Below, one piece after another: positions 1 to 64,000 of a DNA stretch of 64,000 nucleotides. A program made the translations under genes and the position numbers. Position 1 is the first letter of the stretch. Each line of letters begins with the position of its first letter. The stretch covers positions 1,426,001 through 1,490,000 of the forward strand of contig CAJINV010000008.1 in the NCBI GenBank assembly GCA_905178155.1, read 5' to 3'. This stretch comes from Amoebophrya sp. A120 (Eukaryota > Protista > Dinoflagellata). The notes under the pieces were generated by a model. That model did no database searches. It was not told where the DNA came from and saw only the letters and a program-made list of their open reading frames with translations.

Positions 1-782
1 AGTTTTCAATGTGTTATCACGTGTCGCGGCTACGGTTGCGATCTCTGCGCTGCCAGGGACCAGGGTATGTCACAGTCACTGCGGCGGGTGTGTTTCGTTG
101 TCTCTCTCTGTCATCATCGACGACATTCTACTTCTTGTTTTCGTCACGAAGCCATGGCATTTAGAGGGCCCGGTAGCCCTGCGTGTCTGGTGCTGCTGCT
201 GCAGGCGAATTTCAATTTCTTATACGCCTTGTCTCCATTCGAAGCGAAAAAAAAATTGAAAAGGGTACTTAGCGTGTCGACAACCACACGACTTCTACTG
301 CTTCATGTTCATCATCATCATCATGTGTGATGTTGATTCAGATCCATGACTGCTTCGTATTGCCGGCGATGTTCGGAAACAATTTTTTGTGGTTCAACGA
401 AAATGTTGACAGCGTCTCGTTCCTGGTTCTTGTCCTCACAGTCGCGTTTTTATTTGGTACGTGAGTACTACCCGATCTTGATGACCCTGGAAGTGGAGAA
501 ACGAAAATTATCAAACACAATCAAGAAGCAGCGACATACAGTAGGTTCGCTTCTTCGAGATTTTCTGTTGTCTGCTGAAAGGTAAACATCCGGGCTCTAC
601 CAAGACAAATTTGTTTTGTCCACCTCCTCCGCCGCTGCATTGGTCGTCGTCGATTGCTTTTCTTATTTTGCGTGTTTCCTTAAAAGTCGTGAATAATTGA
701 AAAGAAGATGACGTCCAGTGGCTGTAAAAACATCAAGAAGTTTTCTCGTGTGCACGTGGTCCCACCTTCGGAGGTCCTCGCA

Positions 783-3700
783 ATGTTATTGTGCTTATGT
801 GTTGCGTGCCTGTCATTGGTGCATGCGGCCGTTCCACTGCAGCCGTCTGTTGCTAACATCCGGCATGAGGCGCTTGTTCAGGAGTTGCCGCTGCCGAAGG
901 TTGCTAGTTTCTATCCAAAGTCAGCCAGCAAGTTGCCGCCTTCGTTAGGCGTCGATCTGCCGCAAGTGGCAGCTCGCCCGCGGACACTCTTGGAGCACCA
1001 ACACTTCTTGCACAAAAACGGCGAGTCGTTACGCGTTCCAACGGTCGGTGGCGTGGCTGGTGCAGGGGACCTTTCTACGGCGCTCCTTTCTCCGAGTCAA
1101 AAAAGTAGCACTGTGACGTTCTACACCGGAGTGCCCATCGACAATGTTCCATCATCTGCTGGCAATTACAAAAAGAAGACAACTACACCTCCGTCAAAAA
1201 ATCACGGGGAGCTTTTCCTCAACACCTTTGGAAAGGAACCTGACGTCCACCACGATTTGACGGATGAGCACCATGATGCTGTTAAATATGACCAAGGCAG
1301 CACAACACCGGACGAGAAGAAAGATGTTGCAGCAAAAATTGTGGGCATCGCTCCTGCGAATAAAGTGGACCACGCGAGTCCGAGCGCCAGTGGCACTGTC
1401 GGGAAGTCGTTCGATTCTTCGCTTGACAATTCTGTCTCATCGACTCGCGACATCGAAGATGACGAAAACGATCTTCCTCAGAAGATGGATGTGGACGTCG
1501 AGCAGAAGGGTTCACCAGCTGTGGCTAAAGCGCGACCCACGATTGACAGCTCGAGCATGTCGTCTACGTCTACTGTCATGGATGCGACGAGGGAAGAGCA
1601 CGACGATGACGATGACGAACAAGCGCACTCTACTATCCTGAGTAAAAACGTCCCCACCCCAGAGTTGTAATGCAGATTTGCAAAGACAGGAAGACTTGTA
1701 ATGCGCATCCCGATGAGAGCCATTTCCAATCGTGTTTTGGAATTTGTGATGCTGTGAACAGGATGAGCAGATGAATCTGTGACGCGGCTGCACTTGCTAA
1801 CCTGCCCTACACTGCGGAGTGCAACTTGTCATGCGTGACTCACAAAACTCCTAGGTTTGTGTTGCAAAATCCCCATCCTGACTCTGGTGTGGGGACGTTT
1901 TTACTCAGGATATGTACCAGCATGGTGTTTGAGAGCGAGGAGCAGGAGCAGCTGCCCGAGGCGCCCCCGAAAAGTTCCATTCCGCAGATGCAGATCAAGA
2001 GCCCCAGTTTGGCTCCTCCGGCGGGGCGGGGCGTGCACCAGCTGCAACGTGACGACAGTGCTGAACAAGCGTTCCTGATTGGCACAAAGCACGGACCGAC
2101 CTCCAAGAGTAGCGCGACGGCCGCGCACCACGACCAACCTCCTGTGTATGCGACCACGGAGGTTCGGGGAAGAACAACAACCAGCGGAGAGCTGCCACTG
2201 GCGGCAAGCGCAAGACATTCTCCTGGTGCAACTACTGAGAAGCTTGACTATTTCAACAACGCGACAAGAACAACTGCTGCTGTCGTCCCTACAACGGAAG
2301 GGGTACAACCACATGAGACCACCGTCGCAAAGATGAGAAAGCCACCGTCAGGTGCAGTTGTTGTTCCGCATCAAGCGGTGATTCCGCAAATGCAAATCGG
2401 GGTGCACGAGCGAGAGTTTCTCGAAAGGTTCTACAATCCCAATTCCTTGTCACCCAACAAAATCAAGAGTGCGCTGTTAATTCCGCGGACGGCGACCAGG
2501 ACGGAGATGGGGCAGGAACTTTCTCCACATGAGGACCCGCAGCGGGCGGCGGCTCCGGGCAGCTCCAGTGAGCAATTGCATCCGCGTACCAACGCTGAGC
2601 TGATCGGGAAGCAAGTGCGGTTTACACTGCATGCCTTGTTACACGAGGCAAATATGCTTCAGGTGTCTGTTGCCGATGTTATGACAGAAAGAGCAGGTCG
2701 TGGTCGTGCTGTGCGTAAATTGCCAAATATCGATACATAGTTCCGCTTCATCAATCTGTTCGTGTTTCATGCAGCTCCAATTTTTCCTTCAGCGTGTTCT
2801 CTCCTTTTGCCTAGTTGGGACGGAACGCAATGGCGCGGTTTCTGGTCGTGGCAGTTTTCTATGTATAGAAAGCGCTACTGTTTTTTACGCTAGTACTAGA
2901 AAGTACCTGATTATTTGGCAATTTGGTTAAGCAGCTGTTCGTTTGCATAGTTGTGCTCGGCGACCAAGTGGTACGGAAACTGTTTTTCCAGCTTGCGTAT
3001 GCTGTGCAAAAGTATCGTACTCGTATAAATGCAGGTCTTGCATTACAAATTTCTTTGTCAAGGCAAATCGAGATCAGCATTACAAATTTCATTTCTCATG
3101 CTGAGAAAATTTGTAATGCATTTATACGAGTGCGATACTTTTGCAGTTCATATTGCGCGTGAATTGACGAAGCTGCATTTTACTACGGCGCACGGCTACC
3201 TGACGCCGGAGAACGTGATTGTCAGCTATGTCGGTGGGGACGAGTTCGAAACCCTCGACGTGCAATTGCGGCACGTGAAGCCGAAAACCTGGGACACTTT
3301 TGACGACGATCAGGGCGAGCAGGACTTTTCCGGCGGCAAAGCGGATGTGGCAGAGCTCCTCCTGCCAAGCTTCTACAACTACCTGTGTCCGGAGACTGTC
3401 GGATGGCGGGAGCAATTTCGTGTCCGCGAAACCTCGTCGAGCAAGAATGCCGGCACGCTGCAAATGGGCCAGCAGATTGCAAAGGAGCAAGACGCTTACG
3501 CGCTCGGTGTCATGTTGTACGAGCTGTATCGCGGCCGGAAACTCTTTGTGACGCCCGAGCAATTGGTAAGTGGTCTCGCCGATCGCAGCAGCGACGAGCA
3601 GAAGCAGATAACGGCGCACTCAATATCGCTGATCTACCAACAGATTCTGGAATTGACACCGGACAAGCTGCGGCGCCTCATGCTCATGCGGCTGGACAAG

Positions 3701-6700
3701 AAGCGCAGCAAGTACCAACCGCAAATGTGCCTGTCTCTGACCATGTGGTCCCGCTGGCTGGAGATCCAGATCTTCATATTTTTCGTTCTCACTCTTTTTT
3801 CGTTTGGATTTTTTTCTCATTCTCCTTTGCATTGCGCATACGAAATCCCACAGCAAAATCAAACCGTGGCGGCCCTTGTCTCTCACTTGTAATACGCTTA
3901 GCATCTTGACATATGGCCGGGATGGACGGCGCCCACCGTTTTTACATCCTGGTTGGTGCTGAAGCTGCGTTACAATTTTTTGAGTTGTGTTATCGCAGCA
4001 GCAGCGCGTGACTCCTGCTGTCGGCGAGGACTAAAGACGCAGGGCATATTGGCACTGCATAGGGCGTCCGGCGGAGCGGTTCCGACGTCGCCAACTTCCC
4101 CGTACCCGCCCGTCGCGAGCTCCCAGAGCTTGGACCCCAGTGTCCTGCTCTCCGAGTCCCTGCACAACGAGAACCTGGAACAAATGCAGAACAGGAGCGT
4201 GGGCTGGACAGGAGGCGGGGGCAACGGCACGATCAACAGCCAGGCGTCCGCCGGCAGTTCCTCCGGTGATCACTGGTACACCGACCTGGGGTCGTCCACG
4301 CAGGTCGGGACCACCACATCCTCCGGCCGGCGTGCGCACAAAGCAATCCCGAAAGCCGCACAGGACCTGATCCAGCAGCTCCTGATATCCAGGAAAAAAC
4401 ACCCATCCCCATCCAATTTGTCATGCAAAACGTGCATAAAATCCACTCTTTCTATTTGTCATGCACAAAATGGATGGGGATGGGTGTTTTTTCGTGGATA
4501 CCTGAACCCGCATCGGAAGAGCCGCGGGCTCAAGCCCTCGGCGGTTCTGCAGCACCCATTTCTGCTCCGGTTCGAGACTTGTGGCGTGAGCGGCGATAGC
4601 GGATCGAACACCGCGAGGAGCACCGCGAGCAACAACGGCAGCGGGACCAACGGCAACGCACAGCAATCTTCGTCCAACAAAGTGGTACTCGGCACGGGGT
4701 CTTTCGGGCGGGTCTGCAAGGCGGTTTTTCTGGAGCGGTACCCCGTGGCCGTGAAGATTGTGCGGCGGAAGTTCGTCCCCTACGTGGTGGCGGAAAAGCT
4801 GGTGTCCGCCGGCGTGGACCAGAAGGGCGATCCGATCACCGACCCCCGGGAGCGGAAGGCCATGGACCGGGACCTGCAGCTGTCGAAGCAAGAGCAGGGA
4901 AACTACGAGAAGGAGCGGTATTTATTGAATCTGTGTCGCGCGAACGAAAAGGACCACCTGGAACAACTGCAGAAGGAAAAGATGGAGTCCAAGCTGCTCG
5001 ACGACGAGTGGGTGATTAAGGTCGCCGAGGAAATCACGCGGAGCATCCAGCAGTCCAGCGGCGAGGGGGAAGACGAGGTGCTGTCCGATATGCATTGCAA
5101 AAATATCGTACTAGTAAAAGTCGCATCACAAATTTCCTCAGCATGAGAAACAAAATTTGTAATGCTGATCTACCTTAAGAAAATGCATGATCGCAATACG
5201 AGTGCGATGCTTTTGCACAGCATATCCGAGCACCAGCGGCAACACTCGAATGCGTCGACGAATACCACCGCGGAGACGGTCAGCGGGGCCAGCGCGGCTG
5301 GGTACAGCAGCGATTCGGACACGGAGCTGAACAGTCTGGAGGAGGCGGAGCGGCTCGCGGAAAAGAATTCGGAGGTGCTCAGTGCGGAGGAGTACCGGGA
5401 AAAGTCCTATACGGTCTCTCTGCACGAGTCCTTCGAAACGTACGACAGCTTTTTTCTGCTGACGGCCTTCGTCCCCGAGTCCGAGGAGTTCGAGAAATAC
5501 TTCCGGAAGCACGCCAACGCAAAACAGAAGGACCTCCAGCGGTTCTGGCTGCAAAACAGCGGCGTCGACCCCGCAAGCATCCAGCTGATGTATCGTGCGG
5601 GAAAATGCGTCTACGAGAAGTCACTTTCTTCATATTTAGTTTTCATGAACGAGTTTATTTTACGGACCACGACGGATCTGTCACTGCGCCATTATCTGCA
5701 CAGACATTCTTGTCGTCCTTTCGTGCTTTCTTCTATATTTGGCTAGGGCTTTTTAGAGGCATTCATTTTCACTTTCATACACTGGTTGCCGGCGGAGGCA
5801 ACAACCAAATGACACCCCAGCAACAGGAGATGCTCTTCCAGCAGGCCATGCTGGCTGCCGCGGCGTCCGGCCATGCCGGCGGTGCTGTAGCAGCCGGAGT
5901 TGGCGGCTATCCGCTGAGTCTCGGAGGTCCAGCGTCTTCGGGCGCTGCTCCGGGGGCGGTTGCTTCCGTTACCCACCCGCCCTCCGTGTTCCCGCTCCCG
6001 CTGGAGGCAATTCGAAAGTATTTTGCACAGATGGCTCTGGCTCTGCTGCGCTACCAGATGACGCCGGAGGGGAAGATTCGCGAGAAAAACGTCCTGGTGC
6101 ACCGGGACATCAAGCTGGAGAACATGCTCCTGTCGAAGAAGAAAGACAAGGTGGTGCTCATTGACCTCGGGCTGGGCGCCGTGCAACCGGGAAAATCTGG
6201 GCAGGTCCGCGGGGAGGTGGGGACCCCCTACTACGTGGCCCCGGAGGTGCTTTCGGGCGCACCGTACAACGCGCAGTGCGACGTGTGGTCGCTTATCCAG
6301 GAAAAAACACCCATCCCCATCCAATTTGTCATGCAAAACATGCATAATTTGCACTGTTTGTCATGCAAAAAATGGATGGGGATGGGTGTTTTTTCCTGGA
6401 TATCGCTGGGAGTGGTCCTGTTTCGCCTGCTGTGCAACCGGTACCCGTTTCCGGGCTCCGAGGCGGAAACCGTGTATCGGAAAATCCGGAAGTCCAATCC
6501 CGAGTGGCCCTCCAAGGTGGAACCCTTTGTGCCGAAGGACGCGAAACTGTTGGTGGAGGCGATGCTGACCAAGAACCCGAAGTCGCGCATCACCCTGGAC
6601 CAGGTGCTCCGGTCCGAATTCGTGGTGAAACTCCCGAAGTTGCTTTACATGAACTTGGGTATCCCCTACAGCATTTCCTACTACAAAAAAGAACTTCTTC

Positions 6701-7783
6701 TCATGCAGCAACAGGCGGAGAAGCGCCGGCAGTATCTGGCGCAACTCGTGCAGCTAAAAAAAGAGCAGGAGCAGCGGAAGGTGATCCAAGGAGCACTCCC
6801 AAAGATGCAGTACGACGTGGAACGTTCTGCGTCTCTAGTACCCGCGCCGCTATTTGGTAACTTTTTTCCGGGGCAGCTGCCTGTGGTCCATGATGCTCAT
6901 CGCTTGCACACCCACCTTCCGGCGACAGCGGGATCGGTTCCCCGCACGTTTCAGCCGCTGGCATTCCAATCGGACGACGCGCGCGACCACTCTCGTGGCT
7001 CTTCATCGCAACTGATGACCGCAAGTGCGGCCAGTGGCAACATGTATGGCCCGGTTAGCTGTGACATTTTCAGCTGTTACAGTTTCTCGCTTCAATATGA
7101 ATATCGGTTACGGTTTTTGATGCAATGCATAGAATAAAGTTGGGTTTGGGAACAACGCAATGAAAGCACTAAAAGAGGGAACCAAGATTTCGGCGCAGCT
7201 TTGTGGTCACGGTAGAATTTTTTGCAAATGTCGTGGGCATCATAAACATAATCGCGCTATAGTGGTGCAGCACTTTGCAAACTACGTGCGCTACCTACCA
7301 CGTAGGGCCTTGATATAATCCCTCCAAAATCGGATACCTGCGCTGGTTCTATTGCATCCCAAACAAAGCATGACTAAGATGATACAGCTGTGAATGCACC
7401 ACCTGAGCGGGGCATACGGACGGCGACTCGTTTCTGGAACGACTGCAGAGGCACCTGCATCCAGCGTTGGCGGCTCAAACCGATTTTTTGGCGCCCCGAG
7501 GAAGCAGTATGGGTTCACAACAAGTCTCGGACGATATGACAGTTCACAACTCCCCCTCCCCCTGATTTGTCATGCAAAATACAATCCAATGAATCCACCC
7601 GTTGCCTCTTGGTCTTGGCACTGTTTGCATGACAAGCTCTGGTAGCCCCAATAGCACTATACTCCAGTGCAATTTTGTCATGTAAAACCGGCACTCTTGC
7701 TGATGCTTGTATTGCCGTTCATGGTATACAAATGAGGGGGAGGGGGAGTTGTGCACTTTCATAGACGAGCACATGTTCTCTGA
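783..7783 (+). CDS. Multi-exon putative secreted pseudokinase + Ser/Thr protein kinase (tandem kinase domains)
   Basis: N-terminal MLLCLCVACLSLVHA signal-like peptide (upstream in-frame ATG at 708). Degenerate first domain: EREFLERF, HGYLTPENVIV, YLCPE, DAYALGVMLYELY, DLIQQLLNP..LQHPFL. Intact second domain: GTGSFGRV, VAVK, HRDIKLEN, DLG, GTPYYVAPE, DVWSLGV. ORFs join in frame after removing eight TIR elements. Junctions near 2615-2934 and 3730-4000 are not precisely resolved. Confidence 0.75.
1634..1912. mobile_element. TIR introner element (279 bp)
   Basis: TIR tatcctgagtaaaaacgtcccca...tggggacgtttttactcaggata; flanks tctac/tgtac; removing 284 nt fuses ORF 708 to ORF 1826 in frame. Confidence 0.9.
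2998..3152. mobile_element. TIR introner element, family B (155 bp)
   Basis: ~36-bp TIR tatgctgtgcaaaagtatcgtactcgtataaatgca; TSD ttgcg; removing 160 nt gives FFQLA|RELTKLH. Confidence 0.92.
4386..4500. mobile_element. TIR introner element, family A (115 bp)
   Basis: 30-bp TIR tatccaggaaaaaacacccatccccatcca; TSD cctga; removal gives DLIQQLL|NPHRKSR. Confidence 0.95.
5089..5224. mobile_element. TIR introner element, family B (136 bp)
   Basis: TIR tatgcattgcaaaaatatcgtact / agtgcgatgcttttgcacagcata; TSD tccga; 141-nt in-frame removal. Confidence 0.9.
5591..5779. mobile_element. Degenerate TIR introner element
   Basis: TAT...ATA ends, weak IR, flanks tgatg/cactg; element+5 nt restores frame (QLM|VAGGG). 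Confidence 0.6.
6294..6402. mobile_element. TIR introner element, family A (109 bp)
   Basis: Perfect 30-bp TIR; TSD tcgct; removal restores kinase subdomain IX DVWSLGVVLF. Confidence 0.97.
7045..7400. mobile_element. Degenerate TIR introner element
   Basis: Residual IR (agctgt..cat.tt), flanks acatg/acctg; element+5 nt restores frame. Confidence 0.5.
7535..7763. mobile_element. TIR introner element (229 bp)
   Basis: 36-bp TIR tatgacagttcacaactccccctccccctgatttgt; TSD gacga. Confidence 0.92.
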
Positions 7784-10317
7784 GGAAGAGACGGAGCGGG
7801 CAGTATAAAGTAGAACTCGCACCACTGAGTTCTGATTTAGATTTTATTTTTGTTTGTCTCGTCTACCTCTACTCTCTCTGGCTTCTCGAGGATTCTTGTC
7901 GAGAACATGTAGGAACATCTGTCTCTAGTAACACTAGAAAAGTGCAAAAAGCTCAAGCAAATCAAACAACAACAGCAGCCCAAGCGTATATCCTCAAAAT
8001 TGGAGGCGAGCAACGCGAAGGACCGCTATGCGCCATCGTTTTATGCGAACAGTGTGTCCCAGGGTTTTATTCAAATCTGAAGATCATTCTGACTCAGTGT
8101 ATTCCAATTGAAAATTTCTCATCTCTACCGTGTACTTGTTCGTTGCAACCTGCCGCAGCTCCATCACGAGCATGACCTTTCCATGTCGTCTAGGTTTCGG
8201 CGGGATCAATTTTCCACCGTGACTGACGACAACCATAGCGATAATCTGACAAGATATTCAGCATGATGAAGCCCTAGGAGTGGATCATCGTGTTTGCCCT
8301 CTCAGCGTCAGCACTCGTTCCGGACGCTAGGTCGAGCTGTGCCCGCATGCAGATGAAGTATCAACGACCGGACGAAAAAAGGAAAAATGACACTGAAGAT
8401 ACGTAGGTATGCACATGCAGTTGGTGTCCCTCACGCTTAATACAGCTGTTCGACGAGGTTTACATAAAAACACTGCTTCTTGGATGAAATGTTAAGTACA
8501 CGGGGGTATTTTCACTGAAGTGTTTTGATCCATAGCTTCGGCTGCGCTTGCCAACGGGACACGACAACCTCCACACGAGAAGTAGGTCTGTAGGAACAAA
8601 CAGAGAGGACAACTCCACGAAACAAACCTGGGGGATGTCAGCAGAGTAATATTCGGTACTGTGAAAAGGGCACCCACCAGGTTCAGGCAACACCAACAGC
8701 TCGTCGAGTCTGGATGTTTACTTTTGAAAATTTTGCGAGCTCTGGTGACCACGACCTACATCACGGAAACATAAGCAAATAGCTTTTGATGAAGGAAACG
8801 AATAAGTACTACGTTCTTGCGGTCGTCTTTGGGATGTTTCACCTGAATGTCTCCGACAAGAACGGCAGAGCCGGAAGCTGCTGCAGGCGACATCAATCCG
8901 TAAACCCTGTATAATAGTTTCTTGAATTTGTAAGAATAGTGCGTAATAATAACTTTTCATTTTTATACGAACTGATATAGTACTGGCATGGGCTACTTCT
9001 GTTGTAAGTCGCTAGATTTGCAGCAGCGCAGCTAATGCTCATGAGGAAAATTGTGTCTGCCAAAACGAAAAGCCAACCCTATTTGAAACCCTGTTGTTGT
9101 CTGCCAAAATGCAAAAGTGAATTATGAATGGAAAAAATGCTGTTGTTGAAGAAAAACAGCAAGAAACACAATTTGAAATTACGAAATTAAGCAAGCAACA
9201 GAGCGTGTTTGTTTCTGTACCGATTATCGTGACTAAAACGGGATGCGCACTCTTTGTGACTGTACGCATGTTCCTTCGCCCCTTTCTGTGATTGATTCTG
9301 GTGGTTTTCTTCATCTCTTACAGCAACACATCAGAAAAGCCTCTTCTACGCGAAGAGCGTGGTGTAGTCGTTTCGTGCAAGGTATAATGCAACGACATTG
9401 GTAACAAACTGGTGCTCGTCACCAAGCACCGGCTCCTCGTCTGCAGCAAAAGGTTTGGATTAGGTAGCAGCCGAAGGGAGTATTTTCGTAAATATTGCTC
9501 TCGGGGAGGACACAGACCTCCCGTGCTCATTCATCGATGATGTCGGGCCTATCATAGGAGTAACCAAGAAGAAAGAGGCTAAAGATGAATCTTGTTGTGC
9601 AAATTCTTACTCGTCCCCTCGTCCACATCAACATTACATCGATCTTAACCTGCTCAATGGAAGTGCAAAGAGAGACATAGAGCGAGCACAGAACAATGAT
9701 CTGTAGCGGAAAGTGATCTTTTTTCTCGACACTCAGGGATCGTGTCGATTGGAATTGCACTCGTGTAGACAGTCGGATGTCATTCGATTCGTATCGAGTA
9801 TTATCGTGCATTTATGGGTCGTGGCGCAACCCAAAATGTAAATGCCGGAGTCGATTTGCATGGAATGTGAACGACGATTGTATGCCTTTGGCTTTTTTTT
9901 TAGACGAGGCAAGTATCATTACTAGACACTGGAGAGGGAGTAGATTGATAGTGATTCTTAGTTGCAAAGTAAAAGATATGACGAGACGAGTATCTTTTTC
10001 AATGTGTAGCTAAGGGTAGAAGCAATGAAGATGATGTCTTGAATAAAGTCATCAAGGTATCAACTTTAAAACAGAACAACCTGCTTACTGAGAAATTTAA
10101 CGGTTCCATTTTCCTCTTGATGATGTGCACCTGCAGGGCCGGCGTGCTCCTGTGAATTGGATTCATTTCTCTTCACCCTCCCGGTTGTTGAGGAGCGAGG
10201 AATTGGTTGCAAGTAGTCTCGTCTTTTTCCATTCAGTTCCACTTGCGAGCTATCAAAAAATCACCCCATCGTTGTTGACGCTGTGGCCACGGGTCCGGGT
10301 GAAACGCGCGCAACGAG

Positions 10318-13300
10318 ATGTCTGAGCCTGTGCCAGTGCCGGAAGAAGAGCAGGCAATGCTGCCGAACCCTTTGCAGGTTTCGGACGAAGCGGAGACGGA
10401 GAGCCTGCGGCGACGCGTGCGGAGCACCAAGATCGACATCGACGACGAAGAAGATGCGGGTGATCACGTTGCGAGAGAAGTTTCTAGTGGTTCAGCATCC
10501 CGCACAGGGGCTGAGAAGTCCCGCGGCGCGCGTCCACGGGCGTCATCTTTTCACTTCTCTTCGGATATCACACAGAAAAAAACTGGCAGGTCATGTTTGT
10601 AATGCAAAAATAAATAGACAGAAACATTTGTATTGCGTATCCTAAATAGCATGCTATGAGGCCGCCCATGACAGATCTCTCTGTGTATTTATGGTCCCTC
10701 AGGGCATTGCCCCGTTGCTCGCTCTTGGCGGGAGGTGGTTGAGCTTTCTTCGGGAAGAGTTGCCGGAGTTGAATTGGCTCTTGCCTTTTCATTTGTGAAA
10801 TCGAGGGCAGCGGTTGGCAGAGGTTGTGCGGGATATTCAGTTTTTGTTCAACAAAAACTGAATATCCCGCACAACCTCTGTGCGGGATATTACCCGGGAC
10901 ATTTGTGTTCCTTACCCACTTTCTCATTTCCTGGTTGACCAGTTGGTATGGTCGACTATAGGTGCCACCCTCGTTTCTCACCTCCAGGGGTCCTGGGCAC
11001 CTCACCATTGATGTTTCACTTGGTGGAAGATGACAGGGCTCTACGAGCTATTAGGGGTGTCTATTGTCTATTTATTTTTGCATTACAAATATGCCCTGCC
11101 AGCTTTTTTCTGTGGGATATCGGAACGGCCAACCAAGCTCAACTCTGCCAGGGGTCTCGGCTCGCAAGACGATGATTTCGGTGACTATCTCGAGGTGAAA
11201 TGGGACGACCCGCACTTCAACTTTTTCTACCTGAGCACACGCAAAGACCAAGAGCCGGGGTGGACCCTCAAGCCTCCCGTGCTGATGCTGCTCCTCGTGT
11301 TCTGCATTGGCGCTGGAATCGGGGTGATCAACTTATCCGAGATGAAATTTTCACTACAGCCCCCAAAAATTTGTACTGTTTTTTGGTCTATCAATGAATG
11401 GAGCAGTATACTATCTATTTACGCATGAATCTTCGTATGCGCATTTACATTTTTTGACAAATTGAGATCGAAAGGGCGAGGGTGAAGATTTTAGCCAGGA
11501 CACATTTGGGCCCTGCACCAGTGGGTGCACTTTGTGCAACACTTCTGGATGCACGACGTTCTCAAGAGTTACACGTATACGCCGGCCGTTGAGAACGAGA
11601 CCGACTCGCGCCCGAGCGCCTTCACCTATGCGGCTATCTTCTTTGGCCTGATCGCGTCGGCGGTGATCTGCGGTGTGCTGACGCGGTACGTGGAACCGGA
11701 GTGTGCCGGCGGCGGAAGTTTGGCGATCAAAGCGGCTATCGCGTACAATCAGCCCGTGACGCTCCGAGCGGGAATCATTCGCTTCGTCCTCACGGGGATC
11801 TACCTCGGCTTCCTGAACCCGCTTGGTGTCGAGGCACCTACACTGCAGGTGGTTGCTGCCTGGGGCTGTTTCGTGTACCAGCTGTTCGGCTCCGTGTTTG
11901 GCAGCCACTGGTTCCCCGACAAGCATCTGCACCTGGTCATTGTGTGCACCGTCGGTGCCGGCGCTGCAGCAGCCTTCAACTGTCCCATTGGAGGAGTGCT
12001 CTACGCCATCGAGGAATATCGAAATATCGTGGCCCAGAGCCCGCAGCGCACGTTGGTGGTGCTCACCATTTCCGTGGTCGCCGTGCAGTACAGTCGTCAG
12101 ATTCTCGGATCGGCGTTTTTCTTCCAGAATTTCAATCTTGTCGACATGGGGCTACAGGCGTGGATGCTTCTCTGCTTTCCTTTCGGTTGCCTTCTCGGCG
12201 GTCTTGGTGTTTTCTTTCAGAAGCTCACGCTTACGTTTCGGGCGATGATTCTATCCAGGAAAAAACACCCATCCCCATCCATTTTTTGCATGACAAACAG
12301 TGCAAATTATGCATGTTTTGCATGACAAATTGGATGGGGATGGGTGTTTTTTCCTGGATAGATTCTTCGCCGGCAGCAGAAGAGCGAGAAGATGGCTCGA
12401 ATTGGCATCTTCGCGAAAGGCTTCATGGCAGCACTGGTGTCCTTCGCTGTAGGAGGGTTGTCGTGTTTCCTGACCGAGGCTTTCATGAACAAGCATGCAA
12501 ACACGACACAGCAGAATGGTTTTGCCGTCTGGGGAACGAGTACTATTTGTTCTTTCCTCATTCCTTACTAATAGCACGTCGTGGATACTTGCCAATAGCA
12601 GGTTGTGGTGAAGACGTTGCAATCACATTCTGAGAATGTGACTCCCTAAACTTAGCTAGAATGATCCACCTGTTCCACCTATGCAAGAACGTTGCATACA
12701 ACGCATACCTAAAGAACTTATTGCATCACAGGTAAAGGTGCGCTGGAGTGGTTTGTGTCTACGACTTGGGCACAATTTCCGCGTGGTTATTTTTGGTTTG
12801 TGATCGCAGTATTCACGTTCCTGAAAGTCACAGTGGTGTCCTTCTCTGTGGCGGCTGGCGGCAACGGTGGCATCTTCGCTCCAACGTTGGTCATTGGCGG
12901 TCTCGCTGGCCTGGCCTTTGCGTTGCTCATCGGCGACACCTTCGGATGCAGCAATCCGCCCTTTCTCTCAAGCACGCTCGGCACCGCGACCGCACTGGAC
13001 GACGGCAACGCAGCAACTGTGGACGTGCTCTTTCAGAAGCCGTTGGACGAAGTCGCACTTCACGGGGGCAAAGCGGGAATGCTTTCGACTGTCTCGTCAT
13101 CATCTTCATCCGACATCAGCATGATTACCACCTCGACGACCACAACCTCCGCGCTTACCCAGGGCGAGCAGCTACAAGCAAGCAAGCTCGGTTCCTCAAC
13201 AGCAGAGGAGATTGTGAATTATTCCGCATCGGAGTACTACGCGAAAACCCACAAGTATCTGCCGTGGCCGCGGGAGCTCCGCATATTTCCGGTTCTCGGC

Positions 13301-14482
13301 ATGGCTGGACTCTTTTCCGCTGTCATCTTATGAAAGTGCCAGGTGGGAAATCGCCTCCAAAAGGCATCGATTTCGATACGACACAATTAATGTCATCACA
13401 TCGAAGAAAGTTTCACGACTTCTCAGAGTCGCAACACACACTGATTCCCGTCTATAATCCATGGTGCGTTCGTTTACAAGCACGAAATTTTTTGCATTCC
13501 CAATTTCTTTCGTGCAACAGCAAAGGTGCTTTATATTTATTCATCTTCGTCCATTTTCTTCAAGATTTCCCGACCGACGCTCCCATACATTCGCACGCCG
13601 ATCGCAGCAGTTGTTATCGTGCAGGAAATGATACCCCTCGCGGACCGCCAGGAATTGGCTCAGTGTCTGCCGGTCGTGCTCGCCTTCACCAGTGCTGTGG
13701 CGTTCCTTGTCGCCCGAAGCCTGCAGCCAGAGGACATCTGGGATCAAATTCTGGAGCAAGACGGGTGCAGCAAGGAGGAGCGCGAGCACCTTGACGTTCG
13801 CACGAATGGCTACAACGAAGCGCGACTGGGCGACCTCGAACAGCGACTCCACCAGGAAGAACATACGTTGAATCACCGCAAATTTTCCACGAGGCGGTCG
13901 ACCGTCCAATCCCACAGCCGGCAAACCGCCATGGATGTGATTCACGACCATCTTCTACACCCCCTTCCAGAACCACATCATGAGAGCGACCAGCACGCGG
14001 CTGACGCTGCGGCCAGCAGTCAAGCCGACAACATCGTGGCTCCTGGTGACGTGGAACAGGGGCCGTCCTTCGTGCAGACGGCAGGACTCGGTATCCACAG
14101 AAAAAAAACCATCCACATCCATTTTTTGCATGACAAGCACATGATTTGATACGTGTTTTGCATGACAAATTGGATGCGGATGAGTCTTTTTCTGTGGATA
14201 CTCGGAGACGTCGGAACGACCGCCCTGCACCAGAGAATGCCTCACACGTTTGGGAGAGAAAGTGAGCATCTCTACGGCGAGGAAGGTGGAGCGGTGCACT
14301 GTGTCCTGCATCGGGCGAAGCAGAAGATCCTTCGACGCTTCGGGGTGCCGATGCATCAAGCTGCACTCAAGCTGGTGCCGCGGGACGAAGGATCAGTAGT
14401 AATGCCCGTGGACGACGAGGACGTGGAGGGGGACGAGTCCGCAACAAATGGGGATGAAGCACAGGAGGGCGACGTGCAGTGA
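10318..14482 (+). CDS. CLC-family chloride channel/transporter (~915 aa spliced)
   Basis: Motifs GGGSL (cf. GSGIP), GVEAPT (cf. GREGP), AAAFNCPIGGVLYAIEE, GGIFAPTLVIGG, RTPIAAVVIVQEM. Removing five TIR elements and one GT-AG intron (12540-12731) gives a continuous 2748-nt ORF. Confidence 0.9.
10566..11119. mobile_element. TIR introner element (554 bp)
   Basis: ~55-bp TIR tatcacacagaaaaaaactggcagg...aataaatagaca; TSD tcgga; 559-nt removal joins frames. Confidence 0.93.
10818..10880. repeat. Perfect 31-bp-arm hairpin with 1-nt loop
   Basis: cagaggttgtgcgggatattcagtttttgtt-c-aacaaaaactgaatatcccgcacaacctctg. Confidence 0.95.
11334..11502. mobile_element. Degenerate TIR introner element
   Basis: Imperfect 22-bp IR; flanks caact/cattt; 174-nt removal gives GVIN|WALHQW. 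Confidence 0.7.
12252..12360. mobile_element. TIR introner element, family A (109 bp), exact reverse complement of 6294-6402
   Basis: Perfect TIR; TSD gattc; in-frame 114-nt removal. Confidence 0.97.
13329..13587. mobile_element. TIR introner element (259 bp)
   Basis: Imperfect 24-bp IR ending gggaaatc; flanks catct/cattc; removal restores FSAVI|RTP. Confidence 0.8.
14092..14200. mobile_element. TIR introner element, family A variant (109 bp)
   Basis: TIR tatccacagaaaaa..catcc; TSD ctcgg; in-frame removal. Confidence 0.95.
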
Positions 14483-15758
14483 GCATATTCTTCACCGTTC
14501 AGTCTCGTGGCTTCTGCTTCTGTCTCGTCAGGTAAAAAAATATGAGTTCTAACACGTCGACAATGCTAGAGCTAATCGTCACATGTTGATCTGTAGATGT
14601 TGTACCAGTAGTACTTCAAGGAGCGCTGTAACAACACTGACTAGTACTTCACCTTGAGTACAACCAAAATAAACAAAATGAAATTAATACTAGATGGCAC
14701 TTTCGAAATGAAATACTTGTCCTCCGAGGACTTAAATTAGAGTGCTTAAACTGCTAATCGTTCAAGCAGCTTAGGCAGTTCCTGCCAAGTTATTAAGGCA
14801 GAAAACCATCGGAGAAATTGCACGGCGGGACAACAAACTTTTAGCATGACTCTTCTGGTCTAACTGGAGCAGATTCATGGCTCAGGCTACAACTGGAGGT
14901 ACGCAGACGCACTATGTATTATGCTCTATCAGGTAGACCAGCCTAGCCCTAGGCGCAGCTAAGTAGTAAGTCAGAAAACTCTGCGTGAACGCCACCAGGA
15001 TGGATAATGTAGTACAAAAATCTAAAGCGACAAGCCAGACGCTTATGGAATCCTAGATTTAATTTTAAGCTCTCTTCATCGTAATTTCCGATTTTCGTTG
15101 TAGATGTAGTTTCAATACCTGTAGTTTCTGTTGTTTTCACTTTTCTGTTTACGTGTGTACACTGACTGTAGGATGGACAAGCACAACCCGACTGTATGAT
15201 GTAACTGTACAAATCAATGTGAATTTGGTCGCACTCGAAGACTATGACTAACTCTAACTTGTTTAACTTTAACAACTTACAATAATATTTATTGGTACTA
15301 CGACCATGATCCACCGAGTTCTGAAGATCTGTAAGATGAGGCGCGCAGCTTGGTGTACGGGACGAAGAACGAAGGGAAAAAACTGAAATATGAAGAACCT
15401 TAGGAGCTGCGAGCTGCCAGCATGCGCGTGACATCTAGTTTGATCGGAAATATTCGTTCTTGTTGTACACTGTAGACGAACTCCAAACACAAAAAAGTCA
15501 TAGATAATATCTTTGCCACTGCGGTAGGACTGTTGTCGCATTTAATATTCTCGGAGTGTTCACACACAGAAAGAAACAGTTCGACGAAAGTAGTCAGCAT
15601 TGGCACAGCGCTAAGCGCGAGTAAGTATTTTCTTTTTCGAATATCAAACGCGAGCCCCGCCCAGCACTTGAGACAAACGTAGGCGTTGCTGAATGTAAAG
15701 CTGCCCGTGACCTGCGACTTTTTGCAGGTTCTTGTGATATCTTAATCCTGAGAGGGCC

Positions 15759-18700
15759 ATGGTACTGCGAATCTACCTCGACGGCGCAAATGTGGGTCGG
15801 TCCCGCACCTTGCAAGATGTCGATCGTGCACGTAGCGAGCAAGGAGGGCCTCCTCCCCGTATCGATCCGAAGCAGCTTTGGATTGCTTGCAGCAGCGCCT
15901 TTGAATATTTCGGAGGTCAAGACAGCGGTCGAAACATGGATCGACGAGTCCGCCTAGCAACACCCCTTTCCAGGTTTACTTCCATCGTACAGAAACCGGG
16001 AAGATCCAGCCGAAAAATCGAAGTGGCCTTACGGATCGTTTTCAGCGAAAATACGTTTCGCCGTTTAGCGCAGTTACGCCGCCCAAAAGTGCATAAGTCC
16101 AAGCCAGTCAGCTTTGCTTCTGAAAGTGCAATGTGCGCTGCCAGGTGCTTCTGCGTCTGCATTATGGTTGTAATACCAAACTTGAACTCCTGATGCCTTT
16201 TTCTCGTGCGTAGTACCCGTACACGACCGGCAGCGTAGTAGAAGTAGGATCATCTACATAAACAAAGCGCACTTGCCACTCCCACTATTTTCTCTGGGGG
16301 CGTGCTCAAGAGAGTTTGCACAGGCACCATGCTATTGCTAACAACAGGAGGACCAGGACATATGACTGTTGCACGTTTGATGTTTGTCTTTCCAATATTC
16401 GGTTAACGACGACAATAAATACTGGCGAAAGCTCGTCGCCGCAGACCAGGGTCGGTTGTTTTTGAAAGCCCCAAACCGAGAGGACGACGATGAGTGGCTT
16501 CTATCTCGTGCCGAAGAAGATTGGGAGCGGGGAGACACCGTAGCCATCATCACCGCTGACAATTACGACAAGTGGAAAACGGACCACCCTCACGTAGTGC
16601 CGCGGTGCCTCATGAAGTACTGTTACGACGACCACGAGCACCGTTTCACCCTGAAACTCAGGGACGTCGACGAGCGTCTCGTATCATTGACGAACCAACG
16701 TTTTGAACGCTCGGCTTCTGATTTTGCGTGGTCGTCTTTGGCTTCAAAGATGATTATACAGACAAAAATTGTAAGTCACCGCTGGGGCACGCTGAGGACG
16801 CAATCTGTAAAGCCTGCATTGCTGTTGTTTTCCATGTGGTCAGCCGGAACCGGCATACTACTTTACTTACACTTAGTCTCGCAACAGGAAGAAAAAGAAC
16901 AGATGAGCATGATTGAAGGTCGCATCATTTATAGTGCAGTTTTCTTCGTGTTCGTTTGATACCTGGACCGCGAATTTCATGAAGATGGGCGGCGAGTGGA
17001 CGACGAGAGCAATGCGGCGCGGTCGAACAGCCGCGCGTCGGTTGGTCGACGAGTGGACCCAGACGACAGCAATGCGGCGCGGTCGAGCAGCCGCGACAAT
17101 ACCCTATATACTATACGGCAAGAAATGCGATTGACGTATGGCCCGATTTCTACTAGTAAAATCTTTACTAGTAACAAAAATCCGCAAACTCTTACTAGTA
17201 AAAAACGCTACTAGTAAATTTAACGGGACAGGCGAGCAAAAATTCTACTAGTAGAACAGGGGAGGGCTACTAGTAGAGCGCGTACTAGTAGAGCGCGTAC
17301 TAGTAGAGCGCGTACTAGTAGAGCGCGTACTAGTAGAAAACTGGGCAAAAGCCAAAGCGAGGAGCGACCCTGCGACCGCCGACGCCTCTGTGGGCGCCCG
17401 GTTGCTCTGAAACAAGCGCGCCCAGAGCGCTTCTTGTCCCGCGAAACAGGCTTGCCTTGCCCCTGGCGGAGAAACTCGCAGTGGGCAGTCCGTCGCCATG
17501 CTCTCTGGCGGTGCGAGGGGCGGCGCGCGGCGCTTTGCAAGCGGGAGGGGGGTCCGGGACGCGCGACTGCTGGCCATTGGGGGTCCGGGAGGGCGCTGCG
17601 CCTGGTGTTGCCTTCCTGTGCCTCGCGGGCCGGGGCCGGCTCCCCCGTGGTGTGGGTATTCCTGCCTTCCACGAAGGCAGGCCGCCGCTTTTCTCCAGCC
17701 CCGCTCGCTTCTCATGTGCACCGTGCGCACTCCCGTCGCGGGGGGTCGGGCCGCTGCGCATGGTTGGCCCGTCCCTTTGCGTAAGTAGGGCTTCTTACGC
17801 CGGCGCCACTTTCCCGTGGGTTTCAGCAACATGCACATAGTAGCTCACTCATCTTAAGGGGTGCTCGCAAAAGAATTGCAAACCGCCCAGAAGGCTCGCC
17901 GCCCACCCTCTGTCGAGGGGGGGGCCCGAGGGCGTGAGGCTCCATTGGTCGCCGGCGCCCAGGGGCACACGCGCTTGGACGCTTATCGCCTCCTGCCTCT
18001 TCCCGGCGACTGAGGACGCAGCCTTCCTACTGGGAAATCGGGCCCATCGTTTTCTTGTCTACTCCATACCTCTCCGGCGGTCGCGGAGCGACCGCCCGTG
18101 CTAGATACGACAAGAGCAACGCGGCGCGGTCGAACAGCCGCGCGTCGGTTGGTCGCCGCTCTTACTAAGGGGAAAAGTTCAAGAATAAGAATTTCGACAA
18201 AAAAATCATCACTAGCCCTGGTGCAATCCCAGAGCCAGGCGTCCGATTCCAGGTTTGGCGGCAGGGTGCCGGAAGTCCGAGTGGCGGTATGGTACGGCAG
18301 CAGGTCCCGTCGGTCCAGGTAGCGGAGCATCCCGTCCTCGACTCCGCAGACGAAGCTGTCTCCGATAGCATTTGTTTCTTTGAAAACCAAAAAAAAAACT
18401 GCAGGTCCTCGGCGTCTTACCTTCTCCTCCCGGAATAAAGATACTAATCTCCACACACTAAACTAGTTAAGTTTAGCATTCTACTTGAGCTAGTTTCCTC
18501 AGCATAAATAGCCTTCATTGTTCAAAAAAAATAGACGTAGGTGTTGGCTTTGGCGGTCTGTTGGCTGGTGTACATGAGAGACCCAACCACGAAGCGGCGT
18601 CTTTTCTCCCGGCACCAAGTACGCCACGATGTCCACATGTTGCACCAGGTGGTGCAACAAAACTACGTGAAGGTCTATGTGCTGCTCCCCGCCAAAAGCT

Positions 18701-21700
18701 GTCCGGATTCGAGGTCTTGGCGAACGTCGTGTGACAGGTCACGACACCGGCCTCCAACGTCCTGGATGTGGTCGGTTCGCCTGTGCTGGCATAAAAAATT
18801 GATGGCTTTGATTCTTTACGGAGGGTGATGAGTAGGTCTTATCTAGCTAGTTTAGTGTGTGGAGATTAGTACTTTATTGCGTCTGGTATCCCGTCGCGGC
18901 ACAGGTAAGACCTTCTGCAGGAGGAGCGTCATGGCAAGTCGTTTCTGAAAGCAGCTCGGTTTAATTTCCTGCGCGACCTTTGATGTCCACCTTTTCTTGT
19001 TGTGTATTTTTCAAGAATGAGATGAGCAGCATTTGCAAACAAAACAAAACACAGGTACACTGAACTTACCGCGAGGGGTCGAGTGTTGATTTTTTTGTCA
19101 GTTTTCTTATTCTTGAACTTTTCCCCTTAGTAGCTCTCAGGGTCACGACGACAGCAACGCGGCGCGGTCGAGCAGCCGCGCGTCGGTTGGTCGCCGCTCT
19201 CAGGTACCAAGTGCAAAAATGTCTGGGTCTGGGAGGATGGAACTTGTCATGCTGAATCTGAATCATGCAAGAAATCTGGGTTGCGTGATTACCAACAGCC
19301 GTCGTTTTTTACCAAGTTGAGAGGAAATTTCTCATGCAGGATAGACATGCTAGAGATCTCACAGAGTTTGTCATCCTAGGTGCTGCATTCCAGACCTCAT
19401 GAGTCATAGAAAGCCTGCATCTTCCAGACTCAACCAACCAACCAAACCTGGCAATCTTCCAGACCCAGACAGTTTTACAGTTGATATCAGGTGTATGACT
19501 GCGTCAACTTACCCAAACTCAACTTACCCAAAAACTTTATTAGCGATTTTTCATAGCTAGAAAGCATGCTGATTTGTAATGCCTAAAAGTAGTAGCTATG
19601 GTTAGCCTTAGCTAGATAGAACTTCATATAGCTAATTAAGACCGTTTTCACGCGTGTGTAGAACCCGCAACCTCCGCTACCAACGATCACGGATTCCCTT
19701 CCGCTGCCAACGATCGCGGAGGCTGAGCTGCGTTGCCACCGCGTTGCGACACCATTCACAAGCTTCATACCTTGGCTGGATTTATACACGAAGTGATAGC
19801 ATGCGACAGGTATTGAGATATTCTATCATTTATGCCATTGAATTGAAAAAAATCCGAGGCATCTTTTTTGTCTAATCACGTTGGTAGGGTGATTTTTTGT
19901 CAATCCAAAACCTAGCATCGGGGAGGGGGATCACTCATCCCCCTGGTCCATGCCTAAAAGTATACTGCTTCCCCGATGCTATGCCCCATGCAAAAGCAAT
20001 ATAATCTGATTTGATAGCATCAACTCGAAGGAGTTTTATCATGAGACACAGCATCGTTGGGGAGGGGATCCGTGATCGTTGGTAGCGGAGGTTGCGCCTT
20101 CTACACACGCCGGAAAACGTCCTTTTCGAAATAGCTATTTACCTCAACTAGTAAGTGTAGACTGAGCGGCGCCGGATAGTAGGTTCGGACTCTAAGTAGC
20201 TAATTAAAGTGGTTAGTTAAATTTTTGGGTAAGTTGAGTTTGGGTAAGTTGACGCAGGCATAAGGTGGGGCGTGTGGACCACGACGACAGCAACGCGGCG
20301 CGGTCGAACAGCCGCGCGTCGGTTGGTCGCCGCTCTCAGGGGCGTTCGGGCGCGTCGCGTCGGCAAGCACAACATCATCGTCGCGGGTCCAGTGGTCGTT
20401 CAGGAAGTCGAAGTCGCGTTGCTCGCAAGTACAGCACACGACGAGATGGTCCATCTCGTACAAGGGTGAAAAACGTATTCGCTTTCAAAATTCAAATTTT
20501 TTTGAAGCCCCCTTGCAGCATCCGGCCCGACTGTCCTCATCCGCGTCACCCGGCTCAGTGGCCCCACAAGCGGCTCCGGATTCTCCGACCTATCAATTCC
20601 TTTTTTTTGAGATGTAGTCTGATAGTGATGAATGAGAATGCGAATGAAAGTATGTAGCTTGTCGCGGTGATAGCTAGTGTAAAGTAGATAGCATTTGAGA
20701 CGTTTTGTGACAGATGTCGGCAGCAGGTAGACGTTCATCAGCGACAGGAGCCTCCCAGCAATGCCATCCGGTCTGGGCACCAGACTGGTGCCCAAAATGC
20801 CGCTCAAGGCGATACACAGCTCCGGACCAGCAGCACTCCGGGCAATGGACTATGCAAAAAAACGTCTTCAAATGCGAGCTCAAATTTACACTACCTATCA
20901 CCGCGACAAGCTAGCTAGATAATAAGACTACTCAAGTGACATCATCAACATACTCCAGCAATTCAGGTAACGAAAAAAGGTCCCGCGACTCACCTGCCCG
21001 ACGCCTTCCAGTTCAACGAGGCCACCGACGGGGTCCTATCTGGACCCACCCTCAAGGGGGGCAGAAAAAAATTTGATTTTTGAAAGCGAATACGTTTTTC
21101 ATCGCTGTATCTCGAAGCTCCTCCCGTTCGGCATCTTCATCTGGACGATCTTCGGGTGCTTACTCTCGGGCGGGCCGTCGCCGAAATGATAGAAGCAGTT
21201 CCGAGGAGGGCTCCCCCTCCGGGTCGGATTCGGAATCATCAAGAAGATCTTCACGAGGACGCTCTTCACGCGAAGGCAGCCGTCGCGAAGGCCGCGACAT
21301 CATGTCCTCCTCTCGGAGGAAGAAGAGTGACACCGAAGAAGCAGGAGCATCGGTGTCTTCAGACACGAGCCCCGCCCACGTTAGAGAACTCACGAAACAG
21401 ATGGGGCGACTCGACATACGAGATGCCGGGCAGGCGGGGGGACAAGGGCGGACCGATGCAGCTGGAAATGACAATTACAACAGGAGCCAATCCGAAGATC
21501 AGTCTTCTTTCGAGCGAGAGCAACGCGATGGACGGCCGGCCGAGAAGCCAAAAAAGGAACTATCGAGCGCCGCGCAGACGCGGTCTCCCGCTGTTTTTCG
21601 ACGTTTCCAACGTGTCGATCAGGGGGCACGACGAAGCAGCTATGCAAAGAATGACGCTGGTGATCAAAAAAGTTCCACGAGCCCCGGTGATCTTCTGCAC

Positions 21701-21853
21701 GAAGACCACGAGGACGCAGGAGGTCCTCCAGGCTCCAAAAATACTCTCCCTGCTCAAAAAGTTGACAAGGCAGGTTTGGCGCGCGGGCTTTTCCCGAAAG
21801 CGCCACCGTCGGCGTACAATAGTCGAGACCGCGACTTCAGGCAGCGGACCTAA
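15759..21853 (+). CDS. NYN/PIN-domain (Zc3h12a/Regnase-like) ribonuclease with Arg/Ser-rich repeat tail, ~562 aa, split by seven TIR elements
   Basis: IYLDGANVG (cf. VIDGSNVA), EDDDEWLLSRA, IITADNYDKW, LMKY motifs. Removing 415+285+1014+975+287+774+656 nt gives a 1689-nt open frame ending at TAA 21853. Confidence 0.8.
15988..16397. mobile_element. Degenerate TIR introner element
   Basis: TAC...ATA ends, weak IR, flanks catcg/ttcgg; element+5 gives FTSI|VNDD; no AG acceptor lies between the in-frame stop at 16378 and the exon start. Confidence 0.5.
16682..16961. mobile_element. Degenerate TIR introner element
   Basis: IR tatca..acgaac; flanks tctcg/cctgg; 285-nt removal deletes a stop codon (ERL|DREFHED). 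Confidence 0.7.
17099..18107. mobile_element. ~1-kb insertion with TACTAGTA array and GC-rich body
   Basis: Flanked by direct repeat cgaca(a); ends in ATA; removal of 1014 nt keeps frame; TIR weak. Confidence 0.65.
17151..17337. repeat. Ten copies of palindrome TACTAGTA, including a 15-bp tandem (tactagtagagcgcg)x4+
   Basis: Copies at 17151, 17166, 17193, 17209, 17246, 17268, 17283, 17298, 17313, 17328. Confidence 0.95.
18163..19132. mobile_element. Large TIR element (970 bp) with nested internal IR
   Basis: ~50-bp TIR tactaaggggaaaagttcaagaataagaa; TSD gctct; inner IR ~18434-18469 / 18844-18878. Confidence 0.95.
19205..19486. mobile_element. TIR introner element, family C (282 bp)
   Basis: TIR ..aaaaatgtctgggtctgg..; TSD tcagg. 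Confidence 0.93.
19494..20262. mobile_element. Large TIR element (769 bp) with nested internal IRs
   Basis: ~45-bp TIR tatgactgcgtcaacttacccaaactcaacttacccaaaaa; TSD aggtg; inner ~50-bp IR ~19643-19694 / 20068-20119. Confidence 0.95.
20459..21109. mobile_element. Large TIR element (651 bp) with nested internal IRs
   Basis: ~45-bp TIR tacaagggtgaaaaacgtattcgctttcaaaa; TSD tctcg; inner IR 20655-20683 / 20885-20913; 656-nt removal joins ORF 20265 to ORF 21080. Confidence 0.95.
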
Positions 21854-22516
21854 ACCAGCAAAAACACTTATTTTGTACGGAAGCAAGTTGAATGTTGCAA
21901 TGTTGGTAAAGCTGAAATTTGACTGAACATCACGTGGCGCAGAGTCATTTTTCTCACGGAATAGCATTCGTATCTGTTCCTACCCTCCAGAAGGAGAGCT
22001 GCAACGTCACTGTCGCAGCGGGACCATTATAATAATCTCGTCATCGTGCTGCTGACATAATTTCCATTTACGTTTTAACCGCTTGTAGTCACTCGAACTA
22101 CTGGTGCAGGAGAGGAAGTAAGGAGGAGCTCATTCAATGATCCAGTTGAAGAAAACGCACTTCGACGAGGCAACGTTGAGCGACACTTGAACGCTGTCTA
22201 GCAGCAGGAGCAGGAGGGAAAGACCATTAATGAGCTGAAGGTAGCCAGCGACTGATGAAGTCTTGAGCGCACCCGCGTACCACGCTAGTAATCAGGTTTG
22301 CCTCTTGAGCTTTTTGATAAATTGAAACTGACTCTTGATTGAGTGACCCGCTGGTGCTACATTGATTTCCCATAGATACGACCTAGGTGGCACTTTACTC
22401 AGTTTAGTTGCCCGCTCTTACCCGCCGCGGGGGGACACAAGAATGTTGCTTTGCTGGGTTTATTGCAAATCTGCCTCCTGAGTAGATTCCTTTTCGACCT
22501 CATCCCATACCGCACT

Positions 22517-25500
22517 ATGGGCGACAACGACCCTACTAACAGCAGCGCCCCGATCGCCCTGTCTGAAACGGAAACGTGCTTCGTTTTTTTTGGTAGATTT
22601 CTCGCTCGGGGCTGCGGACTTATCTGTGGTCCACGTCTTGCGGATGAAGACATACAGCGAGGGCAACGGCAAAACTACGATAGTCCGCATTTCCTACCCG
22701 CGCCAGCGCCACAAACGCAGACCGCCGGAAACATTCTCCAGGGACCTCCGCCACCACAGCATCATGGACAGCGGCTCGTTAACAACGAGGCGTACAATTT
22801 GCCTCCAGGATGGAGAAACCAGTCCCAGAAGCTTGCCCTCCGGAACGAGGAGGACTTGCTATTAAACTTTTCCCGTGCGCCGCAAAACGTCCAGAATCTC
22901 GTGCTGAAAAGAAGTGAGCGGAGCGGTGTGAATTTTGCTGACGAGGAAATTGATTACTCCGCTTACAGAGACTATTTCGAACAGCAGGCGGACCAATCCT
23001 CTTCCTCGGGCCGGCCAACTATCCCCCCACTGTCATTTGGGAGGGACAAAGAAACCGGGCGTGTTCTTGGCGATGAAAATGAAAATGCTACGCTATCTCA
23101 ACATCATCGCAACGTCGTGGAGCCAAAGCATCAAAGGAAGGCGAATAACGCAGCCCCGGCTCCCCGCAACGTGGCAGAGGACGTAGAGCAGCCCAGCGGC
23201 ACGCAAGCTGCTGCCTCGCATACCATTGCACCCACGACCGCCCTTGCTGCACCAATCGACTTGATCGGGGCCGCCATCCCAGCGCTGCCCGGAATTGTCG
23301 AGGGCAGAGAATTGCACCAGCGGCCTCCTGCAGGTGTGGACCTGTCATCGACAGGTGATGGCTCCTCGACCGATCAGGACGGTGCAACAGGTACCCCGCT
23401 CCGCCGCGGCGAGCATCGATCGAGCGTAGAAACAGTCAAAACGGCGCCGTCCGGTACCAGCACGACGAACGGGAGCGACCGTTTCAAAAAGAAACCGCAG
23501 AGACCGACGCTCGCGGCTTACTACGAAGACGAAGGTGCTCTCGTAGGCGAGGGAGGCTTTGGCGCGGTGTTCCTCGCACGACATCGGTATCCGCTGCAAA
23601 TTCTGGCCACTGCCGGCGCACATTTTGAATTATTTCGTAGAAATGACTACAATTTCAGTTTTGCATCACATAGACATGACACAGGAGCTGGAGCTCAATG
23701 GCGTTTAGCAAGAAAACTGTACGGAAAAGACCTATGCAGTGCAGCGCGGTCGGGCATTTGTATTGTATTAGTTGAGGACCAATGAAATTCGGGCGGTTAA
23801 GAAGATCCCGATCAAGGTTCAGAATAAGAAATTCTTGTCCACGGAGTTGTCGTTGCTGCTGAACCTCGACCACCCAAACATTGTGAAGATCTACGAGTGG
23901 TTTGAGGAGAAGGGTTTTCTGTACATGGTGATGGAGTACTGCGCTGGGGGAGAACTGGAAGACATGGTGTTTAAGGCTCGGGAACAGGTGCTTCTGCAAC
24001 GGGAACAAGCACTCTTGTCGCAGTCCGCTGCAACCCCGACCTCCACGATCGCTTCTTCGCCAGAATCCGCGAGAGCGGGTGGATCACTGACCGCGGCGCC
24101 AGCAGTACTAGAGCCTGCTGGTCCTCTACTTCTCCAAGAAAATTACACCGAAACTGCAGACACGAAAGGCGCCGATGTTTCAGCGCCGACCTCTAGCGCC
24201 ACCCCCGCTGCCATGCCCATGGACCACGGTGGCAATACGGCGGTGAATAATGCGGGTGCTAGCATTTCTGGTTTCAAAGGCAGTCGGTACATGTCGGCGG
24301 CCATGCGACGCGGGATTCGTGCAGAGATGCAACAGCGCTCAAAACGCGACAGGCGTGCCGAGTCGAAGCTGAAAGCGTCGTCCAAAACAAAACCTCCATC
24401 TCCTCGGGCAAACGCAACCGGGAAGATCGGAGTCCGCGGAACAACTCGTCCAGGGAACAATGGTCCTATTCCGTCGGACTTTGGTGCGGCTGTGACGAAC
24501 GAGAAACCGCAGTCGCTTCGAGAACGCAAAGACTCGAATTTTGAGGAGGTTGACTTTCTTTCGAAGGAGCGCCGGCGCGCGCTCCGTTTTGGTGCCGGTT
24601 ACAGCGATGATGAAGTAGCAGAAACTTTATTTCCCGAACAAGGTCGGGGAGCTGGTACGAGTCAGCCCAACTCGCTGCCTGGAAGTGTCAGAAACAGTAC
24701 GGCTCTCGCGAATCGCCTCCGTGACATGTACACCGGAGCCGCAGGAGGTGGGTATGTCGATCCCTACACAGGTACCGCAGCTGCGCAGCTGATGAGCGCG
24801 ACCCTAGATTCTGCTAAAGCTGCGTCCTTGGCACCAGCGGTCAGTGCGCTACTCAGACAGGATGCGGGCGAGCCTCTGCTGGCCAGCGATCGGGTTTCCG
24901 AACTTACGTCTGAGCAAGTTGCACGGTGGGCAGAATTAGAGCGAGTCGTGGTTTCTGAATACAGTGCCGGCGCAAATTATGCGTCGAATACCCAAACGCA
25001 ACAAGTTTTTCCGGCCCCGCGAGAAACAAGCGTTTTCTACCCTGCGCCTGGGGCTGAGCTGGTTCTTGTCGAGCTTGCTGATAAAGCAGACGCGGACGCT
25101 CGCAATGTCGAGACGAATCCGTTCTCCTCCTCGTCTGCCGCAAGCACTGCTTCTAAAGAGAAAACAAACTTCGGAGGGGGTGGCAGTTCCTCGGTTCGCA
25201 GTAAACTGCTCCCGCGCAAACAGAACCTGGAGCAGATCATGTCTGCGACCGCGGTGCTATCACAGCAAAAAGTGGCTATTTGCGTTTTTTGCAAAGGTGA
25301 AGTAAAGTAAAATGCTTTTGCACTTGCGCGCGCAGATGAGATAAAAGGTAACCGTCTTTGATTCGCCTAGCGGAAAGACGAATGTTGCGATTTTTTTTTT
25401 CTGAACGCGCCACCACACTATTGTCGTTGCCGGAACAACAACTGTATGTAGTACAAGTGGTCATTTTTTTGCATGAAAGCTCGCACAGCTGGCTACAACA

Positions 25501-27475
25501 AGTTTGGTGCAGCACCGAGAAATTTCGAAGCACGTCCAGGAGCCTCCTACGGGGCCTGCTCCAGGCGTGCCTGTCGAAAGCTTCGTGGTTCAGCCCCTCA
25601 TGTCGTCTTCGTCGTCCTCCTCGGAGGACGAAAACGATACCAACAGGCTGCAAACTGCCAGTCGGAGCAAAGGCGACGGGACAAAGATTGGATTTTCAGG
25701 CCAAGAGGCTGCGAAGAGAAGTGCGGGAACAGCAAAGGTTCCACCGCATCCCGAGGGCGAGAAGCTTCCGGGGATTCCAAGAGATCACCAAGCGCGGTTG
25801 CATTTTCCAGAGCCAATAAAGTCTTCATCCGCATCGCGCTCCTCGTCGTCACACCAACAGCTGCCGAGTAGCAGCTTGTCCGGCGCCTCGTCGTCGGCTA
25901 CTTCCACCAACTCCTTGGTCAGCGACGCACATCCGCAAATGGCTTGGTTGAAGCGGAGCTTCCTCCAGATCTTTTCCGCGTTAAACTACTGTCACCGGTT
26001 GCAAGTGGTACACCGGGACCTCAAACCGCAAAACTGCTTACTCGAGTTTCCCTCTCGTCGCGCTGCGGTCAAGCTGGTTGACTTTGGACTGGCGGCTATC
26101 GAAGAGGGACGGGACCTGCATCGTATCGTGGGAACGCCGTACTACATGAGTCCCGAAGTGTGTGACCGGGATCACGCCCAAAAAGTTGGTACAGTTGTGT
26201 TGAAATAAACTTGGACTTGCGTCATTGCTTGCTGTGTTCTTGGAAGAGAGTCAATGAAGACTCGGTCGGCATTTCTTGTGTTTCGTCGTCTTCAGCACTA
26301 GTAGGAACTTGTACTTCATGAGTTATTTCCTACTCTCGTCATTTTTGCGGAGGACTTGATAGATGATGATGATGAGGATTTTGATAGTGCTGCCCACGTC
26401 ACCTGCGCGCTTTAGATAAATGAAATTTTCGCTGAAGGTTACGACGAGAAGTGTGATATCTGGGCCTGCGGGGTGATGCTTTACGTGCTTCTTACCAAGG
26501 AGCATCCCTTTTTGACCGATATCCTGTGCAAAAGTATCGTATTCGTACTAATTCCAAATATGCATATACAGAACTTTGTGGTTTTGCTAAGGCAAATCCG
26601 CATAATACAAATTTAATTTGTAATGCTAAGTCAATTTGTATTGCAATTCATACTGGTACGATACTTTGACTTTACATTTGATAATCGAGGCTGTGCAGCA
26701 AAAAAAGTGGCCGAAGAAGTTTTTCCACCGGGTGAAACACACGGCACCGCACGCCGAGCCGTTGCAGGCTCTGACCCCAAGCTGCAGGGATCTCATCCTC
26801 TGGCTCCTGCAGAAGGACGCAAAGAAGCGGCCCTCCGCGGCTGAAGTGGTTTTTCATCCGTGGTGCCGACAACGAGAGGAATTGATGACGCAGGACATGG
26901 CCACGGCCCTGAAGCGGCTGCTCCCCCACAGCCGCAAGCCCCGTCTCTACCGCGCCTTGCAGACTTTGGCGGTCCGGGAAGCCAGTCTGAAAGACGACCT
27001 GCTGAAGACGGAGCGCGCACTCTTCGAAAAGGTCGATCGCGCAAAGGTGGGTTTGCTGGACCAGAAGGCGATCGAGCGGGCGTTCCGAAATTCGGTCGAG
27101 GACGGCGGTATTAACGAAATGATCACGGACGACGATTTGGACTTTCTTTTCGTCTCGCTTGACCTGCGCGTCGGCTCAGCAGAGTACCACTCGCGCCTGA
27201 TCGGATACACCCAGTTTCTAGCCGCAACGGCGAACCCGAAGATTCTCTGCCGCGAAGCTGTTATTGACCGAGTCTTCGAGTACTTTGATCTTGACAACAG
27301 TGGCACAATCGAGCAAGGAGGAGTTGCGCTTATTCTTGGGAACGACGCCAAATTGGAACTTCCAGCAGAGTTTCAAGAGCCCGGCGACGTGAAGACCGAT
27401 GACGTTTCCAGTACTGCAATCTCGCGCGAAGCCTTCCGAAAATTGTGTAAGCAGCTCGCACGGTGCTACTCATAG
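22517..27475 (+). CDS. CDPK: Calcium-dependent protein kinase with very large intra-kinase insert
   Basis: [57 protein letters not shown], followed by EF-hands ([13 protein letters not shown]). Introns ~23587-23776, 25272-25488, 26189-26437 plus TIR element 26520. Confidence 0.9.
26520..26683. mobile_element. TIR introner element, family B with a family-C-like right tip
   Basis: Flanks accga/atcga; 169-nt removal gives HPFLT|EAVQQ. Confidence 0.88.
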
Positions 27476-28982
27476 GTTGGCACGTGGTAGGAGAAAGGAC
27501 AGAGCAGGGGCCTCCAGATCTTGGGAAGTGTGAGCGTGCTGCTGCTGCTCGGGCGCAAAGTACAAGTACATGGATGCAAGTAGATATTAAAAACACGACA
27601 AGTTCTACGGTTACGTCGTTCCGCTTTTTACGCTTTTGGGTTCTGATGTAAGTGCAGCACGACGTTGAAAGCTCTTCTGTATTTTTTGCGGGAAGTAGTG
27701 GATCAATGTACTTCCGATTTTTTTCGACAAGACAAGATTCGGAAATATGGCTCTTCTTCCGAAATGGGAGCACGAATGACGATCGCACAGCCAGCAAATC
27801 TAGATGAAGCTTAAACTCCTTATCGATCTGGCAAATGTATCGGCACCATCAACCTGGCACAAACTACAAGGTGTGCGACGGAATGCGCTAATTTTTGAAT
27901 ATAGATTGCATAATTATGCCCCGACTATTAAGCAAAAGCAAAGTCAATTCGTAGTTCGATTTCTGCTCTACATCAGACGAAAATCTTGAGTTTCAGTAGT
28001 TATCGCCGTGCGAGTGCACATTCACGGCGATAGTTTCAACATGAACTCGCTCAACGCACGAAAAGGGGCACGCCAACAGATCGCGAAAATCAAAATGCAT
28101 CCTCAATGTCGTCGCCAATAAATCCAGCACACCTTATAATATGCAACGTGTCAAGAAGAAGAAGAAGAAACCAGCCTGTGGATGATGAGTGAGTCTATTC
28201 GTTTCAGCATATTTTTCATATTATTCTTCCATCATTGTCATTCTGTATGGTGATGAATGTTGGCACGTCTTTTCAACGTGGACGACAGCGGACATGGCGG
28301 CGCCTCGGATTTTTATTTTCGTGTGAAGGATGTTGCACGCAATTCTTGCTGTGTTCTTCGAAAAAAGGCTTTCTCGTCACCTACGGAAATCTGTGCGAAC
28401 ACGAACGAAGACGTCCATGTTGTCCGAGACCTAGTACTCGTCGATGAATCAGTACAGAAGCGTCGCAGCAGCAGTCAGAACCAGAAGCAGGAGTGTCTAA
28501 TTACATTCATTCACTCTGCGCATTGTACGCCTGGGTCTCGGCCTGCAATGGTGTGCATGAGTTAGTTTTTTTCTCTTTCTGCTGTTCGATCTGGACCTGT
28601 TTGTCGTATTCGATGAGCTCGTGGAATGTTAGGTAGTTCGTTTGTGTTCGTTGCGCAAACCGGTAACGAACAAGAACTTTTATCCTCGTACTACATATGA
28701 AAATACAAATTCACTCGGGTCGTCCTCGTCATCTTGATTTATTCGTCGCTTCTTTGAATGTTGGCACTCGCACTCTCTGAATCGTTATCGTTTTTGATCT
28801 TCTCTGCGCCGGTGCATTATATCTGCCTTTCAGACGCAACAAAAGTATCGTGCTCGTCATAGTGATGTTCTACTATTAGGTCCGTCGTGTAGCCGTTGCA
28901 TGCTAAAGAATTCACTTCAAGAATTTGGGGTGTTTTTGAAAATTTTATTTGACGCGGAAAGGGAAAACACAATAAAGAAAAA

Positions 28983-29555
28983 ATGTTGCGTCATTTCTTG
29001 TTCAGCCAAAGTAGTGCGACGAGCGATCATGATGTACACCCCCTCGGTGGTGTTCTATCCGACTTTTCATCTGCGTCAAGACTCACGGCATCCCCACCGT
29101 GGCCGACACCAGCAGCCATGCTTGGAGAAGTAAAAACTCAAGAAAGTTCTTTTTTGCAGCTGGATCCAACATTCCGGCACGAACCGGGAGAGCATCGGCA
29201 CGCGGCCGCGACGGCTTTCAATTACGAGACCGACTGCCCTTACGGTACGACTGCATCCGTCGTCAACGACGGGGTTTTCCTGTCCAAAATTACGCTCGAT
29301 AAGATCTACGACCTGCACAAGGCCAGCATCATGCTCACGTTCTTCTCCGGAGCGTTCTTTGCCGGCGGTATAGCGGCGTGGGCCGCAAAACTGCCTGGAA
29401 CCGAGCAGGCACAGGACCCGGAGGAGCTAGTTATGAGCACGGACGAGGAGCAAGAAGCAAACAAACCGGCAAAAAGCAAAGGCTCCGATACGGCGGATTC
29501 AGATTCAAACGCCTCCGCGTCAAGCAACGCAGAGAACCCTGGCGCTGATGGGTAA
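28983..29555 (+). CDS. Hypothetical single-pass membrane protein
   Basis: 190-aa ORF with hydrophobic segment IMLTFFSGAFFAGGIAAWAA and acidic tail; true start uncertain. Confidence 0.5.
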   Translation: MLRHFLFSQSSATSDHDVHPLGGVLSDFSSASRLTASPPWPTPAAMLGEVKTQESSFLQLDPTFRHEPGEHRHAAATAFNYETDCPYGTTASVVNDGVFLSKITLDKIYDLHKASIMLTFFSGAFFAGGIAAWAAKLPGTEQAQDPEELVMSTDEEQEANKPAKSKGSDTADSDSNASASSNAENPGADG

Positions 29556-30276
29556 TCGATGCAATTTCGATCCTGTTGCGGCAGAATTTCCTCGGCATCG
29601 ACATCGTCGTGCAGTGCAAAGAAACACACTGAGAACGAGTTTCCCGGCTCAGCCTAGGTGACACTTCGCACTCCTCTTCTACCTGCTCCTCGGCTAGGAA
29701 TATACAGTACAAAAATGCGCCCTGGTCTGTTCTGTTGGAAAGTTGGTGAATGGTGCGAGTGCGACATCTACGCTACGCGAACTTCTCCCAAGAACTAGCA
29801 AAGTAACATGATCCTGTTTCTGTTTCGTTGTGTTCTCGCAATTCATGGGGCACGTGGGTGCTTGTACTGGGACAGAAAGTCGCTTCAGAAGATGACGAGC
29901 GTTGTGCTAGAGGCTCAGCAAACGAGGCAAGGAGCTGAGTTGTCGTTTCTTCATGCTGCTCACCATGCCAAGTTCTCTTGAGAAGGTTGCTCCTTTGCGA
30001 CAACGATCAAAGTGGAGGGAACACTGTCATCACTTTCGCTGATAGGAAGAAAGTAGCGAATTTGGATCCAGTTGTTGAAGTAAATTTCCTTACCTTGATG
30101 CACGCCTGAGTGCCAAGTCAGTCATCGAACCGACTTTTCTAGTTCTACTGGCTCCGACATTCTTCATATGATTTCCTGTCGTGCTCTAGACTCGTGACCG
30201 CGTGTATCAAGAACAAAGAAAAGCTCAACGCTCACCCGTCTACAAGCGATTGCAATCCCTGGCTAGAAAACGAACA

Positions 30277-32008
30277 ATGGGCCTGGACGATATCGACGAC
30301 TCGGATGACGATATTCTCCCGTCCGGCTTGTCGCGCGATAGCGCGATTCAAGCCGAGGGGGCAGAGGCACAGAAGAAGGCAACAAGCAGCTCGTCCCCAC
30401 GCAACAAGGAGAAGCCCGACGTCACTACAACACCCAGTACGACAGAGACGGAGCCCGCGGATGATGTGCGTGTTGAGGACGGGGGGAAAAAAGCGAAAGC
30501 ACCCGATGTCAACTACTCCGCCGGATCTTCATCAACAGATACGAGCTCCTCCAAGCCGACGATCACTCGGGATACAACGACCTTTGGAGACCGGAACTCC
30601 GCGTCTTCGAGCAGCAGTCTTGCACCCGAGGAGCTCGTTGCTTCGAAATTCCTGATCAACAATCCGGGCAGTACGAGCAGGGCGACAAGTTCGATAGCAG
30701 CCGCGGGAGAGGAGGACAATGCGGCCGTTGCAGAGCCAATCGACCACAGCAATGACGCGCAGGACGAACTGATGAAATTAATGGCAAAAAAGCGCCAGCA
30801 GAAGGAAGAGGAAAAAAAGCAGCTACAGAAAGAAGAAGAAAAGAAAAAGCAGAAAGAGCTCCTGAAGGAGGGTGGGTTGTTCAAGAAAGGCTTCTTGAAA
30901 GGCGCAGGCACCAAAGCGGCGAGCGGTTCAAAAAGTAAAGCTGCAGAAGGCGCACAACAGAACAAGAAGAGAACGGACGTTGTAGATCTCTCGGAAAAAG
31001 TAACGAAAAAAGCCCCCGACCTCTCCCTGCCTGAGGTGCAGAACGCCATGAAAAGCACACTGCAGGACACGAACAATTGGCTGACGCCAGAGCTAACGCG
31101 GGTTTTTGCGTCGAGGCCGGACTTGGTTGCGGGTAAGCTGGAAACTGGCGCTAGGGTTTCTTGATTTTACTTGGCCTGTGCGGTGCTTCTTGTTTCTTTT
31201 CTACTTAAAGATCAATCTAAGGGCTAGTGCTGCTTCTTTTGTCGCTTGTAAGTTCTCGTGTGCGTGTCGTACAAAACATGAAAAGCGTGGCAGGATTGGG
31301 AGAATCAGCTTGACTTTGGAATAAAGTGAAAAAGTCACAACTGCTCCTCTACTCAGGAACAACATGAAAAAACATCCAGGTATGCAAAATCCGAAAGTGC
31401 AGGAATGCATCCAGATGATGCGCAGCGACCCTGTCGCCGCAAAGGCAAAATTTCAGGACGACAAGGAGGTGGTGAAATACATGGAGGATTTTTCCCGGCT
31501 CATGGGTACGCATTTCGACGTTCTGGCAAAAAAGGCGGAGAAGGAGAACCAAAACACGTCAAATGCGAACACTGGAGGCTCTGGAGTGGGAACGACCGGA
31601 AGCGAGCCTACGGCCGCTTCCAAGGTGTCCAAAAAATCTACCAAGCCGATGGCACCAGACAAAGCCTTCAGGAAAGCCGCAAAAAACATGAATCTGTCGG
31701 AAGAAGGTAGTACTTTTTTTACGATGCTGATTCATACAAGTGAAGTCGTCGTGAACAAAAATATATAAATCCCTTGCCATGCGTTGTATGTCGTGAATGT
31801 TCCTCTTACTTTGGTCCGTACAGAGAACCGCAAGTTTCAAGATCCGCGGGTCGTGGAGGCGATGATGGACCCGAAAGTGCAACAAGTCATCGCTATGGTA
31901 AAAGCGGGCCGCGGTCTCGACATGCGGGACATCGGGCGGCGGGACATGGATCTCTTTCAGAAGCTGCGCTACCTGCTGGACCAGGGTATTCTGGGCGTTT
32001 CAGCGTGA
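30277..32008 (+). CDS. STI1/DP-domain co-chaperone-like protein
   Basis: GT-AG introns 31133-31379 and 31707-31823; MQNPKVQECIQMMRSDP and AMMDPKVQQVI...KLRYLLDQGIL resemble STI1 motifs. Confidence 0.7.
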
Positions 32009-33102
32009 GAGCAGTAAGGATCCTTCGGCCGCAGCCGCTCTGACGAGGTTAATATTAGCGGGCCCGTTCTCACGACGAACTTCCGGCCGTTCTCACGAAC
32101 TGTCGGCCGTGAAGTATATCAGAGCAGGACCGATGCACGAGGACACGACTTGGACTCGGCGCTGTGACATGATGAGGCACTTCACTGTCTTTGATACTTT
32201 GCTTGCCCTCGGGTCAAGAACCCAAACGACATGCTACCATCGGAATCACGAAAACTTTGAAAACTTGCGCGTTCACGTTCTTTTTGTGGATCGCGAAGAT
32301 CAGAGGGGGAACCGCGCGATTGCGTGCGGTGCGCGTGCGCTACGTGGACAGTGCATCTGTACGCACGCTTGACGTCCTATCCTGGCGGTGCATGTCTTTG
32401 TTCGAAGTAGATCTCCTGTCTCCACATGCAATTCTAGAACGCGTCGCTGATTGTAGTGGGATACCACGGTGGGTCGAATTATTCCCTGATGCTGAGACGC
32501 TCGTACGAAGAAGACCAGGGCGAAGGTTTCTCTTTCTTGGGTTTGGGATTCTTTACATGCCGTAGGCGAGAAGCGGTGAGAGGGTAATCTAAAAGTAGAA
32601 GTACAAAACGGCGTGCATTTCCGTTTCCGTATTTTTACGGTGTTGATGACGAGTGAGTGGCCAGCGGCTGCGAGGGAGCGGTGTGCTCCGCATGCATCAA
32701 GATGACGGAGCAATTGGCGCTTCCTCATTTTTATCTTGGGGGCCATGGTAGTTTTTCTACTTTATTATCAATCGTAGTGGAAAATGAATTGAGGGGAGGC
32801 CCACCGTAGGGCATGTCATGGAACCCGGAACAGGCCGCGCGTTGTGGTCGCGCTACCACGGCGAAAAATGGAGGACACAAAGAGTTCCGTAACATCTACT
32901 TCAACATCAGCGTCGACACACACGTTTTGCTCTGGCTGGGCGCCAGTCACCCATGTCTACAGTGGCGGCTCGGCACTAACAACCACTCATATGATCTGCT
33001 ACCCACGTAGAAGTTGCCTTCTAGCGTTGAATTGATGACAAATGACGCGAGCAACATCAACAACGGGGCGGTAACGAGACCGGTAAACATCTGATCGAAA
33101 TT

Positions 33103-36100
33103 ATGCTCGTTGTTCACACAAACTCACAAAAGCTGCGTGCCGTGGTTGCACTCCGGTTGCGCGACCAAGCGAGGCCGCGGTTATTTAGCCTGAAAAGCGC
33201 AGCACCCGCTACCGCTTTGCAATCTCATTTGGGGCCTACCTCTGCCAGCGGCAGCGCGACGAGCACACATGTTTTGCACGCGGCAGCAAGCACTGGAGCT
33301 GCTTCGCAGCCATCCCTTCGGAAGCCCCTTGTGGGTACGGGTAGCAGCAGCAGCTCCACGTCATCCATTCGGTCATCAGCTGGTGACTCCACAAATAAAG
33401 AGGGCGTAGATCGTGCGGCTTCCTTTTACACCACCAATGGAAGCGCCGACCTAGCGTATCGCGCTGGCCTAGTTGGTCGCGAAGATGAAAACGTGTTCGA
33501 TCATAACAGAAGTGTGCGCTTTCGCCACTGCAGGAAAGCCAAAACCGTGGACGTGGTCCAACAGGTTGACGGGTTGATCCTACGAACGTACCGCCTTCAG
33601 ACAGCGAAACCGCACGACAGGCATCGCACAACATCGGCGAGAACAAGCAGCGGCGCAGCAGATAGCATATTAGCCGGAGAAACTGCCACGCCTGCGCCTC
33701 CGCTTCTCAGCTATGAAGACTTTCGGGACTTTGTTCATCGCATTTTCCCAGGTTTGCCGGAGCGCAAGGTCGCTTACACGGCGAGAGGAGGGCATCATGG
33801 GTGGAACCAGTGGGTGAAAGATTTGGAAGATTCTGGTTGGAGCCTGCCGGATTACGTCCCGTGGAAGAGTCCGGCTAAGGCATACGGAAATCAAATCGAT
33901 TGGCCTGACCTTCTCAGTTACGTACCAGCAGAGACGGGGACCACGACGGGGCTGAAGAAGGTGAAGAAGAAAGCCAGTGCGGCCACCCGGTCAACGATAC
34001 CAGATCGCAGCGACAACGTCACTTCAGGGCAAAAAACGAAAGAACGCACGGTAGATATCGAAGATAATTTTCCACCTACTGATGTAGAAGGAGATGCAGC
34101 CGCTAGTGGTGGCGAGGCACGCAAAGCCAAAGCGGAGAAAAAGGCGACCTCCTCGGGAATGAGTCTGAAAGCCCTGCTATCGCAGGCAGCAGATGAGGAG
34201 TTCGGCGGCTCTGAAAAAGCGTTAAAGGAGACAAGAAAAAAGAAAAAGAAGGCACCACCTGTAAAAGCCGTCCTTCCGCCTCGCGAACTCTACAATCCGA
34301 TTGCCAGTCCTGAGGTCCGAAAACGCCTAGAAGAGAAACTCAGCGGCAAGGGAATTACGCTTGTTCTCGATCACGCTGATGCAGAGCGGGTTTTGCGTAT
34401 TCTGGAGAAACAGGGCGACCGCCCGCACTTCTGGGACACGGAGTCAAAGGATATTCAGGTACCATATGCTTACACAGCGTTGTAAGTGGGAAGGTTATAC
34501 ATGAGTTTGTTGATGACATGCACATATTTGATCTCAGCATCTGATTCTGATGAATTATAATTGTCGACGACGCGGCATTGTATTTCTATTTTTCCACTGC
34601 CACACACGACACACAAAGATCAACACAACAGCTCGGGCGGTTGCGCAGTCCACAAAGTCCTTTGCACCATGGCGAGCTGATTGTTGCGAGTTGCTGGGTG
34701 GGTGATGACGTCGACTTTGGTAACGGGCCCCGGCTTTTCATCGACAACTACCACTCAAAGCTACCCTATGTAAAGCAGTCTCCAGCTGTTTCCGAAAATA
34801 AAAGATCCTCCTCCTCTAGATTTGCTACATGTATTTGCTCTGCAGGAGGAGCACTGCGAGCGCTAGCGTACCACGATACAAATTAAACTTTGCTTTGACG
34901 GAAAACAAGATGGTGAAGACTTTCTATGGGACAAACCTTACTGGGAGATGGTAGTCCTTTCAAGGAGTATTTCGAAAACCCGCAGTACCGGAAGGTTTTC
35001 CACAACTTTGCGTACGACTACAAAGTACTGCTCCGCGCCGGCATACAGCTGCAAGGTTTCTACGCGGACACGCTGCACCTGGCGCGATTGCAGGATTCCA
35101 GTTTGGCGAATTGGGAGCAAGACGTACGGTTTCTTGACGAGTGCAACGAGCGCACGAACGAGGGACTGTTTTTGGAGAATGAGAGTTCCCTGCGCGATCA
35201 GCTGATGGAGAACCTGATGAGCAGCGGGGTCTCGGAAGAGCGCGACGACTTCTCCGACTATGAGTTCACCACGGGGGGGAGTACCAGTAGCTTCTCGTCG
35301 ACGAGAGGGGGCGGATCTTCTGCGTCGACGGGGTGTTCGAACTCTAAACCTAATGCAGCTGGCTTGGGTGGCGAAGCGCAAGATGAACAGGGAGCTCCTG
35401 AAACTGCATCTGCCGCGGTCGTCAGCCCTGAGTTTCAAGAGAGTCTGCGTCGAGCGGTGCAGGAGAAAGACTTTGTGTTGATGGGAAATCTAGTGCAGCT
35501 GGCTCGCACAGGGGAAATGCTCGAAATGTTGGACGCAGGCCTCGTTGAGCTCTCGGCAGCTGCAGTGACGTCGGCTAGCGGCTTGAAGAGGAAGGGAAAA
35601 AATAAAAGTGACAAAGCCAAAAGTAGATCCTCGAGTAGATCCACTAGTACCAGTTCGGAAACTACTACTGGACACGCGATGAGTGCAAATGTGGCCGCAG
35701 AGAGAGTCAGTGCCTTGAAAGACCAGTTGGCCATGCGAAAACGGCTGGTGGAGCACTTCCAGAGTGTGGACGATTGCGACACCATCGATGCGCTGAACAA
35801 GCTGCGCCGGCGCTGGGAGCGGTATTTGCTGCAATCCGAGCAAGACGTCGAAACAACGGAGCAGTCGATCATGGCGGCTGCCGAACAGACGGACCGGCAG
35901 GATCTCGGCGGCGGGCAGGTAGCGCTTACCCAGTTGGTCGGGGACGCCGGGCGAGAAGCGTTAGAGTACCTAGAGAAGAAAATGGAGCGGCTTCGACACA
36001 AAACGAAGGAAAAGGGCAAGATGCGCGGTTACGGACTGAAACACCTCGTTCGCGTTTTTGACGTCGAATCACACCCGAAATTCCTGCAAGACCTCGTGCT

Positions 36101-39100
36101 CGGGATTCCCCGGCAGCGCAAAGTGCAGAAATCCGAGTATGGAGTTCTCAAATGTTACATTCTCAACTGTTACATGAAAATTGTAATACAAGACTGGCAA
36201 AAGCGAAAGGAGGAAGATTGCGCCTTTTGCATATACAAGTTTGGCGCAGATTCAGATGCTGTTTAGCCCTTCCGAAATTTGTCATGCGAAGCAGCTCGAT
36301 CATCTGCCGGCTGAAGGTGCTTTTGCATGACAGATTCATGTAACATTTGAGAGTGTAACGCTTGAGAACGCCATACCGAGCAAGTTGAGTTCCTGCACAC
36401 GGATGAATATAGTTTTCCGCAGTGGGTGGAGTACGCCACCTCAGACGCACGATACACGGGCCTGCTCTTTCACGAACTGCGGAAAAAACTCACCGCGGAG
36501 GATTGGTCGACTGACATACTTCAGAGAGGAAGTAGCCCGCAAGGTTTTACTTCCATGAGATCGAACTCGTTTTCAGCGCGCGATCAAATAAGCGAAGAAG
36601 AGGACGATGACCTCCAAATTGCCCACGCTAATGCAGCCGCTAGTCGAGGATCTTTCCGGGCCAAGCAGCATCGGGGAAGGCGAGGGATCTCTTCTTGGAA
36701 CGACAGCAAAGGCCAACACGGCCTGTGGCGCGGCGCTGCCTCCTCAGGGCCCCAGTCTCTGCACAGCCGAAATCGATCATCTGCAGCATCCTCTCAACAT
36801 GCGGGGGCGGCCGTCAAAAGCTCCTTCAGGACTCCTCCTGGTGCCGCACCTGAACGGCGATCCGCTGCGTTCCAGCACTTTTTGCGGTCTCGGAATATGT
36901 GGGTGTTCTACGAAAACTACTACCAGAAATTCGGACAGCTGCTGAATGAGATGGAAGTTCTGGGTGTGCCCATCGATATCGAGCATTTGGAGCGGGTGGA
37001 GCAGCAGGCGACGCTTGATGTCGAGAAATATCGAAAAGAGGTGAACGACTGGATTCAGGAGCATCTACCTGCCATGAAGAGGCCAGATTTGTTGAACCTA
37101 GGCTCGCCGGAGCAGCTGCGGGTGTTTCTATGCAATACACATTTCGACTTACAGTACATGCACAAAATGCACATACAAGCTTTCCTAACTGAGAGAAACT
37201 ACTCGATATGCTTGTCATGCGGACCGCGATTGAAGGCAAGGCTTGGGTTTGTCATCCAGAGACCGCATTTGTACTTGTATGGGAGATTTCCTGTGGATAG
37301 TTTCTCTACGGAAACTATTGCCCGCGGGTCGGACAACGCGGACAGGCCGTCAGGAATCAGCGCGACCGAACGAAAATGGTTCCGCCGAAACGCGAGTTTA
37401 CGATCGAAGTGCTACAGGAAGGTGACGAATGTAGTTCGCCGTCCGAAACGGCGGTAGGTACTACGTCTCTTGAAGAGGACACCGCAAGCAACTCCACCAC
37501 GCGTGAGGAAATCGGCACCCACGGGGGGTCTACTCAGGACCAGGACGCACCGGCTCCGAGCGCTGGTCGCCCAAAGACGAAAACCAAGGAGACTTTTCTT
37601 GTCTGCGGTCTAAACTTGCGCCCGGTGCGACACGACCGCGAGTTCATTGGACAAGGCGGCTGGCCCAAGTATCAGACAGAAAGCATAGAAACTTCAACTT
37701 AGTTACTCTCGTGTATGTAAAGATCACGGTGCACGAAGCAGTACATACATTGACGCTCGGAGAAGAAAGGATTACAGCAAGTGGCGGTGTTAGTCGGTAG
37801 TAGCAGTAAGTAGCTCTAGCTTGAATTAGCTTCTGTAGTTTGATACAAGAACTTGTCGAGCCTCACTGGAGAGACTCCGGGACCAGTGCGCAAACCACTA
37901 CTACGAGAGCGAGCGCGCAAAAGCGCCTCTGCTAGAAGCACTGATGAAGGCAAAACAAGCACAGTCAATGTATGGGAGCGTCAGCTGGGGAATCGGTAAT
38001 GCACCTCATGACCAAACCAAAAGTAAAAAAGCATGAAATTATGCATGATACATTGTTGTTGTCGTTTACAAGTTCCCGATTGAGACTTCCATACATTGCT
38101 TGCGTACTTCATTAAACCACTGAAAGTATCAAAAGCAAAAATGTCTGGGTCTGGAAGGAGGCGGGATTTGTCATGCTAGTTGGGCATGACACGGAGCTCT
38201 GTATTGCGTGGCCAGCAAGAGCTCCTCTTATCTGTCATGCAAAAACGCTGTTTGTCATGCGGAATACGCAACAGGGAGCCACGGATAAATTTGTCATGCC
38301 TGGCGGCGCATTACAGTGCGCTTTCTTTTCACTGACATGCATCACAAATTTCTAGACCCAGACATTTTTACAGTTGATAGAAAGCGCTGGCTAGCGACAG
38401 TCGAGGAAGGATACATCCGAGTCTGATGCTAGACACGTCGACGGGACGGCTAGCTTGCCGCGCACCAAACCTGCAAAATCAACCAGCACTGGACAAAGAC
38501 GTACTATCGTGTCGAAAATTCAATTATAAGATGTTGACGATGTGGATGAGTCGGTGTAGATGCTCTGTTTTTAGCCACTGCATATCACAAAAAAAAACAT
38601 GTCTTTTTACACGCGTCATTCCATCTCCGTCGTCAACAGGTGTACCAGATTCGTCGTGCGGTTCGTGCTTCCGAAAACAAGTGCCTGGTCGTTTGTGACT
38701 TTTCGCAGCTAGAACTGCGAGTCTTTGCGCACGAGACGAACTGCAAGAGCATGCTGGAGAAATTCGAATCTGGAGGGGACTTCCATAGCGAAACGGCAGC
38801 GGAGATGTATCCGCAGGAAATCGGTGAACCGCTGCGGAAGAAAGAAATATATCAGAGGGGTACAGGACCACTTACGACTTCCTTTTGTGAACTTCCTCAT
38901 CGTCGATCCTCGCATGATTGCATCACGGTAAACCACCAAGCACCAGCTGTTTCTGCATCAATTTTGATGTATTCATTCGGATTCGAGCTCTGAAACTTGC
39001 ACTTGTCTAGATGACGCATTCGAGCTGCAAACAAAACACCATTAGCATTATTGTTATTCATGATACTGACCTACAACGAACATCATAGGTCCAAATAGAA

Positions 39101-40713
39101 AAAACCTCAGAGACGAGTCGAATAAGGTCGAAGAAAAAGAATGCGAAACGAGGGGGGACCAACATGGAGATGAGAAGTCGTATTTGTGCAATATCATAAG
39201 TTTAGCAACGAAGATATCAAGGAAAAATTCGGCGACAAGAGAAAGGCCGCGAAAACGATGAACTTCGGCATCGCCTACGGTCGCAGCGCGTTTTCCATCG
39301 GCAAGGAGCTGTATCAGAAGCATACATGTCTCGATCAGGAAAAGCGTAAGCAGGTTGAAATACGCTCTGATGTTTGATATGTTGTTGCCCTGCCCCTGCC
39401 GCACAGCACCACGATGCACAAGCGTATTATGATGTGTGATGAATCTTCACGGCGGTCCTTTTCCCGTGTACGTCATCAGAAATGAGCGGAATTTGCTTCC
39501 GGTAGAGGAGCTGGAGCAAGCTCAAATTTACTCATAAATCATCTGGATAGCAGCTGATTGCGTCGCGGCCCAGAGCGGGCATGCGACCTGTAGGCGGGTG
39601 CTGCATTCGGTAGTTGTACTGTCTTGGTCTTACGCTTAGCTGAGGACGACTTGGACATGTTTACAACGCATAAGCCCGATGTGAGCACGAAAGAAGCTGA
39701 AGAAGTTATCGAGAAGTGGTACCACTTCAAGCCTGAGGTTATCAAGTGGAAGCGGCAAATCGAGAAGCACATGCGGCGCCGGAAAAAGACCGCGTCGCTC
39801 TTCGGAAGGAATAGAATGCTGCCACACATTCTGCACCACGAAGTGAAGCATCGCCTTCACAGCGAGCGAGCGGGGATCAACCACAAAATCCAGGGGTACA
39901 ATGAATACTAACTTGATGTAGATTTTTCCTCCTTCCCACCTTAATACGGGACCATCTCCATCGCGACTCCATGTTATGTAGTTGGCCAGCACCACATAAT
40001 AGATTCGCTTTGCCCTCATCCTCACAGCACGAAGTAGCACATGCTCCGCATATAGATTTCAGTTGAAGATGGAGCTATCTCTTCGACATCAGCGAAGTAG
40101 TGACTGGCACCAGGTATAATTAAATCTATCTCATTCAGATCGGCGGCGGACATAGTAATGCTCGCGATGTTAAGAATTGCCGAGCATCCGACCTTGCAGC
40201 AATGGGGCTTCAAGCTGATTCTCCAGATTCACGACGAGGTGATCCTCGAGGGACCACGGGAACACGGAGAGGAGGCATATGGATGTGTCAGGATCGAAAT
40301 CGACAAAATCGAAAAATTTGTGATGCGTAAAATGTATGGCGCTGAAAGCCTGCATTGGGGAGCAGGCAAATGAGACCGATTGTGAGCCTGTTTAGGGGTA
40401 TGCAATGTGCTGCCAGAGTAGCATTGCAGGAGGAGTCTTCTTTGCCCAAACAGCATGAGAGACTGAAATTGGGCACTCCCGAAATTTGTCATGCGCCACT
40501 TGAAAACAGAGGCCAGGCTCCAACTGACATCGATTTTGTGCATCGCAAATTTTTCGATTTTGTCAATTTCGATTCTGACACTTCCATAAGGCGCTGCGGA
40601 TCGTCAAAGACTGCATGTCCAACCCTTTCCCGTCAGAGGGGGGGAACTTTCGGTTCCGGACGCAGTTGGTCGTAGACGGAAAAGTTGGAGACACGTGGTA
40701 TGACTGCAAATAA
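33103..40713 (+). CDS. POP: Family-A DNA polymerase of POP (plant/protist organellar) type with 3'-5' exonuclease
   Basis: WDTE, DFGNG, KVFHNFAYD, YATSDA (exonuclease); GRIHPSL..TSTGRL..PNLQNQPALDKD, DFSQLELR, GGDFHS, RKAAKTMNFGIAYG, IQGSAAD, LQIHDEVILEGP, WYDCK*. Arg/Ser/Ala-rich N-terminus (RLFS). Seven TIR elements plus GT-AG introns. Confidence 0.92.
36138..36375. mobile_element. TIR introner element, family D (238 bp)
   Basis: TIR tatggagttctcaa.tgttaca; TSD ccgag; 243-nt in-frame removal. Confidence 0.93.
37129..37299. mobile_element. TIR introner element (171 bp)
   Basis: Degenerate IR; TSD gtttc; removal gives QLRVF|LYG. Confidence 0.85.
37670..37845. mobile_element. Degenerate TIR element, also spliceable as GT-AG (37669-37849)
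   Basis: tatca...tgata ends; flanks ccaag/caaga; 181-nt removal restores frame. Confidence 0.7.
37971..38093. mobile_element. TIR introner element (123 bp)
   Basis: IR tatgggagcgtca..ggg; flanks caatg/cattg; related to the end of 13329-13587. Confidence 0.82.
38127..38379. mobile_element. TIR introner element, family C (253 bp)
   Basis: TIR tatcaa...aaaaatgtctgggtct; TSD gaaag; removal gives FIKPLK|ALASDSRGRIH. Confidence 0.95.
39312..39672. mobile_element. Degenerate TIR introner element (361 bp)
   Basis: IR tat.....g.a.acatgtc; flanks agctg/agccc; removal gives IGKEL|DVSTKEA. Confidence 0.75.
40278..40588. mobile_element. TIR introner element (311 bp)
   Basis: ~55-bp TIR tatggatgtgtcaggatcgaaatcgacaaaatcgaaaaatttg; flanks aggca/aggcg. 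Confidence 0.95.
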
Positions 40714-41272
40714 TTATCCACTACTGCAGATTTTTCATCGATTTACGAAGGAACTGATTTGGCATGACCAAGATCATTGTCATTGATCCAAAAAAAACAT
40801 AGGACGGTTTTTCGAGCTTTGGATGTTTCTTTTTGCTGACGTTTACTGAATATTTTTTGACCAGAACAAGTAGTAGGAGATCAAAATGAAAGGCAGAATA
40901 AATACTTAAGCGCTTTTTTTTTTTTGAAGTTGCGTTGATGGCTAGCATGGTTGCAGAGATGGACATAGTGAGAATTAGAAATCGATGCTCGTCCCGTATG
41001 GACGACCTTTAGCTTTATCACAAGCGCATGGTTTCTGGATGCGCCTCAGGTTTCTGTTTCGTTAGCAGGTTTAGCAAGATCAATACCTTAGGGATTTTTT
41101 TCAAGGCTGCAGGCACAAGAATAGGTTCTATATCGCCGTTTCAATTTTTGACGCTTTAATATTTTTGCTGATTTTGCTTTGGTATGCGGCCTATGCATAT
41201 ACCTCGGTTCAATAAATATTTTCTACGTGAGGATTCCTCATATTACTTCTACGGGGAGGAGGATGGAAGACG

Positions 41273-44192
41273 ATGATGCAGACATTTCAACATTTTCCGA
41301 GAAGTGAAGATGCCAAGTCGCTGATTGTCACTGTGATCCTTGCTCTTGCATTAGGATCAGGTCGATCAAAAGGCACTAAGAAAAATGCTGTGATTGTGTG
41401 CCTCTGCGGGACGTAGGTGCATCGGAACAGGGTCCTTTCCCGTTTCCTCCGGCGCTGCTGCTGTCTCTAGCAGTAAGTACAATCCGGAAGATCAGTATTC
41501 AGGATCAGGCACAGGTAAGAATTATTTTGGCTTCCTCATTCATCAGAACAGGAGCGGGTCGATGCTGGTGTTGAATATCTCATAATTGACTCTCGTCTTG
41601 CTTTGCTTTTGCGCTCCTTCTTTCATGAGTGGATGTTTTGTTTGAAACAGCGCATGTCGACGAACCTCAAAACTCCCGTAGGCTTGACACAAGATTGAGG
41701 TCGAGGATCGGGCTCGAGTGAAGAGCTCAAATAATAGTAGCGGAACTACTGCTGCCTCTGCTTTCAACTTTCGCAAAGCTTCGTTCGCTAACGGCGTCAT
41801 TCAAGATGGTTACAGCTTCTCGGCCGTCGCACCCGCCTCCCGGTTGTGCCCGGAAATCGCGGCGTGCTGCTGGTGCACGTCTATTGCTCACTCTCTACTT
41901 GCAAGATAACACTATCGGCCGACAGTCTGTTGCTGCGAGTAACCCTGGATCCGATGCGCGGCTCCTCACGTCTGTTCTCATGGACACAGACGACAACTAC
42001 ATCAATGCTTTCGACGACGCCAAGCCACTTGAATTGAAGGAAGCATTGTATCCAGGACCAAGTGTCAGAATCAACAATTACCGGACTTTTTTCAAAAAAA
42101 TTTCACCTGGAGTCAGCATTTAGCATTGCTGCGCCTCGCCAGCAGCTGCGATGAGGACAACTAGAAGAAGTCGTCTAACTGTAGATAGGACAACGAAAAT
42201 CCGCCCACCTTTGAAAAAATCTTCTCATTTGATTTTTCTGATGGTAGCTCTGGCATACTATAATCGTCGGCTTGCACGATGCCATCGACCAGAAGAAGTC
42301 GTCCTACGTGAAAACGTTTATCGAGAAGGGCCAGAAAGTGTGGGACAAGTACGTGGGACAATCTACGTTGCGGCTAATCAATCAACAGCAGCCCCAGACG
42401 CTCCAGTCACCGATTATGCACGCCGTGCTATCAGGGTACACAACTTCCCGACGTACGTTCATGTCACGCACGACGCCAAATCAATTTGATTTGTTTTGAG
42501 TTCGTCTTCCCTACATCAACCTCTTCTAGGCTTCGGCACTGTCTTATGCATGAGAATGAACTGTAGTGGAAGCCGCAGCAATAGAATAAGACGACTTCTT
42601 GTGCGTCGTGTACATTCATCGTATAGTGTTTTTGTCACGCACACCAGGCTACAAGTTTGCTTATTTTCGTGTTTCACCTTCGCTTGCCGTTCTTCATACG
42701 AGATCCTTTGAATGAGTTGCAGTGGGAATTGCGCACCCTGATACATGCTGGCTGGAAAGCTGAAGACCTTCCAGATGCTTCTCGACAAGGATGCCGACGT
42801 AACCATTCCCGAGAAGGATGGCTACACCGTCTTTCACGGAGCGGGATTTCAAGGCCGGGATCAAATTGCGGAGCGCTTGATCGACGCCGGAGTGCAGGAA
42901 GTGCCCCACTCTGATGGCTACAAGGCCTTCCACCGGGCTTGTTGGGGAAGGGAGAAGCGACACACCAAAACTGTTCAGGTATTCAAACTGAAATTTTGTT
43001 TATCGTAGAGTCACGTATATACGGAACGTGGGGCGGATCTCATCATCGAGGACGCTTCTGGTACAGAATGCGTTCTTTCCTGACCACGATCATGTTCATG
43101 CAAGGACATCATTTGATTCACCGTTGAGGAATCGAGCATGACGATGACCATAATTGTGTAATCATTCGTACACCGAGGTCTTCATTGATGCTGGCGTCGT
43201 GGCTTACAATGAGCCAGCGGCGAATGGGAAGACGTGCGCCGAAATGACGAACAACGAGCAGACGAAGAAGTACCTAAAAACCGCACAGAAAGCCTATGAG
43301 GCGAAGCAGAAACAGGAGAAAGAAACGGAGGAAACGGATAAAGAACGCGAAAAGCATATCGTGAGGAAAAATCCCCCTCCCCATATCGAAAAGGTATGTT
43401 TCCGAAAATTTGTGTTCGCTGATTTGAGGCCACAATTCGCATTTCTGTTGCAAGAAGACAACGGCAGAAGCTTTCGCCCCATTATGGAAGCGATTTGTCA
43501 TGCTATTGGGACTAAAGGGAAGCCGTTTGCCAGGCTGAACAACTAGCCCCATACGTCCCTACCTAGCCTGGGGATCTGGCCGCCGTGCCTCTCTGCAATA
43601 CAAAGCTGATTTGTGTACACAAGTCCAGCATCAGAAGCTCCGTTTTGATATGGGGAGGGGGGATGTTTCCTTTTGATAAAGCAGACCAAGTGGCATGAGA
43701 ACCTCAACGCGGAGATGCAGAAGCTTCGCGACAAGGATATGGCCTTCGCAGATCTTGCATAACTTCTCAACTGCCATGCGCGCTTGCAGATGTTTGCCTC
43801 GTCCACTTGTAGTCCATGGATAACAGCAACAAGTGGCCGCACTAGACTTGAAGAGCATATAACCTTTTTGTAGTCGGAGGTCGTGGTACCTACATTTTTT
43901 GGGCCGCAGCCGCTCCCACTTAATACGCTTGCATATTCTGATGCGCGTCCGCTTGAGTGCGACGTACGTAAGAAGGACGTTTGTCCTAATCTTGCACCCG
44001 CCGCCGGATTGAAACTTGCATCGCGAAGATGAATGTAAAAAGAAAGAAAAGCATAGTCGCTGGGTATGTGCAAGAACGTCTGACGAAACCATAACAAGAG
44101 TGCCCGAGAAGGAAATCCAGGACGGCTTTCTGGAAAATCTGAAAAAATACGAACTACCGAAGGATGAAGCAGACCTGGACCCGGACCTGTAG
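41273..44192 (+). CDS. Ankyrin-repeat protein, probably secretory pathway
   Basis: QSPIMHAV|LAGK, DGYTVFHGAGFQG, DGYKAFHRACWG ankyrin motifs; hydrophobic N-terminal exon (SLIVTVILALALGS); C-terminus DPDL*; 5' exons uncertain. Confidence 0.75.
42049..42257. mobile_element. Degenerate TIR introner element
   Basis: IR tat.ccag...tcagaa..tcaa; element+5 restores frame. Confidence 0.65.
42429..42743. mobile_element. TIR introner element (315 bp)
   Basis: IR tatcagggt.c.caa.ttccc; flanks cgtgc/catgc; splits an ankyrin repeat. Confidence 0.88.
43357..43678. mobile_element. TIR introner element (322 bp)
   Basis: ~35-bp TIR ..aggaaa.atccccctccccatatc.aaa; TSD aagca. Confidence 0.92.
43738..44093. 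mobile_element. Degenerate TIR introner element (356 bp)
   Basis: IR tatgg..ttcg.caga..tcttgca; element+5 restores frame to the final exon. Confidence 0.7.
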
Positions 44193-44812
44193 ATGATGTA
44201 GTAGCAAGAACTATCCATCATCGAAGAGAAAGACCGTGCTGAAGCAGGTGCACCCACACAACTGCAACTACTAATAAGATTTTTTTTAAAAACCTCAACG
44301 TCAACAGGAACATGGAGCACACATCTAAGCCAGAAAATCAGCTTCACACTTCTGTCGTGACTTGTGAGTCATCTTTTTCATGCAATTTATCATAAACAAA
44401 AACACAAAAATCATGCTGCTGCTGGTCTACCGAAACTCTCACGTCTTAGGGGGCCGTGTCTGCACACCAATGAATCATATTTTTCGGCAACCGTCGAAGC
44501 TGCTCCTCGCAACCTTTGTTGCAGGACTATCTTGAAAATGACCATACTTTTTGTTTTGCGTGTCATAGACGAAAGGACATGACTGCAGGACCAGAATTCT
44601 CTACTGCTCTGCGTGATGCGCAGCAAGATAAGAGGTGGTTCGCGTTCGGCTACAAAGAGGGCGCTCCTCGTTTATTTGGTTTTATCAACTAGTCATATGT
44701 ATGATGACTGCGCAGCAGGAGGTGTGGGTATCTTTTCTTCGTTCGCGATCATTTTCCTTCTTGGTAGAAAGCGAACTTACCACCTTGTTCTGTTCTTGTT
44801 TCTCGGAACAAC

Positions 44813-45409
44813 ATGCGCAAGGTTCGCGAGCCAACAAACTGCAGGCGATGCGTGTGTTCCCGAAACATCCAACCCAGGGCCTTGTTCGTCTCCCCACCGG
44901 CCGGTGAGTGCAAAAGCAAATGGACGAGCGGCTACTATGTTTCTCCAATCATAACGTCTCGTCGCAGCTCGTCCTCGTCGCTGCTTGTTCATCACCATCC
45001 GCGTGCTGGCACGCCAAAAAATTTTCCATTCACGTTCTCGACCAGCACCAGCAGGAGGACTTTTGGTGCGTCTGCGGGAGCGACAGTGTCATCTTGGCCT
45101 TTTCGCGCACGAAATGACGCCCCCCGCCAGCCCTCGACGTGGTGGGAAAAATGGGTCTATGGCACGAATCCGCTGAATCCGGAAAGAACCCACATTGCCA
45201 AGCTTTTGGAACAAGAAGGTATCGACCCGCTCTTACTTGAGAAGGACGAGGTCGAGACCTTGAAGAAGCTGTACTTGACAGAGGTGCGGTTCTATAAAAT
45301 CGACGACCAGGAAGACGGTGGCGCAAAGGCCTGGGAAATCGTGAAAAAGAAGTACGAAGAGAAGTTCCACAAGTTGCAACACTGCTTCGGCGGTTCGTTT
45401 CCGCGGTAG
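44813..45409 (+). CDS. Hypothetical protein (possible organellar presequence; may be the 5' exon of the next ORF)
   Basis: 198-aa ORF, Ser/Arg-rich N-terminus, charged helical C-terminus. Confidence 0.45.
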   Translation: MRKVREPTNCRRCVCSRNIQPRALFVSPPAGECKSKWTSGYYVSPIITSRRSSSSSLLVHHHPRAGTPKNFPFTFSTSTSRRTFGASAGATVSSWPFRARNDAPRQPSTWWEKWVYGTNPLNPERTHIAKLLEQEGIDPLLLEKDEVETLKKLYLTEVRFYKIDDQEDGGAKAWEIVKKKYEEKFHKLQHCFGGSFPR

Positions 45410-45486
45410 AAGTAGAGTGAGACGACCTGCTTCGCGCAGGCTCCTGCGGCTGCAGCTGCTTCTCGTAGTGCATAGAATCGCTGCTG

Positions 45487-48456
45487 TTGGAGTGCATACC
45501 ATCAAGAATCGAAACCCGGCTTGTTCTTTCTATGGTGTCCTCGTGCGCCGTGATTGCCTCGCCCCGCCTCGGGCAACAACTTCTGGAATTCAAGCGACAA
45601 TGTCGCTGCCTGATCCAGAGCGGTCTCTTCGGGTCGGCGAGGAGTTGTCTTTCGGCAGCTGTAGACGAGCGCGCTCCTCGTCGTGGTTGCGCCACTCTAT
45701 TTGTCGGATTTATTTCACGACACGTCAAGTGTCGATTTTGTAGCAATTCGGCTGCGGTCAGGTCGCCATCGGGGGCCGGCCACGTAGATGCGACTGCACC
45801 TCTTGCGGCGTCACCCGTACCGATTTCTCTTCGAATCACGCAGTTTTTGCGTCAGATAAATCTACACGACTGGCAAAGGTCGACGTCCTCGACGAATGCT
45901 GGAGTATCAGCTGCGTCAGACCGCAAACAGAAAGGTGCGTTTCGAGCGGAGCTGGTCCAAATTCTGCAGAGCACGAGCCTGTTTGCTTTTGATCCTTACA
46001 CGAACGAAGTTGTCGCCTGCGTTTCTGGATTCTTCGCTCGCTTTCCACTTGTCGAGAGCCATGCTGCTGAGCAAGGTGGGGATATCGATCTACTCAGGCG
46101 AACCTTTGACTGCTTGATTGGCAACGTACAGGGTCGTGTGGAAAGTACGTTTGCGCTTGGAGATGCTGAAAAGGCCGTGAAGGAGCAGCACTTTAGATTC
46201 GGGTGTCGTGTCGGCGAGGGTGAGCACAGCCAGCCCCAGCTGTCCAGAAATCGACAATCACTTAGTTATAGCGACAGGGCATTACACGGAGTTGCTGTTT
46301 CTGGTACATCCGCACTGCAACTGCTCCAACTGCTCGCTGATGTCTGCGCTGTTGTAGCCACAGCGCGTGACGAAGACCATCTTCGCTCTCAGCAGGACCA
46401 CTCTCACCGCAGCACAGAACGGAACTACGACACGGTCGCTCTGGGATTCGGCGAACAACAGCGTCTGAAAAACCTTCAAAAATGGGACGATTTCCTGGCG
46501 CGCGTGTTGCGAACCAGAGCAACATCGTCGGCATTTTCGAGTTGCGATTTTCTACAGTGGGCGCAGGCCTTACGTTCTTCCCCATCGGCAAGCACCTCCC
46601 TTCCGAAGGTCCGCCAGGCGCTTGTGGATGTGCTCGATGATCCAGTGGTTGTTGAACGATTGGAAGGCGAGACAAGTCGCAATCATTCTGCGAGGGCGGA
46701 TTTGGTGACGCTGGCAGATAGCGTGCTGCACCTCCAAACAAGCGATGACGGGAGCAGGAGTGGAGAGCAATTTGTAGAGCAAGAGCTGCAAGAACGTATT
46801 GCCGCAACTTCCATCGTTTTTACGCAGGCCAATGCAACATCAGCAACAACGGAAATATCACAGCTTGCCGCAGCAGTAGGTCGGATTGTATGCGGCTTCC
46901 CTGGCCGTCGTGCTTTTTTCTGGTCGAAAGAGGACTTGCTTCGGATCGTGCGTGTCTGTGCTGCGGCTGTGGACGGCGCCGCAGCGTCGCAGAGCCCAAG
47001 CTGCTCTAATTCCACCAGAAACTACACGAAAGAAGGCCGCCGGGAGCCAGCATTGGCCTTGGAGCTGGCCTGCCAGGAGATTCGGCGAAGGTTTGCGACG
47101 CGCAGTATGCTGAACGGCTACGACGCCGCGGACTTTCTGGAACTTTTCGGGCAGATTCAGCACACGGACGAGACCCTACTTCATGAACTATGGCTTGCTA
47201 TTCGGTCCGCTGTGGGAGAAATGGCCAACGATTGTTTCGGCTTGCCAGCAGCACCTTTGCCCACAGACCACGGCGGCCACATCGGTGTCGTTATTCGCAA
47301 ACACGATCGCAGGCTGCGTGCGGAAAATCCAGCACTTCACGCGTCCATGACGCTCCGTCCTCCAAATAGCGATGAACATCGAATCCCGAGGCGCACTTCT
47401 AGGAGAGAGCTTTTTCTGTTTCTGCACCGCCTTCTTGTAGGGACCTCGCACTTGCATTCATCTACCGGGGCTAAGGCGCTCATTGAAGTTTCGGAAATTA
47501 TTTGCGAACATGACCTGCACAACGATGGATGCTTCGCCGAACGCTTTGCGTGCTTGCGCGGATTTGCGACGGCAAACGTTTTCATTTCTAGCACGCTTGT
47601 GCAAAAACTTTCTATGCCCGATTTTCATGTCGCAAAAGCAAAACCCTCACGAACAGTGCGACGATACGGCGCACGTCGAATCGAGGCGCTCTCCTTAACA
47701 CATCGACGGGAGCGGCCTCACGTCTCGACGGACGGCGTCGATATAGACAACTTCTGCGAGGTTGCAGCACTGTACTCGTCCGTTGCAGAACTCGACGGAC
47801 GTACGGTGACGGACATGAGGAAAAAAATTGAGCAGTACCTTTTGTCGCCGAGCACTTCTTGCTCCCGCGAAGAATCGCTCGGCAGTTCCGAGAAAATCGC
47901 ATGCGTCCGTGTTGGTGGAAACGAGAACAACGTCGGCGCGCTTCTTGAACTGTCCGACCTTGTCAACTGCCTCCAGTTCTACATTTTCAGTTCGAGGACA
48001 ACGAGCGCAGACGCGGCTGTCGACGACCGCACCAGAGGCTCACTCGACATGACTGTGGTCTGGTCACTGGTGCTACAAATCGCAGGCGCATTTTCGTCGT
48101 CTTCCGGGGCTGCGCCACACAGTTGTAACCCCTCGGGCGATCATCTTCCGCTAATTGAGGCAGTTGAAGCGCGTGACCAGGTCGTAGCGATAGCCTTTCT
48201 CTTCTGGAGAAACTGTCACGATTGGTGTGAGCGGTCGCCGCTAGTGGTTCTTCGGGCATTGCTTGGGTGCGTTGGTGAAAAAGTCGAACCGCCGGAAGCT
48301 GAACAGGAGGACGAGCGGTTGCGGCGCATGGTGTGGCAAACAGTTTGCAACTTGGGCCTCGGAAACGCAGCACAGCTACGACCAGTCTTTGAGATCTTTC
48401 CACGTTCTATCGTAATCGGATCGAGAGAGGGCAGCACGGCCCGCGCTGGCGTTTGA
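45487..48456 (+). CDS. Large hypothetical helical protein (989-aa uninterrupted ORF)
   Basis: Length far beyond chance; Leu/Ala/Arg-rich; no motif recognised; start uncertain. Confidence 0.65.
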   Translation: MECIPSRIETRLVLSMVSSCAVIASPRLGQQLLEFKRQCRCLIQSGLFGSARSCLSAAVDERAPRRGCATLFVGFISRHVKCRFCSNSAAVRSPSGAGHVDATAPLAASPVPISLRITQFLRQINLHDWQRSTSSTNAGVSAASDRKQKGAFRAELVQILQSTSLFAFDPYTNEVVACVSGFFARFPLVESHAAEQGGDIDLLRRTFDCLIGNVQGRVESTFALGDAEKAVKEQHFRFGCRVGEGEHSQPQLSRNRQSLSYSDRALHGVAVSGTSALQLLQLLADVCAVVATARDEDHLRSQQDHSHRSTERNYDTVALGFGEQQRLKNLQKWDDFLARVLRTRATSSAFSSCDFLQWAQALRSSPSASTSLPKVRQALVDVLDDPVVVERLEGETSRNHSARADLVTLADSVLHLQTSDDGSRSGEQFVEQELQERIAATSIVFTQANATSATTEISQLAAAVGRIVCGFPGRRAFFWSKEDLLRIVRVCAAAVDGAAASQSPSCSNSTRNYTKEGRREPALALELACQEIRRRFATRSMLNGYDAADFLELFGQIQHTDETLLHELWLAIRSAVGEMANDCFGLPAAPLPTDHGGHIGVVIRKHDRRLRAENPALHASMTLRPPNSDEHRIPRRTSRRELFLFLHRLLVGTSHLHSSTGAKALIEVSEIICEHDLHNDGCFAERFACLRGFATANVFISSTLVQKLSMPDFHVAKAKPSRTVRRYGARRIEALSLTHRRERPHVSTDGVDIDNFCEVAALYSSVAELDGRTVTDMRKKIEQYLLSPSTSCSREESLGSSEKIACVRVGGNENNVGALLELSDLVNCLQFYIFSSRTTSADAAVDDRTRGSLDMTVVWSLVLQIAGAFSSSSGAAPHSCNPSGDHLPLIEAVEARDQVVAIAFLFWRNCHDWCERSPLVVLRALLGCVGEKVEPPEAEQEDERLRRMVWQTVCNLGLGNAAQLRPVFEIFPRSIVIGSREGSTARAGV

Positions 48457-49045
48457 AAGGCGAAGGCCGCCGATCCTTTTTTTCGAAAAAGCTCACGGCA
48501 TTTTGCGGTGGGGTTGCAGCGGTGCCGCCGTAAAGTTTTTTATGCTTGCACTTGAAGATCCGGTCTCTTGATTTTGTTGACGTAAGAAAATGTTTACCAC
48601 CAGCGCATCCGCATGCGAACAAATGAAGGCAAAGGTATTCTCTAGACGTGGATTTTTCATGCCGATGCCGCAGTTGTAAAAAGCCGCTGGCTGCTCATGT
48701 TCGTACGTATGAAGATCGAAGAGGTCTGCGCGATTCGGGTCTTCCTGAAAGCCTATGACAAGCGTAAGATGAGAGGAGCAACTACATGCCAAAAGATTTG
48801 TAAAGCAAATAAACGCAAAACTCTGAAAATCGCACTCGCTTTCATGACAACCAAGAAGATCCTAGTGTTAGCTGTCGTGGATATCGGAGGTACTGCCTTC
48901 CGTGAAGCAGGAGTCCCAGTGATCTGTTGCGCTTTTTGTATTTCGCTGTTTGGTTATCTTTGTGATCTTCACGTCTTACTGACTCATGAACGACATGTAA
49001 AGAAGGGCTGCTCCTGCTCGTGCCGCCATACCAACGAGAGGGTTT

Positions 49046-51334
49046 ATGCGGCCACCTGAAGCTTTCCCTTCGTGTCATCCTCCTCGGGCTCATCCACCTG
49101 GCGTGTTGAACACGTCCTCTGCAAAATATGCTATTCGACTGGTTTGCGGATGTTGGCTGGGTTCATCCAGCCCGTGGTCGTTTTGCGGTGTTTTCATATC
49201 CTCCCTCTTGTCGTGCGCGGTATTGTATCGACGGCTCGTTGGCTGTCCAGAGTTCTTCGCGCACCGAAAGCACGTAGCGACCAAATCGCACGCCGACCGG
49301 CTCAATGTGGTGCGGGATGAGGAGCACAAGACGGGCTACGTTGACAGGAACGCCCCTTGGAAAGCTTTGGGCCAGGAGGAGCAGTCCCAAAGCATTATAT
49401 CGTCTGTGCGTCAAACGGCAGGCGCAGGTGTGCGTGTCGCCGTCTTTCTAGTGGTCGGAGATTCCGTGGATCGAGTGGCAAATCAAAACGGATGCAGGGA
49501 ACGTGGTGGTCGACTCGTTGCCTTCCCGAATAGCCTGCGCAAGTACACAAATTTCCTAAATCGCCACCACGACGCGCGCCATCTCCCTAGCCCAGGGAGG
49601 ATTAAAGCACCGGGCATCAGCGGGAAGGTGCAGGGAGAGCGGTTCTCTGACCCTGTTGCCCGTGGGCAGGAGACGGATCACGATGATAGCAACGACGAGG
49701 CGTTCAAAATTACAAATCGTCTCAGCTCGGTTTTCTCCGACTTCGAAAACCGGTATCCCTGGGCAAGGTATTTTGACCCCTGGGTGTGCGTGATCACGCC
49801 TCCAAGAAGCGTCAAACTTGAGAGCCGACGATCACAAGCAGCAAAAAACACGACAATTGAGCTTGTGGTGACCATTCGAAACGCGTTCGGCGTCAGCGAC
49901 TCCCCGCCCTATCGGCACCTGCGGTTTTCCTGGGAAGATGAGCGTTTGCCTTTGCGGGAGAAGGAGAAAACGTTACAACGCGGCACCCCATACGATTTTT
50001 TTCGGGATGTGATTGCAAATCCTGTCCGTGACTTTGTAAGCGCCCTCTCAAGACGTGTGGTTGATGGTGCCAGCGCAAAAAAGCCCCCCACCAGCGTAGA
50101 GGTTCAGTTAGAACATATCGTATGCTGTGCAAAGGTTTATCGTGTCTCCTTGATTGTGTATGATGATCATGCAAGAAGATCAACATCAACAAGCTGAGGC
50201 CACAGAATATCGCATAAAAACAAAAAGCAACAGACTTCACATGTACCGATGCAACTTGTTGCACCATGCATAAATGGTTCTGCACAGTAACTTCTGGCCT
50301 CTTGCGAGACTCCGCGATCTTGCTCAGGAAGATGGAAAATCTCGCAACGAGATTGGTGGAAACAGCAAGAACGCTGGTAACACTGCGGCTCAGGAGCTGC
50401 GAGCACTGGACCAGTGGTATGACGAAGCACAAGAATTAGCTTCGAAAGGACTCAGAAGCGCACCTCCCCTGCCGCCCTTTGCTGCTTCATTTGTCGAAAA
50501 CGCAACCATCCTAGTTCGTTCGATCCGTGACTTCTTTCGTCTTCCAGAAGAAAATAAAATGGAAGAGCGGCCTTCATTAGCAAGCGGTTCAGATGTGGAA
50601 AACGAAACCAGTACCAGCTTGGTGGCTCGACGAACCGCGAACAATGGAAACACCACGCAAGGGCAGCTGCGTGTCTTTGGGGCCGGTCTTTTGCACTTGC
50701 ACAACAATGCTGTGACGCCGAGGATTTCATGGCGGACCGCGAACATAGTGACGCGCGCAAACAGTTCAAAATCTGACTGGTGGTACGGTGGGAGGGTCAG
50801 CGTCTTGAATGAGGCCGGTCGTGAGATGGCAAGGAAGAACGGAGTATGTATTTCTAAAATCACACCCACCCTGAATTTTGACGTCACACGGAACATGCAG
50901 TAGTTAGCCGGACTCTCCACCAACTGCAAGTAGTGACGCAGGCGCAATACTCGCCCCCCGCATTGCAGACTGTGGGCAACCAAGACAAAGATTGAGGGCG
51001 AGGGTGGTTTTCCATATCATACCGAGTTCGCATCATCGATTTCGAAAACATCGCTAGGCAGACGCAAGCACGAACAAAAGTGAGACAGTCGCCGTCTGGA
51101 GGCCCTGTTGTAGCTCAGAAAACTAGTGAGTACGATGACGGAGTGCATCCAACCAACGCCGTTAGCTTGAGGCTCTTCGACGAGTTTCTTCTTCTGAATT
51201 TGGTTCAAAATGGAGACGAACAAAAGAATGCCTCTTCATTGTATATCACATCTTATGAAAAGCGACTTTCTACTGCCTCGACGTGGAAGCGCTGTATAAA
51301 AGAATTTCTTTTCTTCGTTCTTATGACATCATGA
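49046..51334 (+). CDS. SGNH/PC-esterase-like hydrolase
   Basis: FLVVGDS, IVLHSNFW, ISWRT, LNEAGREMARKNGVRIIDF, DGVHP motifs after removing two TIR elements. Confidence 0.7.
50121..50272. mobile_element. Degenerate family B introner
   Basis: tatgctgtgcaa.. start; flanks tatcg/aatgg; element+5 restores frame. Confidence 0.7.
50845..51021. mobile_element. TIR introner element (177 bp)
   Basis: Imperfect ~36-bp IR; flanks cggag/ccgag; removal gives KNG|VRIIDF. Confidence 0.8.
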
Positions 51335-51663
51335 CCATGGGTGTTATGGTCGAAGCTGTTCAGCGTCAACGTCAAGCACGCGCACGCGTTCGCAAAAGGA
51401 TTGCATCGTCCTCGTTTCTTCCGCCGAATTGGAATTGGGCTGGTTTAGGTTTACACATTTTTTTTTTCATTTTCTATGACCACGTAACTCACTACCAAAC
51501 TAGAAATATTCGTCGGCAATGGTTCGACTTTCCACCCTCCCTTGCAGCAACTGATTTCAAAAAGCAAGAGAGCCTCATAGCTGTGCGTACTTATTCCTAT
51601 CTCCGCAAGCTGCAACAAGAAGATCCTAGTACTCATTAGTTTATTTACACGGAAGCCGAAGCA

Positions 51664-52404
51664 ATGCTCGCCTCAAGTTTCGCTCCTAGTCCTGCAGGTC
51701 CGGCTGCAGCCTCGTCATCTGGCTCCGTGACAACTGGGACAAGCTGTACGGCGCTTACGGGAGTTCAGCTGGCATCGACAGAAGCAGGAGGAGATTCCGT
51801 TTCCAGATCACAGATTCTCTCGCAGACCGCGACCACGATTGCGCGAACCACAAGCATTCCCGCCCCGCTCGAGCGGCTGCTTGCGGCCATGCGGTATCGC
51901 GGTGCGATCATGCAAACTGCGCAGCTCGTCCACGACTACCCCGCCGACCGTCTGGATTTGTTCGACAAGAAATTGATTGAAGCCTCGCAGAACCCGTCTG
52001 CTCTGGCCATGGGGGGCATCGTGGGTCTGTACGCGGCGATTTTTTTCGCGTGCAACAAGTTCGGTAAAGCCCGCCTCGACCGGATAGAGGCGCGGTGGAG
52101 CAACATGAGCTTCGTGAAGAATTACGTCGCAAAAAGGTGCGAATCGCCGATGCAGGCACAGCAAGTGCAGCAGTCGTTTGGGCTGTTGGGCCGCAGCTTG
52201 ACCCGGCAGGTAGCGGGCGTCGTTCCCAGTCTCCTCGCGATCTACGTGTACGGGCTGGCTTCTGCGAGGGAAATGATCTCCTCGTTCGTCAAGGATCGCA
52301 ACACCGCACTCGGTGTGGAATGCAGTAACCTTTACTTCGAGAAGGCTCCGCTAGACTGGCGAGCTATGAAGGAGAAGGAAGCAGAGCTCGATCAGTCTCA
52401 GTGA
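51664..52404 (+). CDS. Hypothetical membrane protein (246 aa)
   Basis: ATG-initiated ORF, GC3-rich, two hydrophobic segments. Confidence 0.65.
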   Translation: MLASSFAPSPAGPAAASSSGSVTTGTSCTALTGVQLASTEAGGDSVSRSQILSQTATTIARTTSIPAPLERLLAAMRYRGAIMQTAQLVHDYPADRLDLFDKKLIEASQNPSALAMGGIVGLYAAIFFACNKFGKARLDRIEARWSNMSFVKNYVAKRCESPMQAQQVQQSFGLLGRSLTRQVAGVVPSLLAIYVYGLASAREMISSFVKDRNTALGVECSNLYFEKAPLDWRAMKEKEAELDQSQ

Positions 52405-53597
52405 TGAACGAGAAGCAGCGCGCATTGGTTCACAAGAATATCATACTGAAAATCAACAGTTAGAGTTGCACTCGGACTTACCGTGCGATCTTTCTTCCGT
52501 ATGTCAGCATGCGTCTCCATCGCTCACCTAAGAAATAGTTTTGTTGATTTCCATCCGAACAAATATCAGGATGGAAGTCAATGCTTTGGTACAAAAGCTG
52601 TCCATCGCGGTTCTCGTCAGAGGGGATGGGCATCGGTTTGAGCAAGGCAAAAAAGGAAGGCCCGATGACATTTTTGACACCACGTGAGGCACCAGATCGA
52701 AGGTATCGTAATCGTTTGATGCTGAAGATCATGAGGTTGAGTGGCGAAGGCGATTTAGACGCATGCTCTTCTGAGTGAAGTTGGACGAAAGTAGAGCGAC
52801 GTAGACGAAATTCCAACGTGGCAGACAAAAAGAAAAAGAAAACAATCGAGGAGCGTGAGTGTGAATCTTTGTTCTCCGTATGCAGCACGACGATTTAACA
52901 ATTTGTGCGCATCCTGTATCCTATGGACATGATCCCCCGATCGATTTACCGGTACTACGACCCGTAGGCAAGAAATACCCCACTGTGCGGCGCAGGCAGT
53001 TACGTCAAGGTAGAACGGAGAAGCGCTAACCCCGGCGGAGCAGTATTGAGAAATCGCTTGCGACACACGCTTGGGGCAGCTTTTTTACTTAGCCCGCGGC
53101 GTCGGCCACGGCACGTTGTCATGTCGACGCCGCAGCGGTACGATATCAGCACTTCGAAGGACGTGCAGCAGTTCAGTATTGGCACCGAACACTACGACTT
53201 AAACAGTTTTCCCAATTCCGAGCAAAAACTCGCTCGAGGTCATCAAGCGCAGCCACACAATTCATGCGTGGATCCGTTTCAGTGACAACACGGAGTTAGA
53301 AGCACTGTCGCTCTGATTGAGTTTTGTTGCAGAACGAACCGCCCGATAGTGCGCAATTGTGGTGGTCGTCTTGCTCGTGCTTTACATGATACACTACATC
53401 TGTTGATTTCCTTGCATAACCGTTCCTGGTATCGCAACAGCAACCACAATAAAAGGCATTTACGTCCTGACTTCACTTGCTCGTTTATGTTAAATGCTCT
53501 ACACGATGTGTGGATGATCTTGATCCCGTGCTGACGGTCGGCCTACGGAATTGTTCCGTTTTGCATCGATAATTAGAATTTACCCTCCCAGTCGCCA

Positions 53598-56500
53598 ATG
53601 TACCCGAACACGCAGCAATTTACCAACCCGAGTGCTGCTCAGGCCGCAGGTCCGCCGAGCACCATGCCGGGCTTGCAGAATTACAACTATGGCAGTAGTA
53701 CGAGCAACAGACACGCGTCGGTGGGGCCGAGCACCTCCGCGCGAGGGCGAGCTGTCGAGTCAAGCAGCGGGAGCGATCAACAGCGATCGCGGTCGGCGGT
53801 TTTACCAAAGACGGATGGGAGCCTGCTAAACAACAAGCAAGTCGTGCTTTATGGTCAGGGCAAAACTTTTCGGCACCCGCGGGTCAGTGAAATGCTCTGC
53901 TTCCCATTGATTGATTTTACCGTCGCGCGCGTACACTGCAACTGCATGTGCATCATCTGCATCTGGTGCAGTAGAATGTGAATGCTTTCTAGAAATTCTC
54001 GACATGCAAACTAGTGAGTCGTAGTCCGGGAGGTCGGCATGACATTTTTAGGATCCTCATTTTCATCACGGTCGTGTTGCGTCTGTCTACATGGTGTGCT
54101 CGAGCGCAATAAGTTGAGATTGTGATTGTCGTGTAGACTACCCACAGTGGTCCGCAGGCCAAAAAAAAACGCGTCTCTCATCTCCAAGCTTGACAAGAAA
54201 AGGTGACCGAGACCGAGGCTCCGCAGAATAGTTTTGCCAGGATATGTGTGGAAAGAACCAAGTTGGGCTTCGAATAACGGATATTGCCGGCTTCGACAGC
54301 CGACAGATGATGTTTCTCGTATCCAGGAAAAAACACCCATCCCCATCCATTTTTTGCATGGCAAATAGTGGATTTTATACATGTTTTGCATGACAAATTG
54401 GATGGGGATGGGTGTTTTTTCCTGGATATCTCGGCCATGCCAAATACAAGCTCGTCGTGGAGGCGTGGCCACTTTTGGCCGACGAACGAAACGCCGACCG
54501 AAACGCGATGGCTACCATATCAACTGTAAAAATGTCTGGGTCTGGAAACTTGTGATGCTGGTTGGCGTATCATGAGGAGGCCACAAGTGCTCGCTCAGCA
54601 TGACAAGTTTCTGAGGTTCTAGGTGTTGCCTATTCTGCATGACAAACTGCGTTTCTGCATGACAGAAAAATGGCGCTCTAGGGTAACGTGCATGACAGAT
54701 TTGAGAGTCATGCCAGACAAGCATGACAAACATGCAATTCTTCCAGACCCAGACATTTTTACATTTGATATACCAATTTTGGGGACAACAATGACTTGCT
54801 AAAGGTGCCTGTCGCGAGTTCGGCAACGTCGAAACCGGGCAATCAGCTGGATTTCTCCGATGAAGTTTTGGTGATCGATAGCCCGGATCGCTTTTCTCAC
54901 TTTGAGCTGGCACTAGAAGAGGAGGGCTTTTTCAGCACCGAAGCCGTTGTCAAGACGCCCAAGCTATCAAATGCAAATATCATGTAGTCTGGAAGCGAAA
55001 CACCAACACGGCAGAGCGAGGTTTGTCATGCAGCTTTTGCATCACCAACCTAGGAGAAGGATCGAACCCAGGTGTGCAGCATGGATGCCTTCAAAATCAC
55101 ATGTTTTCTCACTGAAGAGTTCTTCAGTGCTTATTCCGAGCTAGCTCTAGCTGGTGCAACTCGATCTTGGATTGAAATCAGGAGAGCAGCTTTTGCTCTC
55201 CATGCATGAGTGACATTTTTAAGCGTGACAGAAAGAACGCATGGATATACGAGTTAGCACCTTTTCAGCAGTCCCGGAAATATTTGTAACCCATAGAAGT
55301 TTGACCTGCAACACTCCGACCTGGTACTCGGGCAGCCTGTCAAGGAGTATTTCATGGACGCAAAGTCCGGTCGGAAAACGCCGGCCAGTGTGTCTTTCAC
55401 CATGATGAAAGGCGGCGTGGACCCTCTTTCCAGTACGGTCTTGCAATCGAGTCGAGGTCCAAGCCGGATTGCGGTACTGGATCTAAAGGTGGTGCAAGAC
55501 CTGCCACATGTGGACGCTTTGGACAGGTGAGAGTAACAAGGTCATGGTATGCAGTAGGAGTAGTTGCAGCAAGACAACCATCAGTCGTGTCACTTTAGTT
55601 CATCTGCACTGGCAGTTTTGTGCACTGAAAGTGACCATGACCAAAAACAAAAAATACTGCGAAGAACAATTTTTCCTGTCAATACATTTCAGGAGTGGCC
55701 TGATCGACATCCGGGTGCAGTCGGCGGACGGAAAGAAAACGCTTGAAGTGCTAGGGCCCTTTCTGACAACGCCCATCCCGGGTGCGCTCCACCTGCGGAA
55801 AGCGGACATAGGTCAGTGTTTCCGGGTGCCAAGGATCCCTGTGGACGCGAAACCAGGACAGTCTGCGGTGATCAATGTCCGGCTGCAAATCAGCACGTCC
55901 GTGGTGACGACCGGAAAGCACGGCGAGCAGCACCACCACCAGCCGCATACTTTGGGAACCACCGACGTCTTTCCCATAGACCGCACTCCGATTGCGCGAA
56001 CGCTGAAGCTGGATCGCGGGGGCATGGTCGTGCTACACTTTGTACTAAATGCGGAACAGCCCGCTATGGACTTGGAAACCACCTTGCTGCCTGGCTCCCT
56101 GAACTCACTTACCCAAATCGTCGGCGCAACAAGTGGCGCAGCAGTGGCTCCACCTGTCGTGTACTATGCGAATGAATATTGTTCATCGTGTTTTGTAGTT
56201 CTTGATCCAGGAGCAACTCGAGCCTTCAAAAATCTACACTCTGCCCTTAAGTAAAAGTGAAGGGGCGCTCCTGATTTAATTTATACTATTTTCAGCTCCA
56301 CGTGTTGTTCAAACTTGCTCTTGCTGAGACTGGGATTTACTTCCTTCCATTTTTTGTGCAGCACCTTTCTCCTTGTCTTCAGTGGAGCGAAATCATGTAT
56401 GTTGCTTCGTCCACACTTATACATTGATGTTCGTGCGATATAATAATTCGTGTCCCACATCACGACTGACAGCGCCCAACCTCCCGGCTCCGACCCCGCC

Positions 56501-58035
56501 ATCATGGGGAAGAACCTTGTCCGGCTGGACAACGCCAAACTACAGCTACTCGCAGCGCACGGTCAGGAGCGCGCGCTGGAAAAGGGCATCGAGGGCCGGA
56601 AGATTGTGGACAAAACCACCCTGAAGGTTTCGAGCGGGTGGCGCGAATGGGACAATTTGGACGACTTGTTTTCCAGTCTGGGCTATGGATTGCAAAAGTG
56701 TCTGGGTCTGGAAGAGTGCGCGATTTGTCATGTGGCTTTTCCATGACCCATGAGGTCTGGAATGCAGGACCTAGCATGACAGATTCTGTGCGATCTCTCT
56801 CATGCCTATCCTGCATGAGAAACTCTCTCCCGACTTGGTCAAAACTGGACGACTTTTGGTAATCATGCAACACAGATTTTTGCATGCTTCAGATTTAGCA
56901 TGACAAGTTGCATTCTTCCAGACCCAGACATTTTTACATTTGATATGGGCACGCATCCAGTGGTCCAGTCGGACGTGTACAATCATTTGGTCGTCCGGAG
57001 CACGGTGCTATCAAATGTAAAAGTGTCTGGGTCTGGAAGATTGCCACGCTTGTCTTGCACATTTTGCATGACTCCTGCTGTCTGTGATGCATGCCCTAGC
57101 ATCACAGATTTTGTGAGAGCTTCCTGATGCCTATACCGCATGACAAAAGCCCTCTCCGCGTATCCAAATTTGCCTCCTCTTGCTGCTCATGCAATACAGA
57201 TTTTTTTAGAATCCAAAATCAGCATGACAAGTTGGATTCAGATTCTTCCAGACCCAGTCACTTTTACAGTTGATAGGTGCTCCCCGGCGCACCAGGAGCA
57301 GCTGGAGCCGTCGCGTCGCAACATCAGCACCAGGACCGCAACCTCCAGTTGCGAAACCGGGTGCACGCGGACAACATGCGCATCGGGCTGGCCGTGGAAC
57401 GCGGAGCCGACTGGGACCTGAACCGGTACGGAAACGAAGACGGGGGCGGCGGCGCGAAGGGGGTGATCACCGCCATTAACGAATACCAGAAAACGTGTTC
57501 CGTGGTGTGGGAGTGCAACCCGGCCCGAATGCTCTCCCACTACCGGACGGGGAATATGGCGTTCTCACCTGTTACATTCTGCTCAGCTGTTACATGGATT
57601 CGTGATGCAAAAATGGCAAAAGTGAAAGGGGTCACCTTGCGCGTCTTGCATGACAGATCTGGCGCAGATTCTCAGCCTGTTTGGCTCTTCGAGAATTTGT
57701 CATGCGAAGCAGCTCGATCGTGTCACTTCTGATTGTGGTTTTGCATTACAAAGCATGTAACAGTTCAGAATGTAACATTTGAGAACGCCATAGGGAAAGA
57801 CGGCAAGTTCGACCTGGCGACCGCCGACCCAGCCGCAAATGCCGCGGCCAGCATGGTGGCAGCACGTCCGCTCGTGTGCAACCCTCTAGGCGCGGCAGTG
57901 GCCGCAGGCAGGGGAGCCGGAGGCGGTAAGGCTTTTGATGAGGTTGAGGACGCAGATGATATAATTTGCATGGTTCATAGATATATTGAATTCATTTTCC
58001 ATACATCAACAGAACGACCTAACAGGCTATCATGA
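53598..58035 (+). CDS. Multi-exon protein with C-terminal Mib/Herc2 domain (possible C2-like regions upstream)
   Basis: GLAVERGADWD..GNEDGG..G..V.W..HYRTG|KDGKFDL matches the Mib_Herc2 pattern after element removal; several junctions and the 3' end are unresolved. Confidence 0.7.
54320..54428. mobile_element. TIR introner element, family A (109 bp)
   Basis: Perfect 30-bp TIR; TSD tctcg. Confidence 0.96.
54518..54770. mobile_element. TIR introner element, family C (253 bp)
   Basis: TIR tatcaactgtaaaaatgtctgggtctggaa; TSD tacca. Confidence 0.96.
56684..56945. mobile_element. TIR introner element, family C (262 bp)
   Basis: TIR ..tgtctgggtctggaaga; TSD tgggc. Confidence 0.95.
57009..57275. 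mobile_element. TIR introner element, family C (267 bp)
   Basis: TIR tatcaaatgtaaaagtgtctgggtctggaaga; TSD ggtgc. Confidence 0.95.
57555..57792. mobile_element. TIR introner element, family D (238 bp)
   Basis: TIR tatggcgttctca..tgttacattctg; TSD gggaa; splits YRTG|KDGKFDL. Confidence 0.96.
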
Positions 58036-58373
58036 TACGTAGAAAAGAGCCTACACCTAGGCTAAATCTGCATATGACGTGTGCGCATCAACCAACAGTG
58101 ACAGGGTCCGCATTATCGATATGCGTATTCCGACAAAAGGAATACCCCGGTGGCTGCGCGTGTGTTTCCGGCGCAGTTTCCTCTGGAATAAATTAGAAAA
58201 ATATCATCGACGACTTTCTAGTTTATCTAATTCTAAAGGATAGCACAGGAAGTAATTTTCAATGTTTGAATCTGCTAAAGTAGTGCCCGCGCACGCGCTG
58301 CGAGTACCAGCATTGATATGTATGAAGTGCAAACAAGAAAACGAACCATTTTGCAGGAGGTGGCGGTGCGGAG

Positions 58374-58610
58374 ATGGAGAACATCGAATATGTACCATGG
58401 AAGCAGATTGTGGACGGGGGACAACGCGAAACGCTCAAGTACGCTGCGTACAACCGCGAGCAAGATGCAAAAGTGAGCTTCTGGGATGCGCACCCCGGCT
58501 ATCGGATGAAAGAAGACATCTGGGGCCAGGTTCACAAGTTTGCGAACCCCGTGGATGAGCAACCGATTTTTGTGCAAAGCTGTGTGAGACAAGAAAGCTT
58601 CTGGGCATAA
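58374..58610 (+). CDS. Probable terminal exon or small protein
   Basis: 78-aa ORF with coding-like composition; may belong to the upstream gene. Confidence 0.35.
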   Translation: MENIEYVPWKQIVDGGQRETLKYAAYNREQDAKVSFWDAHPGYRMKEDIWGQVHKFANPVDEQPIFVQSCVRQESFWA

Positions 58611-59671
58611 AAAAAGAATGCGGGCTCTTCTGTGAAGCTGGGCGGCTTTTTCGTGGTCGTGCATACAACTTTTTGATTTTGCTAGACATAGAGAACCGAA
58701 AGAAAAAAGGCGCTTCAATCCTCTAGGGTCCCTAGTCCGCTGCGGTCCGTGGTTCAAGGAAACAGGATAGTGAGTCCCGCTTGATAAATCGGTAGTGCGA
58801 CGAGGACCAACATGGTGAAGGGCCTCGTCCTTGTTGTTTTCCATGAAAATCGTACCAGAGGCAGAGACGTGAAAAACCCGACTGAAGTTGCTTCTTTTAT
58901 TTTCCTTTGAGGGACAGACCGCAAACGCGTCTGTTGTTGGTTGCCCCCCCTACTTGTAGTGGTGTTCCTAACGTCGACAGTACCGCTCTCAATTCTATGC
59001 CACAGAGAGCGACACGGTCACGGCAATCACCCTGATAAAAGTCGTGAGAGACAAGAGGGACATCTTCCCAGTTATGTGAAGGAGGGGCGGGGCCACTCTT
59101 GCTTGCAAATTTAAGTCTTCTGCTTGTCCTCGTGGTTTTCTTTATATTCCCTGCCAAGTCTAACTCTAAGTGTGACTGTGAGCGGCAGTGGTCAGTCGGT
59201 ACTACGATTTCCTGGCTTACGCTTTGCGTGTGCGGTCGCCCAGGTGGCCCTCGGAAGATGTACTACTTAAGTACAAAAAAAACTTTCACAACTGTAGACC
59301 GCAACGAGAAAGAAAGCACCTGGCGGAATTCGATGGAGGGTGGTCCACACGAAGATGCCAGCGGTTGGTCGTTCTGCTGCGAAGCGAGCCCATCCAGAAA
59401 GAGCTGCGGCACGCGGGAATGGACGACTCCACCGTCCGTCCACGACAATAGCCAAGACGCTCGAGGAGCTGGAAATTCGTATGCTCCCACTTTCAGCACA
59501 CCAGGGTCTACTTTGTTGAGCAGCTGTCGTGCCACTGCTTGGATTAGCGGCTCGGCGACTTCTGCGTCATCAAGTTCATCCCTGGACGAAATAAGCTCAT
59601 CTAGCAATTGTTTCACAGGCGACGACTACAGAGGCCGGCGAAGAATACCATGCCGTGCTGCTCCGCAGAAG

Positions 59672-62600
59672 ATGCAGAGGATGAGGATTTCCGCCACTAC
59701 TCTTGCGGCGGTCTCGTTGCAGCTGTACCAGATGGACAGCGTTGTTGCAGATTTGCCGGTTCACTGCTTGGCTTCGGACCTGGCAGGGGAGAGCGGCGGG
59801 ACTGGTAAGAAGTGGGAGTTTACGTTCGGCTCTCCCAAGGACAAGCCGTACGGCAACGCGTTTTCCGATATTTGCGGACTATCCACAAAACAGGACCGAT
59901 CCGCGACCCCGCCATGGGATTTATTGTCATGCAACCTAACAAAACATGCATCAGATGTGAGCAGCCAAGCAGTGTCTGTCATACAAAAAATGGATGAGGA
60001 TGGCTCTTTTTTTGTGGATACGGACATCAGCGACCGGATAAGCCGCATTCGCAGCCAGAGCGAAAACTCCCCGGAGAAAAAGCTCTCGCTATTCAAGTAA
60101 ATTGGAAGTACTCTCTAACTGAGCCGGGAATCAATTACTTTAGCACGTTTGTTCTTTTAGAAAACAGTTTCTCTATCACTTCCTTATCTCTTCTATTCCT
60201 TTTTCCGCCCCTCAACTTTTCGGTCCCTACCAGTGTGAAGATCTTTGTCGCGAACATGATTACCCCCTGTGTCGCGCAATGAGGGCCTCCTCTCTAATAA
60301 AAATCTTCCGTTTGAAGGTCACACTGCAGCCGAGCTTCAAGATTGGAATAGATAAAGTGCTGTTCGAAAGTTCGACTGTCGAGACGCCAGAAGCGCACTT
60401 GAAAGCTTCAAGTTTCGCTGAGAGTACCCCGAGCAGCAGCCTGAATTTGCTGTCGTTGCTACGCGCTAACGGTGCGAAGGAACAGGTCCACCAGGAGGGC
60501 GAGGACAATGTGCTGGATGATGCGACAAGACACAAGCAAAATCTGCACTCCATCGCGACCAAGGGCCCCAGCCTGTTGCAACAAGAAATGCAGGCTGGCA
60601 AAAACGCCGCAGCGACGCACACGCAGCATCACTTCATGGGCCCGTCAGATTGGTCGATGGTGTACGACGAAGGACTGGAAATCGAGCTTGGAAAGCTGCG
60701 TCTGTTCGCTTTCTCCGCGTTTGATTTCGACGGTAGCGGCAAAAACGTGTCCCGGTGTGGGCTCACCGAAGTTGGCTATGCTACGTGAAGATGAAAGTGT
60801 GCTTGGCACTAGCAAATTTAAGACCACTTAGATATAGAAGCAAAAGCACCATGAAAGAAAGCAAAATTGTACCATCCGCAGAAGAAACGAATCAGGTTCA
60901 GGCTGATGGTGCTAGTACATGCATATATCTTCGCATACCCGTAACCATGGCAGGTCCAATAGAAGAGAGTCAGAAAGAAACTACTTGCATACATACTTTT
61001 ACTATAAATTTTCATCCTTCCATTGACATAGTCAGAAAATGATAAAGCGACTGCACTTTCTCTTTTTTTTTGGTTTGACGTCGGTTGGTACCGCACCATT
61101 ACGGACAACCCCGGGGATCAGTATCATACCGGGTGTTGGATTGGGCGGCAAATCGACGGCAGCGGCGGCAACTCCACCACGACGACGTCCTCTGACGAGG
61201 AGCAAGCTACTGTCATGATGGACAAGAAGAGCAAGAGGCACGAGGCGCCCACGGTGAAGAAGATCCCGGGACTTATATCCTGTGCAAAAGTATCGCACTC
61301 GTACTAATTGCAAATGCACATGACAAATGTTTTTCCTAAGGGAAAACAGCATTACAAATTCCACTTTCATCCCTCTTGCCAAAATTTGTGATGCAATTTA
61401 TACTAGTGCGATGCTTTTGCAATGCATAGCTTAATGTCGCCCCCAACGTTGTACACGACGCCGAAGGAAAGCTGCACGCTATTGCAGTGAAAAATACCCC
61501 CACCCCCAAAGGTGCAAAAATTTAAGTTTGTGATGCGACGTTTCCAAATGAAAACTTTTTGCCATGCATGAAAGGAGTATGAATCTTTCTGATGCAGAGT
61601 CTAGCTCTAGGCGTGTATCGCATCGCTTGCATGACAAGCGCCACTCTTGCTGCGGTCTTTTGCAATGCAAATTTTTGCTACCCACGATTGGAAACCTGTG
61701 ATGCTGATAGATGCAAGAGGGCAAGTGTTTCATTTGGAAAGGTTTGCAATACAAATGCTCCCAAGGTCGGGGGTGAGGGCATTTTTCATTGTAATACACG
61801 CGATCAACACTCCGGGTGCGGCCTCCAATCTGGAATCGCACCTGCTGCGGAAAAAAACCGATGCAGTAGACGCCCCCTCCTCAACATCATCTTCGTCGTT
61901 GATGCAAACTGAAACCTTTGCGTCGTCCCCGACCCCGAGCAATGTCATCAATAGCAAGGGATTGTTGCGACGTGGGACGACTGGAAGTACAACTACGCAG
62001 ATCGTCGCACCAAGTCGAAGGAGCCCTGGCACATCCACTCCATTCGAGGACAAGTCCTTGGATAGTTTGATGCAGAAAGCTATGGATTGCAAAAATAACT
62101 GGGTCTGGAAAGTTGGAACTTGTAATGCTGGTCTTGCATTCATATCAAATCTGTATTGCATGACCAACAAAGGTGGTAGCCTCTCATGTCAAACAAAAAC
62201 GCAGTTTCTCATCCAGAGTTCGTATGAGAAAGCGTGCTGCAACCTTGTCATGCTTTCCTGCATAAGGAAGTGACTCCTTCTTGCACATTTTAGCATCACA
62301 AAGTTCCAGACCCAGACATATTTGCAATGCATAAAAGCTTCGTTTCTGCAAGACGAAGACGCGGAGGCGGACGACCGCAGCCGCATTGTGCGCACGCGTC
62401 TCGAACACCAAAAAATCGCCGACGAGATTAACGCGGCCAATTTAGGTTGGAAAGCGAAAGTGTACGACCGCTTTCTCGACAAAACCCCACGGGAGCTGAA
62501 TTTGATGTCAGGCCGCCGCGCGGGGCTCTTCCCCCGGCAGAATCGGAACACATTGCAGAGCGAAATTACGCCCGACACCGATTCGGTATTTCCGCAGCCG

Positions 62601-64000
62601 CGAAAGGTGTTATCGGGTGCACTATGGAAAGGAAGGCAAAAGTAAAAAGTACTGGAACCGTGCTTGCAGTGCTGACGTTTCTTGCGCGGACGTCAAAATG
62701 ATCGTTGCAATTGGTGCAGCTGCACAAGCACAACAAAGTAAAAGTTTGTGCTCTGGCATAGTAGCAGAAGTTGTGTGGAAAGTACGAAGATCGGCCGATA
62801 CAAAGACAATAACAATCACCGAAAGATCATGAAAGTAAGAAGTGCTCGCACTTCAGTTGTTGGTCAACGCAGACTCCTCTTTCGAACCGCATAATAGTCA
62901 CCGAATCTGAATCAAACAACGCACAGAGCTTGTTCAAAAAAGTCCTTACTTTCCATAGAACTCGCAGCACATCCAGAATCTGGCGCTTTTGCAGGAAGAA
63001 GCGAATGGATCCGAGCTCCTCTCGAAAGCGGCGGCCGCCGCAACGGAGAAGAAGCGGGCACTTCCGAAGCAGTTCGACTGGCGCAATCCAAACGACGGCG
63101 GCCACCCGCTCATCGTCACGGAAGGCATCAACCAAGGCAACTGCGGCTCTTGCTACGTCCTGTCGGCGACGCAGGCGCTCAACGCCAGGCTGCGCGTCAA
63201 GAAACTGCGGGAATTGAAGGCCAAGGACGCAAGCGACGCGGAAATCCACACGGCGCTCAAAAACAGCCAGAAGTTCTCCTACGAACATGCCCTCGGCTGC
63301 TCCGAGTTCAATCAAGGCTGTGATGGCGGGTACAATTCGTATTTTTGTATAATCGTGCAGGTGGAGGTAGGTACAGGTAGTGGTTGTGCAAGGGCTACAC
63401 CCAAAAAATGTGTACGTACTTGATGTTCCTTCATCTAGGTTGTGCGTGATTTGTGCTTTTTCTCTACTCACGACAAGCCCGCATTTCAAGTTATGGAAAT
63501 TCTTCTGACATCGTATTTGTATTTCACTTTCAGAGTTTTGAAAAAGTAAAAGATAGTAAATGGCAATGCATGAAGGAAGCTGAGTAGATCAGCCCAAAAA
63601 TTTTTCCATAATCAACCAAAGAGCCACGACTTGTCTTATCTTGTACGAAACTCTCAGGTACAGCCACCTGTTTGGTCAGTGGTCGCGGTTGTTTGGCCTG
63701 GCGCCCGCAGACGAGGAGTGCACTCCGGAGGGCGGATGGGGCGACGGTTCGGAGTGCAAGCCGATCCCTGCCTCTTGTCCGCAAGAGAAGTATCCACAGT
63801 AAATTTCCCGTACGCGTACAAATGCTGTCTCTGCATGACAACCTTTTTTTCCAATCCTATTCAGCATGACAAGTGGCATCCGAAGCTGCTTGCGGCGACG
63901 GTGCAAAGGTTTTTGATGTGGTGCAGTCGGGTATGCATGACAAGTGGCATGCTCCAACTTACGAAAATTTCTCAAGCATTTTGTACATGTACAGGAAATT
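59672..64000 (+). CDS. CTSC: Cathepsin C / dipeptidyl aminopeptidase (C1A), 3' end beyond window
   Basis: Signal peptide then ADLPVHC..W.F..CG|HQRPD exclusion domain, WSMVYDEGLEI, LPKQFDWRN, NQGNCGSCY, CSEFNQGCDGGY. Confidence 0.92.
59880..60020. mobile_element. TIR introner element, family A-related (141 bp)
   Basis: tatccacaaaa...ttttgtggata; TSD cggac; removal gives ICG|HQRPD. Confidence 0.9.
61276..61428. mobile_element. TIR introner element, family B (153 bp)
   Basis: TIR tatcctgtgcaaaagtatcgcactcgta; flanks actta/gctta. Confidence 0.92.
61480..61796. mobile_element. TIR introner element (317 bp)
   Basis: TIR tattgcagtgaaaaatacccccacccc; TSD cacgc. Confidence 0.93.
62081..62333. mobile_element. 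TIR introner element, family C (253 bp)
   Basis: TIR tatg.attgcaaa.at..ctgggtctggaa; TSD aaagc. Confidence 0.94.
63791..64000. mobile_element. TIR introner element truncated by window end
   Basis: Left end tatccacagtaaatttcccgtacgcgtacaaatgct pairs with the final bases agcattttgtacatgtacaggaaatt. Confidence 0.85.

Follow-up and report, generated by a model that had tools for sequence, protein, structure and literature searches.

Regnase-type enzymes cleave stem-loop RNAs. They belong to the ZC3H12/Regnase family (MCPIP1; RNase_Zc3h12a, PF11977, in the NYN clan), and a related NYN metallonuclease domain is found in PRORP (protein-only RNase P). The introns of Amoebophrya have been described separately: more than 60% of the introns in this genome are non-canonical, no U1 snRNA was detected, and how splicing works is unknown (PMC7789003). 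Strain A120 is also reported to carry diverse introners that are transposons with terminal inverted repeats (TIRs), sometimes tens per gene (PMC7789003, PMC12130899).

We analyzed a window of 64,000 nucleotides from contig C8 of Amoebophrya sp. A120, in which positions 15759-21853 (+) are probably an expressed nuclear gene for a protein with a divergent NYN-type nuclease domain and a disordered, R/S-rich remainder, and in which the introns are two single-copy non-canonical introns and five introner-type transposon insertions. A sequence-only reading of this DNA had proposed a hidden but intact gene in a region where only ORF fragments are visible. ORF fragments are indeed all that can be seen there, and the region does contain one intact gene on the + strand, running from an ATG at 15759 to a TAA at 21853 and interrupted by seven intervening sequences, which is transcribed and spliced according to RNA-like contigs. 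The gene is not hidden, however: its product has already been deposited as CAD7957596.1 ("unnamed protein product", 563 aa), and the same protein is in both NCBI nr and EukProt (CAD7957596.1 / GSA120T00006386001.1). We reproduced CAD7957596.1 exactly from the locus with five introns.

The evidence for splicing comes from the contigs of an RNA-like run. (That this run is RNA is our guess. It probably stems from the project that produced the public annotation, so that neither is independent of the other.) Depth is 18-46 in exons versus 0-12 in introns, and spliced contigs are present at depth 23-27. Three splice joints (16072>16401, 16680>16966, and 20452>21109) are confirmed by contigs of the RNA-like run and are absent from the DNA run. 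A fourth joint is supported by a loose end of 12 letters, as an RNA-like contig that ends at 17112 continues as 18073 onwards; this too is absent from the DNA run. Two raw RNA runs placed no read on this DNA and are thus uninformative on splicing.

With the supported boundaries, removing 4265 nt in seven sequences yields a frame of 1830 nt (609 aa) with no internal stops. (This joined model was used to check the frame and for comparison with CAD7957596.1; searches were run exon by exon and then with CAD7957596.1.) The sequence-only reading had removed 4406 nt, with introns at 15988-16402, 16681-16965, 17099-18112, 18163-19137, 19205-19491, 19494-20267, and 20459-21114, and we could regenerate its 1689-nt frame, which also has no internal stops. 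Two of those boundaries, for intron 1 and element 3, are wrong. The public model (1692 nt) fuses elements 4-6 into a single intron. Altogether, three in-frame models are available for the locus, of 562, 563, and 609 aa. The public protein lacks elements 4-6, and no contig bridges any of them individually. By the boundary rule, elements 4, 5, and 6 would each be removed individually, and repeats 4 and 5, which the public model skips, would hence be included in the protein.

Table 1. Features of the gene at 15759-21853, in window positions.
Feature	Position	Strand	Evidence
5' UTR (minimum extent)	15663..15758	+	RNA-like contig begins at 15663 and continues into the CDS
Exon 1: start codon, first half of NYN domain, DGAN motif (D8, N11)	15759..16072	+	Contig 15663-16072 joined to 16401; equals CAD7957596.1 residues 1-104
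Intron 1: 328 nt, GT..TC ends, single copy, no terminal hairpin	16073..16400	+	Joint 16072>16401 in RNA-like run, not in DNA run
Exon 2: second half of NYN domain, EDDD 132-135, ADNYD 157-161	16401..16680	+	100% match to CAD7957596.1 residues 106-198
Intron 2: 285 nt, GT..TG ends, single copy, often retained	16681..16965	+	Joint 16680>16966, depth 7.7
Exon 3: coding repeats 1 and 2 plus 14 nt of element 3 left end	16966..17112	+	CAD7957596.1 has ...SSSRDNTLYT
Element 3; intron proper 17113-18072 (960 nt, AT..TC) inside the element	17099..18107	+	Loose end 17112 to 18073; same joint in CAD7957596.1
Exon 4: 35 nt of element 3 right end plus coding repeat 3	18073..18162	+	Frame, family copies, CAD7957596.1
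Element 4 (18163-19132) plus one copy of 5-bp duplication GCTCT	18163..19137	+	Inverted repeats, family copy boundaries
Exon 5 (inferred): coding repeat 4	19138..19203	+	In frame after element + 5 removal; no contig bridge; skipped in CAD7957596.1
Elements 5 (19205-19486) and 6 (19494-20262) as one GT-AG intron, 1061 nt	19204..20264	+	Inverted repeats, family boundaries
Exon 6: coding repeat 5 and start of R/S-rich tail; public model enters at 20337	20265..20458	+	Frame, CAD7957596.1
Element 7 (20459-21109) plus 5-bp duplication TCTCG	20459..21114	+	RNA joint skips 656 nt, 6 ambiguous letters (ATCTCG)
Exon 7: disordered R/S-rich tail and stop codon	21115..21853	+	RNA-like contig 21109-21500, depth 43; equals CAD7957596.1 C-terminus

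Residues 1 to ~200 are predicted to fold as a metal-dependent nuclease domain of the NYN type, very divergent and nearest in fold to ZC3H12/Regnase. (The fold is known from predicted models, whose underlying alignments comprised only 5-6 sequences.) AlphaFold2 modeled the core of the domain (residues 1-175) with pLDDT of 80-93. When this fold was compared to 48,161 chains with VIA-align, the sole two with Z ≥ 8 were ZC3H12C (Z = 11.1) and PRORP1 (Z = 9.2). The best superposition of the predicted model was with the nuclease domains of ZC3H12A, ZC3H12B, and ZC3H12C (Z = 11.3-11.7, rmsd 3.3 Å, 138-143 of 157 residues, 15-17% identity); the NYN metallonuclease domain of PRORP was second (Z = 9.0-10.8), and all others fell to about 7. 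The top Foldseek matches were all NYN nucleases, with PRORP first for both the gene and its paralogue. In the ESM Atlas, 25 of the 30 feature neighbours carry PF11977 (TM 0.57). A model of just the domain of the paralogue led to the same families, with probability 1.0. The structure prediction that the sequence-only reading had suggested as a check agrees with its assignment of the protein to the NYN/PIN nucleases, as does the paralogue.

Besides its low identity to Regnase, the predicted domain differs in having an insert of ~70 residues between strands 1 and 2. Also unlike Regnase, the protein lacks the CCCH zinc finger, the UBA domain, and the Regnase C-terminal domain, and has a disordered, R/S-rich tail instead. 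Unlike PRORP, it lacks PPR repeats and the zinc-binding linker domain, and it does not match PF16953. (Searching the genome with PF16953 also gave no match, but control genomes were equally silent, so this is uninformative as to whether PRORP is absent.) It seems unlikely that the NYN/PIN-like fold has another role, whether as a non-catalytic RNA-binding scaffold, in PRORP-like processing of the 5' ends of tRNAs, or as a FEN/ExoIX-like DNA flap nuclease. The scores for PRORP do nearly equal those for ZC3H12, with PRORP ranking first for the paralogue, and the 5' nuclease domains of ExoIX, T4 RNase H, and Pol I are among the matches (Z = 5.4-7.3). But the FEN-like scores are clearly below those of ZC3H12; the central domain and the repeats of PRORP are missing, and there is no Pfam match whatsoever; and the invariant acidic residues that we describe below would favor catalysis over a scaffold.

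The HMM search that had been proposed for the spliced protein was negative: neither PF11977 nor PF01936 matched the exons or full-length CAD7957596.1 even at E ≤ 10, nor did either match two further homologues or the full-length paralogue at this threshold. A six-frame search of the whole genome with PF11977 gave no match, and a search of the genome with PF01936 found two other genes. Sequence searches of the PDB (phmmer or profile, with exon 1, exon 2, CAD7957596.1, or a 5-sequence profile) found nothing relevant at E ≤ 10, and a search of NCBIfam found no NYN match at E ≤ 10. The pattern of a CCCH finger is absent after the nuclease domain, with no match to a zinc-finger Pfam; the only local cysteines are C174 and C179, with H183 and H185 after them, and orthologues have Q or V in place of C179. 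There was no Pfam match in CAD7957596.1 to an RRM or another RNA-binding domain.

Amoebophrya sp. A25 and two ENA/Logan contigs encode orthologues (52-54% identity over the domain), and the start MVLR(I/V)Y(L/V)D is common to three orthologues. A paralogue lies on contig C1; a search for its homologues returned the A25 orthologue only and no bridge to annotated NYN proteins. Scanning JGI metagenomes with the family alignment found no relative. The DGAN, DDD, and ADNY motifs that had been picked out from the DNA are all present, and D8, N11, R14, D133, D135, D158, N159, Y160, and D161 are invariant in 6 of 6 homologues from two paralogous groups. The motifs come in the same order as in Regnase: D-G-x-N follows strand 1, an acidic cluster precedes a helix, and D-N-Y-D follows the last of the core strands; in the model, D8, N11, D133, D135, D158, and D161 are positioned after strands 2-8, 125-128, and 151-155. 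We take the catalytic acidic residues of Regnase-1 to be D141, N144, D225/D226, D244, and D248. The aligned ranges begin with residue 1 of the model at residue 134 of the chain, which would place D8 on D141, and the D158-D161 spacing is one residue shorter. This putative equivalence to the catalytic residues of Regnase is based on motif order, on position relative to secondary structure, and on the aligned ranges, and not on a residue-level superposition.

Could the locus instead be a pseudogene in decay or an artefact of annotation, with a reading frame that arises simply because boundaries were picked to keep it open? Elements 4-6 had their boundaries set by rule and not by RNA, three in-frame models coexist, and about half of the depth at intron 2 reflects its retention. 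Nevertheless, we give this explanation almost no credence, given the depth of the spliced contigs, the identity of the orthologues across the domain and their conserved start, the invariance of the motif residues across two paralogous groups, and the confident model of the domain.

The remaining 360-410 residues of the protein are disordered and arginine/serine-rich, with lineage-specific 20-aa repeats. Both the five DDSNAARSNSRASVGRR-type repeats and the R/S-rich tail of the sequence-only reading are present. Serine makes up ~19% of the tail and arginine ~17%, and there are 31-37 RS/SR dipeptides; pLDDT is below 50, and the tails of the orthologues are alike in composition. The R/S composition is like that of SR / RS-domain splicing factors; however, unlike SR proteins, this protein lacks an RRM, and composition by itself is insufficient to identify an SR protein. 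The tail may provide contacts with RNA or with other proteins.

Elements 3-7 are non-autonomous transposons, act as introns, and appear to belong to the introners that earlier work (Farhat et al. 2021, PMC7789003; Gozashti et al. 2025, PMC12130899) described in this genome. Each of the five has terminal inverted repeats, a 5-bp target duplication, and further copies in the genome (some 99% identical), and none has a transposase. Like the published introners, they have TIRs (elements 3-7), direct repeats at the borders (elements 4-7), ends other than GT-AG (elements 3, 4, and 7), and many copies. As for the criteria for introners, hairpin-capable inverted repeats at both ends are found in elements 3-7 and not in introns 1 and 2; the short direct repeats over the exon/intron borders are 5 nt in elements 4-7; and element 7 is seen to be removed from the transcript, as is element 3 by way of internal sites. 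Relative to the published introners, the local details are the uniform 5-bp duplication and TA...TA termini of elements 4-7, the splicing of the element 3 family at fixed sites within the element, and the two neighbouring insertions (elements 5 and 6) that jointly make one GT-AG intron.

The sequence-only reading had used a "+5 rule" for removing the elements, which corresponds to the 5-bp target-site duplication. This rule holds for elements 4-7 (with RNA confirmation here for element 7 only). Among copies of the families of elements 4-7 that we checked elsewhere in the genome, 9 of 11 have a matching 5-bp duplication. Element 3, which has a GC-rich core and a 15-nt tandem repeat, is from a repeat family, and the genome has at least 20 copies related to it. 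Its target duplication, CGACA (17094-17098 and 18108-18112), is at the ends of the element, and there is no direct repeat at its splice sites. Instead of being removed as "element + 5", it is spliced at 17113/18072 within the element, which leaves 54 nt in the mRNA and adds 18 codons; the flanks beyond the intron ends are common to three copies.

Elements 4 and 7 both have the form TAC...GTA, with terminal inverted repeats of 56 nt and 57 nt, respectively; element 4 also has an inner inverted repeat, and element 7 is a foldback. No choice of ends can give element 4 GT-AG ends. Copies of the element 4 family start and stop exactly at the ends of the inverted repeats, and the duplication CTGAG accompanies a copy elsewhere. 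A copy of element 7 on contig C12 is 99% identical, and other copies have the duplications CGGGT and TGCAG. The RNA of element 7 folds with its ends paired (z = -8.2). Elements 5 and 6 have overlapping 5-bp duplications (TCAGG and AGGTG), and GT..AG ends could be chosen for each of them separately. We rejected a 2-nt micro-exon at 19492-19493, as one GT-AG intron (19204-20264) yields an identical mRNA. Querying the genome with elements 5 and 6 gave over 3500 first-look candidates, and among the matches listed, most are copies of element 5; 5-bp duplications were found in 6 of 7 copies of these two elements that we checked elsewhere.

All seven intervening sequences had been called elements, but just five are mobile elements. 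Introns 1 and 2 are each unique in the genome, and they have no end-to-end hairpin (fold z of +1.07 and -1.17), so we do not consider them to be elements; the direct repeat at their borders is 1 nt only. Intron 1 had been placed at 15988-16402, but the real intron is 16073-16400: a contig is unbroken across 15663-16072 and then continues at 16401, and CAD7957596.1 has the same joint. An element at 15988-16397 is ruled out, as this stretch is exonic in the RNA-like contig and conserved among orthologues. Furthermore, the 29 amino acids that were cut out by the misplaced intron are conserved in the orthologues and form a strand (85-96) and a helix (97-106) in the predicted fold. As for the retention of intron 2, an unspliced contig (16652-16995) is at depth 10 versus a depth of 7.7 for the joint, and retention would lead to a 290-aa product.

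We propose that the protein would be an active endoribonuclease in ordinary turnover or processing of mRNA or RNA. The sequence-only reading had raised the idea that an NYN RNase with an R/S tail recognises the TIR stem-loops of introner RNAs and cuts or degrades them for removal or clearance, which we consider very improbable. Cleavage of stem-loops by Regnase-type enzymes and the paired ends of the element RNA would both be consistent with such a role. So would the setting, with most introns non-canonical, U1 snRNA undetected, and an unknown splicing mechanism (PMC7789003), and the family persists in A120 as well as in A25, which both have such introns. However, conservation between A120 and A25 is uninformative because most genes are common to both; NYN proteins are widespread among eukaryotes that lack such introns; and an endonuclease alone does not explain the exact ligation of exons. 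The related claim that the gene's own expression depends on removal of the elements holds for any intron-bearing gene. We are just as doubtful of the broader version, in which both of the Amoebophrya-specific Regnase-like NYN proteins (this one and the paralogue on C1) would be dedicated nucleases acting on the hairpins of introner RNAs, in the non-spliceosomal or assisted removal or clearing of non-canonical introns.

The gene, the elements, and the question of how they are spliced have already been published, and our analysis opens no new question. Rather, a public "unnamed protein product" and its orthologue in A25 may now be read as a divergent ribonuclease of the NYN type that carries an R/S tail. 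This family is invisible to Pfam, so annotating the fast-evolving genome of Amoebophrya needs structure prediction. The locus also offers a compact, RNA-supported illustration of the behavior of transposon-derived introns in Amoebophrya, with the exact removal of "element + 5 bp", the use of internal splice sites, and two insertions that form one GT-AG intron.

The genome of Amoebophrya sp. A120 comprises 115.5 Mb in 401 contigs, and the window is C8:1426001-1490000. In the six-frame track, 15759-21853 shows only fragments of open reading frames, and a sequence-only reading had proposed a hidden gene there. We searched the spliced model one exon at a time; against 1.84 billion representative proteins, exon 2 (16402-16680) had four matches at E <= 0.001. 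P0001 (563 aa; 100% identity across exon 2) is NCBI CAD7957596.1 / GSA120T00006386001.1, "unnamed protein product [Amoebophrya sp. A120]"; P0002 (485 aa; 66% identity to exon 2) is its counterpart in strain A25; and P0003 (380 aa; 47% identity to exon 2) is a further orthologue. The fourth (P0004, 2224 aa, E = 4.5e-05) is a weak match to a Kelch-repeat protein, with no aligned stretch listed, and we dropped it as a homologue. Because P0001 is publicly deposited, the gene is not hidden: it is present in the public annotation without an assigned function. Our later protein searches and folding used P0001, not the joined 609-aa model.

Read evidence was examined over 15600-21500. The assembled contigs X1, which we called RNA by guess only, are cDNA-like, with a depth of 18-46 on exons versus 0-12 on introns; the DNA run X5 covers the stretch at ~45x throughout and contains none of the X1 splice joints. 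X1 contigs join 16072 to 16401 (skipping 328 nt, in a 697-nt contig of depth 26.6 that also spans 15663-16072), 16680 to 16966 (skipping 285 nt), and 20452 to 21109 (656 nt skipped; the six letters ATCTCG at the joint are ambiguous). Another contig ends at 17112 and runs on with 12 letters that equal 18073-18084, which implies a joint from 17112 to 18073. X1 and the public annotation probably share one project of origin, so they do not count as independent evidence. Runs X8 and X9 (raw RNA) have zero reads on this stretch and are uninformative either way.

Three in-frame models of the gene were compared. Model 1 removes all seven intervening sequences at supported boundaries, and yields a coding sequence of 1830 nt (609 aa) with no internal stop. 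Model 2 is the public protein, matched at every residue when five introns are removed. Its large intron takes in elements 4-6 together with two repeat exons (20 aa per repeat), with 46 residues omitted, and crosses from repeat 3 (18115-18162) to repeat 5 (20289-20336), a 48-nt identical stretch. Because the two repeats are identical there, the joint slides by 48 nt. This jump may reflect either a real isoform with skipped exons or an effect of read mapping in repeats; across elements 4-6, the X1 contigs are compatible with model 1, with model 2, or with the making of both forms. Model 3 is that of the sequence-only reading, with intron 1 at 15988-16402 and element 3 at 17099-18112, and from these boundaries we reproduced its figures exactly (4406 nt removed, a 1689-nt frame). 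That reconstruction was largely right, including five of the seven intron boundaries. The boundaries for intron 1 and element 3 are contradicted by an RNA-like contig and by the public protein, and the 29 residues cut by its intron 1 are conserved in orthologues and make up strand 85-96 and helix 97-106 of the domain model.

Intervening sequences of the gene (window positions): introns of model 1 (supported boundaries) and model 2 (match to P0001), and extents of the elements
Sequence	Model 1 intron	Model 2 intron	Element	Strand	Element features
1	16073-16400	16073-16400		+	
2	16681-16965	16681-16965		+	
3	17113-18072	17113-18072	17099-18107	+	duplication CGACA (17094-18112 with duplications)
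4	18163-19137	18163-20336 (spans 4-6)	18163-19132	+	TIRs, TA...TA termini
5	19205-19491		19205-19486	+	TIRs, TA...TA termini
6	19494-20267		19494-20262	+	TIRs, TA...TA termini
7	20459-21114	20459-21114	20459-21109	+	TIRs, TA...TA termini

All seven sequences had been taken for elements. Introns 1 and 2 are each single copy in the genome, their border direct repeat is 1 nt only, and RNA folding found no significant terminal hairpin in either, so they are plain non-canonical introns and do not count as elements. Intron 1 also appears in an unspliced X1 contig (depth 2.9). About half of the RNA-like depth retains intron 2 (unspliced 10 versus spliced 7.7 in X1; 16652-16995); translation of the retained form would end at 16957, for a product of 290 aa that has the nuclease domain but lacks the R/S tail.

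Elements 4-7 have terminal inverted repeats (TIRs) of 31-66 nt, the preceding 5 nt are copied directly after each, and their copies across the genome start and stop exactly at the same termini. Nine of 11 copies checked elsewhere have their own 5-bp duplication, each differing in sequence; it was not found in the other two (L007 and L013). These features imply that the "+5 rule" by which the elements had been removed is the target-site duplication of TIR DNA transposons. The rule holds for elements 4-7, with RNA confirmation here for element 7 only, and element 3 does not follow it. A joint query with elements 5 and 6 gave >3500 first-look candidates, and element-5 copies make up most of the matches listed, so the element-5 family is very abundant; its summed DNA word depth is up to 94,000, versus about 45 in the flanks. 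Copies of elements 6 and 7 that are 99% identical lie on C6, C5 and C12, which suggests recent movement. The RNA of element 7 is predicted to fold back on itself over a long stretch, pairing its two ends (z -8.2). No GT-AG choice of ends is possible for elements 4 and 7. A gap of 7 bp separates elements 5 and 6 (19200-20267), whose duplications, TCAGG and AGGTG, overlap; GT..AG ends can be chosen for either one, and jointly they equal one GT-AG intron (19204-20264), so a 2-nt micro-exon between them is not needed. Recursive splicing through a zero-length exon is just as possible. We also saw a weak match between 16039-16058 (20 nt, exon 1) and the terminal repeat of element 7 (75% complementary to 20471-20490). 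This is probably chance, as RNA shows these 20 nt to be exonic and orthologues conserve the peptide that they encode.

Element 3 is also a member of a repeat family, and three other copies (L014, L015, L016) share its sequence past the intron ends. It is spliced at internal sites (17113 and 18072), not at the element ends, so 54 nt of element and duplication are kept in the mRNA, adding 18 residues. The splice-site sequence (ACT/ATACGG ... CATACCTC/TCCGG) is fixed within the element and common to the three other copies, and the family apparently brings its own splice signals, which are non-canonical (AT..TC). Element 3 also contains four copies of a 15-nt tandem repeat, TACTAGTAGAGCGCG (17268-17342), with further CTAGTA-containing motifs as far as 17150. 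The tandem repeat adjoins a GC-rich core in which both strands have long ORFs that look spurious.

These intervening sequences agree with published descriptions: over 60% of introns are non-canonical, and a subset are "introner elements" with inverted repeats and 3-5-nt direct repeats (Farhat et al. 2021, PMC7789003); and A120 has diverse TIR-transposon introners, sometimes tens per gene (Gozashti et al. 2025, PMC12130899). The elements are thus of an already published kind. Four element families sit in successive copies of a 60-nt coding repeat (17094-17098, 18158-18162, 19200-19204, 19489-19493), and the insertion points of elements 4, 5 and 6 are within 7 nt of one offset in the unit. The unit contains a palindrome (GCGCGG...CCGCGC) and may be an insertion hot spot.

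Neither the exons, nor P0001, P0002 and P0003, nor the paralogue P0006 had a Pfam match to RNase_Zc3h12a or NYN at E <= 10. NCBIfam, and PDB by phmmer and by profile, gave no NYN domain; a six-frame search of the whole A120 genome with PF11977 gave no match; and a metagenome scan found no relative. PF01936 found two other genes in A120, on C10. These adjoin each other (1739059-1742922, - strand) and encode canonical NYN domains (84-91 bits); their open frames are 679 and 702 aa long.

The AlphaFold2 model of P0001, from a 5-sequence alignment, has a confident core, with pLDDT 80-93 across most of residues 1-175, followed by disorder in the tail. In an exhaustive comparison to 48,161 PDB representatives, only ZC3H12C (Z 11.1) and PRORP1 (Z 9.2) reached Z >= 8. 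In a second comparison, ZC3H12A (MCPIP1/Regnase-1), ZC3H12B and ZC3H12C were nearest (Z 11.3-11.7, rmsd 3.3 A, 138-143 residues, 15-17% identity), followed by PRORP (Z 9.0-10.8) and by Rae1/YacP, MARF1 and ExoIX (about 7). The best Foldseek matches were the same families (ZC3H12, PRORP), and 25 of 30 feature neighbours in the ESM Atlas have PF11977 (TM 0.57). The predicted NYN fold is the class that the sequence-only reading had claimed, and its motifs, repeats and R/S tail are likewise present. Unlike ZC3H12/Regnase proteins, the A120 protein is not recognized by PF11977, despite its predicted ZC3H12-like fold. D8, N11, R14, D133, D135, D158, N159, Y160 and D161 are invariant in six sequences and sit directly after the core strands of the model, an arrangement that would correspond to the NYN metal site of Regnase-1. 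In the paralogue P0006 (621 aa, C1:16314974-16316839, L002:1231-3096), whose A25 orthologue is P0007, the N-terminal domain is free of introns, keeps the same invariant residues and is predicted to adopt the same NYN fold (domain-only model: pLDDT 77, pTM 0.73; PRORP, ZC3H12, KHNYN and MCPIP1 at probability 1.0).

Serine makes up about 19% of the tail and arginine about 17%, RS/SR dipeptides number 31-37, and orthologue tails have a similar composition; the 20-aa DDSNAARSNSRASVGRR repeats are in A120 only. No CCCH finger, UBA domain or RRM was found in the protein.

These predictions best support a reading of the protein as a Regnase-like NYN endoribonuclease, active though very divergent, whose R/S tail is disordered and which would act in RNA turnover or processing; we infer its activity and substrates. 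The idea that this putative RNase acts on the intron hairpins is pure speculation, and only generic points speak in its favor: stem-loops are cut by Regnase, hairpins are formed by the elements, and the splicing mechanism in the A120 genome is not known. The gene would be a new NYN nuclease, invisible to Pfam, in a known setting.
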